From Deltaproteobacteria bacterium (lineage in GTDB: Bacteria; Myxococcota; Kuafuiibacteriia; Kuafuiibacteriales; Kuafuiibacteriaceae), in assembly GCA_040218735.1 (NCBI GenBank), contig JAVJQW010000008.1, positions 447,147-511,146 on the forward strand: a stretch of 64,000 nt of DNA. The letters run 5' to 3'. The notes below the pieces were generated by a model that saw only the letters and a program-made list of their open reading frames with translations, was not told the origin of the DNA and made no database searches. Positions 1 through 64,000 of the stretch are shown one piece after another. Positions within the stretch are counted from its first letter, which is position 1, and each line of letters begins with the position of its first letter. The position numbers were made by a program, and so were the translations under genes.

Positions 1-1134
1 GCGGGCGGGGCCGGAAACTCCTGCACGGGCGCCGACTGCGACGAGACCGCCGTGACGTGCAACGTGGATTGCACGACGAACGTGGACGGAGACGGCATCG
101 TCGACTGCGCGGACACCTGCCTCGACGGTGACGGCGACGGCTACGGCCTCGCGGGCGGCGCGGGGAATACGTGCACGGCGGCCGACTGTGATGACGCCGT
201 TGCGACCTGCAACCTGGATTGCGTCACGGACGTCGACGGCGATACCACCGCCGACTGCAACGACAGTTGCCTCGACGCCGATGGCGACGGGTACGGCGCC
301 GCCGGAGGCCTGGGCAACACGTGCACCGGGCCGGACTGCGACGACCTCCGGGTGGCGTGCACGACGGACTGCGTCGCGTGCCTGCCGGGCACCATCTCAG
401 TCACGGCGCAGACACCCGTGGCGGCGTGCGGGACGTCGGTCGTCACGATCGATCTCGACAACTACGACAACGCTGCGGCCGACATCATGTGCAGCGCTTC
501 GAACGAGCTGTTGTTCGGCTCGACACAGTTCGAGATCGGGTTCGAGGAGTGGACCAGCTTCACCGGCGGCGGCCTGGTCGTGCTGCGATCTTGGCCGAAC
601 AGCTTCCCGACGCCGTCGTGCTCTGCGGGGACCAACGGTGACTTCGTCCGCTTCGACGAAGGCGATCCGAGCTTCCTGCAGCTCGGCGCTCCGCTCGACC
701 TCGCGGGCGTCGGAAACCTCGAGCTGAGCTTTACGGCTGGGTATCGCAACAACCCTCCGGCCGGCGACGTCCTCACGGTCTCCGCCTGCTGCGGCGTGGC
801 CTGCACCCCCACGGCCGTGGGGACGGTTCCGAACGACAACGTCACGCCGGGCGGCGACAACTGCCAGACCCGAACCTTCAACCTGCCCGCCACGCTCGAC
901 GACTGCAGCGCATTGATGGTGCGCTTCGACTGGCCCGACAGCAGCGCGCGTGCCGGCATCGACGACATCGTGTTACGCGGCGAGGCGCTGATGACGCCGG
1001 TCGCGGAGACGGGCGGGGGCATCTACACCAGCGCGCTGATGTCGTGCCCCGCGATCGCGTACGTCGTCTCCTGCACCTGGGACGATGGCGTGAACCCGTC
1101 ACGCCAAGACGCCGACGCGGTGTTCTTCCAGTAG
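1..1134 (+). CDS. 5'-truncated extracellular Cys/Asp-rich repeat protein (putative metal-binding DxDGDGYG...DCDD repeats) with a C-terminal beta-sandwich region
   Basis: Frame 1 is open from base 1. Repeats of the type CLDGDGDGYGxAGGxGNTCTxxDCDD / DVDGDxxxDC; stop at 1134. Confidence 0.75.
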   Translation, partial: AGGAGNSCTGADCDETAVTCNVDCTTNVDGDGIVDCADTCLDGDGDGYGLAGGAGNTCTAADCDDAVATCNLDCVTDVDGDTTADCNDSCLDADGDGYGAAGGLGNTCTGPDCDDLRVACTTDCVACLPGTISVTAQTPVAACGTSVVTIDLDNYDNAAADIMCSASNELLFGSTQFEIGFEEWTSFTGGGLVVLRSWPNSFPTPSCSAGTNGDFVRFDEGDPSFLQLGAPLDLAGVGNLELSFTAGYRNNPPAGDVLTVSACCGVACTPTAVGTVPNDNVTPGGDNCQTRTFNLPATLDDCSALMVRFDWPDSSARAGIDDIVLRGEALMTPVAETGGGIYTSALMSCPAIAYVVSCTWDDGVNPSRQDADAVFFQ

Positions 1135-1138
1135 TCGG

Positions 1139-2224
1139 TCACTCGACGAGCGGCTCGAACCACATCCGCGCCAGGCCTCCGCGTCCGGCGACGAGGTACG
1201 TCTCGGCGCCTTCTTCGCGGACGATCCGGTGCACGCTGTCGACGATGCTCGGACTCAGCGCCGTGTAGCGGCACGGCGACCCGTCGACGTCACTCGCCGC
1301 GCGGTGGCAGCTCGCGGAGACGAAGCCCCCGCCCGGCTTGGCGACAAAGGCTTGCACGGTCTCGTTGCGGTAGAGCTCACCTGCACAGGCGATGCGATTC
1401 TCAGCGTGATCGCCGGAGCGCAGGCCGGACGTGATCGGCGCACGGAACGTGTCGACGCGGACGATGAAACCCGCCGAGGTCCCCGCGTAGACGGCGTCCT
1501 CCGTGATCGTCAGCGCCGTCGGCTCCCCGTTGGGTTTGGGATCGATGATCTGGCACCTCGCTTCGTCCCCGAAGTAGACGCAGCTCTGCGCCTGGTCCGC
1601 CGCGACGAGGAATGGTCCCTTGTCCGGGTGGAACGCGACGGCGCCGCGCGTGATCGTCGCGGTCGAGCTGGTCTGGACGGCGATACGCCGCGGGGCGGTT
1701 CCGTTGACCCGCCAGAGCCCACCGCCGCGCTCCGGGTGGCCGGCGCCGTAGACGAGGCCACCGTCCGAGGGCCCGGCGATCGATTCGAGCGCGATGTTGC
1801 CGAGCGCCCATCGTTCCCGGACGACGTTCTGCGCGAGGTCGACGCGGACGAGGACACCTTCGTCGGCGTCGTCGAGCGCGCTCAGCCAGGCTTCGTCGCC
1901 ATCGATGCGGAACGCGTCGTAGATCTCCGTGAGGTCTTCGAGGCCGGACGGGGCGTCGATCGGGACCTCGTCCGCGCCGCTCGCGACGCGCCACCACCGA
2001 ACACCATCCTGAAGGGCGAGGTGGGCGCCCCCGAACGACACGATCGCGGAGACGGAGATCGCCGCCGTCCCCGTCTCGATGAGCGTCGCGTACTTCGCTT
2101 GGAGACAGCCTACGACCGGCGGCGTGCCCGCGTCCCGCGGAGGCCCGGCGTCCGTGGCTTCGACGATCACGATGTACGGCTCGCAGGCGGCGAGCAGGAG
2201 CGCGGCGGAGAGCCAGCGCTTCAC
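1139..2224 (-). CDS. Lipoprotein, probable beta-propeller, with DAG-rich linker
   Basis: GTG at 2224 overlaps the upstream stop. Lipobox in (M)KRWLSAALLLAAC, then DAGPPRDAG. The N-terminal part of the 632-aa track ORF is a shadow. Confidence 0.7.
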   Translation of the reverse strand: MKRWLSAALLLAACEPYIVIVEATDAGPPRDAGTPPVVGCLQAKYATLIETGTAAISVSAIVSFGGAHLALQDGVRWWRVASGADEVPIDAPSGLEDLTEIYDAFRIDGDEAWLSALDDADEGVLVRVDLAQNVVRERWALGNIALESIAGPSDGGLVYGAGHPERGGGLWRVNGTAPRRIAVQTSSTATITRGAVAFHPDKGPFLVAADQAQSCVYFGDEARCQIIDPKPNGEPTALTITEDAVYAGTSAGFIVRVDTFRAPITSGLRSGDHAENRIACAGELYRNETVQAFVAKPGGGFVSASCHRAASDVDGSPCRYTALSPSIVDSVHRIVREEGAETYLVAGRGGLARMWFEPLVE

Positions 2225-2916
2225 GGCCCGGCCCCCAAGAAGACGACGCCCGCCGTGGTGAGCACGGCGCCGACGAGCACGCTGAGGTTGGAGGTCAGCC
2301 CGAAGGTTGCGTTGCGGTCGCGTGCGTCCATCGCGACGGCGAGGTCGCCGCGTTCGGCGGCGGCTTCGGCGTCGGCTCGGTGCCCTTCGGCGATCACGCG
2401 CAGGGCGACGCCGGCCACGACGAGCGCGGCCCCTCCGCCGACGCCGGCCCACCCGAGCGCGGTGGAGCGCTCGGCGGGGGGGGCCGGGCTCGGCGCGCGC
2501 GGCGCGACGGAGAGCGGGAACAGCACCCGCGCCACGCCGTCGAGCGTCGGTGCCCACGAGTCGCGATCCCGCGGGAGGTCGAGGTGCAGCGACTTCGGGT
2601 CGTCGCCCTCCGGGGCGTACTCGATCGCGATGCGCGCGAGCTGCGTCCCGCTGAACATCTTCACGGTGACGACGGAGTTGACGCCGGTGCGCGCCACGAG
2701 CTCGTCCGCGCTGGTCGCGAACTCGTCGAGCACTGGGCTCTGGCCGGTCTCCCGTTCCAACGAAGCGGCGAAGGACGCGATGAGGTAGCTCCGGTCGTCG
2801 GCGCTGACACCCTCGGTGGCCGCGACGAAGAGGCCGACCGACGGTGTGGCGGCGATCAGCGCGAGCCACGGCAAGGTCACGACCCGGAGCCTCCCCGAGG
2901 CGAAGACGGCGCGCAA
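2221..2916 (-). CDS. Hypothetical exported/membrane protein with two C-terminal TM helices (tail like that of PEGA proteins)
   Basis: Signal-like N-terminus, Pro-rich linker, hydrophobic segments LGWAGVGGGAALVVAGVAL and VLVGAVLTTAGVVFLG. Start uncertain. Confidence 0.65.
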   Translation of the reverse strand: MRAVFASGRLRVVTLPWLALIAATPSVGLFVAATEGVSADDRSYLIASFAASLERETGQSPVLDEFATSADELVARTGVNSVVTVKMFSGTQLARIAIEYAPEGDDPKSLHLDLPRDRDSWAPTLDGVARVLFPLSVAPRAPSPAPPAERSTALGWAGVGGGAALVVAGVALRVIAEGHRADAEAAAERGDLAVAMDARDRNATFGLTSNLSVLVGAVLTTAGVVFLGAGP

Positions 2917-2926
2917 GGCTGCTACG

Positions 2927-4552
2927 ATGTGGCCCGTGGGCGACGTCGATCCGCTGCTCGGCCGAATGGTCGGGCCCTACCGTATCGGCGCGCTCCTCGG
3001 GGTGGGCGCGTCCGGGCGGGTCTACCGGGCGGAGCACGTGTCGCTGCTACGCCGCGCCGCGGTGAAGGTGTTCGAGGGGCACGTGCTCGAGCCGGGCAAC
3101 GCGCGTGAGCGCTTCCTCCGCGAGGCGGGCGCGCTCACGCGGCTCGAGCACGGCAACGTCGTCCGGCTCTACGATGCCTCGGTCACCGACGACGAGATTC
3201 CGTACCTCGCGATGGAGTGGATCGATGGCGTGACCCTCGCCGACCAGATGAAGGTCGGTCTCACGCCCGGTCGCGCGATCCTGATCGGGTCGCAGGTCGC
3301 CCGCGGCCTCGCGGCGATCCACGACGCCGGTTTCGTTCACCGGGATCTCAAACCGACGAACGTCATGCTCACGTCCAACGACGGGACGGTGAAGATCGTC
3401 GACTTCGGGATCGTGCGCTCGCAGTGGTTCCCGACGATCACCGCCGTCGACTCCATCGTCGGGACGCCGCGGTTCATGGCACCCGAGCAGCTACTGGAGA
3501 GTCGAAGCGCGTCCGCGGCGGCCGACCTGTACGCGCTGGGCGCGATGTTGTTCCTCATGTTCACCGGGGAGCCGCACGTGCACGGCGTCGACCTCAAGCA
3601 GATCATCACGGCGCAGCTCTCGGAGGTTCCGCCGTCCCTGGAGCCGACGTACGGCGAGGTCGGCGCGCTCGTGGATCGAATGCTCGACAAGATCCCTGAG
3701 TCGCGACCGTCGGCGGCGGAGGTCGCCGCGGTGTTCGCGGCGCACGCGCCCGAGGAGCCGACCGAAGGCATGACGCGCGTCCTCACGGAGGTTCGCTCCG
3801 CTCGTCAGGCGGCGGACCGGCGCGCGCCGATCGTCGTGCCGACGCCGCTCACGCAGAGCGACGCGCTGACGGCGACGCCCGCCGCGCCCCGTCGACCTTG
3901 GCTGGCGTCGGCGGCGGCGTTCGTCATCGTCGCGGCGGCGGCCGGCTGGCTCACGATGCGTTGGGTGGCGCCGACGCGGGCTCCGGTGGAGCCCCAGCCG
4001 GCCGAACGATCCGCGCAGGTCACGCCGCGGATCGCCGCGCCGTCCGCGGTCGAGCGTTCGGCCGAGGTCCCGTCGGCGACCGAGCGCTCCGCCGAGGGCA
4101 CCCCGCGGATGCCTTCGGCGGTGGAGCGCTCCGTGGTTCCTTCGCCGTCCGCGGCGAAGCGTGCCGAGGTTGCTCCGCGGACGTCCGCGCCGGAGGTTGG
4201 CTCCGAGCGGGGGGCGGCGACGCTCGACGCCGAGCGGCCAGCGCCTTCCCGTCGTTCCGGGCAGACGCGTGCACGCGCTTCGGACGTCGCACCGTCCGAC
4301 AGCGCTGCACCGTCGCCACCGCCGACCGTGGCGGCGTTGCGGGAGCGGATGCGGTCGTTGCGTGCGCAGTACCGCGCGGTGGGCTCGCGTCTCGCGCCCG
4401 ACGTGGGGCGCGCGCTCGACGCACGTTACTTCGATCTCGAGACGCAGCTCGATCGCGCGCAGAGCGACCAGGCGCGGATCACCTTCGCGGCGTCGTGTGA
4501 CGCCTTCGAGCGCGAGCTGCGCGCCGCCGTCACTCGAGCAGCCAAGCCTTGA
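2927..4552 (+). CDS. Membrane Ser/Thr protein kinase
   Basis: LGVGASGRVY, AVK, HRDLKPTN, DFG and APE motifs; TM helix; PSAVERSAE-type repeats. Start uncertain (2927 or 2936). Confidence 0.92.
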   Translation: MWPVGDVDPLLGRMVGPYRIGALLGVGASGRVYRAEHVSLLRRAAVKVFEGHVLEPGNARERFLREAGALTRLEHGNVVRLYDASVTDDEIPYLAMEWIDGVTLADQMKVGLTPGRAILIGSQVARGLAAIHDAGFVHRDLKPTNVMLTSNDGTVKIVDFGIVRSQWFPTITAVDSIVGTPRFMAPEQLLESRSASAAADLYALGAMLFLMFTGEPHVHGVDLKQIITAQLSEVPPSLEPTYGEVGALVDRMLDKIPESRPSAAEVAAVFAAHAPEEPTEGMTRVLTEVRSARQAADRRAPIVVPTPLTQSDALTATPAAPRRPWLASAAAFVIVAAAAGWLTMRWVAPTRAPVEPQPAERSAQVTPRIAAPSAVERSAEVPSATERSAEGTPRMPSAVERSVVPSPSAAKRAEVAPRTSAPEVGSERGAATLDAERPAPSRRSGQTRARASDVAPSDSAAPSPPPTVAALRERMRSLRAQYRAVGSRLAPDVGRALDARYFDLETQLDRAQSDQARITFAASCDAFERELRAAVTRAAKP

Positions 4553-5135
4553 TCGCCGGGACCTCCGTGCGCGCCCACTTCGGCGCGGTGCGGACCTTCA
4601 TGAAGGCATCCCACAGCGCATCCACGAGCTGGCCGAGGCGCTCGGTCAACCACAGTCGCTCCAGGAGTCGATCGTCTTCCTCCTCCTGAAGGAGCGCGGG
4701 GAGGTTCGCGGCGCGGAACGCGAGGTTCTCGGCGTCGAGGGTGACCTCGAAGACCTGCTCGCCGTGTTGGATCCGGAGGCGTGCGCGGTGGACGAGGAGC
4801 CCGCGGTCGATCGCGATGCGTACGATCTCCGCGTACGCCGACGTGTGGCCTTTGACGGCGAGCTCCGTCGCTTCGCCCGCGAGGCCCCTCAGGACGACGT
4901 CGCCGACGAGCAGCGCGCTGACCGGTGCGTCGTCGACGACCGCGATCGTGTCGCCGCTCGCGGTGCGCCAGAGCATCCACGTCAACATCTCGCGCCCGAG
5001 GTACGCCCGGTTGTGGGCGAGGGCGTCGAGCGCTTTGCCGCGTTCGACCTCTCCGGCGTCGACCTCCTCTTCGATCGCTTCACCGTCGACGCCCAGCTCG
5101 CCGCGCAGGAACTTGGTCTCGTCCGACTTGGCCAT
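4530..5135 (-). CDS. RdgC-like protein (second member of tandem pair)
   Basis: ATG at 5135 is coupled to the upstream stop. YLGREMLTWMLW and LLERLWLTE motifs resemble deltaproteobacterial RdgC-like partner proteins. Confidence 0.65.
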   Translation of the reverse strand: MAKSDETKFLRGELGVDGEAIEEEVDAGEVERGKALDALAHNRAYLGREMLTWMLWRTASGDTIAVVDDAPVSALLVGDVVLRGLAGEATELAVKGHTSAYAEIVRIAIDRGLLVHRARLRIQHGEQVFEVTLDAENLAFRAANLPALLQEEEDDRLLERLWLTERLGQLVDALWDAFMKVRTAPKWARTEVPAIKAWLLE

Positions 5136-5761
5136 CAGCGCACCTGCAACGCGACGTCGTCGCCGAAGAGCTCGGGGGTCGCGCGGATCTTGTCGACGTC
5201 GACGTCGGACGCATCGACGCGCGCGCCGGGTGACGTGGAGTGGAGGGTGACGTCGAATGCCTCTTCGATCGCGACTTGGATCTCCTCGACGATCTTCTTC
5301 GACGAGGCCCACAGCTGCACCGCGTTGGTGTCGAGGTTCCAGCTCACGTCGAACGTCTGCGTGGAGACGAACGCACGACGGCGCAGCTTCTTCAGGATGA
5401 TCTCCTTTTGCGCCGACTTGTCCGCGCGCTTCGGCGGGTGCCCGATCTTCTCTTCGAACGCGCGCGACCACGCGTCGATCTCGGAGCGCACCAGCGCCGC
5501 CGGAACGCGCACGCTGTCGACCCGCCACGTCGCGAGCAGGTAGCTCCCGTACAAGAACCGGCTCGGCGCGAGGTCGGTCGCCTGGTGGTCCTCGAGCTCG
5601 ACCCATCCGGCGGAGCGATCCTGCTCACCGGATTGATCGAGCGGCTCGAAGGCGCCCTTGCGGAGGGCGTTCGCCAGGGATCGCCTCGGATCCTTCGTGG
5701 GTTCCTTGTGATGTTCCGCGCGGAAGCGCGAGTACGTCACCGCACCTTTGAGCAGCGGCAT
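5135..5761 (-). CDS. rdgC: Recombination-associated protein RdgC family
   Basis: MPLLKGAVTYSRF, FEPLD...SAGWVE, WRVDSVRVPA, FDVSWNL motifs. Confidence 0.75.
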   Translation of the reverse strand: MPLLKGAVTYSRFRAEHHKEPTKDPRRSLANALRKGAFEPLDQSGEQDRSAGWVELEDHQATDLAPSRFLYGSYLLATWRVDSVRVPAALVRSEIDAWSRAFEEKIGHPPKRADKSAQKEIILKKLRRRAFVSTQTFDVSWNLDTNAVQLWASSKKIVEEIQVAIEEAFDVTLHSTSPGARVDASDVDVDKIRATPELFGDDVALQVR

Positions 5762-5895
5762 GGGCGCGCGACGTTCGGTCGGGTGCTGCGCGCGGTCAAC
5801 CGGGTCGTCGCCACCCGCACCGGGTAGCCGATGACACGGTCGCGACGGCTTCGGGAACGCCGAGCGTTGGCGCGGTGTCTGCAACCGGGAACCGC

Positions 5896-6996
5896 ATGAC
5901 CACCGAGCTGACGCCGTACACCCCACCCCATGCTCCGGAGCGGACCTTCGCTCCGCGGAGCGGCGTCGGGTTTCTCATCGGCGCCGGCGTCGCGTTCTTC
6001 CTGGTCGGGATCGGCACCGGCGTGGCGCTCGGGGCGCTCGCCGCCTACCCGTTCGGAGTCTCGGGCGTACTCTTCTTCGTCGCCTTCCTCCGCAGCGCAC
6101 GTCACCAGTGGCGATTGTTCGCGGCGCCCGCCGGCGTGGTGAGCGCTTGGGTGATGCTCGGCAACTTCGCGGTGGTGCTGTTGTCGCTCGGCGCCTCGGC
6201 GCTCGGTGCGCTCACCGCGTTCGTTTCGACGTTGAGCTTCTCGCGCGGTCGTCAGGTCGAGAAACACGGTCGGAAGGTCTTCGCCGATCTGTACGAAGCC
6301 GTGGAGCACCGGACCGAGGCACGCGTCGGCGTACCGGAGGAGGTCGCGGAGGCGTGGCGCAAGAACGGCCTCACCGAGCACGCCTCGGTGGCCGCCTTCG
6401 CACGCTTGTCGATCGAGCTGCTGGAGCTGGGCGCGCCGCCCCGCCTCGTCGACGCCGCGCACGCCGACGCCCTCGACGAGTCGCGCCACACCGACCTCTG
6501 CTTCGACCTCGCACGGCAGCTCGACGGTCGCGACGTTCGCCCCGGCGCGTTCCCGACCGGCGCCGCGCGCGCCACGCGAGGGCCGCGCACGATTCGTCTG
6601 TGCCGCCTCGCCGTCGAGAGCCTGATCGACGGCGCGATCAACGAGGGCGTGTCGGCGCGGGTCGTCGCGGATCTGTCCAAGGCCGTCACGGATCCGAAGA
6701 TCGCCGAGGTCCTCCGCGCAATCGCTCGCGACGAAGGGCGCCACGCGGTGCACGGGTTCGAGGTCCTCGCGTGGTGCATCCAAGAGGGCGGGCGCCCGGT
6801 CGTCGCTGCGGTGGAGAGCGCGTTGGCGCACCTGCCGAAGACACTCGGGCGCGGACTCTCCGAGGACGCCGCCGATGGCCGCTGGGAGCGCTACGGAATC
6901 CCCAGCCGCGGACGCGAGACCGAGGCCTTCGAAGTGGTGCGCGCAAGGACGATCCAGCGGACACGACGGCTGATCGAGAAGGCTCGCGCTGCATGA
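5896..6996 (+). CDS. Membrane-anchored ferritin-like (di-iron) domain protein
   Basis: N-terminal TM helices; EHASVAAF, DESRH, INEG and DEGRH di-iron ligand pattern. Confidence 0.8.
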   Translation: MTTELTPYTPPHAPERTFAPRSGVGFLIGAGVAFFLVGIGTGVALGALAAYPFGVSGVLFFVAFLRSARHQWRLFAAPAGVVSAWVMLGNFAVVLLSLGASALGALTAFVSTLSFSRGRQVEKHGRKVFADLYEAVEHRTEARVGVPEEVAEAWRKNGLTEHASVAAFARLSIELLELGAPPRLVDAAHADALDESRHTDLCFDLARQLDGRDVRPGAFPTGAARATRGPRTIRLCRLAVESLIDGAINEGVSARVVADLSKAVTDPKIAEVLRAIARDEGRHAVHGFEVLAWCIQEGGRPVVAAVESALAHLPKTLGRGLSEDAADGRWERYGIPSRGRETEAFEVVRARTIQRTRRLIEKARAA

Positions 6997-7440
6997 GCTG
7001 AGGACGCGCCCGCTCATCACCGATCGGCTCGTTTGTGTGGTGCGCGAGGGCTGGAGCACATCCAGATCGCACCGCGCGGTCGCCCCGGAGGTTACGTCGA
7101 CGAGCTGTTAGCGGCGCGCGGCCTCTCGCGGCGGGTGGCGCGCGCGGTGCCGTACTTCTCGGCGGCGCTGCAGATGGTGGCGAGCTCGGACCGGATCCTC
7201 ACGGTGTCGGAGCGCATCGCGCGTCTCGCGGCGCCGACGCTCGGGCTCACGGTCGTCGAGCCGCCGCTCCCCTTGGAGCCGTTTGCGCTCAGCATGGTTT
7301 GGCACCCGCGGTTCGACGCCGACCCCGCGCACCGTTGGATCCGCGAACAGCTCCTCGACGTGTCACGGGAGAAGGACGGACTCGTGCACCGCTCCGCGCG
7401 CAAGCGCCTCAGTCGGTCCGATCCGACGGGGCGGCGTTGA
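6995..7440 (+). pseudogene. LysR-type regulator remnant (substrate-binding domain only, frameshifted)
   Basis: Frame 2 reads ELRTRPLITDRLVCVVREG, then frame 1 continues LEHIQIAPRG...VPYFSAA...SSDRILTV...MVWHPRFDADPAHRWIR. No HTH and no proper start. Confidence 0.8.
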
Positions 7441-7492
7441 GGGTTGCATCCGGTGCAATGAGGATGTCCAAACGGATCGAGGCGCTGGGGCG

Positions 7493-9220
7493 TTAGCGGT
7501 CGACGCGGAGCAGCTTCGCGTCCCAGGGGAGGAGCACCCAGATGCGGCCATCGTCGTCGGCGATCATGCGCCCCGGGGCGCCGTGGCCGGTGGGGACCGA
7601 GCCGGGGACGAAGCGCTGCGTCTCGAGGTCGTACTCCGCGAGGGACGCGGGCCAGTTCACCTGGTCCGTCGACCACGTGCCGGCGACGAGCGCGCGGGTC
7701 GTGCCGGGCCAGCGCAGCGTGGCCATGGGGCGGGCGTCGTCGTCGAAGATCACCGAGCGTTCCAGGACCTGCGTCTCGGTGATCGGGTAGACGCCGGCGT
7801 TCTTGCGGCTGAGCGTGAACAGCGCGAGCTCGCCGGTCCAGGAGACGTCGCTCGTGCGGTGATCCTCGCGATCGATCTGCGGCGGGAACTGCACGACGTC
7901 GCGCACGACGCCGGCGTCGAGATCGAACCAGTGCACGCGCGGGCGTTCGGTGTCGGCGAGGATCGCCGTGGTGGTGTCGACGGAGGTGCCGTGGACGATC
8001 GTGACCTCGGGGTGCCACGTGCGGTGCGCGGGCGCGAGGGTGGCGAGGTCCCACGTGAACACCTTCGTGCCACCCGTGGTGACGACGGCCGTGACGACGG
8101 TGTCGCCCACAACGTCGAAGTACGAGACGCGCGCGTCTTGGGTGAACAGCAGCGGCGCCTCCTCGGGGCCCGGATTGAAGCGTGCGTCCGCGGTCACGCG
8201 GTTCACGACGCGCCCGCGGCGGTCGAATCGGGTCAGCTCGAAGCGGCCGTTGAGGCTCTCCATGCCGAGGAAGCCGTCGGCGGTCGGCGCGAGGCGCTGA
8301 ACGCAGCCGGGCACCGCGGCGCTCGCCGTTCGGGTGAGGGTGTCGACGTCGTAGATTTCGATGACGCCACGCACGGCTTCGCCGCACCCGCGGAACGGCG
8401 TGCCGGGACCGACGCTCAGCGCGAGGTCATCGCCCGAGATCGCGAAGTCGTGGGCGTAGCCGAAGAAGCGCGACGCGACCGGTGGCAACACGAGCTGCCC
8501 GATCAGATCCGGAGGGGGGCTGTACGGCTCGACGTCGAGGAAGCGGATCGTCTCGACCTCGAGGTCGAGCTCCCGTTCGGTGTACGCATGCACGACGCAC
8601 ATCTCGGGCGCTCGGCAGGTGTAGGTCGCGGCGCGGGGCGGGATGGGCTCGACGGCCTCACACGCGACGGGGGCGATCGGTTCGAGACACATCGATCCGT
8701 CGGGCCACAGCGTCCCGTTCATCCGCCCGAACTCGCAGTCGAGGTCGAATTCGAAGCGACACTGCGTGCGGGAGATCGTCGTGAGGGGGCAGCGGAAGAG
8801 TTTGCACTCGAGGTCGAAGGACACGTCGAGTGGGTCGACGTCCGGGCAGGCTGCCTCCATCCACGTCGCGGTGAGCGGTGGTGCATCGACGGCCGTGCCG
8901 TCGGGGAGTCGCACGGCGACGGCGGGGCTCGGCAAGCGAGGTTGACACCCACTCGCGGCGCGGAGTGTGTCGGTCGCGAGCGCTTCCGCCGCGGGTGGGT
9001 TCATCGCGGCGATGGCCTCCGCGGTCCAGCCGATCGCGATCGCGTCGTCCGCGAAGTAAACGGAGGCGCTGCGGTCGAAGGGCAACAGCCCGGTCGCGCC
9101 GGTCACGGTTTCGCCGTCGACCTGAACCGCGGCGTACCAGGCGACGTCGTCGCCGAACGGGATACGCTCCGGCGCGCCGCACGCGCCTGACAGCAGCGCG
9201 ATGGCGACCCAACGTCTCAT
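7493..9220 (-). CDS. Cys-rich lipoprotein with C-terminal beta-propeller-like region
   Basis: ATG at 9220 is coupled to the upstream stop; lipobox MRRWVAIALLSGAC. Confidence 0.72.
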   Translation of the reverse strand: MRRWVAIALLSGACGAPERIPFGDDVAWYAAVQVDGETVTGATGLLPFDRSASVYFADDAIAIGWTAEAIAAMNPPAAEALATDTLRAASGCQPRLPSPAVAVRLPDGTAVDAPPLTATWMEAACPDVDPLDVSFDLECKLFRCPLTTISRTQCRFEFDLDCEFGRMNGTLWPDGSMCLEPIAPVACEAVEPIPPRAATYTCRAPEMCVVHAYTERELDLEVETIRFLDVEPYSPPPDLIGQLVLPPVASRFFGYAHDFAISGDDLALSVGPGTPFRGCGEAVRGVIEIYDVDTLTRTASAAVPGCVQRLAPTADGFLGMESLNGRFELTRFDRRGRVVNRVTADARFNPGPEEAPLLFTQDARVSYFDVVGDTVVTAVVTTGGTKVFTWDLATLAPAHRTWHPEVTIVHGTSVDTTTAILADTERPRVHWFDLDAGVVRDVVQFPPQIDREDHRTSDVSWTGELALFTLSRKNAGVYPITETQVLERSVIFDDDARPMATLRWPGTTRALVAGTWSTDQVNWPASLAEYDLETQRFVPGSVPTGHGAPGRMIADDDGRIWVLLPWDAKLLRVDR

Positions 9221-10380
9221 CGCGAATCCAACACCGCGGCGGCGGTGGCGCCGGCCACGCCCGCGCCGACGCCGGTCAACAGCTCTACCCACGGGAAGCC
9301 GCCGTCGTCGTCGAGCCACCACGTTGCGATCGCCCAGCCGGCGCCCATGAGTCCGATGCCGGCGGCGACGACCGGGATGGAGATGCCGCCCGGGTTGACC
9401 GCGTCGCGATCGGAGGAGGGGAGGTCGCCGGTCGAGAGCCCGAAGCGCGGTGCGCCGAGCGGGGTGCACGGGGCGTCTTCGTCGGCGGCGAGACAGGCGT
9501 CGTCCACGGCGTTGGCGCGCACGATCGCGTAGACGCCGAGGGACACACCGATCGCCGCGGCGGTCAGTCCGGAGTAGGTGAGCACGCGCCGCGCGACGGG
9601 GGAGGCGCCGAGGGGGAGCAACGTGATCGCGGCGGTGGCGGTGCGGCTGCGTTCGACGTGGATCGGTCGCGTCTCGGCGGTGAACCCGGGGCGCCGGAAC
9701 GCGAGCACGCGCCGGCCGGGGCGGACCTCTTCGACGCGGGTCGTGCCGGCGGCGAGTGTGCTGCGGAGGGTGCCGTCGATCCACAGCTCGACTTGCGGCG
9801 TCTCGATCGTGATCTCGATGCGGCCGAAGGGCGCGAGCTCGTTCATCGCGTTCAGCAGCGGCGCGAGCTCGTGGTCGATGCTGCCTTCGAAGAACGTCGG
9901 GAGGCCGGTGGCGTCGACGACCGTCGGCTGGGTTCGTGCGGAGCGGGACCAGATGCAGTCTTCGATCGCCTCGCGTGCTTCGCGACCTTCGACGCCGGGA
10001 CCGGCGCGGCACTGGGCGGCGCGTTCGGTGTCGATCAGGGTGAGTTGCAGGCGGTCGCGCCCGTCGCCCACAGGGAGCACGGTGATCGCGACGATCGCAG
10101 CGAGGCGCTCCCGGCCGGAGCGCGCGGCGTCGACCCAGCACGCGAGGCGCGCGGGCCCGTCGCACCGCGCGAGGCGCTCGGCGTCCACGCCGGCCTGCGC
10201 GGGCGGTCGAACGTCGAGGCCGGTCTTCGCGCGGAACGTCGCATCGGCGACGCGCACGAGATCCGTCGAAGGCGCCGCGCCCTTGGGGAGCGCCACGACC
10301 ATCAGCGCCGGCGTGCGCTCCGCGAGCCCGACGCGCGCGCTGGACGCGATCGCGGCGAGGACGAGGAGGGCAGGGCTCAC
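9217..10380 (-). CDS. PEGA-domain membrane protein
   Basis: GRIEITIETPQVELWIDG...VRPGRRVLAFRRPGF PEGA-like pattern; signal peptide and C-terminal TM helices; GTG start at 10380. Confidence 0.72.
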   Translation of the reverse strand: MSPALLVLAAIASSARVGLAERTPALMVVALPKGAAPSTDLVRVADATFRAKTGLDVRPPAQAGVDAERLARCDGPARLACWVDAARSGRERLAAIVAITVLPVGDGRDRLQLTLIDTERAAQCRAGPGVEGREAREAIEDCIWSRSARTQPTVVDATGLPTFFEGSIDHELAPLLNAMNELAPFGRIEITIETPQVELWIDGTLRSTLAAGTTRVEEVRPGRRVLAFRRPGFTAETRPIHVERSRTATAAITLLPLGASPVARRVLTYSGLTAAAIGVSLGVYAIVRANAVDDACLAADEDAPCTPLGAPRFGLSTGDLPSSDRDAVNPGGISIPVVAAGIGLMGAGWAIATWWLDDDGGFPWVELLTGVGAGVAGATAAAVLDSR

Positions 10381-10390
10381 GGGGCGGAGC

Positions 10391-10580
10391 TTACTCGATG
10401 GCCTTCGAAGTCGGCATGCCGCGAACCCCTTCGACGTCGGCGCTCGATGCGCGCGCCCCTCGACGCTGGCGTGCATCTCGCTCGCTTCGATCCGGCGGAG
10501 GAACCGGGTTCACCCGGGGAGGTGCGGCGGGTCTCAGCGGCGCGCCGGAGCACGGTGAGCGCGCGCGGACTTCGCGGCGC
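10391..10580 (-). pseudogene. Degenerate duplicate of the 3' end of the adjacent kinase gene
   Basis: 10428-10445 equals 10726-10743 (18/18); 10474-10502 matches 10743-10771 (27/29); 10537-10551 equals 10807-10821; 10392-10401 equals 10687-10696. Confidence 0.75.
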
Positions 10581-10685
10581 CTCGGGGGGCGTCACGGGCG
10601 CGCCGGGGACGGCTCCTCCGGGCGTACGTTCGCGGCGCGCTGCCTGCCCGCAGGGACGTGCGTTGGCCGTGGCTCCCCCGGCGGC

Positions 10686-12737
10686 CTACTCGATGGACTT
10701 CAGCGCGCGCACGCACGCCGCGAGGCCTTCGACGTCGGCGCTCATCTCGCTCGCCTCGATCCTGCGGAGGAGGCGGGTGCGCGCGGGGCCGTCGGGGCGG
10801 GACTTCGCGGCGCGCCGGAGCGCGTCGCCGAGCGCGGCGACGCGGGTGAGGTCGGCCGGCGCCGCGCGGGCGGCGGAGAGGGCGCGGTCGACCTCGGGGA
10901 ATCGGTTCGACTCGGCGGGGCGCTTGCGGCCGCCCACGCGGGCGTCGTTGCCCGAGCCGTGCGCTCGGCCGTCGTTGCCCGAGCCGTTCGCTCGGCCGTC
11001 GCCTCGCGCGGCGTTCGCTTGGCCGTCGCCGTGACCGCCGCTCGCATCGCCGTCGCCGTGACCGCCGCTCGCATCGCCATCGCCTCGGGCGGCGTTCGCT
11101 CGGCCGTCGCCTCGGGCGGCGTTCGCTTGGCCGTCGCCGTGACCGCCGCTCGCATCGCCGTCGCCGTGACCGCCGCTCGCATCGCCGTCGCCTCGGGCGG
11201 CGTTCGCTCGGCCGTCGCCGTGACCGCCGCTCGCATCGCCGTCGCCGTGACCGCCGCTCGCATCGCCGTCGCCTCGGGCGCCGTTCGCGCCCTCCCGGCG
11301 CGGGCCGTTGGCTTCGCGGTCGCTCCTGCCTGCGCCGACATCCCCGCCGCTCACCGCTCGCACCGCGTCTTGGTCACGGCGTTCGGCGTCGAGCGCGCGC
11401 GCCTCGTTCGCCGTGCCGCGGCCGACGTCGTTCGCGATCGCGCTGCCGTTCGCGTCTTCTTCGCCCACCCGGCCGCGTGGCGCGACGCGAGGCCCTGGCG
11501 CGGCTGCGCTCTGCGTCGACGGCGCGGCCGCCTCCTCCGCACCCCCCCGCGGCCACACCGCGAACCCCACGCCGGCGGCGACCGCCAGCGCCCCCGCCGC
11601 GAGGATCCACCGCCCCGCCGGGCCTGGCGCGTCGCGCACGACGCTCGCCATCTGGGCGTCGAGCATGTCCGGCGTGTCGACGGGGTTCGTCGCGGTCGCG
11701 TCGAGGTTCGCGAGGAGCGGCGTGGGATCGGGATCCGTCACGCCTGGATCCGGGCTCACGTCGACGATCTGCGAGATCACCGCGTAGATCGTCGTCCCCC
11801 GCGCGCCCCCGAGCTCACGCAGCAGCGGCCGCGCTGCGTCCGCCAGCTCGGCGGCGCTCGCGTAGCGCTCCGCCGGATCGATCGCGAGCGCCCGCGCCAC
11901 CACGTCATCCAGCGGCAGCGGCAACCCTTCGCGTGCGTCACTCGGCTTCGGCCTCGGTCCCCCGAGGATCCGCCCCGTCACGCGCGGCAGCGCGTTCGAA
12001 GCCAACCGCAGCGGCGGCTTGTAGGCGCGCGCCGGGCGCCCGTCCGCGTCGACGATGAACGCTCGCGCCGCCGTGATCAGCTCGAAGAGGATTGCGCCGA
12101 GCCCGAAGACGTCGCTCCGCGTGTCCGCGCGCTCACCGCGCACTTGCTCCGGCGACGCGTAATGCAGCGACCCGACGATACGCCCGACCGTCGTCGCGTC
12201 GCGCCCGGTGGGCGTGAGGATCCGCGCCACGCCGAGGTCGAGCAGCTTCACGTACGCGCGTCCGCCGCGCCGCACGAACATCACGTTGCTCGGCTTCAGG
12301 TCGCGGTGCACGACCCCCTGCTCGTGGATGTAGTGCACCGCAGAGCACAGCTCGTCGAAGACACGCTCCGCCTCGGCGGCGTCGAGGTGCTCGTCGCGCT
12401 GTGAGCACTGCTTGAGCACGCGCGCGAGCGGGACGCCGTCCACGTAATCCATCGCGAGGTACGCGCGCGACTCGGTCATCGAGAACCCGAGCGGCCGCAC
12501 GATGCTCGGGTGATCGAGTCGCGCGAGCAGCTCCGCCTCCTGCTCGAACCGCTCGCGGACGACCGCGCCGATCTCGAGCACGCGCGGATGCAACACCTTC
12601 AGCGCGACCTGACGCCCGAGCGCGTCCGCGCTCTCGTCGGTCGCCAGCCACACTTCACCGAACCCTCCGGATCCGAGGCGGCGCAGCGTCACGTAGCGGT
12701 CGTCGATCCGCGTGCCCGGCGCGATCTTCTCGGTCAT
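10686..12737 (-). CDS. Membrane Ser/Thr protein kinase with low-complexity extracytoplasmic repeats
   Basis: LGSGGFGEVW, VALK, HRDLKPSN, DLG and SPE motifs; TM helix WILAAGALAVAAGVGFAVW. Confidence 0.92.
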   Translation of the reverse strand: MTEKIAPGTRIDDRYVTLRRLGSGGFGEVWLATDESADALGRQVALKVLHPRVLEIGAVVRERFEQEAELLARLDHPSIVRPLGFSMTESRAYLAMDYVDGVPLARVLKQCSQRDEHLDAAEAERVFDELCSAVHYIHEQGVVHRDLKPSNVMFVRRGGRAYVKLLDLGVARILTPTGRDATTVGRIVGSLHYASPEQVRGERADTRSDVFGLGAILFELITAARAFIVDADGRPARAYKPPLRLASNALPRVTGRILGGPRPKPSDAREGLPLPLDDVVARALAIDPAERYASAAELADAARPLLRELGGARGTTIYAVISQIVDVSPDPGVTDPDPTPLLANLDATATNPVDTPDMLDAQMASVVRDAPGPAGRWILAAGALAVAAGVGFAVWPRGGAEEAAAPSTQSAAAPGPRVAPRGRVGEEDANGSAIANDVGRGTANEARALDAERRDQDAVRAVSGGDVGAGRSDREANGPRREGANGARGDGDASGGHGDGDASGGHGDGRANAARGDGDASGGHGDGDASGGHGDGQANAARGDGRANAARGDGDASGGHGDGDASGGHGDGQANAARGDGRANGSGNDGRAHGSGNDARVGGRKRPAESNRFPEVDRALSAARAAPADLTRVAALGDALRRAAKSRPDGPARTRLLRRIEASEMSADVEGLAACVRALKSIE
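10940..11290. repeat. In-frame 27-bp tandem repeats (GDGDASGGH / GDGRANAAR units)
   Basis: Units GCCGTCGCCGTGACCGCCGCTCGCATC and GCCGTCGCCTCGGGCGGCGTTCGCTCG are interleaved with no unique spacers. Confidence 0.85.
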
Positions 12738-13642
12738 GGCATCCGCGAGATCTCGAAGCGATCGATCCCGAACCGCCGCGCCCCGCGCCGCACCTGCACG
12801 ATCCCCGCGCCGCCCAACACCCCCGCCGCCAGCAGCTGCTCACGCGCCTTGTGGATCGCGACGTTCAGGCCGTTCGAATCCATGCGCAGCATCTTCGACA
12901 GCGCGTCACGCTTCACCCAACCGCGCTCGTCTTCGGGGCGGTCCTGCTCCTTCTCACGCAGCCGCGCGAGCGTCAGGAGCACGTACCCGTGCCACGCGGG
13001 CTCGAGCGCGGTGAGGCGACCGCGGTGGACGACGTCGATCTGCACGCGCTCCTCGTCGCGGCTCACCGCGAAGCGCAGCGTGATCGTATCGATCGTCGGC
13101 GACGACTGGAACGCCGGCGTGCCTTCGAACAGCTCCGGCAGGTGCACCGTCCACGTGTGGCCGCCCGCCGTGACGGTGTCGCCGTCCTCGACCGCGCCTT
13201 CGTCGTCGCCTTCGATGCGCCAGTCGCCCTGGTTGTCCTGGAAGATCGAGAGGTCCGGGTGCTCGGCGTCGGGCAGCACGAGGAGCCCGTCGCGGCCCGC
13301 GGCGATCACGCCGTCGGCGCGCTCGGCGAAGACACTCGGCGCGTCGGCCTCCGTGACCTCCCACGCTTCGTCGACGTCGCCGAACGCGAGCCGCGAGCCG
13401 ACGTCGATCGTCACGGTCTCCCCGGCGACGAGCATGTTGCCGTCGACGAAGGTCCCGTTGCGGCTCCCGAGATCGCGGATCTCCCACGCGCCGTCGCCCC
13501 AGCGCACGAGCGCGTGTTCGAGGGAGACACACGCGGTGTCGATCGTGAGCCCCGCGTCCGAAGCACGTCCGACGCGGAGCCGCGAGGTCACGTGTGCCTC
13601 GCGTCCGTCCCGCACGCTTCGGAGTGTCGCCACGCGCGCCAT
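12734..13642 (-). CDS. FHA-domain protein with possible C-terminal DNA-binding domain
   Basis: VGR...VSLEHA...DLGSRNGTFVDG FHA signature; stop overlaps the kinase ATG. Confidence 0.88.
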   Translation of the reverse strand: MARVATLRSVRDGREAHVTSRLRVGRASDAGLTIDTACVSLEHALVRWGDGAWEIRDLGSRNGTFVDGNMLVAGETVTIDVGSRLAFGDVDEAWEVTEADAPSVFAERADGVIAAGRDGLLVLPDAEHPDLSIFQDNQGDWRIEGDDEGAVEDGDTVTAGGHTWTVHLPELFEGTPAFQSSPTIDTITLRFAVSRDEERVQIDVVHRGRLTALEPAWHGYVLLTLARLREKEQDRPEDERGWVKRDALSKMLRMDSNGLNVAIHKAREQLLAAGVLGGAGIVQVRRGARRFGIDRFEISRMP

Positions 13643-13666
13643 GATAGCGCGTGACGGCGACGTGGG

Positions 13667-14587
13667 TCAGTACTTCTCGGGGACGTAGAGGTTGTCGGGG
13701 AGCGTCTTGCGCTCGTAGTTGGGGTTGTGCTCACGCTCGGGGAGGATGACGTCCTCCTGCGGGACCTCGTCGTACGGGACCTGATCGAGGAGGTGACTGA
13801 TGCAGTTGAGGCGCGCGCGCTTCTTGTCGTTCGCTTCGACGATCCACCACGGCGCCTCCGGGATGTTCGTCCGCTCGAGCATCTCCTCCTTCGCCTTCGT
13901 GTAGTCCTCCCAGCGGATGCGCGACTCGAGATCCATCGGGCTCAGCTTCCACTGCTTCATCGGATCGTGGATGCGCATCAGGAAGCGGTACTGCTGCTCC
14001 TGGTCGCTGATCGAGAACCAGTACTTCACGAGCTTGATCCCGGAGCGCACCAGCATGCGCTCGAACTCCGGCACGTCGCGGAAGAACGTCTCGACTTCGT
14101 CGGGCGTCGCGAACCCCATCACGCGCTCGACGCCCGCGCGGTTGTACCAAGAGCGATCGAACAGGACCATCTCACCGCCCGAGGGGAGGTGCGGCACGTA
14201 GCGCTGGAAGTACCACGCCGTCTTCTCGCGCTCGCTCGGCGCGGGCAGCGCGACCGTGCGACACACCCGCGGGTCGAGGCGCTGCGTGATGCGCTTGATG
14301 ACGCCGCCCTTGCCGGCCGCGTCGCGCCCCTCGAAGAGGATGACGAGCTTGTAGCCGGTGTTCGCGACCCAGTCGTGCAGCTTCACGAGCTCGGACTGGA
14401 GCGTGAACAACGCCTGGAAGTACGTCCGCCGGTCGATCGCCGAGTGGTGCTCGGACTTCAGCGCCGCATCGACGGCCGCCTCGCGCCGCCCGTCGGCGAG
14501 CTCGAGCTCGAACTCCTCGTCGAAGCTGTCGGCGAGCTCCTGCTGCACCCACTCGTGTACCTCGGAGCGCTTGGGATCTTCGGACAT
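13667..14587 (-). CDS. ppk2: Polyphosphate kinase 2
   Basis: FEGRDAAGKGG, WYFQRY, FDRSWYNRAGVE, KQWKLSPMD. Confidence 0.96.
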   Translation of the reverse strand: MSEDPKRSEVHEWVQQELADSFDEEFELELADGRREAAVDAALKSEHHSAIDRRTYFQALFTLQSELVKLHDWVANTGYKLVILFEGRDAAGKGGVIKRITQRLDPRVCRTVALPAPSEREKTAWYFQRYVPHLPSGGEMVLFDRSWYNRAGVERVMGFATPDEVETFFRDVPEFERMLVRSGIKLVKYWFSISDQEQQYRFLMRIHDPMKQWKLSPMDLESRIRWEDYTKAKEEMLERTNIPEAPWWIVEANDKKRARLNCISHLLDQVPYDEVPQEDVILPEREHNPNYERKTLPDNLYVPEKY

Positions 14588-14608
14588 GGGTGATTCATAG
14601 CGCCCGGG

Positions 14609-15949
14609 TCAGTCCAAGACCACCCAAGCCACCTGATTGGAACCGGTCGCGATGTTGCCGCCGCCCATCATGATCCCGTCTTCGAACGAAGCCATCAGGT
14701 TCAGGTCCACGCCGACGGTCGCGTCGACCGGGCAGTCGACGCTGCCTTCGTGGAACTGGCCGAGGATGCCGTTCGCGCCGCCGTAGAGGATCGCGTCCCC
14801 GAAGATCCCCGCAGCCTCCAGGGTGCGGGCGATCGGGGGACCGCGGCGGAGCCACTCGCGAGATCGAGGATCGAGCGTGGTGTAGATGAAGCCGAGGTCG
14901 GTGCCGATCACGAGGCCGAGGCGAGGGTGGACGGTCACCGCCGAGCATCGGTTGTCGAGCGGCGGCGTCACGCGGTCGAACGTGCCGTCCGGATCGAGCA
15001 CCCAGATCGTAGCGCTCCCGTCGATCGCGACCACCGATCCGTCACGCAACTCGGCGAGTGCGGCGTTCGACGAAGTCGCCCCGTTCGACGGGACGGATAC
15101 CTCGTCGAGCAAGGCCCAAGCGCCGTCGTGACGGTAGATGCGCGTGACCGTCGACGACTCCGTGAGCGCGACCGCAAACACCACCGCTTCTCGTGTGACG
15201 AGCAGCGCCTCGACGCTGAAGCCGGCGGCGTCCGCGATCGACAGGTCGTTCTGGGGGACGAGTGGAGGGCCGAAGAGGATGCGTCCGCCGCCGCCACCGA
15301 GCCAGAGGTTGCCATCGCGATCCATCGTCCCCGCGCGGCCCGGGAAACCGTCGAGCTGCGGTCGCGCCGTGATCCCGTCGCGCGTCGCCGTGACGAAGCG
15401 TCGGCTGCGTGTACCGACGAGCGCCTGGTCGTCGTCGATCGCCAGGATGATCTCGATGTTCGCCGGATCCTGAATCGGGTACTGCACGGCGAAGACCTGG
15501 CGACACAGATCGATCTCCACGCACGAGTCGTCGCTCACGATCAGGTGCGAGACGATCGTCCCCGGGATGTCGGCCGGCGGGATGTTGATCCAGTCCGACA
15601 CCGCGCGGTCGCGCAGGTCCGCGCGCCGAACGACCGCCGGGCGACCGAGCGCGCAGGGGCGCTCGTCGGGGCCCGCCGCGAACAGCTGACCGCCGACCAT
15701 CTCGAAGTCGTCGAGCGACTGGTCGTAGTCGAGCGCGTACAGCTGCACGTCGTCGGCCGCGAGGTCTCGGGTGAACTGCGCCTGGACGATCTCCCGATCG
15801 TCGAGCTGGAACGCGAAGGCCTCCACGCCGCCGTCGTCCACCGCAGCGAGGATTCGGGTTTGGTGGACCGGATCCGCCGCGGGGCTCGGCACGAACAGCT
15901 CGACATCGCCCCCGCAGCCGGCCAAGAGCCCTAGCGCGACGCCGACCAA
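14609..15949 (-). CDS. Lipoprotein, probable beta-propeller
   Basis: Lipobox VALGLLAGC; repeated beta/Gly-Trp segments. TTG start at 15949 is inferred; the longer track ORF is antisense to fumC. Confidence 0.68.
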
Positions 15950-15979
15950 ACCTGCTACAGCGGCGGCGAAAGAGAGACC

Positions 15980-17383
15980 ATGGCCAACGAGACCCGCACC
16001 GAATCCGACAGCTTTGGACCCATCGAGGTCCCCGCCGACAAGTATTGGGGCGCGCAGACGCAACGTTCGCTCGAAAACTTCCGCATCGGCGAAGAGCACT
16101 TCCCGCGCATCTTCATCCGCGCGTACGGGATCGTGAAGCAATCGGCGGCGGATGTGAACGGGGCCGCCGGTCAGATCCCCGAGAAGTACCAGAAGGTCAT
16201 CGCCGACGCCGCCCAGGAGGTTATTGACGGAAAGCTCGACGACAACTTCCCGCTCGTTGTCTGGCAGACCGGCAGCGGCACCCAGACCAATATGAACGTC
16301 AACGAGGTCATCGCGAACCGCGCCAACGAGATGCTCGGGATGGCGCTCGGCGCGAAGGACGGCGTGCACCCGAACGACCACGTCAACCGCGCGCAGTCCA
16401 CGAACGACAGCTTCCCGACCGCCATGCACGTCGCCGCCGGACTCGCCGTGAAGGAGCAGCTCCTCCCCGAGCTCGACGCGCTCGCGAAGGTCTTCGAGGC
16501 GAAGGCCGACGAATTCAAGGACATCATCAAGATCGGCCGCACCCACCTGCAGGACGCGACGCCGCTGTCGCTCGGGCAGGAGATCTCCGGCTGGGCCGCG
16601 CAGCTCCGTCACGCGATGGCCGCGGTCGAAGCGACGCTCCCGCAGATCTACGAGCTCGCGATGGGCGGCACCGCGGTGGGCACTGGCCTCAACACGGTCG
16701 AGGGGTACGCGGAGGGCGTCGCCGCGGCGATCGCGAAGCGCACCAACCTCCCGTTCGTCACCGCGCCGAACAAGTTCGCGGCGCTCGCCGGGCACGACGC
16801 GATCGTCGGCCTCTCCGGCGCGCTCAAGCAGGTCGCGTGCGCGATGATGAAGATCGCAAACGACGTCCGCTGGCTCGCGAGCGGCCCGCGCTGCGGCCTC
16901 GGCGAGCTGCGCATCCCCGAGAACGAGCCCGGCAGCTCCATCATGCCCGGCAAGGTGAACCCGACGCAGTGCGAGGCGGTGACGATGCTGTGCTGCCGCG
17001 TCATCGGGAACGACGCCGGCATCGGCGTCGCCGGCTCGCAGGGCAACTTCGAGCTGAACGTCTACAAGCCGATGATGGTGCACTCGGTGCTCGAGTCGAT
17101 CCGCATCCTCGGCGACGGCACGCGCTCGTTCCGCACCAACTGCGCCGAGGGCATCGAGCCCAACCGCGAGCGCATCGACGCGCTGCTCCACGAGTCGCTG
17201 ATGCTCGTCACGGCGCTCAACCCGCACATCGGCTACGACAAGGCCGCGCAGGTCGCGAAGAAGGCCTACAAAGAGGGCACGACCCTCGTGCAGGCCATCA
17301 CCGCGCTCGGCTACATGGACGCCGACGAGTTCAAGCGCGTCGTGAAGCCCGAGCTGATGATCGGGCCCAAGCCGAAGTCCTGA
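15980..17383 (+). CDS. fumC: Fumarate hydratase class II
   Basis: [35 protein letters not shown] and the [11 protein letters not shown] signature. Confidence 0.97.
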
Positions 17384-17395
17384 TCCGCGCGCCCC

Positions 17396-19762
17396 TCACG
17401 GGGCGTTGGCGAGCCCGTAGTTCAAGACGGTCGTGCTGTCCGCGTACCGCTGCGCGCTCGTCGATCCGAGCACGACCGAGATGACGTCCGCCGACCCGTC
17501 GTTCGCCGCGGCGACGAGGCAGGCGCCCGCGAGATCCGTCGTGCCGGTCTTCACTCCGTAGGCCGACGCCATGAAGTTGCTGCTCTGGTTGCAGGTCTGC
17601 AGGCCGGTCCCGCGAAGGTGGCGGTTCGAGTTGCAGAAGGTTCGGAACACCGTCGTCGACGTCCCGCGCGACCAGCGCATCCGAGCCTCGGGCGTCGCGA
17701 CGAGGTTTCGAAGCCTCCAGTCGGCGTTCAGCGCGAAGTCTGCGAGCCGCGCCATGTCGCGCGCCGTCGAGTAGTGCGCGCACGCGGTGACGTCGGGTTG
17801 GAACCCGTTGCACCCTGCGATGAAGTCCTCCGGATCGCGCCCGTGGGGGGATGTGAAGCTCGTGTCGTCGAGGCCGAGCTGCCGCGCGCGGGCGTTCATG
17901 CGGGCGACGAACGCAGCCTCGCTCCCGGCGACCCGGCGCGCGAGCACGATGGCGGCGTCGTTCCCCGACGGCAACATGAGGCCGATCAGCAGGTTGCCGA
18001 GCGTGACGACGTCACCGGATCGGAACCCGACTACGCTCGTCGTCCCGACGATCGCGGGGTCCACCTCGGCGGCACGGACACGCGCGGTCGACGACAGGGT
18101 GACCTCACCGCGGTTGACCGCCTCGTACACGAGCAGCGCGGTCATGATCTTCGTCGTGCTCGCCATGGGCACCCGTTTGTCGGGGTTCTTGGCCCCGATG
18201 ATGCGGCCCGTGGCGCGGTTCATCACGATGGCCGCATCGGCGGTGAGGCTCGGTAACGCCGGTTCGATGTCACCCGCGAAGACGGCGCCCGCGGCGTTCT
18301 TGCCGTCCACCGACTCCGAGGGCGCGCCGATCGCCAGGTTGTCCTTTCCGTCGTTGTCGAAGTCACCCGCGACCAACGCGTCGCCGAAGCCGTCGCCGTC
18401 TTCCTCCACGCCACCGAAGACGCGCTGCGTGAGGTAGTAGGCGCGCGGCGGGCTCAGGCTCGCGTTGCTCCCGAAGAACACAAACGTCGCGCCGTTGTCC
18501 GTGCGGCCTTCGATGTCCTCGCCCGGCGCACCGACGGCGAGATCGTCGAAGCCATCGTCGTCGAAGTCGCCCACGGCGAGCGCGCGGCCGAACTCGTCAC
18601 CGGCTTCGTTGCTCGCGTCACCGGAGTTCTGCGTCAGCCATTCGACGTTCGCCGGCAGCAGCCCCTGGGAGGCGCCGCGGAAGATCGCAATCATGCCACT
18701 GTTCGACTGTCCGCTGCTGTCCTTGCTCGGAACTCCGATCGCGAGATCGTCGAAGCCGTTCGCGTTGAAGTCACCGATCGCCAGCACACTCCCGAAGCGG
18801 TCGTCAGCGTCTCGGGTTTGGCTCGGGACGGACAGCATGGTGAACACCTCGGTCTGCGCCGGAAGCAAGCCCGCCGCCGAACCGTGGAACGCCACGACCA
18901 TGCCGGCGTCCGTCGCGCTCCCGAAGTTCTGGTCGGGGACCCCGACGATCAGATCGTCGAAGGGGCTCCCGTTGATGTTGCCCGCCGCCAACGCGACGCC
19001 GAAGTGATCGCCGGATTCGTTGGTGTGTCCGGGCACCGAGCTCTGCGTGAAGTACTCGGTGCTCGCGGAGTAGAGGCCGCCCGATGCGCCGTAGAAGACC
19101 GCGACCGCTCCCGCGCCGAAGACGCCCGAGACACCTTCGTTCGGTGCGCCCACGGCGAGGTCGTCACAGCCCGCGCCGTTGAAGTTCCCGGCCGCCAGCG
19201 CGTGGCCGAAACCGTCGTTGGTCTCGGGGCTCATCCCCGAGACCGAAGCCTGGGAGTGGCTGGAAGCGCCTTCGAGGCCCGAGCTCGAGCCGTGGAAGAC
19301 AAAGACGCGACCGGCCCCCACTTGGCCGCCCACGGTGCGGCCGGGCGCGCCGATCGCGAGATCCGGGAAGTTGTCGCAGCCGAACTCGCCGACGACCGCC
19401 GACGCCCCGAAGCGATCGTACGCCTCCCGAAGCATCCCGAAGTGCGTGGGGTCGAGCCATTGGACGCCGCCGGATCCGGGCCCCGTCGGTCCACCGTAGA
19501 AGACCATCACGTGCCCCGTGTCGGTCCCGCCGTAGTCTTCTTGGGGGGCCGCGACGACGAGATCGTCGAACCCGTCGAGGTCGAAGTCCGCCGAGGCGAG
19601 TGTGTCTCCGAAGCGGTCGTAGGCCTCGACGGTGCCGCCGCCGTCGTCTTGGGTGAGCACTTGATCGCGATAGCCGCCGACGTGGGCCGAATGGGTGTCG
19701 ACGTCGAGCGGGGCGCCGCAGGCGGTGGCGGCGATGGCGAGGAGGCAAAGGTGACGTGTCAT
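17396..19762 (-). CDS. Lipoprotein: 7 FG-GAP repeats fused to a D-alanyl-D-alanine carboxypeptidase (peptidase S11)
   Basis: Lipobox LLAIAATAC; seven FG..L..GDF..DG..DL.IGAP repeats; ASTTK (SxxK), SGN (SxN) and KTG motifs. Confidence 0.88.
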   Translation of the reverse strand: MTRHLCLLAIAATACGAPLDVDTHSAHVGGYRDQVLTQDDGGGTVEAYDRFGDTLASADFDLDGFDDLVVAAPQEDYGGTDTGHVMVFYGGPTGPGSGGVQWLDPTHFGMLREAYDRFGASAVVGEFGCDNFPDLAIGAPGRTVGGQVGAGRVFVFHGSSSGLEGASSHSQASVSGMSPETNDGFGHALAAGNFNGAGCDDLAVGAPNEGVSGVFGAGAVAVFYGASGGLYSASTEYFTQSSVPGHTNESGDHFGVALAAGNINGSPFDDLIVGVPDQNFGSATDAGMVVAFHGSAAGLLPAQTEVFTMLSVPSQTRDADDRFGSVLAIGDFNANGFDDLAIGVPSKDSSGQSNSGMIAIFRGASQGLLPANVEWLTQNSGDASNEAGDEFGRALAVGDFDDDGFDDLAVGAPGEDIEGRTDNGATFVFFGSNASLSPPRAYYLTQRVFGGVEEDGDGFGDALVAGDFDNDGKDNLAIGAPSESVDGKNAAGAVFAGDIEPALPSLTADAAIVMNRATGRIIGAKNPDKRVPMASTTKIMTALLVYEAVNRGEVTLSSTARVRAAEVDPAIVGTTSVVGFRSGDVVTLGNLLIGLMLPSGNDAAIVLARRVAGSEAAFVARMNARARQLGLDDTSFTSPHGRDPEDFIAGCNGFQPDVTACAHYSTARDMARLADFALNADWRLRNLVATPEARMRWSRGTSTTVFRTFCNSNRHLRGTGLQTCNQSSNFMASAYGVKTGTTDLAGACLVAAANDGSADVISVVLGSTSAQRYADSTTVLNYGLANAP

Positions 19763-19931
19763 GGTTCGCCCGCTGAGCACCGACCGTGCCAGCGGGATGG
19801 CGTGGTGGAACGCCGCGATTGGGCGCTCCGGGGCGTCGCGCGCACGTGCGGCGGGCGTGCGCGCACGACGCGTCGGCACGAACTTCTGACCGATCCTTTT
19901 CGTCGGGGCGGTCGTATCGTACGTGTCGTCG

Positions 19932-21356
19932 ATGCTGCGCGCGCTGTGTACGAAGGAGCTTCGGCTCGCGCTGCGTTCGCGACGGGTGGCTTGGGCGGGG
20001 GCCGTGATGTTCGCCTTGTGCGGGGTCGCGGCCGCGTCCGGCACGCTCGAGCACCAGGCCCGCGCCGAAGAGCACCGCCGCCTCGTCGAGTTCGCGGAGG
20101 CCTCGTTCGCGGGCCAGCGCGCCGACCACCCCCACACGATCGCGCACAACGGGTACGTCGTATCGCGCCCGCCCGCGCCGCTCGGTCACCTCGACGCGGG
20201 GATCGAGACCGCGTACGGCCGGTGGCTGCGCCTCGACGCGCACCAGACCCGGCCGCTCTCCGGCACCCGCACCACCGAGATCGCCCGCGGGCCGGGGGCG
20301 GGGCGCTTCGATCTCGGGTTGCTGCTCGCGGTGTTCGGGCCGGTGGTGATCGTGCTGCTGGTGTTCGATCAGGTCGCCCGCGAGCGGAACAACGGGACCC
20401 TCGCGATGCTGTCGTCCGCCGGTCTGGGCCTCGGGCCGTTCGTGGTGTCGAAGGCGTTCGGCGCCGCGGTGCGATCGGGGTTGGCGATCGGCGTGCCCGC
20501 GCTCGTCGCCACGGTGCTCGCCACGCTCGCGGTGGGCACGATCGACTTCGCCCGCCTGCTCGCATGGTTCGCCGCGCACGCCGTGGCGCTCGCGGTGTGG
20601 GGGGCGATCGTCCTCGCGATCTCGGCGTTCAGCGCGTCGGCGCGCCAGGCGTTGGTCAGCGGCTTCGCGGTGTGGGGGACGCTCGCGCTGTTCGTGCCGC
20701 CGGTGTCGGGTGCGGTGTCGCAGCTCGTCGCGCCGGTGGCGCCGCCGGGGGAGCAGATGGTGAGGGCGGCCGAGTGGGCCGAGAGCGCGCACGCGCAGAG
20801 TGAAGCGCTCCGCGATCGTGCGCTGGCCGAGATTCGTCGCCGGCACCCGGAGTGGGACGGCAAGGGCGAGCCGCCGGAGGTCGTGGACGCCGTGATGCTC
20901 GCGCTCGCCGACCGCGACGCGACCTCCAAGATGAACGCGATGTTCGCCGCGCTCGACGCCGAGCAGGATCGCCAGGAGCGCTGGGCCGCCGCGCTCGCGT
21001 TTGTTTCACCGAGCGGGCTCGCGAGCCTCGCGTCCAGCGCGATCGCCGGCAGCGACCTCGCGCACATGCGCTTCGCTTTCCTGCACTACGAGGCGTATCG
21101 GCAGGAGCTGATGGGTTGGTTCAACGCGTGGTGGGCGCAGGAGGGCCGCGGCGGGTTCGAGGCGTACGGCGAGGAGAAGAAGTTCGACGACTTCGAAGCC
21201 GCGCCCCGGCCGACGGTGCCGCGCGTCGACCTCCCGTTCTCGCTGACGCGCGCCGCGATGTCCGTGGCGCTGCTCGCGGTGGCGTTTGTGATCGGCGCGC
21301 TGGCCTTCGCCGCTTCGGCGCGGCGGGCCCTCGCCACCTCGGGAGGTCGAGCGTGA
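19932..21356 (+). CDS. ABC-2-type transporter permease (DUF3526-like)
   Basis: [37 protein letters not shown]; several TM helices. Confidence 0.8.
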
Positions 21357-21748
21357 GGCTCGGCGACGCCGCCGCGCCGACCGCGCGGGCCGCACCGACC
21401 GAGCAAACCGCGCAAACCGCGCAAACCGCGCCGACCGCGCCGACCGCGCCGACCGCGCCGACCGCGCGGCGTGCGCCGACCGCGCCGACCGCGCCGACCG
21501 GGCCGACCGGGCCGACCGGGCCGACCGGGCCGACCGGGCCGACCGGGCCGACCGGGCCGACCGGGCCGACCGGGCCGACCGGGCGGCGTGCGCCGACCGC
21601 GCCGACCGCGCTGCGTGCGCCGACCGCGCCGACCGCGCTGATGACCGCGCCGACCGCGCCGACCGCGCCGACCGCGCTGCGTGCGCCGACCGGGCGGCGT
21701 GCGCCGACCGCGCGGCGTGCGCTGACCTCCGCCGGGGGGCGCGCGTGA
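21353..21748 (+). repeat. 9-bp tandem array (CCGACCGCG/CCGACCGGG) forming an open, stop/start-coupled mini-ORF of PTA/PTG repeats
   Basis: Dozens of 9-mers at about 21376-21715. GTG at 21353 overlaps the upstream TGA, and TGA at 21748 overlaps the downstream start. Confidence 0.85.
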
Positions 21749-23091
21749 TGCGCGCGATCTACGGACACTCGCGGCGCGCGCAGTGGCGCTCCTCGCGCGC
21801 GCGCCTCGTCGCCGCCGCGCTGTTCGTCGCGTCGACCACATCGGTCGCGCTCGGCGCGTGGCTCGGCGCGGCGCACCGAGGTGCCGGACTCCGCGACGTC
21901 GCCTCCTTCGAACGACGGCTGGACGCGGGCGCCGACAAGAGCGCGTTCGCGGTGAGCGCCTACGAAGACGTGATCGTCGCCCGCGGCGCCCGCCCTTCCG
22001 CGATGCTCACCGCGAACGATCTCACCACGCTGCCCGACGCCGCGATCCTCCGCCTCTCCGATCCGCCCGCGATGATCCCCACGCTCGCCGAGCGCTCGCC
22101 GTCCGCGCTCCTCCTCGGCCGCCTCGACTTCGCGTGGGTCCTCGCATTGCTCCTCCCCCTCGCGGCGATCGCGCTCGCCTACGACGCCGTCAGCCGCGAC
22201 CGTGAGCGCGGCACCCTCGCGATGTTGCTCGGACCGGCGCGCTCGTCGGGGCCGTTGCTCCTCGCCCGCACCGCCGTCGTCACGGAGGTGCTCCTCGTGG
22301 GCGTGCTCCCCGGAATCGTGGCTTCGGCGTTCGTCGACGTCGTCGCGCCGGCGGTTGTCGCTGCGTACGCATTCGTCGTCGCCGCCGTCGTCGTCGCGGT
22401 GAGCGCACGCTCCGAGCGATCCGCGGTGGCGCTCGCGACCTCACTCGGCCTGTGGCTCACGTTCGGCGTCGCGGTACCGCTCTCCGTGAGCGCGGTGGTG
22501 CGATCGAGCTACCCGGAGCCGGATCCACGCGCCCGCCTCGCGGGGGAGAAGGGCGCCGACGCCGTCTTCACCCGCGCGACCGAGGGCATCGTCGCGGCCG
22601 GTGTCGAGCGGGACGCCGCGCTCGACCCCGAGACCGCCGAAGACGGTGAGATGAGCCAGCTGCGGTACGACTTCCTGCTCATGCAAGAGCGCTTGCGCCG
22701 CAAGCGCGGCGCGCGCTTCGAGGGTGAGCGTGTGCTCGCGCAGCGCGCTGAGGCGATCGAACTCGCTGCGTGGCTGTCGCCGACGTCTTTGGTCGCGGGT
22801 GTGCTCGCCGACGTCTCCGGCACGCGGCCCTGGGAGCGACGCACGTTCGCGAAGGACGCGGCGGCGTACCGCGGCGAGGTCGAGCGGTTCGTGCGCGCCG
22901 AGATCCTCGCCGGTCGAAGGACGCTCGACGACCCGACCCGTTTCCCGCGGCTCGCCCGCGTGCCGCCCACGCGGCGCACGCCTGCGCTCGTCGCGGTGTT
23001 CCTCTTCCTCGCGGGAGGAATCGGTGTTTGGTTCCAAGCCACGCGCCGCCTCGACCGCGGAGGCTTCGCGCCCACGAAGGAAGACGCATGA
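21748..23091 (+). CDS. ABC-2-type transporter permease (DUF3526-like), second subunit
   Basis: GRLDFAWVL...AYDAVSRDRERGTL, WLSPT; paralogous to the upstream permease. Confidence 0.78.
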   Translation: MRAIYGHSRRAQWRSSRARLVAAALFVASTTSVALGAWLGAAHRGAGLRDVASFERRLDAGADKSAFAVSAYEDVIVARGARPSAMLTANDLTTLPDAAILRLSDPPAMIPTLAERSPSALLLGRLDFAWVLALLLPLAAIALAYDAVSRDRERGTLAMLLGPARSSGPLLLARTAVVTEVLLVGVLPGIVASAFVDVVAPAVVAAYAFVVAAVVVAVSARSERSAVALATSLGLWLTFGVAVPLSVSAVVRSSYPEPDPRARLAGEKGADAVFTRATEGIVAAGVERDAALDPETAEDGEMSQLRYDFLLMQERLRRKRGARFEGERVLAQRAEAIELAAWLSPTSLVAGVLADVSGTRPWERRTFAKDAAAYRGEVERFVRAEILAGRRTLDDPTRFPRLARVPPTRRTPALVAVFLFLAGGIGVWFQATRRLDRGGFAPTKEDA

Positions 23092-23780
23092 TCGTCGTCG
23101 AGAACCTCGTCAAGACGTTCAAGGACCACCGGGCCGTGGACGGGCTCGACCTGAGCGTGCAGGCCGGCGAGGTCTACGCGCTGCTCGGCGGCAACGGCGC
23201 CGGGAAGACGACGACGATCCACCTGCTGCTCGGCCTCATCGAACCGGACAGCGGCACGATCCGGATCGACGGCGTCGACGTGAAGCCGGGCGTCCGTCCG
23301 AAGGCGGCGTTCGTCCCGGAGGTCGTCGAGCTGTACCCCGACCTCACGCCGCTCGAGACACTCGAGCTGTTCGCGAGCGTCGCGTCGGTGGACGTGGGGG
23401 CGGAGGCGATGAAGCAGGCGCTCCTCGACGCCGGCCTGGCCGCGAGTGATCACACGCGCCGGCTCCGGGTGTTCTCGAAGGGGATGCGCCAGAAGGTCGC
23501 GCTCGCGATCGCGCAGATCCAAGGCGCGCGGGCGCTGCTGCTCGACGAACCGACGAGCGGCCTCGATCCGCGGGCGGCTTCCCAGCTGCTCGATCGCCTC
23601 GCGGCGCTGAAGGCGGAGGGGGCGGCGATCCTCATGTCGACCCACGACGTCTACACTGTGAGCGCCGTCGCGGATCGCATCGGAATCTTGCGCGAGGGTC
23701 GTCTCGTGGATGAGCGCGACAAAACTCAGCTCGGCGACCGCGACGTGGCGACCTGGTATCGCGAGACGATGGGCGGGTGA
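23088..23780 (+). CDS. ABC transporter ATP-binding protein
   Basis: GGNGAGKTT Walker A, FSKGMRQK signature, LLLDEP Walker B, STH switch. Confidence 0.93.
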   Translation: MIVVENLVKTFKDHRAVDGLDLSVQAGEVYALLGGNGAGKTTTIHLLLGLIEPDSGTIRIDGVDVKPGVRPKAAFVPEVVELYPDLTPLETLELFASVASVDVGAEAMKQALLDAGLAASDHTRRLRVFSKGMRQKVALAIAQIQGARALLLDEPTSGLDPRAASQLLDRLAALKAEGAAILMSTHDVYTVSAVADRIGILREGRLVDERDKTQLGDRDVATWYRETMGG

Positions 23781-23819
23781 GGCTTGACCGCCTCCCCCAT
23801 CGAACGCTTGATGCACCCC

Positions 23820-24938
23820 ATGTCGCGTTGGATCACCGCCGCCCTGTTGATCCCGCTCGCGCTGTCGAGCACCGGGTGCGGGATCCTGCTGCAGTCGGCG
23901 TTCGGGTGGTCGACCGAGGAGCGGCGGGTCTCGGAGAAGACGCACGCGATCACCGTGCGCACGCAGCCGGAGGGGCTCCCGGTGTCCCGCTCGGGCCCAG
24001 ACGGGACGAAGCAGCTCGGCGCGTCGCCGGTGACGGATCAGATCCTCTACGAGCAGGAGATGGTGATCGAGTCGCCGTCCACGGCGGGGCTCTACATCGG
24101 TGGGGTGTTGGAGATCGTCGCGGCCTTCACTGCGTTCTTCGCGAGCGCGCCCGGGGACTGCGAGGACGTCTTCATCGATGGGTGCGAGACGAACATCCCG
24201 CTCGCGTTGCTCGGCGGCGCGCTGATGTACTTCGGCCTGCAGGACATGGTGATCGGCCTCGTGTACGGGCTCTCGGGCGATCAGGTGAAACAGAACCGCG
24301 CGGTGAATCCGCCGACCTATACCTACGCCTCCGTCATGGCCGGCAAACCCCCGCAGGAGAAGCGCATCCAGGTGCCCGACTCGAGCTTCGCCAACTTCAG
24401 CTTCGACGGCACCCCGGTCGCGCCCGTCGCGAAGCAGGCGCCTCCGCCTCCTCCGCCTCCTCCGCCCCCGACGACCACCGCGCCGCCGCCTTCGGGGACG
24501 AAACCCAACGTGTCGAAGTGGGTGATCGCGGTGATGGACGTCGAGGACGTGAACGCGGGCGCCAACAACGGGATCGAGCGCGGCCTCGTCCGCAACCTCG
24601 GCGACCAGCTCCGCATCTTCATCGCACAGACGGGCGTGCGGACGATCGACCGGAGCGCTCAGGAGCGCGCGTTGAATGACGTCATCTCGGAGGCCAAGAG
24701 TGACTCGTACAAGGCCTGCTATGACGATTCCTGTCAGATCGAGCTCGGTAAGGCGCTCGCGGCGACGCACATCCTGAGGTCGCGGATCACCCGGTTCGGT
24801 TCGCGGTGTGTGCTCAACGCGGAGATGATCGACCTTCGGGCCGAGGTGACGGTGAAGGCGGCTTCGGCGCGGGGTGACTGCGAGGCGGAGGGCTTCCTGA
24901 CGATGAGCGAAGAGGTCGCCAACAGCCTGGTGCAGTGA
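23820..24938 (+). CDS. Lipoprotein/membrane protein with poly-Pro linker and C-terminal CsgG/TolB-N-like alpha/beta domain
   Basis: LSSTGC lipobox, two TM segments, a poly-Pro run, CYDDSCQIELGKALAA motif. Confidence 0.65.
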   Translation: MSRWITAALLIPLALSSTGCGILLQSAFGWSTEERRVSEKTHAITVRTQPEGLPVSRSGPDGTKQLGASPVTDQILYEQEMVIESPSTAGLYIGGVLEIVAAFTAFFASAPGDCEDVFIDGCETNIPLALLGGALMYFGLQDMVIGLVYGLSGDQVKQNRAVNPPTYTYASVMAGKPPQEKRIQVPDSSFANFSFDGTPVAPVAKQAPPPPPPPPPPTTTAPPPSGTKPNVSKWVIAVMDVEDVNAGANNGIERGLVRNLGDQLRIFIAQTGVRTIDRSAQERALNDVISEAKSDSYKACYDDSCQIELGKALAATHILRSRITRFGSRCVLNAEMIDLRAEVTVKAASARGDCEAEGFLTMSEEVANSLVQ

Positions 24939-24990
24939 GTCCGACGGAATCTTCTTTACTCGGGACCCGACAAAGCCCATCCAAACAAGC

Positions 24991-26028
24991 GTGGACGAAT
25001 TCAAGATCGACGGCCGGTCGATCGGCCCCGGGGAGCGCGCCAGCATCCAGCTCCCCGTCGCGCGGCTGAAGACCCAAACGGAGATCTCGATGCCCGTCCG
25101 CGTGGTGCGCGGCAAGAAGGACGGCCCGACGCTCTTCGTCTCGGCCGCGGTTCACGGCGACGAGATCAACGGCGTCGAGATCATCCGACGCCTCCTCCGC
25201 CTTCAACTCTTGAGGCGCATCCGCGGGACGCTGATCGCCGTGCCGATGGTGAACGTCTTCGGCTTCATCCAGCTGTCGCGATACCTCCCCGACCGCCGCG
25301 ATCTCAATCGATCCTTCCCCGGGTCGGAGGGCGGCTCGCTCGCCGCGCGCATCGCGGACATGTTCATGTCGGAGATCGTCGCGCAGTCCACCCACGGGAT
25401 CGATCTGCACACCGGCGCGATCCACCGGACGAACCTCCCGCAGATTCGCGTGTCGTTCGACGACAGCGAGGCGCTGAAGCTCGCGCGTGCGTTCGGCGCA
25501 CCGGTGGTGATGGACGCATCACTCCGCGACGGCTCGCTCCGCGAGGCGGTCTGCGGCAAAGGCATCCCGGTCATCCTCTACGAAGCGGGGGAGGCGCTGC
25601 GCTTCGACGAGTGGGCGATCCGGCCCGGCCTCCGTGGCATCGTCTCGATCATGCACGAGATCGGGATGCTCCCGGCGCCGAAGCGTCCGCGCAAACACGC
25701 GCCGTCGATGCTGGTGGAGCGTTCGACGTGGGTGCGAGCGACGGAGAGCGGAATCCTCAGCGCGCGGGTTACGCTCGGACAGCGTGTGCACCGCGGAGAT
25801 CTGCTCGGGATGATCGGTGACCCGTTCGGGGATCTCGAGATTCCGATCGAAGCGCCCGTGAGCGGGGTGGTGATCGGTCGAACGAACCTCCCGCTGCTCA
25901 ACGAGGGAGACGCCGTGTTCCACATCGCCCGCATCGACGACAAGGAGCAGCTGCCGCCGACGATGGAGGCCTTCCAGGCGGCGCTCGAGACCGGGTTCGG
26001 TTTCGATCCGGAGGGGAAGCAGGAATGA
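24991..26028 (+). CDS. Succinylglutamate desuccinylase/aspartoacylase family metallopeptidase (M14)
   Basis: HGDEING, DLNRSFPG, IDLHTG, YEAGE motifs. Confidence 0.92.
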   Translation: MDEFKIDGRSIGPGERASIQLPVARLKTQTEISMPVRVVRGKKDGPTLFVSAAVHGDEINGVEIIRRLLRLQLLRRIRGTLIAVPMVNVFGFIQLSRYLPDRRDLNRSFPGSEGGSLAARIADMFMSEIVAQSTHGIDLHTGAIHRTNLPQIRVSFDDSEALKLARAFGAPVVMDASLRDGSLREAVCGKGIPVILYEAGEALRFDEWAIRPGLRGIVSIMHEIGMLPAPKRPRKHAPSMLVERSTWVRATESGILSARVTLGQRVHRGDLLGMIGDPFGDLEIPIEAPVSGVVIGRTNLPLLNEGDAVFHIARIDDKEQLPPTMEAFQAALETGFGFDPEGKQE

Positions 26029-26537
26029 CGAGGACCGCCGACAAGGTCACGATCGGCTACGCGGAGTACGTCGCGTTTCCGGAGTGGGGCATCCCGCGGT
26101 TGCGCGCGAAGACGGACACCGGCGCGCGAACTTCGGCGCTTCACGTCGACAACATCGAGCGGCTGCCGCGCAACCGGGTGCGGTTCGAGGTCGTGGTCGC
26201 GGCGAACGGCCGGCGCGTGCGTGTCGAGGCGCCGATCGTCCGGGTGTCGAACGTGCGTTCGAGCAACGGCGTGCCCGACGAGCGCTACATCGTGAGCACC
26301 ACGTTACAACTCGGAGGCGTCGAGAAGACGATCGAGGTCAGCCTGGCTTCGCGCAGCGGGATGATCTACCGGATGCTCCTCGGGCGCCGCGCCATCGCCC
26401 ACGACTTCCTCGTGGATCCCGGCCGGCGCTACGTCGCGTCGACGCCGCCCAAGGGCAAGAAGAAGAAGGCGCCCGCGAAGAAGAAGAAGAAAGTGGCCAA
26501 GAAGAAGAAGAAGGCGCCGAGGCGGAGCGTGGGCTGA
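26025..26537 (+). CDS. RimB-like retropepsin-fold protease with Lys-rich tail
   Basis: AKTDTGARTSALH, RSSNG..ER, MLLGR motifs; tail KGKKKKAPAKKKKKVAKKKKK. Confidence 0.85.
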   Translation: MTRTADKVTIGYAEYVAFPEWGIPRLRAKTDTGARTSALHVDNIERLPRNRVRFEVVVAANGRRVRVEAPIVRVSNVRSSNGVPDERYIVSTTLQLGGVEKTIEVSLASRSGMIYRMLLGRRAIAHDFLVDPGRRYVASTPPKGKKKKAPAKKKKKVAKKKKKAPRRSVG

Positions 26538-27712
26538 TGCGCGCCCTGAAGATCGCGATCCTCTCCAGAGAGCCCGACAACTACAGCTCGCGTCGCCTGA
26601 AGGAAGCCTGCAAGGCGCGCGGCCACAAGGTCCGGATCCTGTCGTCGACGAGTCTGTCGATGATGGTCGAAGAGGAGCGCCCGCAGCTGTTCTACAAGGA
26701 CAAGGCGCTCGCGGACTACGACGCCATCATCCCGCGCATCGGCGCGTCGGTGACGTTCTACGGGACCGCCGTCGTGCGGCAGTTCGAGCAGATGGGGGTC
26801 TTCTCGCTCAACAGCTCGAACGCGATCCTCGTGTCGCGCGACAAGCTGCGCTCGCTACAGATGCTGAGCAACCACGCGATCGGCATCCCGCCGACCGCGT
26901 TCGTTCGGGAGAAGGTCGACGTCCTCCCAGCCATCGCGCGGCTCGGCGGCGCGCCGGTGATCATCAAGCTGCTCGAAGGGACGCAGGGGGTCGGCGTGAT
27001 CCTCGCGGACTCGCTGAAGGTCGCGGAGGCGATCGTCGAGACGCTGCAGAGCGCCAAGCAGAACGTGCTGCTCCAGAAGTTCGTGAAGGAGAGCCGCGGC
27101 CGCGACGTCCGCGCGTTCGTCGTCGGCGATCGCGTTGTCGCGGCGATGCGCCGGGTCGCGAAGGACGGTGAGTTCCGGAGTAACGTGCACCGCGGCGGGA
27201 CCGCGACGCGGATCGAGCTTCCGCCCAAGTACGAACGCACCGCGATCCGCGCGGCGCAGATCATGGGTCTCAACGTCGCGGGTGTGGACATGCTCGAGGC
27301 GGCGAGCGGGCCTCAGGTCATGGAGATCAACTCGTCGCCGGGCCTCGAGGGCATCGAGGGCGCGACGGGCCTCGACATCGCGAACATGATCATCGAGCAC
27401 ATCGAGGACAAGGTGCTGCTCCCCGAAGTCGATCTGAAGTTCAGGTTGAAGCTCGACGAAGGGTTCGGCGTCGCCGAGGTCCCGGTCCAGGAGAAGGGCA
27501 CGTTCGACGGCCGATGCCTGGAGCAGTCGGGCCTCGAGGAGCAGCAGGTCCGCGTCCTCAGCATCCGACGCGGCGCGGACTCCACCATCCCCAGCCCCCA
27601 CGGCTCCACCCAGATGCTCGCGGGCGACGTCCTCCTCTGCTACGGCCCGCGCACCGCGTTGAAGGGGCTGATCCCGCCTCCCCCGTCGAAGAAGCGCCGC
27701 AACCGCCGCTGA
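26537..27712 (+). CDS. rimK: RimK-family ATP-grasp alpha-L-glutamate ligase with C-terminal TrkA-C (RCK_C) domain
   Basis: IPRIGAS, RDKLRSLQ, KLLEGTQG, FRSNVHRGG, EINSSPGLEGIE; tail VLSIRRG...IPSP...AGDVLL. Confidence 0.9.
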   Translation: MRALKIAILSREPDNYSSRRLKEACKARGHKVRILSSTSLSMMVEEERPQLFYKDKALADYDAIIPRIGASVTFYGTAVVRQFEQMGVFSLNSSNAILVSRDKLRSLQMLSNHAIGIPPTAFVREKVDVLPAIARLGGAPVIIKLLEGTQGVGVILADSLKVAEAIVETLQSAKQNVLLQKFVKESRGRDVRAFVVGDRVVAAMRRVAKDGEFRSNVHRGGTATRIELPPKYERTAIRAAQIMGLNVAGVDMLEAASGPQVMEINSSPGLEGIEGATGLDIANMIIEHIEDKVLLPEVDLKFRLKLDEGFGVAEVPVQEKGTFDGRCLEQSGLEEQQVRVLSIRRGADSTIPSPHGSTQMLAGDVLLCYGPRTALKGLIPPPPSKKRRNRR

Positions 27713-27778
27713 TCCAGCTCGAAACACTCCCGGCGTCTCGGTATCGAACGGCGTACTCCGCCGCCGAATGCTGGATAC

Positions 27779-28321
27779 ATGCGAATCTGGTTCGGCCTCT
27801 CTCTCCTCGTCGGGTCCCTACTCGCGCCCCTCGTCGCGTCCGCGCAGGACACCGACAGCGCCTCCGTGCAGGTGGACGCGACCGTCGTCGCCGCGATGTC
27901 GGTGACCGAGATGAACTCGCCGATCGACCTCGGCCAGCTGTTCCAGAGCTCCGCTGACGACGTCGCCGCCGACGGTTCGTCCAGTCCGTTCTCGACCGCC
28001 GCGCGCTTCGACATCACTGGCGCGAGCGCGCTGTCGTGGCGACTCACCGTGGTCTACGCCGACCTCACCGGCCCCGGCGCCGAAGTCATCACGATCACCA
28101 ACCCCGCCGCGAACGACATCTGTTTCAACACGACGCAGGGCAGTCAGTCCCCGTGCACGCAGACCGGCGACTCCCCCCTCACCGTCACCGCGGGCAACCA
28201 CGGCGGTGACGGCACGGCGTGGGTCGGCTTCTCGTTCTCGGTGCCGGCCAACGCGACGGCCGGCGCGTACTCGAACGCCGCCGCGGTTCAGCTCACCGCC
28301 GACGCGCTCCTGGGGACCTGA
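27779..28321 (+). CDS. Secreted pilin-like subunit (DUF4402-like)
   Basis: Signal peptide ASA-QD; beta-rich; ends WVGFSFSVPANATAGAYS...VQLT. Confidence 0.65.
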   Translation: MRIWFGLSLLVGSLLAPLVASAQDTDSASVQVDATVVAAMSVTEMNSPIDLGQLFQSSADDVAADGSSSPFSTAARFDITGASALSWRLTVVYADLTGPGAEVITITNPAANDICFNTTQGSQSPCTQTGDSPLTVTAGNHGGDGTAWVGFSFSVPANATAGAYSNAAAVQLTADALLGT

Positions 28322-29148
28322 TGATGAAGCTCTGGTTCGTCGCTGCCGTCACCCTCGTCAGCACCAACGCGTGGGCGCTCGACATCGCCCCGCAGGTCCT
28401 GATCATCGACGCCAAGGATCGCTCCGGCGCGCTCCTGCTGCGCAACGGCGCGGAGGCGATGGTCGAGGTCCAGGTCGACGTCCGCTTCGGCTTCGAAGTC
28501 GCCGACGCGGACGGCAACGTCCAGGCGCACTACCCCGCGCAGCCTACGGACGATCATCGCTCAGCGGCGCCGTTCCTCCGCGTCTATCCCCGCCGCGCGC
28601 GCCTCGCGCCCGGTGAGGAGCGCGTGGTGCGCATCCTCGCGCGAACGCCGAGTGACCTCCCGCAGGGGGAGTACTGGGCGCGCGCGTCGATCCGCGCGGT
28701 GCCGGTGATGCCGCCGAGCGTCGAGCCTTCGGACCGCGTGCGTCTCCAGGTCGGCGTGACGACGGAGCAGCGCATCCCGGTCTTCGTCCGCCACGGTCGC
28801 GCCGCCGCGACGGCGCACATCCAGGACGTGTCATGGGAGGTCGAGAAGCGGCACGGTCGTGACTTCCTCGTCGCGCGTTACTTCGTGGGTCTGGAGGGGA
28901 GCGGCGCGTTCCTCGGAACCGTGCACGCACGGGTGAAGCGCGCGGACGGTGAGCTCGTCGGCCTCCGCGACAAGAACCTCGCCGTGTTCGAGTCGGGTTG
29001 GCGTCGCGTGGAGATTCCGCTGGAGAGCCTGCCCGGCAGGGGTGCGCGCCTCGAGCTGTCGACGGAGCGACGGCACCCTGCGATCACCAACGACGATCTC
29101 CTCCCGGGCGGGGTCACGAGATGGTCCGCTGCGCTCGCCTCGCGTTAG
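28321..29148 (+). CDS. PapD-like pilus assembly chaperone
   Basis: LDIAPQVLII, LRVYPRRARLAPGEERVVRI, DLPQGEYWA, IPVFVRHG. Confidence 0.75.
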   Translation: MMKLWFVAAVTLVSTNAWALDIAPQVLIIDAKDRSGALLLRNGAEAMVEVQVDVRFGFEVADADGNVQAHYPAQPTDDHRSAAPFLRVYPRRARLAPGEERVVRILARTPSDLPQGEYWARASIRAVPVMPPSVEPSDRVRLQVGVTTEQRIPVFVRHGRAAATAHIQDVSWEVEKRHGRDFLVARYFVGLEGSGAFLGTVHARVKRADGELVGLRDKNLAVFESGWRRVEIPLESLPGRGARLELSTERRHPAITNDDLLPGGVTRWSAALASR

Positions 29149-30044
29149 TCGCGTTTGTGTTTCCGACGACCGCGTACGGCGCGGTGACCGTCGAGCAGAA
29201 CCTCGACCTCACGATCGTACCCACCGGCACCACGCGAACGGTGCTCCCCACCGACAGCACCGCGGCGAGGTACCGGCTCACGCTCGACGGCGTTCGCTGT
29301 GACAGCGGCCCGGCGACGATCACGTTCAGCGCGCTACCGTCTCAGCTCGACGACGGCGGCGCGGCGACGTTGCCGCTGACCTACGGCGCCGCCTCCGCGC
29401 GCATCGAGGAGGAGGCGAACAGCGGGAACAACGCCACGTTCGATCCCACCGTCGGGACGACGTGGGCCTACGCCGCGTTCCCGGCGATCGTGACGCTCGG
29501 TGCATCGACCACGGCCGGCGCTTCACAGACCGTCGCGTCCTACGCCGCATCGCCGGTCACGATCGAGCTCGACTACGAGAGACTCATCGTCGTCTGCGTC
29601 CCGCACAACGACGACGCCGACGCGACCATGGCCGCCGAGGTGCAACCGGGCCTCGACGTCGCCGCGACCAACGGACCCCTCGACCTCGGGATGTTGTTCC
29701 AGGGCGAGACCGTCGTCGTGCCCGCCGACGACAGCGGCTCGGTCAGCTCCGCGCAGTTCGCCGCGTCCGGCCCCAGCGGTTTGAACTGGCAGCTCACCGT
29801 CACCACGTCGGACCTGCAACACGCGTCGCTCCCCGACACCCTCACCCTCACGTTCACGTCGGGCCTCTACGGCACGGTGTCGCCGCCCGCGACGTCGTTC
29901 TCGGATGGCGCGATCGTCAGCTCGGGAACCCACGGCGGCGCGCTCGACATCTGGCTCGGGTACCAGGTCGTGGTCCCGGCGAACGCCGCCGAGGGGGCCT
30001 ACAGCGGATCGATCACGTTGACGGTCGACGCGCTCCTGGAGTGA
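29121..30044 (+). CDS. Two-domain pilin-like/tip subunit (DUF4402-like)
   Basis: Signal peptide; the second domain resembles the 27779 product (LDLGMLFQ vs IDLGQLFQ; VPANAAEGAYS vs VPANATAGAYS). Confidence 0.65.
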   Translation: MVRCARLALVAFVFPTTAYGAVTVEQNLDLTIVPTGTTRTVLPTDSTAARYRLTLDGVRCDSGPATITFSALPSQLDDGGAATLPLTYGAASARIEEEANSGNNATFDPTVGTTWAYAAFPAIVTLGASTTAGASQTVASYAASPVTIELDYERLIVVCVPHNDDADATMAAEVQPGLDVAATNGPLDLGMLFQGETVVVPADDSGSVSSAQFAASGPSGLNWQLTVTTSDLQHASLPDTLTLTFTSGLYGTVSPPATSFSDGAIVSSGTHGGALDIWLGYQVVVPANAAEGAYSGSITLTVDALLE

Positions 30045-30047
30045 GCC

Positions 30048-32546
30048 GTGCTGTCGCTCCTCCTGTTCGCGGTCGCGGCGGTCCCCGAGCCCGAGCCGAT
30101 GCTCGTGGAGCTCGTGGTCGAACGTCTGCATCGCGAAGTGCTGGAGGTCCCGCAGCTCGACGGTCGGCCGGGCGTTCCGGTGCGGCACCTGCTCTCGATC
30201 CTCGGTATCGAGCACCACTCGGACGGTGACGCGGTCGTCGGGCACTGGGCGGGGCGCGAACGCCCGTTTTCGATCTCCGCCGCGGCGATCGAGCTGCACG
30301 ACCGGACGATCCCGCTCACCTCCGCCGACGTCGCCTCCGCCGACGGGATGTTGTTCCTCGCCCCCGCGGTGTGGACCGAGGCCTTCGCGCTCGACCACCG
30401 CTACGACCCGCGACGCCTCCGCGTGTCGTTCGCGCCCGGCGCCGACGTGCCCGCGGTGTCACGACGTCTCCTCGCGAGCGCGCGCGCGACGGAGGACACG
30501 TCGACCTCGCTGCACCTCGACCGTGTCCCGCGCGCGATGCTCGGCGGCCACGTCCTCGACTGGGAGCTGTGGAGCGCAAACGTGCTCACGCCGGACCGCT
30601 ACGCCGACGCGCAGTTCCGTCTGTTCTACGGCGGCGAGCTGCTCGGCGGTGCGCTCTCGCTCGCGCCGTACGGGACCTTCGCGCAGCCCTGGAACCCGGC
30701 GCGGAGCCGCGCGGTGTGGTCGTTCAACATCGACCAGCCGGCGCTGCAGCGGATCGACTTCGGCACCATCGGCGGCCCGGGGCCCTGGTCGCGTCCGATG
30801 CTCGGCGCGCGCATCACGAACCGCCCGCGCGAGCGAGGGCTCGGGTTCGACGAGCTCGGGCGGATCGTCACCGCGCCCCCCAACACGTTCGTTCGCGTGT
30901 GGAGCGACGGTCGGCTCGTCGACGCGGGTGAGACCGACGGCCTCGGTCGCCGCCGGGTTCAGCTCCCGACGAACTACGGCTCGAACCTCCTGCGCGTCGA
31001 GTACATCGATCGCTACGGCGCGCTCGTCTCGGAGGAGGCGTTGCTCCGCGTCCCGGCGGCGGCGCTCGCGCAGGGCCGCGCGGAGTACGACGTGGGCTTC
31101 GGGCTGGACCGCAACGTCGCGGACCGGATCGTCGGGGGTGTGGAGGGGGCGTTTGGTCTCCTGCCGAGCCTCACGCTGCGCGGCGGCGCGGACATCTTCG
31201 TCGACGCGGGCGCGCCGCGGACCTACGCCTACGCGCGCGCGATCGTCACGCCGCTCGACATCCTCACCGTCGAGCTCACTGCGGCGCCCGGGACGGGGTA
31301 CCTCTCGAACGTCGCGCTGCGCACCGCGGACGGGTGGCTGCTCACGGCGTCGCACGACGAGTACGCGGCGGACGCCGCACGGCTGCCGAACCTGTTGCGG
31401 CGGCGTTCGAGCCTGGCGACGTCGTATCCACTCACGCGGTTCGGGCTGCCCGTCGCGCTGCGCGCTTCGGCGCGCGAGACGACGCTGACCACCGGCGTCC
31501 GCTCCTCGGAGGCGACGGCGGGGGCGGCGATTCGCTTCGACACCTCCACGCTCATGCTCGACTACGACTGGCGCGGGGATCTGTTGGGCGGCCTCACCGA
31601 TCGCACCGCGGTGCGTGCGCGCTACGTGGCGCCGGTGCCCTTCGTCGGCGGCGCGGCGTCGATGGGCGCGGCGTGGGATCTGTTGGACCACCACGTCGAC
31701 GAGGTCCGGGTGGCGTACACCCGATCGCTGTACGGCGCGTGGCCGCTGCGGTTGCGTCTGTCGTACGCGATGCTGGAGGTCGGGCCGGGCGAGCGCGCGC
31801 ACGAGGCGAACGTGACGTTCGGTTTCTCCTGGGACGCCGCGCTCACGGAGGCTCGCAGCTACGCGCGCAGCGGTGGAGATCCGACGGTGCACCTGCGCGC
31901 GGCGGGGAGCCTCACGTTCGAGGACGACGGCGTGGTCGCGTCGTGGCGTCCGCAGGCCGAGCGCGGGCGCGCCGAGCTGCGGTTCGTCGGCGCGCCGTCC
32001 GACGCAGCCGGGCGGGTCGTGACGATCGGCGGACGGCGGTACCGCGCCGACGACGACGGCAAGGTCTTCGTCCCGTCGCTGATCCGCGGGCGCACCTACG
32101 CGATCGACGCGCGCGATCCCGGTATCGCCGCACCGAACGTCGTCCCGCTCGTCCCCGAACAGGCCTTCGTCGCGCGCGCGCACCGTAAACACGTGGTCGA
32201 GATCCCGCTCGTCGCGACCGGGGAGATCGAGGGGCGCGTGTTCATGCGGCGCGCGGACGGGACGGAGCGTGGCGTCGGCCGGATTCGCATGAAGCTCCTC
32301 GACCCGGACGGCAACGTGGTCCGCAGCGGTTGGACCTACGACGACGGCGCGATCTACCTCTTCGGCGTCCCGCCGGGGCGCTACCGCGTGCGGCTCGAAG
32401 AGGATCAGCTGCGCCGCCTCGGGATGCGCGCGTTCCCGCGGGAGCGCCGCGTCGAGATCCCCGCGACGCAGGACGGCGTGGTGATCGGCGACGTCGGCTT
32501 TCAGCTCTCGCCGCTGCCGTTCTACCTGACGGAGGCCGCGCCTTGA
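30048..32546 (+). CDS. Usher-like outer-membrane protein with C-terminal carboxypeptidase-regulatory-like domain
   Basis: 832 aa with signal peptide and amphipathic beta strands; plug-like LPTNYGSNLLRVEY; C-terminal GEIEGRV...GVPPGRY. Confidence 0.68.
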   Translation: MLSLLLFAVAAVPEPEPMLVELVVERLHREVLEVPQLDGRPGVPVRHLLSILGIEHHSDGDAVVGHWAGRERPFSISAAAIELHDRTIPLTSADVASADGMLFLAPAVWTEAFALDHRYDPRRLRVSFAPGADVPAVSRRLLASARATEDTSTSLHLDRVPRAMLGGHVLDWELWSANVLTPDRYADAQFRLFYGGELLGGALSLAPYGTFAQPWNPARSRAVWSFNIDQPALQRIDFGTIGGPGPWSRPMLGARITNRPRERGLGFDELGRIVTAPPNTFVRVWSDGRLVDAGETDGLGRRRVQLPTNYGSNLLRVEYIDRYGALVSEEALLRVPAAALAQGRAEYDVGFGLDRNVADRIVGGVEGAFGLLPSLTLRGGADIFVDAGAPRTYAYARAIVTPLDILTVELTAAPGTGYLSNVALRTADGWLLTASHDEYAADAARLPNLLRRRSSLATSYPLTRFGLPVALRASARETTLTTGVRSSEATAGAAIRFDTSTLMLDYDWRGDLLGGLTDRTAVRARYVAPVPFVGGAASMGAAWDLLDHHVDEVRVAYTRSLYGAWPLRLRLSYAMLEVGPGERAHEANVTFGFSWDAALTEARSYARSGGDPTVHLRAAGSLTFEDDGVVASWRPQAERGRAELRFVGAPSDAAGRVVTIGGRRYRADDDGKVFVPSLIRGRTYAIDARDPGIAAPNVVPLVPEQAFVARAHRKHVVEIPLVATGEIEGRVFMRRADGTERGVGRIRMKLLDPDGNVVRSGWTYDDGAIYLFGVPPGRYRVRLEEDQLRRLGMRAFPRERRVEIPATQDGVVIGDVGFQLSPLPFYLTEAAP

Positions 32547-32923
32547 GACGCGCCGCGTTGCTGCTCTTGCTCCTCACGGCCTGCGGCGGATCCGGCGCGG
32601 CGCCCTACGATCCCTCCGGCGTGTGGCACGGGGTGCTCCGCACGAACGGGGTCGAGGACTCCACGTTCACGCTCGAGCTCGCGCCCTCGCGTGAGCGAGG
32701 CAGCGGCGTCTGGCGCTTCGACACCAATAACGGCGAGGGCGACGTCGACGTCGTCGTCGCGAACACTCGTCGCGTGCAGCTGAGGCTCTACTCCGCGATC
32801 GGGTGCCGCGCCGAGATCACGATCGAGGCGATCGTCGCGGACGAGGCGAGCTGGTCGGGGACGATGGACGGTGAGACCTGCGAGCGTCGCTACGACGGGG
32901 ATGTGGCGATCGTCCGCGAGTGA
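32543..32923 (+). CDS. Small lipoprotein
   Basis: TTG overlaps the upstream stop; lipobox LLLLLLTAC; beta-rich. Confidence 0.65.
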   Translation: MRRAALLLLLLTACGGSGAAPYDPSGVWHGVLRTNGVEDSTFTLELAPSRERGSGVWRFDTNNGEGDVDVVVANTRRVQLRLYSAIGCRAEITIEAIVADEASWSGTMDGETCERRYDGDVAIVRE

Positions 32924-32929
32924 TTCGGC

Positions 32930-33619
32930 TCAGGCGAGCGCGAAGCTCGCGACCCAGAACGCACCGACGCCCATCGACAACACCCCGGCGGTGGCGAGGC
33001 CGCGCGGGACCCAGCGGGGCCGGCGGATCATCTGACCGGCGAGGGCGGCGAAGGCGGTCATCGCGACGACGCCACCCGCGAGGTAGGCGACGAGGTACGC
33101 CCCGGCGGCGGCGCCGCTGAGCGCGACGAGCGGGCCCGCGCCCACGAGGTGCCCCATGCCGGCGACGCCGTGGATGAAGCCGAAGCCGAGCGTCGAGTGG
33201 CTGTGTTTCGCGTGGCGCCCCTGGCTCGGGTGCGTCGCGTCGTCGACCGTCGGGTCGTCGAGGTGCACGTGCGGGTGCGCGTGGCCGTCGCCGTCGTGGT
33301 CGTGCGCGTGGGTGTGCAGGACGAGCTTGCGGCTCCGCCGGAGCGCCCAGAGGCCCACGCCGATCAGCAGCAGCCCGACGAGGACTTCGGCGGCCTGGGA
33401 GATGGCGTCGAGATCGAAGTACGCCTGGGCCGCGAGGAACACGAGGCCCAGCACCAGGACACCGAGGCCATGGCCGAGGCCCCAGAACAGCCCGACGCGC
33501 AGCGCCCGCGCGGGGCGATCCACCGCGAACGGGAGGACCGCGACGAGGTGATCGGGCCCCGAGAGCACGTGCACCATACCGGCGACGAGGCCGGTGAAAG
33601 CGGCGACGATCCAACCCAT
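32930..33619 (-). CDS. UreH/NiCoT-like nickel/cobalt transport membrane protein
   Basis: HVLSGPDHL, WGLGH, His-rich loop HTHAHDHDGDGHAHPHVH, GFIHGVAG. Confidence 0.82.
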   Translation of the reverse strand: MGWIVAAFTGLVAGMVHVLSGPDHLVAVLPFAVDRPARALRVGLFWGLGHGLGVLVLGLVFLAAQAYFDLDAISQAAEVLVGLLLIGVGLWALRRSRKLVLHTHAHDHDGDGHAHPHVHLDDPTVDDATHPSQGRHAKHSHSTLGFGFIHGVAGMGHLVGAGPLVALSGAAAGAYLVAYLAGGVVAMTAFAALAGQMIRRPRWVPRGLATAGVLSMGVGAFWVASFALA

Positions 33620-33661
33620 CAGCGGCCCATCTAGCGCACGCGGACCCGGGAAAGTCGAGGG

Positions 33662-35446
33662 TCAGCTCGCGTAAAGCTGCTCGACCACGCCCTCGTAGCG
33701 GGCGTTCACCACGTTCCGCTTCACCTTGAGCGAGGGGGTCATTTCCCCCGTCTCGACCGAGAACGGCTGGGGGAGGACCTCGAACTTCTTGATGGTCTGG
33801 TACCGCGCGACCTTCGCGTTGCACACCGACTCGATCTGCTTCTCGATGAACGCGCGGACCTTGTCGTCCTTGGCGAGCGTCGCGATGTCCGTGACCGCGA
33901 CCCCCGCGGCTTCGCACAGCGGCGCGAGCGCCTCCGGGTCGAGCGCGAGCAACGCGACGAGGTACGGCTTTCGGTCCCCGACCACGACCGCCTGACCGAC
34001 GCCCGGGATCTGCGACAGGTGCTGCTCCATCTCGGACGGCGCGACGTTCTTCCCGCCCGCGGTGATGATCAGGTCCTTCTTGCGGCCGGTGATGTGGACG
34101 AAGCCGTCCTCGTCGAGCCGGCCGAGGTCGCCGGTGTGCAGCCACCCGTCCTCGTCGAGGAGCTCGGCCGTCTTCTCCGGCATCTTGAAGTAGCCCTTCG
34201 TCATGTTCTTTCCGCGCGCGATGATCTCGCCGTCGTCCGCGATCTTCAGGTCGATGCCCGGGAGCACCTTGCCGACGGAACCGAAGCGCGGCCGCCCGAA
34301 CGGCGCGGCGGTGAGCAGGCCCGTCGTCTCCGTCATCCCGTAGCCCTCGTGGATCGGGATCCCGATCGACGCGAAGAAGTCCAACGTCCCGCGTGAGATC
34401 GGCGCCGCGCCCGACGCCGCGATCCGCAGGCGGTCCAGACCGAGCGCCGCCTTCACCTTCGAGATGACGAGTTTGTTGGCCATGTTCCGGGAGAACGACG
34501 ACACCTCGTTGCCCGTCTCGATCGTGCGCTGGAACGACTCCAGCTCCGTCTTCAACGCCCAGCCCGCGAGCTTCGCCTTCACGCCGGTCGCCTCCGCGAA
34601 CCGCGCGCGCAGCGCCGCTTCGAACTTCTCCCACACCCGCGGCACGCCGACGAAGATCGTCGGCCGCACGACCGCGAGCGCGTCCTTCACCTTCTTGAGG
34701 TCATCGCAGAAGTACACTTCGCCGCCGCGCAGGAGGTGGACGAAGTTCGTGAAGATCTGCTCGGCGATGTGCGAGAGCGGCAGGTAACTCACGGTCTTGA
34801 TGTCGAACGCGGTGATATCCGGGAGCGCGTCCTCGAGCATCTGCCCCATCGCGACGAGGCCCTCGTGCGTCAGCTCCGCGCCCTTCGACACGCCGGTCGT
34901 GCCCGACGTGTAGATGAACAGCCCGGTGTCCTGCGGACCGATGCCGGCGAGGCGCGCGTCGAGCGCTGCGTCGTCGCCGTCGCGGCCGGACGCGACGAAG
35001 TCGTCGAAGTGCACGACCGGACCGCTCGTGTCGCCCTTCGTCATGCGAATGACGTGCTCGACCGGGCCGCCGTTTGCGTGGGGGAGGATGCGTTCGATGT
35101 GTTCGTCGAGCTCGGCGACGACGAACCGCGCGCCGGAGTTCGCGAGGATGTGTTTGATCTGATCCGGCGTGCTCGTCGGATAGATCGGCGCCGGGATGCC
35201 GCCGGCCGTCATCGTCCCGAGCTCCGCGATCACCCACTCGTAGCGGTTGTTCCCCATGATCGCGACGGCGTCGCCGACCTGGTGTCCATTCTTGATGATC
35301 GCCTTCGCGAACTCGCGCGCGAGTCGCCAGTAGTCGGCCCAGGTGATCGGTCGGTAGCCGGACGGCTCTTGCGCGAACAGCGCGTTCGCCGCGCCCTTCT
35401 GGTTCGCCCAGTCTTCGAGTTGGTGGGGGAGGGTGTGGCGTGGCAC
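33662..35446 (-). CDS. Long-chain fatty acid-CoA ligase (AMP-binding family)
   Basis: YTSGTTGVSKG, LPLSHIAE, EGYGMTE, WLHTGDLG, GRKKDLIITAGGKN. Confidence 0.93.
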   Translation of the reverse strand: MPRHTLPHQLEDWANQKGAANALFAQEPSGYRPITWADYWRLAREFAKAIIKNGHQVGDAVAIMGNNRYEWVIAELGTMTAGGIPAPIYPTSTPDQIKHILANSGARFVVAELDEHIERILPHANGGPVEHVIRMTKGDTSGPVVHFDDFVASGRDGDDAALDARLAGIGPQDTGLFIYTSGTTGVSKGAELTHEGLVAMGQMLEDALPDITAFDIKTVSYLPLSHIAEQIFTNFVHLLRGGEVYFCDDLKKVKDALAVVRPTIFVGVPRVWEKFEAALRARFAEATGVKAKLAGWALKTELESFQRTIETGNEVSSFSRNMANKLVISKVKAALGLDRLRIAASGAAPISRGTLDFFASIGIPIHEGYGMTETTGLLTAAPFGRPRFGSVGKVLPGIDLKIADDGEIIARGKNMTKGYFKMPEKTAELLDEDGWLHTGDLGRLDEDGFVHITGRKKDLIITAGGKNVAPSEMEQHLSQIPGVGQAVVVGDRKPYLVALLALDPEALAPLCEAAGVAVTDIATLAKDDKVRAFIEKQIESVCNAKVARYQTIKKFEVLPQPFSVETGEMTPSLKVKRNVVNARYEGVVEQLYAS

Positions 35447-35461
35447 GCGCCGATATCTAGC

Positions 35462-37885
35462 TCAACTCCCGCGTCCGATCACGTGGGGCGACAGGCCGAG
35501 GCGCAGGAGCACCCGTTCGACCTCCGGACCGGCGACCTCCCCGCGGGAGGTCACGGCTTCGTACATCGCCTCTTGGGCGTTCTCGAGGTCGGGTGTGAGG
35601 CCCAGGCGCTCCGCCAGCTCCATCAGCTCCTCGACCGCCTCCCAGTTCTCCGTCGCCGAGCGCGCCAGCGCGATGTAGAGGCCGTGCGTGATCATCTGGG
35701 TGAACAGCTTGCTGGAGGTGCTGCGATCCACGCGGTATCCGCTCTCGGCGATCATCTCCGCGAGGTCGATCGCACGCTTGTAGGCGCGGATGTCCTGGCT
35801 CTCGTTCTGGGCGCGGATCTCCGCCTCGAACGTTCGGCCCAACGTGAACTCGGCCGCGACCGACAGCTCCTTCGGCAGCTCGAAGCCCACCGCGCCGAGC
35901 ATGTCGAGCGTGCGGCGGTTGTCCTCGTACAGCTGCGCGTACTGCTCGCTGAAGCGGTGCAGCAGCGAGCCGAGGACGAGCTCGGAGATGTGCTCGGCGC
36001 CGCCCGGGAGCATGTGCTCGAGGCCGTAGTCCTCGCCGCCGAACTCCTCCGACGCGATCTTCAGCAGCTTCGGGACCGACGACGTCGTGAACGCGTTCCA
36101 CAGCTTCTCCGACGCGGAGCCGAGGGTGGCGTCGTCGAGGTGGTCGTTCACCGCGCAGTAGAAATCGACGCCGCCGAGGTGCACACCCGCGACGGTGCGG
36201 ACGTCCTTCGCCTCGGTCATCGTGTGCTCCATCCGCACGCGCCCGGTGCACATCTTGATGCGCCCGTGCTGGCGCGTCTTGAAGTTGGTGCGGACGAAGT
36301 CGTAACCCGCGATCTCCCCGGTCTTCGCCGACTCGTCCACGAGGCCGGTCATCGCGAGGTGCGCCGCGACGCGCGTCGGCGTGACACGCGCGGTGTCGAC
36401 GAAGCGCCGGAACACGTCCGCGCCCGAACCCATCTCGGGGCGGTTGCTCTCGGCTTCGCCGAGGCGCTCCATGAACCCGTCGTAGGGCGCCGACGTGCCG
36501 AGCGACTCCGCGAGCTCCAGCGCGCGCGCGGCGTACTTGAGGATCTGCTGCGTCTCGATGCCGGAGACGTCCGAGAAGAACCAGCCGCAGCTCGTGTACA
36601 TGAGCATCGCGTGGTGCTGCATCTCGAGGAGCGACAGGACGCGCACGCGGTCGTCGGCGTCGAGGGTCTTCTTGGCGTGTCGTTCGAAGAACGCGTCACG
36701 CGCACGCTCGGGATCGAACAGCGCCGTCGCGTAGTCGTCGCGCGCGGCCCACGGGTCCTTCAGGTACGTGCCGCCCATCTCTTCGAACAGCGCGATGCCG
36801 TGGTCGCGGACGACGTCGAGCGCGTCGCGCAGCGGGGTGCGCCAGCGTTGGTTCCAGCCGTCCTTGGCCCCCGTCGAGCAGCCGCAGTCACGGAACCAGC
36901 GACCGACGCCGTGCGCGCAGCTCCACGAAGTCCCGAGCCCGTCGGGGCCGTGGTCGATCTCCGCCTCCATCGTCGGCGGGTTCTGTTCGAGGTACTGCCC
37001 GTAGTTCGTGAGCCACAGCTCGCGGTTGGGCGCCTCTTGGACCATCGCGTGCGCGAGGCAGCGGTCACCGAACTTGCTGTGGTGTCCGTAGCTCTCGCCG
37101 TCGGTCGCGACGGAGACACACTGGGTGCGGTCGTCGGTGTTGCGGATCAGGTGATCGACGAACGCGCTGCTCGAGCTGAGCGCCCCTTCGAACGCGATCG
37201 AACGGGACCGCGGGCCGTCGTAGAAGAAGATGTCGATCGAGCGGCGCGAACCGTCGCGCGCGAAGTACCGGTACGGCTGCGTGGGATCGACGCGACCGCC
37301 GGTGACGTCCATCCACTCCCCGCCTTCCAGCGAACGCACGCGCCCCGCCTGGTAGGGCGAGAGGATCGTGAACTTCACGCCCGCGTCGATCAGCGTGTCG
37401 AGGACCTCGTGGCTCGCCGCGGTCTCCGGCAGCCACATGCCTTCGGGTTTGCGCGAGAAGTGTCGCGAGAAGTCCGCGATGCCCCACAGCACCTGCGTGC
37501 GCCGGTCGTGCGCGTTGGCGAGCGGGAGGATCAGGTGGTTGTAAGCCTGCGCGATCGCGTTGCCGTGCCCCCCACGCGCGCGGGCGCTGTCCCGGTCCGC
37601 AGAGATGATCCGCCCGTACGTGATCGTGTGCTCGCGTTCGAGCCACTGCAGGAGGGTCGGCCCGAAGTTGAAGCTGATGTGCCGGTAGTTGTTGACGATG
37701 CGGTCCACGCGACCGGCGTCGTCGAACACCCGCGCGTACGCGTTCGGGCGGTAACACTCCGCGAACACGCGCTCGTTCCAGTCGTGGAAGGGCTCGGCGC
37801 CCGCCTCGCGCTCCACCTGCTGCGTCCACGGGTTCTCGCGCGGCGGTTGATAGAAATGCCCGTGTACGACCAGCGCTCTCGTCAT
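35462..37885 (-). CDS. Glycoside hydrolase family 57 with DUF3536 domain
   Basis: HGHFYQPPRENPW, SFNFGPTL, GMWLPETA, ATDGESYGHH, MYTSCGWFF. Confidence 0.9.
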   Translation of the reverse strand: MTRALVVHGHFYQPPRENPWTQQVEREAGAEPFHDWNERVFAECYRPNAYARVFDDAGRVDRIVNNYRHISFNFGPTLLQWLEREHTITYGRIISADRDSARARGGHGNAIAQAYNHLILPLANAHDRRTQVLWGIADFSRHFSRKPEGMWLPETAASHEVLDTLIDAGVKFTILSPYQAGRVRSLEGGEWMDVTGGRVDPTQPYRYFARDGSRRSIDIFFYDGPRSRSIAFEGALSSSSAFVDHLIRNTDDRTQCVSVATDGESYGHHSKFGDRCLAHAMVQEAPNRELWLTNYGQYLEQNPPTMEAEIDHGPDGLGTSWSCAHGVGRWFRDCGCSTGAKDGWNQRWRTPLRDALDVVRDHGIALFEEMGGTYLKDPWAARDDYATALFDPERARDAFFERHAKKTLDADDRVRVLSLLEMQHHAMLMYTSCGWFFSDVSGIETQQILKYAARALELAESLGTSAPYDGFMERLGEAESNRPEMGSGADVFRRFVDTARVTPTRVAAHLAMTGLVDESAKTGEIAGYDFVRTNFKTRQHGRIKMCTGRVRMEHTMTEAKDVRTVAGVHLGGVDFYCAVNDHLDDATLGSASEKLWNAFTTSSVPKLLKIASEEFGGEDYGLEHMLPGGAEHISELVLGSLLHRFSEQYAQLYEDNRRTLDMLGAVGFELPKELSVAAEFTLGRTFEAEIRAQNESQDIRAYKRAIDLAEMIAESGYRVDRSTSSKLFTQMITHGLYIALARSATENWEAVEELMELAERLGLTPDLENAQEAMYEAVTSRGEVAGPEVERVLLRLGLSPHVIGRGS

Positions 37886-37946
37886 GGACGGCGGACGCAT
37901 CCTACCCCATCGGGAGTTATCGGGGGTATGCTTCCTCCCAATCACG

Positions 37947-38915
37947 ATGGTCTCGGGCGACCTCGAACAGCCGAAGCGCATTCTGGTCGTCGAAGACGAC
38001 CCCACGATTCAGCACATGCTTCGCCGCACCTTCGAAGCCAGCGCGGAAGTGCAGGTGGCGGGGGATGGTCTGCGCGGGCTGGAGATCCTGGCGCAGTGGC
38101 GGCCCGAGTTCGTCATCACCGACCTGATGCTCCCGGAGGTCGACGGGCTCGCGCTGATCAAACGGACGCGCCGCACCTACTACGGGGCGTGTGTGCCGAT
38201 CCTGGTGTTGACCGCCAACACCGACGAGCAGGTGCTCCTGGACTGCTTCCGCCAGGGCGCGGACGACTTCATGGTGAAACCGTTCTCGCTGTCGGAGCTG
38301 CGGGTGCGCGTCGCGTCGATCTACCTGCGCACCATGGTCGCGCGCGACGTGAACCCCCTGACGCGCCTCCCCGGCAACATGGTGATCAAGCAGCAGGTGA
38401 ACCAGCGGCTCCTGGAGGGGCAGGGCTTCGCCGTCGCGTCGCTCGACATCGACCACTTCAAAGCCTTCAACGACACCCGCGGCTTCGACGAGGGCGACGA
38501 GGTGATCCGCCTGCTCGCGCGGATCCTCGAGGACTACACGCTGGAGCACAGCGGCCACGACGTCTGGGTCGGCCACATCGGCGGCGACGACTTCGTGGGG
38601 CTGATGGATCCGCAGTTCGTCGACACGTTCTCGCGGTGGGTGCTCGACCGCTTCGCCACGGACACGCGCTGCTTCTACTCCGACGAAGAGCTCGAAAAGG
38701 GCACCGTCGAGATCGTGACCCGCAGCGGCGCGACCGAGGTGGTCCCGCTGCTGTCGCTGTCGATCGGGGTGTGCAGCACGTCGCGGCCGGGGCTCGACGA
38801 CTACCGCAAGATCACGAACGTCTCCGCCGAGGTGAAGAAGGCCGCGAAGGCGACACCGGGGAACAGCATCTTCGTCGACCGACGCGCGAGCCCTCCGGAC
38901 AGCGGCTCGCGATGA
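37947..38915 (+). CDS. Response regulator with GGDEF domain
   Basis: REC domain (VVEDD, ITDLMLP, VKPF); NPLTRLPGN, DIDHFKAFND, HIGGDDF. Confidence 0.92.
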   Translation: MVSGDLEQPKRILVVEDDPTIQHMLRRTFEASAEVQVAGDGLRGLEILAQWRPEFVITDLMLPEVDGLALIKRTRRTYYGACVPILVLTANTDEQVLLDCFRQGADDFMVKPFSLSELRVRVASIYLRTMVARDVNPLTRLPGNMVIKQQVNQRLLEGQGFAVASLDIDHFKAFNDTRGFDEGDEVIRLLARILEDYTLEHSGHDVWVGHIGGDDFVGLMDPQFVDTFSRWVLDRFATDTRCFYSDEELEKGTVEIVTRSGATEVVPLLSLSIGVCSTSRPGLDDYRKITNVSAEVKKAAKATPGNSIFVDRRASPPDSGSR

Positions 38916-39763
38916 TCGGGCACCATTACATTCGAACGAACGACGTCACGCTGCACGTCGCGTGCGCGGGCCCGGAGGACGGCCCGCTGCTGATCCTGCT
39001 CCACGGCTTCCCGGAGGGGTGGTTCACGTGGGCCCCGTACATGGAGTCGTTCGCGGCGGCGGGGTTTCGGGTGCTCGCGCCCGACCAGCGCGGCTACGGC
39101 GACAGCGACCGGCCACCGACGGTGGCGGACTACGAGATGGACGCGCTGGTGGCGGACGTCGTGGGCCTGATCGACGGCGCGGGCCGCAAGAAGGCCACCG
39201 TCGTCGGGCACGACTGGGGCGCCGTCGTCGCGTGGTGGACGGCGATTCGCCACCCTGACCGCGTCGAGAAGGTCTGCCCGATCAACATGTCGCACCCGAT
39301 GGTGATGCGCGACTTCCTGGTCGCGGACCGCGAGCAGCTGAAGAAGAGCTGGTACGTGGTGTTCTTCCAGGTGCCGTTCCTCCCGGAGCTCGCGTGGCGC
39401 GCGCGCGGCAAGAAGATGTTCGACGAGATCGCCGCGATGGGTCGCCCCGACGCCTTCGCCCCCGGCGACGAGGCGCCCTACCTGGAAGCCTGGTCCAAAC
39501 CCGGCGCGCTCCGCGCGATGATGAACTGGTACCGCGCCGCGATCCGCCTCGCGCTGCGCCCCCCCGACGTCGACCCGCGCGTGAAGGTCCCGACGTTGGT
39601 GATCTGGGGCAGGAAGGACGAGGTCCTCACCGACCGCATGGTGCAGCCGAGCCTCGACCACTGCGACGACGGCCGCGTGGTGTGGTTCGACGACGCCACG
39701 CACTGGGTCAACCATGAGGAGCGCGAAGGCGTGACGAAGGCGCTGCTCGAGTTCCTGGGCTGA
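38912..39763 (+). CDS. Alpha/beta hydrolase, epoxide hydrolase-like
   Basis: LHGFPE, PDQRGYG, GHDWGA, THWV. Confidence 0.92.
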   Translation: MIGHHYIRTNDVTLHVACAGPEDGPLLILLHGFPEGWFTWAPYMESFAAAGFRVLAPDQRGYGDSDRPPTVADYEMDALVADVVGLIDGAGRKKATVVGHDWGAVVAWWTAIRHPDRVEKVCPINMSHPMVMRDFLVADREQLKKSWYVVFFQVPFLPELAWRARGKKMFDEIAAMGRPDAFAPGDEAPYLEAWSKPGALRAMMNWYRAAIRLALRPPDVDPRVKVPTLVIWGRKDEVLTDRMVQPSLDHCDDGRVVWFDDATHWVNHEEREGVTKALLEFLG

Positions 39764-39769
39764 CCGTCC

Positions 39770-40510
39770 TCAGCCGTGCAGTCCACACTCCGTCTTCGTC
39801 CGGCCTCTCCATCGCCCCGCACGTTCGTCCTCGCCCGCCCCGACGGCGGACGTGCAGTGCGTGCAGCCGACGCTCGGGTAGCCGCGATCGTGGAGCGGGT
39901 TGTACGGGAGCGCGTTCGCGTGGATGTAGCGCCACACGTCCTTCGACGTCCACGTCACCAGCGGCGCGAGCTTGAGGAGGCGTCGTCCGCTCGGGAGCGT
40001 CGCCCACTGGAGCATCGGCGTCGCGCTGCGCGCCGCGGAGCCGTCCCGCCGAAGCGCCGTGATCCACAGGTCCGCGTCCGCGAGCGCGCGCGCGTTCGGC
40101 TCCTTCTTGCGGATCGCACAGCAGCGATCCGGGTCGCGCTCCCACAGACGGTCGCCGTGCTCCGTCGCTTGGGCGTCGGTCGAGAGCACCGGGAGCACGG
40201 TTCGCAAACGAAGGGCGCGTTCCACGCGCCACGTCTCGGCGAGGGCCTTCGTCTCCTCGAAGAGGAAGCCGGTGTCGATCGTGTAGACCTGAACGCGCGG
40301 ATCGATCTGCTGCGCCGCGTGGATCAAACAGAGCCCCGTCGCACCGAAAGCCGTCGACACAACCGCGCGTGCGCCGAACAGCTCCAACGCGGCTTGCAAG
40401 CTAGCTTGCCAACCGGCGCGTTCGAGCTCGGCCGAGCGTGCCTCGACGGACACACCGCTCAGGAAAAGCGAGGTCGGATCCCCGACCGGGATTGACGGCG
40501 TTGCAGACAC
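39770..40510 (-). CDS. cysH: (Phospho)adenylyl-sulfate reductase, Fe-S (APS reductase) type
   Basis: IDTGFLF, CCAIRK, YPSVGCTHCT, ERAGRW, ECGLH; strong GGAGG SD 8 nt before the GTG. Confidence 0.93.
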   Translation of the reverse strand: MSATPSIPVGDPTSLFLSGVSVEARSAELERAGWQASLQAALELFGARAVVSTAFGATGLCLIHAAQQIDPRVQVYTIDTGFLFEETKALAETWRVERALRLRTVLPVLSTDAQATEHGDRLWERDPDRCCAIRKKEPNARALADADLWITALRRDGSAARSATPMLQWATLPSGRRLLKLAPLVTWTSKDVWRYIHANALPYNPLHDRGYPSVGCTHCTSAVGAGEDERAGRWRGRTKTECGLHG

Positions 40511-40542
40511 AGCAGTAGCCTCCTCCTCGGTTCGTTCGAGTC

Positions 40543-40635
40543 ATGGTGTCGATGCCCGCCAGTTCTGCATCTACCCATTCGACGGCTACGTGTGTCTGCG
40601 CCTGTTGTTGTACCTGTCTTTGGCCCTGCGGCTGA
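40543..40635 (+). CDS. Poly-cysteine leader peptide (candidate attenuator uORF), MVSMPASSASTHSTATCVCACCCTCLWPCG
   Basis: 30 codons, with 7 Cys in the last 14 (5 of them TGT); lies directly upstream of the sulfur assimilation operon. Confidence 0.75.
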   Translation: MVSMPASSASTHSTATCVCACCCTCLWPCG

Positions 40636-40660
40636 AGAGGGGACTTCGACTTTTCTCGCG

Positions 40661-40778
40661 CGAACGCGCTCCCACGAACCCTCCTCCTCAGACCGTTAGG
40701 GCCGATCGCCACGCGTCGGTGTCATCTCGGTTCGCTTCGTCGCGCGTCTGATCGCGCGGCGAGCACGGAGGCGTTCGT
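40661..40778 (+). promoter_or_regulatory. Putative anti-SD/SD sequestering structure
   Basis: ACGAACCCTCC (40674-40684) and CGAACGCGCTCC (40661-40672) are each complementary, with one bulge, to GGAGGCGTTCG(T) (40767-40778) just before ATG 40779. Confidence 0.55.
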
Positions 40779-41540
40779 ATGGAAATCTCCGGAGCCCTCG
40801 GGCTCCTCGTCCCCCTGATCGGTCTCGTGACCGGCCTGCTCGTCGGCGCGACCGGCGTCGGTGGTGCTGCGCTCGTCACGCCCGCCCTCGTCCTGGGTCT
40901 CGGCGTGCCGGTGCCCGTCGCCGTCGGATCGACCGCGCTGTTCGGCGCCGTCGTGAAGCTCGGGGGCGTCGGCGCGCACCGCACCGCGCTCGTCGAGGAA
41001 CGACGCTTGCTGCTCGGGTCGCTCACGGGGAGCCTCCCGGGCGTCGCACTCGGCGTCTTCGCGCTGCGTTTCCTCGGCGACCGTGGCGACGTCGGGCTCG
41101 AGCCGATCCTGGGTGTTCTGCTCGTCGTCGCGGCCGCCGCGACGCTCGCCTCCACGTTTCGGCCTCCCGCGAGCCCGCTGTTCTTCGTCCCGCCTTCGGC
41201 CCTGCCGTTCGCCGCGGTGCCGCTCGGCTTCGCCGTCGGGCTCACCGGCATCGGGGCCGGTTCACTGTTCCTGCCGCTCCTGCTCGCCGTCGCGCGTGGG
41301 CGCCCGTTCGCGGGCGTCGTCGCGGCGGATCTCGCGCAGGGCCTCGTCCTCGCGACGGTGGCCGGAGCACTTCACCTCACCGTCGGACGCGTCGACCTCA
41401 CGCTGGTCGTCGCGCTCCTCCTCGGCGGGCTCCCGGGTGTTTGGCTCGGGGCGCGCCTTCACCGCGTCGTCGCTGCGGAGAAACTCGCGGGGCTCGCCGC
41501 GAGCTTCGTCGGTGTCGCCGGGCTGCGACTCATCTTCTGA
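40779..41540 (+). CDS. Sulfite exporter TauE/SafE (TSUP) family permease
   Basis: GATGVGGAALVTP and GLTGIGAGS duplicated motifs; about 8 TM helices. Confidence 0.88.
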   Translation: MEISGALGLLVPLIGLVTGLLVGATGVGGAALVTPALVLGLGVPVPVAVGSTALFGAVVKLGGVGAHRTALVEERRLLLGSLTGSLPGVALGVFALRFLGDRGDVGLEPILGVLLVVAAAATLASTFRPPASPLFFVPPSALPFAAVPLGFAVGLTGIGAGSLFLPLLLAVARGRPFAGVVAADLAQGLVLATVAGALHLTVGRVDLTLVVALLLGGLPGVWLGARLHRVVAAEKLAGLAASFVGVAGLRLIF

Positions 41541-41554
41541 AAGGAATCCAAGTC

Positions 41555-42112
41555 ATGTCGTTCATTCTCTGGTTCACGGGTCTCTCCGGTGCGGGCAAGA
41601 GCACGCTCGCCCAGTCGGTCTCCAAGGCGTTGCGCCAACGGGGCGTCGGGCGCCTCGAAGTGCTCGACGGAGACGAGGTCCGCACGCACATCAGCGCGGG
41701 GCTCGGCTTCTCGCGTGAGGATCGCCGCACGAACATCCTCCGAATCGGGTACGTCGCGCGGCTGCTGTCGCGGAACGGAACCGTCGCGATCACGGCCGCG
41801 ATCTCTCCGTACACCGCAGACCGGGAGGAGGTCCGCGCGGCGTCGAGCGCACCCTTCGTGGAAGTCTACGCGGCCGCCTCGCTCGAGGCCGTCGCCGCGC
41901 GCGACGTCAAGGGCCTGTACAAGAAGGCCTTCGCCGGCGAGATCCAAAACTTCACCGGCGTCAGCGATCCGTACGAGGCCCCCTCGCGCGCGGACATCGT
42001 CGTCGACACGGGGACGGAGACCGTCGAGGAGAGCACGCGGAAGATCCTCGCCGGCCTCGAGTCGCTCGGGCTGATCGAGAAGCCGAAACAACAGAGCGAG
42101 GCCCGGCCATGA
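41555..42112 (+). CDS. cysC: Adenylyl-sulfate kinase
   Basis: WFTGLSGAGKST, LDGDEVR, RDVKGLY, FTGVSDPYE. Confidence 0.96.
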   Translation: MSFILWFTGLSGAGKSTLAQSVSKALRQRGVGRLEVLDGDEVRTHISAGLGFSREDRRTNILRIGYVARLLSRNGTVAITAAISPYTADREEVRAASSAPFVEVYAAASLEAVAARDVKGLYKKAFAGEIQNFTGVSDPYEAPSRADIVVDTGTETVEESTRKILAGLESLGLIEKPKQQSEARP

Positions 42113-43476
42113 ACAGCTATCCCGTTCAGCTGGTCCACCTCGCCGGCCGCCGCGTCCTGATCGCCGGCGGAGGCGGTGTCGCTGCGCAGAAGGTCGTCGC
42201 GTTGCTCGACGCGGGGGCGCGTGTCCACGTCGTCGCGCCCGATGTGTCGGGCGTGGAGGCCTTCCTCCCGCGAATCCATCGGGTGTCACGTCGCCCGGTC
42301 CGTGACGAAGACGTCGACGGCGCTGCGCTCGTGATCGCTGCGACCAACGACGTCGACGTGAACCGACGGCTCGCCGCCGCCGCACGCGCGCGCGGAGTGC
42401 TCGTCAACGCGGTCGACGATCCACCGGGCTGCGACTTCTACCTCCCGGCGATCGTCCGCCGCGGTCCCGTGACGATCACGGTGGGCACCAACGGGGGCTC
42501 GCCCCTGTTCGCTGCGCGGCTGAGGCGCGTGCTCGAGGCGGCGCTCCCGACCTCGGTCGGGGAGCTCGGCCACTTCCTCAAAGCCGCGCGTCGGCGCGGT
42601 CTGAGGGGCCTCGCACGGAGGGGCACGCTGTTGAAGGCGCTCGCGGATCCGCACGTCGCGCGGCTTGTCGACCGCTCCGAGCAGGAGGCCGCGCTCGACC
42701 GGCTCGAGGAAGTCGTCTCGCGTGAGGAGGAGCGCTTCGACCCGGGCACCGTCGCGATCGTCGGCGCCGGACCGGCGGGCCGTGCGCTTCTGACGTTGCG
42801 CGCGCTCGACCGGCTCCAACGCGCCGACGTCGTCCTGCACGACGCGCTCGTGACACAGGAGGTGCTCGACGAGATCCCGCCGAACGTTCGTCGCGTGAAC
42901 GTCGGGCGTCGTGCGGGCGCCCGCGAGCCATTCCCGCACGCGTTGACGGAGCGAATGATGATCACGGAGGCGCGCGCGGGACGCCGTGTAGTGCGTCTTC
43001 ACGCGGGGGACGCGTTTGTCTTCGGTCGCGGCGGCGAGGAGCTCGACGCGCTCGACGCGGCGGGGGTTCCGTACGAGGCCGTCCCGGGCGTGAGCTCGGC
43101 GATCGCGGCGCCGGTCGCGGCGGGGGTACCGCTCACACATCGTGAGCTCGCGCGTGGGTTCACCGTGCGGACGGGGCACGTGACCAGCGGCCCGTCGGCC
43201 CAGCTCGACCGATCGGAGGAGACGCAGGTGGTGCTCATGGGCCTGCGCAACGTCGACGACGTGCTCGCGCAGCTCGCGAGGGACGGCATCCCCACGGACA
43301 CCCCCGCCGTGATGGTGAGTCGGGCGTTCCGCCCCGACCAACGTGTCGTTACCGGGACCGTCGCGGATCTCGCGGCGCAGATCCGCAGCGCGGCGATCGA
43401 AGGTCCAGCGACGTTGGTCGTGGGGCGCGTCGCGAAGCGCGTCGCCGCACAGGCACGAGAGGAGGTGGCGGCATGA
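42109..43476 (+). CDS. cysG: Siroheme synthase (precorrin-2 dehydrogenase/ferrochelatase plus uroporphyrinogen-III methyltransferase)
   Basis: GGGGVA, VNAVDDP..CDF, VGAGP, GDAFVFGRGGEE, VPGVSS. Confidence 0.9.
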   Translation: MNSYPVQLVHLAGRRVLIAGGGGVAAQKVVALLDAGARVHVVAPDVSGVEAFLPRIHRVSRRPVRDEDVDGAALVIAATNDVDVNRRLAAAARARGVLVNAVDDPPGCDFYLPAIVRRGPVTITVGTNGGSPLFAARLRRVLEAALPTSVGELGHFLKAARRRGLRGLARRGTLLKALADPHVARLVDRSEQEAALDRLEEVVSREEERFDPGTVAIVGAGPAGRALLTLRALDRLQRADVVLHDALVTQEVLDEIPPNVRRVNVGRRAGAREPFPHALTERMMITEARAGRRVVRLHAGDAFVFGRGGEELDALDAAGVPYEAVPGVSSAIAAPVAAGVPLTHRELARGFTVRTGHVTSGPSAQLDRSEETQVVLMGLRNVDDVLAQLARDGIPTDTPAVMVSRAFRPDQRVVTGTVADLAAQIRSAAIEGPATLVVGRVAKRVAAQAREEVAA

Positions 43477-45683
43477 CGGCCACGTGGAAACAGGTCTTGC
43501 GCATCCCGCACGACCTCGCCGAACAGATCGACCAGTTCGAGACGCAGATCGAGCTGCGTCGACGCGAGCAGATCGACGAGAAGATCTTCGCCGAGACGCG
43601 GCTGCGTCGTGGCGTCTACGGACAGCGCTACGACAACGGGCTGAGGCACGACGGTCGGACGCAGCGCCCGCTCGCCTATCGCGAGCACCCGACGAAAGGG
43701 CCGAACACCGTCTGGGACGCGCCGGGGATGCAGCGCATCAAGGTGCCCTACGGCGGGCTCGACGGTGCGCAGCTCGAGCGCCTCGCGGAGGTCGCCGAGG
43801 AGTACGCGGACGGGATCCTGCACGTGACCACGCGCCAGGATCTGCAGCTCCACTACGTGCACATCGAGGACACGCCCGACATCATGCGGCGCCTCGCGGA
43901 GGTCGGCATCACGACGCAGGAGGCGTGTGGCAACGTCGTCCGCAACGTCACCGGCTGTCACCTCGCCGGCGTGTGCAAGACGGAGTCGTTCGACATCACG
44001 CCGTACGCCCGCGCGCTGTCGCAGTTCCTCCTCGGGCACCCGGACGCGCAGGACTTCGGGAGGAAGTTCAAGATCTCGTTCTCGGGGTGCATCGATGAGG
44101 CGTGTGGGGTGGCGAGTGTCCACGACCTCGGCTTCATCGCGAAGACGCGAGAGGTCGACGGCCGCAGCGAGCGTGGCTTCGAGACGTGGGCGGGCGGCGG
44201 CCTCGGTGCCGTGCCCCACCGGGCGAAGCTCCTCTTCGACTTCCTCCCGGAGGCCGAGCTCCTCCCGATGACGCAGGCGGTGTGCCGCGTGTTCGCGCGG
44301 CTCGGCGAGAAGAAGAACCGCGGCAAGGCGCGGCTCAAGTTCCTGGTCGAGAAGATCGGGATCGACGCGCTGAGGAAGCTCGCCCTGGAGGAGCGCGAGA
44401 TCCTCCCCCCGGATGAGCGGTGGTCGGCGCATCTGCCGGTCGAAGGCGCGGCGCCGCCCGCGCTCGTGCATATCGGCGGCGGTGCGGGGACGCCGTGGCG
44501 GGAGCGAAACGTCGATACCCAGCGACAGGCGGGGCTGCACGTGGTCACCATCCCGCTGCCCCTCGGCGACCTGTCGAGTGATCAGGCGCGAGCACTCGCG
44601 CGGATCGCGCGCCGGTTCGCCCGCGACGAGGTTCGCACGTCGATCGAGCAGAACGTCGTGCTCCGAAACGTGGCGACGAAGGATCTCGACGCCGTCGAGT
44701 CCGAGCTTCGATCGGCCGGGCTCGCGGCGCCGTACGCGGGCACGATCGTCGACGTCACCGCGTGCCCCGGGACCGACACGTGCAAGCTGGGCATCGCGAG
44801 CTCTCGCGGGCTCGCCGGTGCGTTGTCAGCGCACCTCGCAGAGCACGCCCTCGTGCGTGAGGAGGCGGTCCGCGATCTCTCGATCAAGGTGAGCGGTTGC
44901 TTCAACTCGTGCGGCCAGCACCACGTCGCGGACCTCGGCTTCTACGGCGTGAGTCGGAAGAAGAACGGCTATACGGTTCCGCACTTCCAGGTGGTGGTCG
45001 GTGGGCAGTGGCGCGAGAACGCGGGGGCGTTCGGGCTCGCCATCGCGGCGGTGCCCTCCAAGCGCATTCCGGAGGTCGTCGACCGACTCACGGCGCGTTA
45101 CCTGGAGGAGCGCGGCGACGGCGAACGGTTTCGGGACTGGGTGCAGCGGCTCGGCAAGCCGGCGTTGCGCTCGCTCCTCGCGGACCTCGTCGAGGTCGCT
45201 CCGTACGAAGTGGAGCCGGCTCTCTACACGGACTGGGGTGACGCGCGGTTGTTCAGCATGAAGGACCACGGCGTGGGCGAGTGCGCGGGCGAGGTCGTGA
45301 GCGTCGCCGAGCTCGGGCTTCAGGCAAGCGAGCGCGAGGTTTTCGAGGCGCAGCTGGAGCTCGACGCCGATCGTTACGGTGCAGCGCGGGACAAGGCGTT
45401 CCGCGCCATGGTCACTGCGGCCCGGACGCTCGTCCGCACGGAGTGGCTCGACGTACCGGACGAACCGGACGAGGTGGTGCACGCGTTCCGTGAGCGCTTC
45501 TACGATACGAAGCGCTGCTTCGATCCGTTCGCCGGCGGGAAGCTCGCGAGTTACCTCTTCGAGGCGCACGCGTCCCCCCCGAGCGCGAGCGCCGACGGCG
45601 CACGTCGCGCCGTGCAGGAGGCGCAGCTCTTCATCGAGGCCGCGTACGCGACCTACGACCGAATCGAGAAGGAGGCGTCATGA
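43473..45683 (+). CDS. Siroheme nitrite/sulfite reductase (ferredoxin-type) with C-terminal extension
   Basis: RLRRGVYGQ, HVTTRQDLQ, RKFKISFSGC, CPGTDTC and SGCFNSCG Fe-S/siroheme ligands. Confidence 0.92.
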   Translation: MTATWKQVLRIPHDLAEQIDQFETQIELRRREQIDEKIFAETRLRRGVYGQRYDNGLRHDGRTQRPLAYREHPTKGPNTVWDAPGMQRIKVPYGGLDGAQLERLAEVAEEYADGILHVTTRQDLQLHYVHIEDTPDIMRRLAEVGITTQEACGNVVRNVTGCHLAGVCKTESFDITPYARALSQFLLGHPDAQDFGRKFKISFSGCIDEACGVASVHDLGFIAKTREVDGRSERGFETWAGGGLGAVPHRAKLLFDFLPEAELLPMTQAVCRVFARLGEKKNRGKARLKFLVEKIGIDALRKLALEEREILPPDERWSAHLPVEGAAPPALVHIGGGAGTPWRERNVDTQRQAGLHVVTIPLPLGDLSSDQARALARIARRFARDEVRTSIEQNVVLRNVATKDLDAVESELRSAGLAAPYAGTIVDVTACPGTDTCKLGIASSRGLAGALSAHLAEHALVREEAVRDLSIKVSGCFNSCGQHHVADLGFYGVSRKKNGYTVPHFQVVVGGQWRENAGAFGLAIAAVPSKRIPEVVDRLTARYLEERGDGERFRDWVQRLGKPALRSLLADLVEVAPYEVEPALYTDWGDARLFSMKDHGVGECAGEVVSVAELGLQASEREVFEAQLELDADRYGAARDKAFRAMVTAARTLVRTEWLDVPDEPDEVVHAFRERFYDTKRCFDPFAGGKLASYLFEAHASPPSASADGARRAVQEAQLFIEAAYATYDRIEKEAS

Positions 45684-46264
45684 TCCCCTCGAACGAAGCC
45701 ATCGCGCTCACCCCTCGTGCGGTCCCCGGACCGTTCGAGTCTCCCCGAATCGCCGTGCGGTTTCCGCTCGTCGACCCGTCGGTGGTCGACCTCGGTGCGC
45801 TGGTCGCCGTGCTCGGCGATCGCGTCGCGAACGCGGATGGTGACGAGGCGCTGGTCGACGTCGTCAGCTATGCGCACGTCCCGCGGGGACCCGGATTGCT
45901 GTTGGTCGGAGCCGACGTTCACTACGCGGTGACCGATGGACCCGCTGCGAGCGTCGCGCGAATCCAGCGGCGGCCGTGGGCGTTGTCGCCGCGACAACGA
46001 CTGTTGGAGGCGGTCGATCGTACGCGGGCGCTCGCGGAGCACATCAGCGCGGATCCGCGGAGCCCCGCCGGGTTCGCGCTGCGCACGGACGAGCTCGAGA
46101 TCGGGATCCACGACCGCCTTCACGCGCCGCCGAACCCCGAGACGTTCGCGCGCGCCGCGCCGTTCGTCGAGGCGGTCCTGTCCGAGCGCTACGCGTCGGT
46201 CGTCGTGACGCCGGCCGGTGTAGACGGCGGGCCGTTCACGGTGCGCGTCGTCATTCGAGCGTGA
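45680..46264 (+). CDS. Hypothetical protein coupled to the sulfite reductase
   Basis: ATGA overlap with a GGAGG SD; motif LVDVVSYAHVPRGPGLLLVG. Confidence 0.7.
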   Translation: MIPSNEAIALTPRAVPGPFESPRIAVRFPLVDPSVVDLGALVAVLGDRVANADGDEALVDVVSYAHVPRGPGLLLVGADVHYAVTDGPAASVARIQRRPWALSPRQRLLEAVDRTRALAEHISADPRSPAGFALRTDELEIGIHDRLHAPPNPETFARAAPFVEAVLSERYASVVVTPAGVDGGPFTVRVVIRA

Positions 46265-46943
46265 CGTTGAGCGTGTACTCGAAGCGCACGTCCTCGAAGT
46301 CCGACTCCACGGCGAACTGCCACGACAGGAGGCTGTTGCCCGGGTCGACGCGTCGGCGGATGACGAGGTCTTCGCCGTCGCGGGTGCACGTCAACCCGTC
46401 TTGCGGATCGTTGCAGTCGAGGCGGCCGCCGCCGGAGAACCAGGCGAGGTGGTAGCGGTCGTCCGGGCAGGTGTCGTGCACCGTGAGGCGTAGCGTCGCG
46501 ATCATCGTGCGCGTGTCGCAGGGGACGATCGTGAGGCGGTAGAAGTCCGCGGGCTCGACGTGGCAGAGCACCGAGCGGGCGCTGGCGTCGAGGGGCTCGA
46601 AGTCGTCGCCGGTCTGGCAGCCGGCCGAGCTGCTGTGGATCGCGGAGGCGGTGTGCCACTCGTTGTTGGCGCCGCCGGCTTCGTCCGGGTCCGGGCAGGC
46701 GTCGAAGGGGTCGACGAAGCAGGTGTCGGCGCCGCCGTCGCGTCCGGGGCCACCGTCGCGTCCGGAGCCGGCGTCGCGGATGCCGGCGTCATCGCCGTCG
46801 ATTTGTGCGCCGACGTCGCGTACGCCGCTGTCCGCGAAACCCGCGTCCGCTTGGGTGGTCTCGCCCCCGTCGCGGCCCTCGACCACGATCGTCTGCGGGC
46901 ACCCCGCGAGGAGGAGGGCGCCGAGGATCCAGACGGGCCTCAC
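46251..46943 (-). CDS. Cys-containing lipoprotein with DAG/DGG linker
   Basis: GTG at 46943 is coupled to the upstream stop; lipobox LLLAGC; RDAG/RDGG repeats. Confidence 0.72.
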   Translation of the reverse strand: MRPVWILGALLLAGCPQTIVVEGRDGGETTQADAGFADSGVRDVGAQIDGDDAGIRDAGSGRDGGPGRDGGADTCFVDPFDACPDPDEAGGANNEWHTASAIHSSSAGCQTGDDFEPLDASARSVLCHVEPADFYRLTIVPCDTRTMIATLRLTVHDTCPDDRYHLAWFSGGGRLDCNDPQDGLTCTRDGEDLVIRRRVDPGNSLLSWQFAVESDFEDVRFEYTLNVTLE

Positions 46944-48358
46944 GCTGCGCGCCCCGCACGGTCGGTGAGGCTGCCGACGATCACCGCGATGGTCGCGAGG
47001 ACGAACGCACCGGCGCGGACGTTCAGCGTGTCGTTCAGGACGTCGAGGTTCGACCAGATCACGGTCGTCGTGGCTCCGGTGATCATGCCCCATAATACGC
47101 CCCGAGCGGTCGTACCCTTCCAGTACAAACACGCGAGGAGCGCCGGGCCGAACGAGGAGCCCAGGCCGCTCCAGGCGTAGCTGACCAGCGCGAAGATCAG
47201 CTTGTCCGACACCACCGCGAGCACGAAGCCCGCGAGGCCGAGCCCGATCGTCACCACGCGGGAGATCCACACCAGGCGCTTCTGCGTGAGCTCCTTGTTC
47301 AGCCCGCGCCGGTAGAAGTCCTCCGCTACCGCCGAGGTGCCGACGAGGAGCTGCGAGTCCGCGGTCGACATCATCGCGGCGACCGCGCCCGAGATGAAGA
47401 TGCCCGCGAGCCAGCCGGGGAGGAGGTCGGTCGCCATGCGCGGCATGAGCTGCTCGGGGTCGTCGAACTTCACGCCCGCGTACATCGTCGCGCCCGCGAT
47501 GCCGATCGCCATCGCGCCGATGAAGGCCGGGACCGCCCAGCTGATCGCGATGACGCGGCCGATCTTCACGGACTTCGGATCCGCTAACGACATGTAGCGC
47601 GTCACGGTGTGCGGCTGACCGAAGTACCCGAAGCCCCACGACAGCCCGCCGACCACGGCCGCGAACGCCGCGATGCCGGTCTTGTCGCCGAACCACGACG
47701 CTTTGTCGGCCGCGAGCGCCATCGTCCCGCCGCCCGCAGTGATCTCGGAGTAGGCGACGATCGGGAGGATCACCAGCGTCGCGAACATGAGGATCGCCTG
47801 CAGGAAGTCGGTCCACGCGACGGCGAAGAAGCCGCCCATCATCGTGTAGAGGATGATGACGACCGCGCCGAGCACGATGCCCCACGGCTGCGGGATCCCG
47901 AACGTCACGTCGAGGACCTTGCCGGCGCCGTTGAACTGCGCGGCGACGTAGAACGAATAGAAGAAGACGATGATCGCCGTCGCGACGAAGCGGATCGCGT
48001 TGGAGCTGCGATCCCCGAAGCGCTTCATGAAGTACTCGGGGAGGGTCAGCGCGTCGTACTTCTCGGTGTCCCGGCGGAGCCGCTCCGCGACGAAGATCCA
48101 GGACAGCGCGATGCCGGTGACACACCCGACCACCGTCCACGCTTCGCCCATCCCGACCGCGAGCGCGGCGGCGGGGAGCCCGAGCAGCAACCACGCCGAC
48201 TCGCCGCTCGCGCGCTCGGAGAACGTGGCGACCCAGATGTTCAGCTTGCGGCCCGCGAGGAGGAAGTCCTCCTGCGTCTCGTTGAGCTTGTAGGTCAGGG
48301 CGCCCGCGACGAGCACCACCACCAGGTACACGACGAAACCGATGAAGACGGCATCCAT
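46940..48358 (-). CDS. putP: Sodium/proline symporter (SSS family)
   Basis: DFLLAGR, ASGESAWLLLGLP, GYFGQPH, AAMMSTADSQLL. Confidence 0.85.
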   Translation of the reverse strand: MDAVFIGFVVYLVVVLVAGALTYKLNETQEDFLLAGRKLNIWVATFSERASGESAWLLLGLPAAALAVGMGEAWTVVGCVTGIALSWIFVAERLRRDTEKYDALTLPEYFMKRFGDRSSNAIRFVATAIIVFFYSFYVAAQFNGAGKVLDVTFGIPQPWGIVLGAVVIILYTMMGGFFAVAWTDFLQAILMFATLVILPIVAYSEITAGGGTMALAADKASWFGDKTGIAAFAAVVGGLSWGFGYFGQPHTVTRYMSLADPKSVKIGRVIAISWAVPAFIGAMAIGIAGATMYAGVKFDDPEQLMPRMATDLLPGWLAGIFISGAVAAMMSTADSQLLVGTSAVAEDFYRRGLNKELTQKRLVWISRVVTIGLGLAGFVLAVVSDKLIFALVSYAWSGLGSSFGPALLACLYWKGTTARGVLWGMITGATTTVIWSNLDVLNDTLNVRAGAFVLATIAVIVGSLTDRAGRAA

Positions 48359-48563
48359 GCGGGCCGCGTTCTACCACACGCGACCGTGGGCGCGTGCGCC
48401 GTGGGCTCCGGTTCCCCGGCGCACGCGCCCGCCGTCGAGAGAGCGCGAACCAAGCGCTCCTCGTTTGGGGGGGCCTTACGCGGGCGCCGTGCGGCCGGAC
48501 CGTCGAAATCATCGAAAAAACAAATCGTGTCAGATCCGCGATCGACGCCCTGAAGCAGTTCAC

Positions 48564-49139
48564 GTGAGCCACGTGGACGTCTGTCGTCTGTACCGCGACC
48601 ACGCCGCCTTCGTGCGTCGCACCCTCGCTCGGTTCGGCGTGCCCGAAGCGGACCGCGACGACCAGCTCCACGAGGTCTTCGTCGTCGTCCAGCGGCGCCT
48701 CGAGGACTTCGCCTTTCGCGGCTCGGCGCGCTCTTGGCTGTACGGGATCGCGCGCCGGGTGGCGTCGACGTACCGGCGTCGCGAGCGGCGGTGTCGAGAG
48801 CACGCCTGCGACGACCCGTACTTCGACCTCTGCGCGCCGTCGAACCCGGAGTGGGACGCGGAGCGCGCGCTCGCGAGGTCGCACTTTGCTCGGATCATCT
48901 ACGGCATGAGCCCATCCCAGCGCGAGGCGTTTGTGTTGCACGACGTCGTGGGGATGACCGGACGGGCGATCGCGTCGGCGGAGGGGTGTCCGATGCCGAC
49001 CGTGTTCAGTCGCCTCGCACGCGCACGTGCGCACTACGACGCGGAGGTACGCAGGCTACGGCTCGCCGACCGCGGGGCGTTCGCGCGGCGCATGGGCTCG
49101 GTGTTGTCCGAGTGCCGGGGTGGGGTCCTCGTGTGGTAG
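48564..49139 (+). CDS. ECF RNA polymerase sigma factor
   Basis: DDQLHEVF, SWLYGIARR (region 2); QREAFVLH...PTVFSRLARAR (region 4). Start inferred. Confidence 0.85.
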   Translation: MSHVDVCRLYRDHAAFVRRTLARFGVPEADRDDQLHEVFVVVQRRLEDFAFRGSARSWLYGIARRVASTYRRRERRCREHACDDPYFDLCAPSNPEWDAERALARSHFARIIYGMSPSQREAFVLHDVVGMTGRAIASAEGCPMPTVFSRLARARAHYDAEVRRLRLADRGAFARRMGSVLSECRGGVLVW

Positions 49140-49148
49140 TGAGGGGGC

Positions 49149-49976
49149 GTGTGGAAAGGCACCGATGACTACATCGCGTCCGATGCCCTCGGGCGCATCG
49201 TGAACGCCGCCATCCTGTTGAAGCGGCCGCTCCTGATCAAGGGCGAGCCGGGCACCGGCAAGACGCTGCTCGCGAGCTCGATCGCGCGCGGCCTCGAGAT
49301 GCCGCTGATCAGCTGGAACGTGAAGTCGACGACGAAGGCGAAGGACGGCCTGTACGTCTACGACGCGGTCCAGCGGCTGTACGACAGCCGCTTCCAGGAC
49401 AAGGACGTCTCGGACATCAGCCAGTACATCCACCTCGGTCCGCTCGGGAAGAGCTTCATCGCCGAGCAGCGGCCGGTGTTGTTGATCGACGAGATCGACA
49501 AGGCGGACGTCGAGTTCCCGAACGACCTGCTGCACGAGCTCGACCAGATGTCGTTCCTGATCAACGAGACGGGCGAGACGATCAGCGCGAAGGAGCGGCC
49601 GGTCGTCATCATCACGTCGAACAGCGAGAAGGAGCTCCCCGACGCGTTCCTGCGGCGCTGCGTCTTCCACTACATCGAGTTCCCGGACCGCGAGCTGATG
49701 GCGAACATCGTCTCGGTGCACTACCCGGACCTCTCGAAGGACGTGCTGTCCGGCGCGCTCGACGCGTTTTATCGGCTGCGCGGCGTCGAGGGCGTGCGCA
49801 AGCGTCCGTCGACGAGTGAGCTGGTGGACTGGATCGCGGCGCTGCTCGCGAACGGGATCGACCCGACGGCGATCGACGAAGAGATCCCGTTCCTCGGCGT
49901 TCTACTGAAACGAGAGCAGGACATCGGCACCGCGATCCGCCGCCTCGCGGCGAGCGGGACGGTGCGCAACCGCTGA
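49149..49976 (+). CDS. MoxR-family AAA+ ATPase
   Basis: GEPGTGKT, LIDEIDKAD, TSNSEKELPDAFLRRC. Confidence 0.93.
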   Translation: MWKGTDDYIASDALGRIVNAAILLKRPLLIKGEPGTGKTLLASSIARGLEMPLISWNVKSTTKAKDGLYVYDAVQRLYDSRFQDKDVSDISQYIHLGPLGKSFIAEQRPVLLIDEIDKADVEFPNDLLHELDQMSFLINETGETISAKERPVVIITSNSEKELPDAFLRRCVFHYIEFPDRELMANIVSVHYPDLSKDVLSGALDAFYRLRGVEGVRKRPSTSELVDWIAALLANGIDPTAIDEEIPFLGVLLKREQDIGTAIRRLAASGTVRNR

Positions 49977-49989
49977 CGCGCGCCTGCTC

Positions 49990-50541
49990 TCAGATGTCGA
50001 TCCACGAGATGCCGTCGCACCCCGGTGGGTCGACCTCGTCGAACGGCTCGCAGACACGACGCACGCAGTCGAGGCCCGCCGCGCAGACGTCCGTCTCGTC
50101 GACTTCGCGCCCCCCGCACTCCTCGCCGAGCGCCGCCGTGCCGTGCCAGGCGAAGCAGTTGGGGTAGGCTTCGTTGCAGCGCCTCGCCGGGTCCTCCGCG
50201 AGCGCGACGAAGGCGTCGTAACAACTCTGGTCCCAGGACAGCGAGAGGAGCTGCGCCTCGAAGCCCGCCGAGCCGAGGAACCGTCCGATCTCACTTCGGC
50301 ACTCAGCCTCGTCGGCCACCGGGACGCTGCACCCGCACGCGAAGACCCGCTCGCAGTGCAGTCGAGCGAAGCGCTCGTTCGGGGTCTCGGCCACCTCGGG
50401 GCCGGCGTCGCGTGGGGGCGCCGTGGTCCCGGCGTCGCGGCGGAGGACCACGCCGCCGCCGTCCGGTGATGCGCCGAGGTCGCGTTCGGAGCCGCACGCG
50501 AACGAGAGGGCCAGCGGGAGGAAGAGCAGCCGCCTTTTCAT
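49990..50541 (-). CDS. Small Cys-rich lipoprotein
   Basis: Lipobox LALSFAC; DAG linker; CERVFACGC and GEEC...CAAGLDC...C modules. Confidence 0.75.
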   Translation of the reverse strand: MKRRLLFLPLALSFACGSERDLGASPDGGGVVLRRDAGTTAPPRDAGPEVAETPNERFARLHCERVFACGCSVPVADEAECRSEIGRFLGSAGFEAQLLSLSWDQSCYDAFVALAEDPARRCNEAYPNCFAWHGTAALGEECGGREVDETDVCAAGLDCVRRVCEPFDEVDPPGCDGISWIDI

Positions 50542-51161
50542 TCCGTGAGCCCCGTGCGCACCGCGTAGTGGACGAGCCCCGGCACGCTGTCGAGGCCGAG
50601 CTTCGACTTGATGCGCTGGATGTACGTGCTCACCGTGCTGGGGCTGAGGTGGAGGCTCGACGCGACGCAGGACGGACGTCGCCCGTTACCGAGCATGACG
50701 AGGATGTCGTGTTCGCGGTTGCTCAGGCTCTCGTGCGGATCACGGTCGGCGCGGTCGAGGTCCTCGACGAGCAGCTCCGCGAGCCGTGGTGAGACGAAGC
50801 GCCCGCCCCGGAGCACGGTGTCGATCGCTTCGAGCAGAACGGTGGCCGGCTGGTCCTTCGTGAGGTAGCCGTCGGCACCCGCGCGGAGCATGCGCACCGC
50901 GCCGCGATCCTCGGGCCGGCCGGCGAGTACGAGGGCGCGGACGTGGCGGCGGCGGAGGTCGGTGAGGAGCTGAAGGACGCTGCCGTCCGCGTGGCTGCGC
51001 TCCACGATGACGAGGTCGGCGGTGGTGACCTCGGCGAGCGTGACGCCGTCCTTCGGGGGATCGACGACGTGGAGATCGGGGCGGGCGCGGGCGAGGAGGC
51101 TGGCGATCCCCTCGCGCACCATGCGGTGGGGATCCAACAGGAGGATGCGTTTCGGTCTCAC
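50538..51161 (-). CDS. NarL/GacA-type response regulator with atypical receiver
   Basis: GADGYLTK; LSNREHDIL...LHLSPSTVSTY..RIKSKLG HTH. The phosphoacceptor position reads DLVIVE. Confidence 0.88.
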   Translation of the reverse strand: MRPKRILLLDPHRMVREGIASLLARARPDLHVVDPPKDGVTLAEVTTADLVIVERSHADGSVLQLLTDLRRRHVRALVLAGRPEDRGAVRMLRAGADGYLTKDQPATVLLEAIDTVLRGGRFVSPRLAELLVEDLDRADRDPHESLSNREHDILVMLGNGRRPSCVASSLHLSPSTVSTYIQRIKSKLGLDSVPGLVHYAVRTGLTE

Positions 51162-51224
51162 TCCAGGTCCCTACGAAGAACCTCGACGGATCCCATCAAA
51201 GAAAATTGCGGTACGCTGGATGCG

Positions 51225-51773
51225 GTGGAGATCACCGAGCTCCTGATTGCGGCTCGCGACGGTGACGAGGGCGCGTTCGACGCGCTCATGCCGCTGGTCT
51301 ACGCCCAACTCAAGGCGCTCGCGCACAGGGTGCGCGGACCGGTCGGGGCCGACCGCCTGCACACGACCGAGCTCGTCCACGAGGCGTACCTCAAGCTCGC
51401 TCCATCGAGCGCCATCGCGTGGGAGGGACGTGCGCACTTCTTCGCCGTCGCCGCGCGCGCGATGCGCCAGGTGATCGTCGACGATGCGCGCCGGCGTCTC
51501 AGCGGAAAACGTGGGAGCGGGGAGCGACCGGTGACGTTCGACGGGGACCTGGTCGGTGTCCAGCCCACCGCCGAGGATGTCGTCAACCTCGACCGGGTCC
51601 TCGGCCGCCTCGAGGCGCTGGACGCACGCCAGGCCCGCGTCGTGGAGTGCCGTGTCTTCGCGGGGCTCACCGGCGCCGAGACCGCGCAGGCGCTGGGGGT
51701 CTCCGTCCCGACGATCGAGCGTGACTGGCGGATGGCCCGTGCGTTCCTGACGCGTGAGCTGAGGTCGGCGTGA
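51225..51773 (+). CDS. ECF sigma factor, kinase-associated type
   Basis: ITELL, LVHEAYLKL, RAHFFAVAARAMRQVIVD, VECRVFAGLT, RDWRMARAFL. Confidence 0.9.
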   Translation: MEITELLIAARDGDEGAFDALMPLVYAQLKALAHRVRGPVGADRLHTTELVHEAYLKLAPSSAIAWEGRAHFFAVAARAMRQVIVDDARRRLSGKRGSGERPVTFDGDLVGVQPTAEDVVNLDRVLGRLEALDARQARVVECRVFAGLTGAETAQALGVSVPTIERDWRMARAFLTRELRSA

Positions 51774-54265
51774 CCCCTGAACGCTACCGCGCAGCGCGTG
51801 ACCTGTTCGGTCGTGCGCTCGAACACCCGACCGACGAACGCATCGCATTCGTCCGGTGCGCTGCCGTCGACGACGACGTCCGGGACGAGGTGCTCTCGCT
51901 CTTGGACGCCGACCGCGAGCCCAGCGCGCTGCTCGCCGCCCCGCTCGCGCTCGCTGACCGCGAGCCCCAACTCGGTCGACGGATTGGGCCCTACCGCCTC
52001 CTGGATCGGATCGGCGAAGGGGGGATGGGGATCGTGTTTCGTGCCGTCCGCGAGGACGTCGACTCGCGCGTGGCGATCAAGTTCGCGCGGAGCGTCGTCG
52101 CGTTGGAGCCCGAGCGCTTCCTCCGCGAGCAGCGCGTGCTCGCCGCGTTGGAGCACCCGAACATCGCGCGGCTGCTCGACGCGGGCGTCACCGACGACGG
52201 GACGCCGTACCTCGTCATGGAGCTGGTCGACGGCGAGACGATCACCGACGACGCGGCGGCGGGCTCGATCGATCACATCGTGGCGTTGTTCGAACAGGTC
52301 TGCGCCGCCGTCTCCTTTGCGCATCGCAACCTGATCGTGCACCGCGATCTCAAGCCGTCGAACATCCTCGTGGTCCGCACCGAGGAGGGGCCACGCGTGA
52401 AGCTGCTCGACTTCGGGATCGCGAAGATCCTCGAGCAGGACGACGCGGGCCGCACGCAGACGTCCCATGTCATGACGCCAGCGTACGCAGCGCCCGAGCA
52501 GCTGCGTGGCGAAGTGATCACCACGGCCACCGACGTCTACGCGCTCGGCGTCGTGCTCTACGAGCTCCTCACCGGTGTGCACCCGTACGCCCAGGACCGA
52601 CCGAGCACACCGCAGCTCGTTCGGCGGGTCCTCGAAGGCGCGGTGGAGCGGCCTTCGCGCGTGCGCTCCGTCCCCCGCGACCTGGAGGCGATCGTGCTCG
52701 CGGCGCTCAGCCCCGACGCGACGGCGCGGTATGCCACGGCGGCCGAGCTCGGTGCGGACCTACGTCGTTACGCACGCGGGCTGCCGGTTGAAGCGCGCGC
52801 GCCGACGCTCACGTATCGGCTGGGCAAGTTCCTCCGGAAGAACCTCCTCGTCGTGCTCGCGGTGAGCCTGATCTTCGTGACGCTCGGCGTCGGGTTCGGG
52901 ACCGCGACCTGGCAAGCGCGGATCGCCCGCGCCGAACGAAACCGCGCCGAGGCGGAGCTCAAGAAGGCGACGGCGACGGTCGACTTCCTCGTGGAGGTGT
53001 TCACGGGCCCAGCGGCCGAGCAGCGGCGCCTCGACCGGGTCACCGCGGAGGAGCTCGCGCTGCGGGGGATCGATCGTCTCGCTCGCCTCGACGACGAGCC
53101 GGTCGTGCAGGCCCACATGCTCCACGTGCTGTCGCAGGTCATGGACCTCGCGGATCGCGGCGAACGCGTCGAGTTGATGGAGCGCGCCGTCGCGTTGCGC
53201 GAGGAGGCGCTCGGACCGAATCACCCCGACACCGCGGCGTCGCGGCGACTGCTGGGCGCGACGTTGATCTACGCGGCGGAGTACGATCGGGCCGGGGCGA
53301 TCCTCGAACGACAGTACGCGCTGGATGCGGCGTCGCAGGCACCCCGCGCCACGCTCTCGGAGGGCGCGCGAGGCCTCGCGAACCTGGAGACGGAACGCGG
53401 CAACTGGATTCGCGCCGAGTCGTGGACGAAGCGTGTGGACGAGACGTGCCTCAGGGCGCACGCCGTGGCCTGGGTGCGGCACTACCGTGGCTTCTCTCGA
53501 GAGGGCCTCCAGGTCATGCGCGACACGTGCCCCGAGGCCGCGTCGCGCTACAACGTCGAAGCCCGCGCGTTGCACGCGCTCGGTGAGCACGCCGAGGCCG
53601 AGCACCTCTACCGACGCGCGATCGAGGAGCTCACCGCGTACCGGGTGATGAGCTCCGGCGGCGTCAACATGATCGTGTCGAACCTCGCGTCGCTCCTGGT
53701 GGACGCAGGGCGCGACGCGGAGGCCGTCGAAGTGCTCACGCGCGCGTCGCAGCAGATCGAGGGCGGCGAAGACGAGGAGGCGGCCCGCGCGCGGATGCGC
53801 AGAAACCTCGCCGCGGTCCGGCGTCGGACGGATCCCGACCGGGCGTGGGAGGTCTTCCTCGACGTTCTGGCGCAGCGCGAAGGTGTCCACTTCCCCGGCC
53901 ACCCCGAGATCGTCCGGAGCCTTCAGGACCTCGGCAGCGTCGCGCGTCAACGTGGGGACGAAGCTCAGGGGCACCGGTACCTCCTCGCGGCGCTCGCCGC
54001 CTCCTGGCGCAGACCGCTGCATCCGACCAATGCGTGGACCCACCTCGAGCTCGCTTACGCGGAGGCGGCGCGAGGGTTGGAGGCGTCGGCGACGCTGCAT
54101 CTGCTGGAGGCCGACGCGCTCACCCGCGGCGTGTTGACGCCGACCCATCCGCTGCGGCGTGCGATCGACGAAGCATTGCAGGGGGGAGTCGGCGAAGACA
54201 GCCCCGGACACGTCCTCGCGCGCGACCGGCTGCTGTTCTCGATCGAGGGCTGGGGCAACCTGTAG
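51770..54265 (+). CDS. Membrane Ser/Thr kinase with extracytoplasmic TPR repeats
   Basis: IGEGGMGIV, VAIK, HRDLKPSN, DFG, APE; TM helix; LGPNHPDT-type TPR repeats. Confidence 0.93.
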   Translation: MTPERYRAARDLFGRALEHPTDERIAFVRCAAVDDDVRDEVLSLLDADREPSALLAAPLALADREPQLGRRIGPYRLLDRIGEGGMGIVFRAVREDVDSRVAIKFARSVVALEPERFLREQRVLAALEHPNIARLLDAGVTDDGTPYLVMELVDGETITDDAAAGSIDHIVALFEQVCAAVSFAHRNLIVHRDLKPSNILVVRTEEGPRVKLLDFGIAKILEQDDAGRTQTSHVMTPAYAAPEQLRGEVITTATDVYALGVVLYELLTGVHPYAQDRPSTPQLVRRVLEGAVERPSRVRSVPRDLEAIVLAALSPDATARYATAAELGADLRRYARGLPVEARAPTLTYRLGKFLRKNLLVVLAVSLIFVTLGVGFGTATWQARIARAERNRAEAELKKATATVDFLVEVFTGPAAEQRRLDRVTAEELALRGIDRLARLDDEPVVQAHMLHVLSQVMDLADRGERVELMERAVALREEALGPNHPDTAASRRLLGATLIYAAEYDRAGAILERQYALDAASQAPRATLSEGARGLANLETERGNWIRAESWTKRVDETCLRAHAVAWVRHYRGFSREGLQVMRDTCPEAASRYNVEARALHALGEHAEAEHLYRRAIEELTAYRVMSSGGVNMIVSNLASLLVDAGRDAEAVEVLTRASQQIEGGEDEEAARARMRRNLAAVRRRTDPDRAWEVFLDVLAQREGVHFPGHPEIVRSLQDLGSVARQRGDEAQGHRYLLAALAASWRRPLHPTNAWTHLELAYAEAARGLEASATLHLLEADALTRGVLTPTHPLRRAIDEALQGGVGEDSPGHVLARDRLLFSIEGWGNL

Positions 54266-54268
54266 CGA

Positions 54269-55432
54269 TCACGGTCCGCAGGGATTGCCGACCGGGCGGC
54301 ACATGGCCTGGATGCACGCGTAGCCCGATTCGCAGCGCGCAAAGGTCAGATCCGTGCGCGGCGTACACGCCTCGTTCGGGCGCGCGAGACGACAGGTCCC
54401 CTGGTCGCAGATTCCCTCCGCGCACGGGAGCGTCGCGGTGCACACCTCCCCGACGACGGGGAGAGGCCGACACACGCCGTCGCAGACGTGGTTGACCGGG
54501 CACGCCCCGTCGCTCGTGCACGCGCCGTTGGAGCTCGCGGCGGTGACGCAGACGTCGTCGGCGCATCGGAGCCCCTGCGCGCAACGCGTGGAGAAGCCAC
54601 ACGCCTCGCCGAGCCCGGCGCCGAACCCGCAGCCGCCCGTGGTGCAGAGGTACGGGTCCGCACACGTGCGCCCGGTGCCGCTGGGTGTGCACGCCGCCCC
54701 CGCGGTGCCCGGCGTGCGGCAGACGCCGTTCACACAGCCGCTGGAGTCGGCGCAGTCGTCGACGGTGATGCCGTTGCAGGCGCCGCCGAGCGGGACGACG
54801 GGTGTGCACGTCAGCTCGGGCGCCTTGCAGCGGCGGCTCGCACATTCGTCGTGCACGACACACGCCTCGCCGTCGGAAGCGAGGTCCGCGCAGACACCTT
54901 CACACTGCTGGGGGGTGGCGCGTAGGCAGCGGCCGCCCGCGCACTCCCGCGCGTCTCGGCACGCGGCGCCGTTGGGGAGGGTACCGACGAAGAGGCCGGG
55001 GCACAGGCCGGTGGAGGACAACAAACACGCGGTGCCGTCGAGGTTGTCGGCGCAGCGTTGGAAGGCGCCCTCGTCGGCGCGGATCGCGGCGAGGCCCGAC
55101 GTGGGATCGCTGCAGTACCGCGCGCGTTGGGCGGGGTGGCATGCGCCCTCGAGGGTCGTGCCGAGGAGCGGGACCTTGGACCCGCATCGAAGCGCATAGC
55201 GGCACGTCGCTTCCAGGTACGCGAGACACGCGGGGGAGGGGGCCGAGCCGGCATCGCGCGCCGTGACGCTCCCGGCGTCCCGGTTGGGTTGGTCCGAGCC
55301 GCCGTCGCGCGGCGCGGTACCGGCGGGGCCGCCGTCGTACACGGGGCCACCGGACGGGCCGGGGTCGATCGTACGGTCCCCGGTACAGGCGGCGAGGGGG
55401 AGGAGGAGCAAGGCGAGGTGCGGACGCGACAT
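54269..55432 (-). CDS. Highly Cys-rich repeat lipoprotein
   Basis: Lipobox LPLAAC; many G(A/E)xC...C..G..C..G.C modules. Confidence 0.8.
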   Translation of the reverse strand: MSRPHLALLLLPLAACTGDRTIDPGPSGGPVYDGGPAGTAPRDGGSDQPNRDAGSVTARDAGSAPSPACLAYLEATCRYALRCGSKVPLLGTTLEGACHPAQRARYCSDPTSGLAAIRADEGAFQRCADNLDGTACLLSSTGLCPGLFVGTLPNGAACRDARECAGGRCLRATPQQCEGVCADLASDGEACVVHDECASRRCKAPELTCTPVVPLGGACNGITVDDCADSSGCVNGVCRTPGTAGAACTPSGTGRTCADPYLCTTGGCGFGAGLGEACGFSTRCAQGLRCADDVCVTAASSNGACTSDGACPVNHVCDGVCRPLPVVGEVCTATLPCAEGICDQGTCRLARPNEACTPRTDLTFARCESGYACIQAMCRPVGNPCGP

Positions 55433-55511
55433 GTTCGTCAGCGTGGCACCTCGCCCGGGGTGGGTCTGTCGCCCGAGTCGTGGTCCTCGTGTCGAAGTTC
55501 TTCGACGCGGA

Positions 55512-58500
55512 TCAACGTCGCGCGACGGACACGTAGTCGAGGCGCAGGAGGATGTCGTCGACGGCGTCGAGGTCCAGGCCGTCGCCGCCGTTGCGACTCA
55601 TCAGCTCCGCGGGGAGGAACAGCGCGTAGTCGCCGTACACCCCGCGACCGGCGAGCTCCGCCGTCGCGCCCTGAGCGTAGGCCTCGGCTTCCAGCGCGCT
55701 GCGCCCGACGTTCGTGTACGCCTGCACGCGTGCGATCGATTCGCCGTCACCGCCGCTCGTCGTCGCCTGGGACTCCCCGCCGACGATCGGATCCTTGAAC
55801 AGGTTCTTCGACGGATACACTGAAGCGACCTGCATCGGGTCGGGGTGATCGTCGGTGCACCACTGGCTGTAGAACGTGTTGCGCTTGAGGAGGTTGAGCC
55901 GAGTGAACGAGCCGCCGCCGCGGAGTGCGTCCTCGCCGAGGATCGACGCGTTCACCGACCACAGCCGTTCGGCGCAGTCCTGCGTGGCGAAGATCGGGAT
56001 CCCGCTCGCGTCGCCGAGGCCGAGCGCGGACAGCGGTCCGATCGTGAACGGGATGCGCTGACCGAGGTAGGTGCCGTCGTCGTCGCGGTGCGCGAAGCGT
56101 TCGTCGGCGAGCAGGAGCCGGAACCGCTGCGTCGCGGACAGGTTCAGCTCGCCGTCGGGGGCTCCGCTCCGGTCTTCGAGTTGGAGGAGGTGATCGCGGA
56201 GGCTCAGCACCACGAGCAGCTCGCGCGGCGCGTTGCCTTCGATGCGCCGGGTCGCCGCCGTGCTCGCGAGCTCGTCGAGGACGGCGCTGAGCTGGTCGGG
56301 CCGCTGGGCGGCGATGACGTCCGCGCGCAGGGCGAGGCTCGACTGGTACTCGTACTCGACCGCGCGCACGGCGAGGTAGGTCGCGCGCCTGGCGATCCGC
56401 ATCGTGCTTTCCAGGGTGTCGAGGCGCTCGTCGATCCATCGTTCGCCGGCGAGCGGGCGAATCATCGAGCCGACCTCGCGGGACACCGCGGCGCGACCTT
56501 CGCGGATGAGGCGCTCGACGGTCGCTTCGAGGTCGCGCTTCTCCAGCGACGAACGCGCGGCGTCCTGGAGCGCCTTCTGGATGCGGAGCGTCGCGGTGCG
56601 GGCGCCGACGAGGTGCATCTCGGCGTCGATGAAACACCGGTCCTCCGCGGTCCGCGCGTCGAGGGCACCCAGCGCGCGCTCGTGGTTGCGCGTCGCTTCG
56701 TCCATCGCGAACTGCATGCCGATAGAGATCGCGTTGGCCCCGGTCTCGACGGCGGCGGACGCGGCGGACGCACCAAACGAGAACACGGCGTTGAACGGCG
56801 ACGCGGCCGACTTCACCCCCTTCGCGACGTTCGCCGCCTGGTCGGCGCCGAGCTTCACGGCCGCCAGCGTTTGCATGGTCGAGGTGTGGAGGCGGATGGC
56901 TTCGGCGCGCTCGGCGTTGCCGGCCTTCAGGCGCATGCAGCTGCGCATCGCGATGTCGTAGCGGTCACCGAGGTCGGCGAGCTCGGCGCGTGCGATCTCG
57001 ACCTGCGATGCGGCGCTCCTCAGCTCCAACGCCACGCCGCCGATCGCGCCGCGGTAGCAGCTCGGGTCCGCGAGGGGGCTCGCGGGGAGGTCGTCGCGCG
57101 AGGGGAGACGGGTGCGTGCGTCGGGGTACCGCGCCGCGCAGGTCGCGCGTGCGTCGTGGTAGACGTCCGGATCCGTCTCGGCGCTCGGGGGCACGGAGAG
57201 CCGGAGCCCGCGCAGCACCTGGAGCGGATACACGCCGCCCGCCCACTCGAACGCGTCGTCGACGATGCGGACGTCGAGGTTGAGCTGCTCGGCGGCGAGG
57301 GCGAGGTGGGCGTCGAGGCCGCTCCCGTAGGACGCCGCGAGCCCGAAGCGTTTCACGAGCTGTCCCGCGTAGCAGAGCTGGTACTTCACGTCGGCTTCGT
57401 CGACGTTGGTCGCGTCGAGCTCGACCTCCTCGTACGCACACTCGGGCCGCGTCGTGTCGGACCAGCACGACGCTCCGTACACGTCGTCTTCGTCCAACAC
57501 CGACAAGGCGTCGACGCCGCGCCCCATGTCGCCGCACAGCTCGAGGATCCGTTCGCCGTATCCGCGCCGGGTCTCGTTCAGGCGTGCGCGGTGTTGAGCC
57601 GCGTCGCTGGCGACGCGGAGCGCGCGGTCGCGTTGGTCCGTCCAGGCGGCGCGTGCGTCGCCGAGCGCGGCGGTCGCGCGGTTGACCGCACGCGGCGCCC
57701 AGCCGGCGTCGGTCCGGCCGTCCCCGATCAGGTAGTCGGAGATCGCGGAGAAGCGCGCGGAGGCGGCATCGGGATCGCCGAGGAAGTACAGCGGCAGATC
57801 CTCGTCGGCGATCCCGAGCGGGTTGGTGCCGGCCATCGCGCGGTGGACGAGGCGGACGAGCTCGGCCTCGGTCGTGTCGAGCTCGGCGAGGGCGCGCTCC
57901 CAGTCGGCGAGCCAGCTCGGGTTCTCCGGGCGCGCGCGCTCCGTCCAGGCACGCGCGAGCGGACGCACGGCGGCGGCGTACGCCAGGGCGTGTGCGACGT
58001 CGTCCAGTCCTGGGTCGAGGTCCTGGGTGAAATAGGCGTCTTCGAGGCGCGCTCGGGCGAGCGCGAGCTGCGCGCGGAGGGTCTCGAGCATCAGGACCGG
58101 CAGGCCGACGCGCTGGGTGTGGAAGGGTTGGTCGAGCACGATGACGCCCGGGAGTCGGGCGCGGTAGTCCGGCGCCGCGAGCACGTCCGCGGGCAGCGCC
58201 GACAACGACGCGACGAAGCGTGGATGCAACAGGAGCGCCCACCCCTCGAGAGACAGGTCGAGGATCTCGCCAACGGGTCTCTCGCGGGGGACGACGATGC
58301 TGTCACCGAGCGCGCGACGCAGCTTCATGCGTTCGTGGGTCTCGGACGCGATGAACTGATGGACCTCCAGCCACTGGAACGCGAGTCGATGGTGGAGTGC
58401 CCAACCGGCGACGGAGGTGTAGCCGGTGTCGTGGCTCCTTGCGCCGGCGGCGAGCGCGCGGACGTGTCGTGCGGCGTCGATGCAGCCCTCGCTGCGGAGG

Positions 58501-64000: not shown

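Follow-up and report, generated by a model that had tools for sequence, protein, structure and literature searches.

This locus raises the question of whether a short Cys-rich reading frame upstream of a sulfate assimilation operon is a chance frame, a peptide product in its own right, or a leader peptide through which the ribosome senses cysteine. A preliminary description of the window (i.e., the whole 64,000-nucleotide stretch of DNA that was analyzed) had placed such an upstream ORF (uORF) between ATG 40543 and TGA 40635, with seven Cys in its last 14 codons, five of them TGT, and had set it 143 nt before a TSUP-cysC-cysG-sulfite reductase operon. Codon reading agreed with the former, the 143-nt gap from uORF stop (TGA 40633-40635) to TSUP start was measured on the strand shared with the operon, and the identity of the genes was confirmed by Pfam. 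The features of the locus are as follows.

40543..40635 (+): putative leader-peptide uORF of 30 codons plus TGA, MVSMPASSASTHSTATCVCACCCTCLWPCG, by direct reading
40591..40629 (+): putative regulatory Cys-codon tract, codons 17-29 with five TGT and two TGC; 5' arm of predicted helix P1 in untranslated RNA
39770..40510 (-): cysH, PAPS/APS reductase, divergent from the leader (Pfam)
40779..45683 (+): operon downstream of the uORF (Pfam and ORF reading), its successive ORFs overlapping
40779-41540 (+): TauE/TSUP transporter, first gene of the operon (Pfam)
ending at 42112 (+), start uncertain: APS kinase, cysC (Pfam)
42109-43476 (+): sirohaem synthase, cysG (Pfam)
43473-45683 (+): sulfite reductase, NIR_SIR (Pfam)
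45680-46264 (+): 194-aa ORF with no family match, after sulfite reductase

Cys residues of the uORF occupy codons 17, 19, 21, 22, 23, 25 and 29, compared to a genome-wide Cys content of 1.04%, and codons 21 to 23 read TGT TGT TGT, a run of at least two consecutive Cys codons. The genome of the window (G000) is 68.8% GC with a GC3 of 0.90, and was found to have a single tRNA-Cys (anticodon GCA). When Cys codons were counted in 2611 long ORFs of this genome, TGT accounted for 20.8%, and a share of at least five in seven was improbable on this basis (binomial P = 0.0056), in line with the earlier remark that TGT is unexpected here. Over 16 uORFs, 71 of 106 Cys codons were TGT compared to 51 of 237 in flanking genes (Fisher p 1.6e-15).

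Cys-rich stretches read out of frame abound in this GC-rich genome: stop-to-stop frames with at least seven Cys in 14 codons numbered 19, and frames with at least five numbered 741. The uORF region lies outside any GC3-signature ORF, its six-frame GC3 being 0.57-0.67 compared to 0.90 for genes. Outside such ORFs, only four start-to-stop small ORFs (sORFs) with at least five Cys in 10 codons were detected in 1.22 Mb, a background rate drawn from this one genome with a crude GC3 filter as the coding mask. Only two non-coding sORFs of the genome reached six Cys in 10 codons, the uORF of the window and a conserved element on contig C8. No Rfam covariance-model match was detected in the intergenic region at E values up to 10, and 12 related loci had no Rfam matches at the gathering score.

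The preliminary description had made its reading depend on conservation of the Cys codons in relatives, and had pointed to orthologous operons as the place to look. Homologous Cys-rich uORFs were found in genomes from three further genera within the family (G001, G012 and G003), and a Cys-rich uORF was present at the same place in three of the four genomes with an orthologous TSUP locus; G011 has the same gene arrangement and no Cys uORF. In G012 the homologous peptide (..ASFASVNAATRCPICLCKCLRPWG..) precedes cysH on the same strand. Start, frame and Cys codons were maintained across the four genera, and the best-conserved stretch of the four-genus intergenic alignment was the TGTCTTYGGCCCYG block in the 3' part of the uORF. 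Beyond the Cys run, G000, G001 and G012 have in common the pattern ..AS.AS....T.C.C.C..CL[WR]P.G, and outside this run the peptides diverge widely between lineages. Near-identical strains from four DNA runs had an identical uORF and differed at only two sites, an extra T after 40650 and a G>A change at 40759 that converts a G-U to an A-U pair in the 40738-40761 hairpin; thus, strain variation provides no test of the structure.

The cysH neighborhoods of Myxococcota were surveyed with one fixed detector. By this approach, 17 Cys-rich sORFs were found in 74.7 kb of non-coding DNA at 14 of 70 loci (the other 56 had no detector match), compared to 21 in 1.22 Mb when the same detector was applied to the whole G000 genome. 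Those with at least five Cys numbered 11 at the cysH loci compared to four in the genome (Poisson P ~4e-15, with kin among the loci that are not independent). In a survey of titled loci, Cys-rich sORFs were detected at 17 of 38 Myxococcota-labelled loci compared to two of 42 from other phyla, both of the latter on the wrong strand. The label in this count was taken from record titles, and the labelled loci include two whose titles read Comamonas sp. and Proteobacteria MAG; their cysH is 85-87% identical to that of the L067 query, a locus taken as Myxococcus-like. The titled-locus and cysH surveys share genomes (e.g., L115 matches G174 and L139 matches G027) and are therefore not independent. 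Among outgroup TSUP loci, an sORF with at least five Cys was found in none of 75. A TSUP-anchored metagenome scan yielded 60 loci, none above 42% identity and none from a close relative, and was used solely as an outgroup. Judged by sequence comparison, the Cys-rich uORF of the window is not a product of chance, since family homologues, enrichment at cysH loci and negative outgroup loci are all at odds with this. Putative poly-Cys leader peptides were found to be widespread in Myxococcota; in Myxococcaceae, non-Cys residues are also conserved within uORF1 and within uORF2.

Several candidates were rejected. A conserved small ORF (..CCFRPWSCWAC) before TSUP in Thiomonas-like loci, an apparent Cys-rich sORF of Betaproteobacteria, proved to be an off-frame artefact, its Cys-rich tail being the CTG-rich coding sequence of the TSUP N terminus read out of frame. 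Detector matches judged to be noise were those of L033 (minus strand, 591-665), L050 (minus strand), L097 (plus strand, 79-204), L051 (antisense to rpsB), and L133 and L141 (minus strand), as well as 17 four-Cys, Arg/Ser-rich matches of G000. A G072 sORF (..KCCTCGCRPW) positioned after cysH is an uncertain case.

Upstream of the uORF a putative promoter was identified.

40492..40521 (+): candidate sigma-70-like promoter, with -35 TTGACG at 40492-40497, an 18-nt spacer and -10 TAGCCT at 40516-40521

A motif of the form TTGAC-N16-19-TAnnn[TA] was present upstream of 15 of 25 Cys uORFs compared to 22 of 2000 random windows, and is kept in G001 as TTGACG-N18-TAGTCT; a stricter promoter scan made no call at the leader promoter site. 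From these motifs, transcription would begin upstream of the uORF, with a predicted start site at ~40527-40529. Since the predicted 5' UTR is then only ~14 nt and no Shine-Dalgarno sequence (SD) is present before the start, translation of the uORF, which we infer, is an assumption. The -10-like hexamer of the window ends 21 nt before the uORF ATG; in 13 other motif-bearing uORFs of Myxococcota the distance from such a hexamer to the start is 6-11 nt (i.e., near-leaderless). The candidate leader promoter shares bases with the SD of divergent cysH, which is read as the reverse complement of 40520-40529.

Between the uORF and TSUP, folding points to a set of competing RNA segments.

40622..40648 (+): candidate switch segment, comprising the last uORF codons, the stop and GAAGAGGGG; 3' partner in P1 or 5' arm of P2 (folding)
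40661..40684 (+): tandem anti-SD copies, CGAACGCGCUCC at 40661-40672 and ACGAACCCUCC at 40674-40684; C-rich and G-poor
40675..40703 (+): predicted 3' arm of the P2 antisequestor, overlapping anti-SD copy 2 and the CCUCCUCCUC tract (folding)
40767..40795 (+): TSUP initiation region, SD GGAGG at 40767-40771 and ATG at 40779; predicted to be locked in P3 with 40668-40684 (folding)

These segments suggest the following mechanism. When Cys-tRNA(Cys) is plentiful, a ribosome would pass the seven Cys codons to UGA, cover ~40618-40647 and keep 40622-40648 out of play. With this segment blocked, anti-SD 40668-40684 would pair with the SD and early codons (40767-40795), and TSUP would be poorly translated. 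Untranslated RNA would also be OFF, because the Cys tract is predicted to pair with 40630-40667 (P1). If charged tRNA(Cys) runs short, a ribosome stalled at Cys codons 17-23 would break P1 and free 40622-40648, which would form P2 with 40675-40703 and capture the anti-SD before the SD is transcribed; the initiation region would thus be open and the operon expressed. The preference for UGU, wobble-read by the single tRNA-Cys(GCA), would sharpen the sensor. The trp, his, leu and phe leader-peptide attenuators of Proteobacteria use four segments, in which pairing of 1:2 and 3:4 or of 2:3 is set by ribosome position. The predicted switch of the window has this same four-segment logic; unlike these attenuators, its output helix 3:4 is a predicted SD sequestor rather than a terminator, and cysteine would be the amino acid sensed.

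The leader was predicted to fold with an MFE of -111.6 kcal/mol (z = -3.4). The preliminary description had proposed that two downstream segments can pair with the SD region and that the purine run at the leader stop could compete. Folding bore out the former, at -20.8 kcal/mol for 40659-40673 and -18.3 for 40672-40686, and the latter was recovered in the stalled-ribosome fold, where GAGGGG 40637-40642 pairs with CUCCUC 40681-40686. The P1 duplex was predicted at -39.9 kcal/mol. Predicted helix P2, of ~24 bp and -41.1 kcal/mol, is far stronger than P3 at -23.8; it pairs 40622-28/40697-703, 40629-31/40693-95, 40632-35/40688-91, 40637-42/40681-86 and 40645-48/40675-78, compared to GCUCC/GGAGC, ACGAAC/GUUCGU and CCUCC/GGAGG for P3. 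In folds of the growing transcript, P2 appears once 40700-40710 has been transcribed and then persists. The stalled-state MFE contains P2, and in the free-leader MFE anti-SD copy 2 is paired with the SD. Anti-SD copy 1 lies in the P2 loop, from which a pseudoknot to the SD, beyond the model of the folding program, is possible.

When folded with a ribosome footprint constraint, the leader was switch-like in G000 and G001, but no clear switch was detected in G012. For the whole RNA of G000, the SD unpaired probability was 0.001 in the free leader or with a ribosome at the stop, 0.22 with the ribosome at C21 and 0.43 at C23; when only RNA 3' of the ribosome was counted, the SD opened to just 0.04. 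In G001 the probability was 0.005 at the stop and 0.11-0.24 stalled, and in G012 it was 0.22 and 0.12-0.36. This probability is a poor metric, as the SD has pairing partners in either state, though very different ones, and in the stalled state is still held in a local 6-bp hairpin with 40786-40791. The energy of opening the RBS was therefore added as a second metric, and its differences were only modest: the cost dropped on stalling by ~2.4 kcal/mol in G000 (26.2 to 23.8), ~1 in G001 and G012, and 0 in G003. In G001, mutually exclusive P2-like and P3-like helices are formed from different flanking bases. Since the P3 columns differ between G000 and G001, covariation gives the predicted switch no support.

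Ribosome stalling and an SD-sequestration output are what we infer from these modelled folds. That the uORF is a Cys-sensing leader peptide is highly likely, and that its output is the predicted P1/P2/P3 SD switch stands at even odds. For the overall reading, in which a ribosome-mediated, cysteine-responsive leader peptide would control the TSUP-cysC-cysG-sulfite reductase operon, we estimate a probability of roughly 0.75.

On the plus strand of the window at 40300-41000, neither a terminator scan nor a more lenient scan detected an intrinsic terminator. Strong terminators made of a hairpin and a U-run follow the uORFs of Myxococcus and its kin. The standard scan left the terminators of M. xanthus uncalled because of single-base bulges in their stems, and our own lenient scan with a shuffle control, together with RNAfold, was therefore used. 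By this approach, a strong hairpin and T-run was found after eight of 16 uORFs, whereas shuffled sequences averaged 0.55 of 16. Terminators after the uORF were detected in G261, G155, G117, G174, G204, G247 and M. xanthus AM003, the last with two in tandem that were confirmed by RNAfold. A hairpin in G003 (9 bp, 15-nt loop, AAAG before the U-run) is terminator-like only and was given no call by the standard scan.

The lack of an intrinsic terminator after the uORF of the window bears on how the same poly-Cys sensor might act, since its output could instead be Rho-dependent premature termination in the 143-nt spacer. Release at UGA would expose C-rich RNA to Rho, and stalling would bury the tract in P2. 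The C/G ratio of 1.7-1.9 in 60-nt windows starting at 40636-40666 and the modest equilibrium effect on the SD are consistent with this output, which was also proposed for terminator-less Mycobacterium cys leaders in the accessible portion of Seliverstov et al. 2005 (PMC1262725). Yet the C-rich tract is a near-perfect anti-SD in two copies, which points to SD pairing, and the mycobacterial element tested experimentally acts by RBS sequestration according to the accessible text of 10.1101/834739. We regard Rho as an unlikely output. It is compatible with SD occlusion, and the two are not exclusive.

Two further explanations dispense with sensing. The Cys-rich peptide might itself be the product, i.e., a co-expressed metal- or sulfur-binding micropeptide or RiPP precursor, as the residues shared by G000, G001 and G012 beyond the Cys run and the non-Cys residues kept by each Myxococcaceae uORF would allow. 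This is very improbable, as the peptides differ widely between lineages except for the Cys run, terminators directly follow many uORFs and do so in tandem, the synonymous TGT bias is a signal at the level of mRNA or decoding rather than of the peptide, and no typical RiPP maturase or transporter was seen beside the uORFs. The frame might otherwise be fortuitous, lying in a structured 5' UTR or divergent promoter with regulation by a CysB-like protein or a translation-independent RNA. The abundance of off-frame Cys-rich reads in the genome, the betaproteobacterial artefact and the overlap of the region with the promoter side of cysH all lean this way. They are opposed by the position of the uORF outside GC3-signature ORFs, the retention of start, frame and Cys codons in four genera, the enrichment and outgroup controls, and the lack of an Rfam family at the locus, and a chance frame is accordingly given hardly any credence.

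A Cys-sensing leader peptide has its closest counterpart in the polycysteine leaderless sORF attenuators of Mycobacterium smegmatis, described for Ms5788A and five other loci (Canestrari et al. 2020, 10.1101/834739). As far as the accessible text of that report goes, both systems have a short Cys-run ORF at the head of a cysteine or sulfur operon, no intrinsic terminator (in the window), several loci of one genome that carry the element (the 'ribulon' of M. smegmatis), and stalling on Cys codons that is proposed there, and predicted here, to open a structure hiding the next RBS. Many Myxococcota uORFs, located 6-11 nt after a -10-like hexamer, also resemble its leaderless sORFs. By contrast, the window is of another phylum with no evident sequence relationship (judged without alignment to mycobacterial sequences), its uORF has a predicted ~14-nt 5' UTR, and in place of a simple uORF-RBS duplex three predicted helices compete, an antisequestor among them, and the anti-SD is present twice. 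Candidate cys-operon leader peptides of Mycobacterium, Propionibacterium acnes and Bifidobacterium longum (cbs) are, in the accessible part of PMC1262725, likewise comparative-genomic predictions with Cys runs near the stop and no obvious terminators, and pyrimidine-rich spacer tracts were suggested there as Rho sites; the Myxococcota differ in taxon and in the genes concerned (TSUP-cysC-cysG-sir, cysH and an ATP-grasp gene). The uORFC-8-2 motif upstream of Rhodobacterales cysS has a uORF with tandem Cys codons in a stem and was proposed as a Cys-tRNA sensor (Brewer et al. 2021, PMC8632094, available portion). Its terminator-type output resembles the leaders of Myxococcus, Pyxidicoccus and Corallococcus. 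It has two Cys codons, mostly UGC, before a tRNA synthetase gene, unlike the element of the window, where the seven Cys codons are mostly UGU, the genes that follow serve sulfate assimilation, and there is no terminator.

The preliminary description had cited poly-Cys uORF attenuators of Actinobacteria as background and suggested an analogous mechanism in a myxobacterial-like lineage. The former are known in that phylum, and Cys-codon uORF attenuators are also reported outside it, before cysS of Rhodobacterales (PMC8632094). The analogy gains from the Cys uORFs beside cysH in many Myxococcota, but its SD output is only predicted. Our literature searches turned up no account of Cys-codon leaders from Myxococcota, though a supplement or paywalled paper may mention them.

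The same genome carries a second poly-Cys uORF on contig C8, which precedes a RimK-like ATP-grasp gene (229219-230199 of that contig) and is kept in five of eight orthologous loci. We slightly favor a joint reading in which a phylum-wide, independently evolved Myxococcota 'cysteine ribulon' would use near-leaderless, UGU-preferring poly-Cys mini-ORFs as ribosomal gauges at cysH, the TSUP-cysC-cysG-sulfite reductase operon and the uncharacterised RimK-like ATP-grasp ligase. It would have two outputs: intrinsic terminators arranged in tandem for Myxococcus and kin, and for the family of the window a switch between antisequestor and SD sequestor. The ATP-grasp gene would have a role within this ribulon.

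In the work cited above, experimental demonstration of Cys-codon leaders is confined to mycobacteria, with predictions for a few Actinobacteria and for cysS of Rhodobacterales. If they act at several sulfur loci of Myxococcota, ribosome-based cysteine sensing would have arisen repeatedly and may be a general answer to the control of a scarce and toxic amino acid. The uORFs supply genome annotation with unannotated candidate regulatory sORFs, and would be a natural setting in which to ask whether reading UGU by wobble tunes the sensitivity of stalling. Myxococcus xanthus, a tractable model that carries Cys uORFs, would provide an experimental system with tandem terminator-type units. The poly-Cys leaders in five of eight orthologous loci also give a functional lead for the ATP-grasp ligase and, if the ribulon reading is true, this enzyme would be a new player in the supply of cysteine or a low-molecular-weight thiol.

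The ORF reported in the preliminary description was recovered with the sequence described: it starts at ATG 40543, spans 30 codons to the TGA at 40633-40635 and encodes MVSMPASSASTHSTATCVCACCCTCLWPCG. Its final 14 codons include 7 Cys codons as claimed (5 TGT and 2 TGC), and at least five TGT among seven has P = 0.0056 against the usage of the window's own genome (G000; 11.6 Mb in 70 contigs, 68.8% GC, GC3 of 0.90), where Cys accounts for 1.04% of codons and TGT for 20.8% of Cys codons (2611 long ORFs). This upstream ORF (uORF) lies 143 nt ahead of the first gene of a plus-strand operon, the content of which was confirmed by Pfam. The operon is tight, with overlapping ORFs, and, with cysH on the minus strand and the TSUP gene on the plus strand, the uORF is placed within a 268-nt divergent intergenic region. 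No Rfam family was detected over this region or in 12 related loci.

Features of the cysH-TSUP locus (genes assigned by Pfam)
39770-40510, minus strand, cysH (PAPS/APS reductase)
40543-40635, plus strand, Cys-rich uORF
40779-41540, plus strand, TauE/TSUP transporter
ending at 42112, plus strand, APS kinase
42109-43476, plus strand, sirohaem synthase
43473-45683, plus strand, two-domain NIR_SIR sulfite reductase
45680-46264, plus strand, 194-aa ORF, last of the operon, with a 4-nt overlap at the sulfite reductase stop; no match in Pfam or NCBIfam

The uORF was identical in all four DNA runs examined. In two DNA runs from a single study, near-identical strains have a T-run after 40650 that is longer by one T and an A in place of G at 40759; the substitution makes a G-U pair of the 40738-40761 hairpin into A-U.

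Off-frame reads of coding DNA in GC-rich genomes are rich in Cys, Arg and Ser; for this reason raw Cys-codon density is no argument alone, and 741 stop-to-stop frames of G000 were found to contain at least 5 Cys per 14 codons and 19 at least 7. A detector was therefore applied, with the same settings throughout, for start-to-stop small ORFs (sORFs) of 6-60 codons with at least 4 Cys per 10-codon window and no more than 25% overlap with ORFs bearing the coding GC3 signature. By this approach, 21 matches were detected in the 1,218,905 non-coding bases of G000, four of them with at least 5 Cys. Only the window uORF and MRPSFPGCCCLCLCGCWA, on contig C8, reached 6 Cys per 10-codon window; the other matches were Arg/Ser-rich and ahead of unrelated genes.

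Among 301 sampled Myxococcota genomes, 117 contained cysH, and 70 cysH neighbourhoods were scanned (30 from the search itself and 40 added, about one per further genus). Seventeen Cys-rich sORFs were found in 14 of these loci (74,660 non-coding bases), approximately 13 times the genome-wide rate. Those with at least 5 Cys numbered 11, in nine of the 70 loci, compared to 0.25 expected (Poisson P ~4e-15, a value that overstates the significance because the relatives are non-independent and the background is that of a single genome); such sORFs include ..AAVCCRCCCCCRGC (G150) and MNMQRALEPQFKITAQAACCGDTCCCCCCG (G049). In a second, overlapping set, consisting of loci of titled records drawn with a Myxococcus-type cysH query, 27 Cys-rich sORFs were detected in 17 of 38 Myxococcota-labelled loci, including Myxococcus xanthus AM003, Pyxidicoccus, Corallococcus and Citreicoccus, and 25 of the 27 were upstream of cysH on its strand. 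Two of the 42 titled loci from other phyla had one Cys-rich sORF each, both on the opposite strand. The outgroup control was a set of 75 TSUP loci outside the clade, 15 genomic and 60 metagenomic, of which seven had 4-Cys matches; there was no sORF of at least 5 Cys and no free-standing uORF ahead of TSUP. Taken together, these comparative results support the preliminary reading, and the window uORF is very probably a cysteine-responsive leader peptide.

A small frame of Thiomonas and other betaproteobacterial TSUP loci (L018, L019, L022, L026 and L027; ~2380-2489), M.NRSLGF...PSI.GL....CCFRPWSCWAC, which ends at the TSUP start, was rejected as an artefact, since its Cys-rich tail (..CCFRPWSCWAC) is an out-of-frame read of the CTG-rich sequence coding for the TSUP N-terminus. 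Its upstream part (M.NRSLGF..PSI.GL) is conserved too. Separately, the cysH locus of a record titled Comamonas sp. KCTC 72670 (L118) was 85% identical to the query cysH of L067, which we took to be a Myxococcus-like locus, and had the same tandem Cys uORFs; the apparent inconsistency of title and content suggests mislabelling or contamination.

Within the family, a TSUP orthologue was present in only 4 of 20 genomes. A homologous uORF stood at the same position in G001 (same genus; MVSMPHIQASTSAMTMCACCCCTCLRPRG), and G003 had one ending ..LMCSCCSCPKP; G011 kept the divergent cysH-TSUP layout but was without a Cys-rich uORF. A clearly related peptide, MSAAHASFASVNAATRCPICLCKCLRPWGRPLT, its four Cys codons all TGT, was found in a fourth genus (G012), on the strand of cysH and between that gene and a cysN/C-like gene. 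The uORF end (TGTA..TGTC....GCCC.G.GG) was the best conserved stretch of the region in the four-genus DNA alignment.

The C8 sORF (C8:229040-229096; L102:1322-1378), with TGT at 4 of its 6 Cys codons, diverges from an RNase R-like gene and lies 122 nt ahead of ATG 229219 of a RimK-like ATP-grasp gene (C8:229219-230199; PF08443, E 5.6e-5, slightly above the cut-off). A search of 41 relatives' genomes gave orthologues of this gene in eight, G000 counted in, and five of these loci, from two families, had a poly-Cys uORF upstream: G000, G001 (MRPSFIGLCCLCPSGCWA), G028 (..SSSCACCCCRLTSR), G037 (..GNCACCCCCSTAPQAS) and G009 (..NNCTCCCCCCCC, with a maximum of 9 Cys). Such a distribution suggests a cysteine regulon with several loci, and a function related to cysteine for the ATP-grasp enzyme.

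The uORFs shared further features. Of the Cys codons in 16 curated uORFs, 71 of 106 were TGT, whereas ORFs bearing the GC3 signature at the 14 loci that hold these uORFs had 51 of 237 (odds ratio 7.4, Fisher p 1.6e-15). G000 has one tRNA-Cys gene, with anticodon GCA, and with this tRNA alone UGU is decoded via G-U wobble, which we infer favours slower, more starvation-sensitive decoding. A promoter-like motif, TTGAC-N16-19-TAnnn[TA], was directly upstream of 15 of 25 uORFs versus 22 of 2000 random windows (1.1%), recurrently as TTGACG-N17/18-TAnnnT (window 40492-40521; L114, L113, L039, L044 and others). The uORF start was 6-11 nt past the -10-like hexamer in 13 of the 15, a distance suggesting that these mRNAs have little or no leader; for G000 and G001 the distance was 21 nt.

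A strong GC hairpin with a T-run followed within 160 nt of 8 of the 16 uORFs, compared to a mean of 0.55 of 16 over 20 shuffling rounds. In M. xanthus AM003 (L114:1011-1450), two tandem units just ahead of cysH each consisted, by RNAfold, of a Cys-rich uORF and then a strong 10-13-bp hairpin with U-run (UUUUCGUUU and UUUUCUUUU). In their predicted form they resemble classical transcription attenuators, here in a model organism. The tandem peptides (L114; also L067, L097, L115, L132 and L134-L138) were ..TPTAAPF.SRCCPSCACCRQPDLGC and ..ACCLCRACPACPPAGGCRASRS..

After the window uORF, no intrinsic terminator was found by terminator scans. The leader (40543-40800) had an MFE of -111.6 kcal/mol (z = -3.4 versus shuffles), with three predicted helices in mutual competition.

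Predicted helices of the window leader (SD GGAGG, 40767-40771)
P1: 40592-40625 (Cys tract) with 40630-40667; duplex -39.9 kcal/mol
P2, antisequestor: 40622-40648 (last codons, stop and GAAGAGGGG) with 40675-40703 (3' arm elements CGAA, CUCCUC, UCAG, CCG and UAGGGCC); duplex -41.1 kcal/mol
P3, SD sequestor: 40668-40684 with 40767-40795, enclosing the SD and codons 5-6 (GCUCC:GGAGC, ACGAAC:GUUCGU, CCUCC:GGAGG); -23.8 kcal/mol

In constrained folds of G000, the SD unpaired probability was 0.001 both for free RNA and when the ribosome footprint covered the stop codon. With the footprint on the Cys tract P2 appeared and the SD opened to 0.22 (Cys21) and 0.43 (Cys23), but only to 0.04 with the 3' RNA alone. 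P2 was part of the MFE structure when the RNA downstream of a Cys21-stalled ribosome was folded, and in the folds it forms once 40700-40710 is transcribed; the SD freed from P3 remained in a local 6-bp hairpin. Of the two proposed anti-SD segments, copy 1 (40661-40672) paired with the SD (-20.8 kcal/mol) but escaped capture by P2. In these models G001 keeps the switch logic using different bases: a P2-like helix (GGCCC:GGGCC plus GAGGGUUC:GAAUCCUC) excludes a 9-bp sequestor (CCUCUGUCG:CGACGGAGG), and the SD unpaired probability was 0.005 with the ribosome at the stop and 0.11-0.24 with it stalled. The GCCC(U)G conserved at the end of the uORF paired with a downstream (C)AGGGC in all four genera; covariation was absent because P3 is not conserved column for column. 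The difference in RBS-opening cost was ~2.4 kcal/mol for G000, ~1 for G001 and G012 and 0 for G003, and no clear switch was found in footprint-constrained folds of G012. In the G003 leader (L033/L003, L003:1298-1400), a Pro codon directly precedes UGA (..MCSCCSCPKP), a 9-bp helix begins in the last codons and stop, and a second 9-bp hairpin, AAAG and a U-run follow, terminator-like yet uncalled by the terminator scan.

The output in the window's lineage would most likely be translational, via SD sequestration. Rho-dependent output in the spacer may also operate, possibly alongside it: the spacer just past the uORF stop is rich in C and poor in G (C/G 1.7-1.9), and such an output was once suggested for mycobacterial cys leaders (PMC1262725). 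The closest known system is that of the polycysteine leaderless sORFs of Mycobacterium smegmatis, where Cys-tract stalling is proposed to lift the sequestration of the RBS and six loci show a joint response (10.1101/834739). Actinobacterial cys leaders without terminators were predicted in 2005 (PMC1262725), and uORFC-8-2, a terminator-bearing uORF with two Cys codons, precedes cysS in Rhodobacterales (PMC8632094). Thus, Cys leader peptides are of a known kind. A literature search returned no description of Cys-codon leaders in Myxococcota within the literature accessible to it, and within that scope the occurrence of such leaders in this phylum, their breadth and their two types of output seem not to have been described before.
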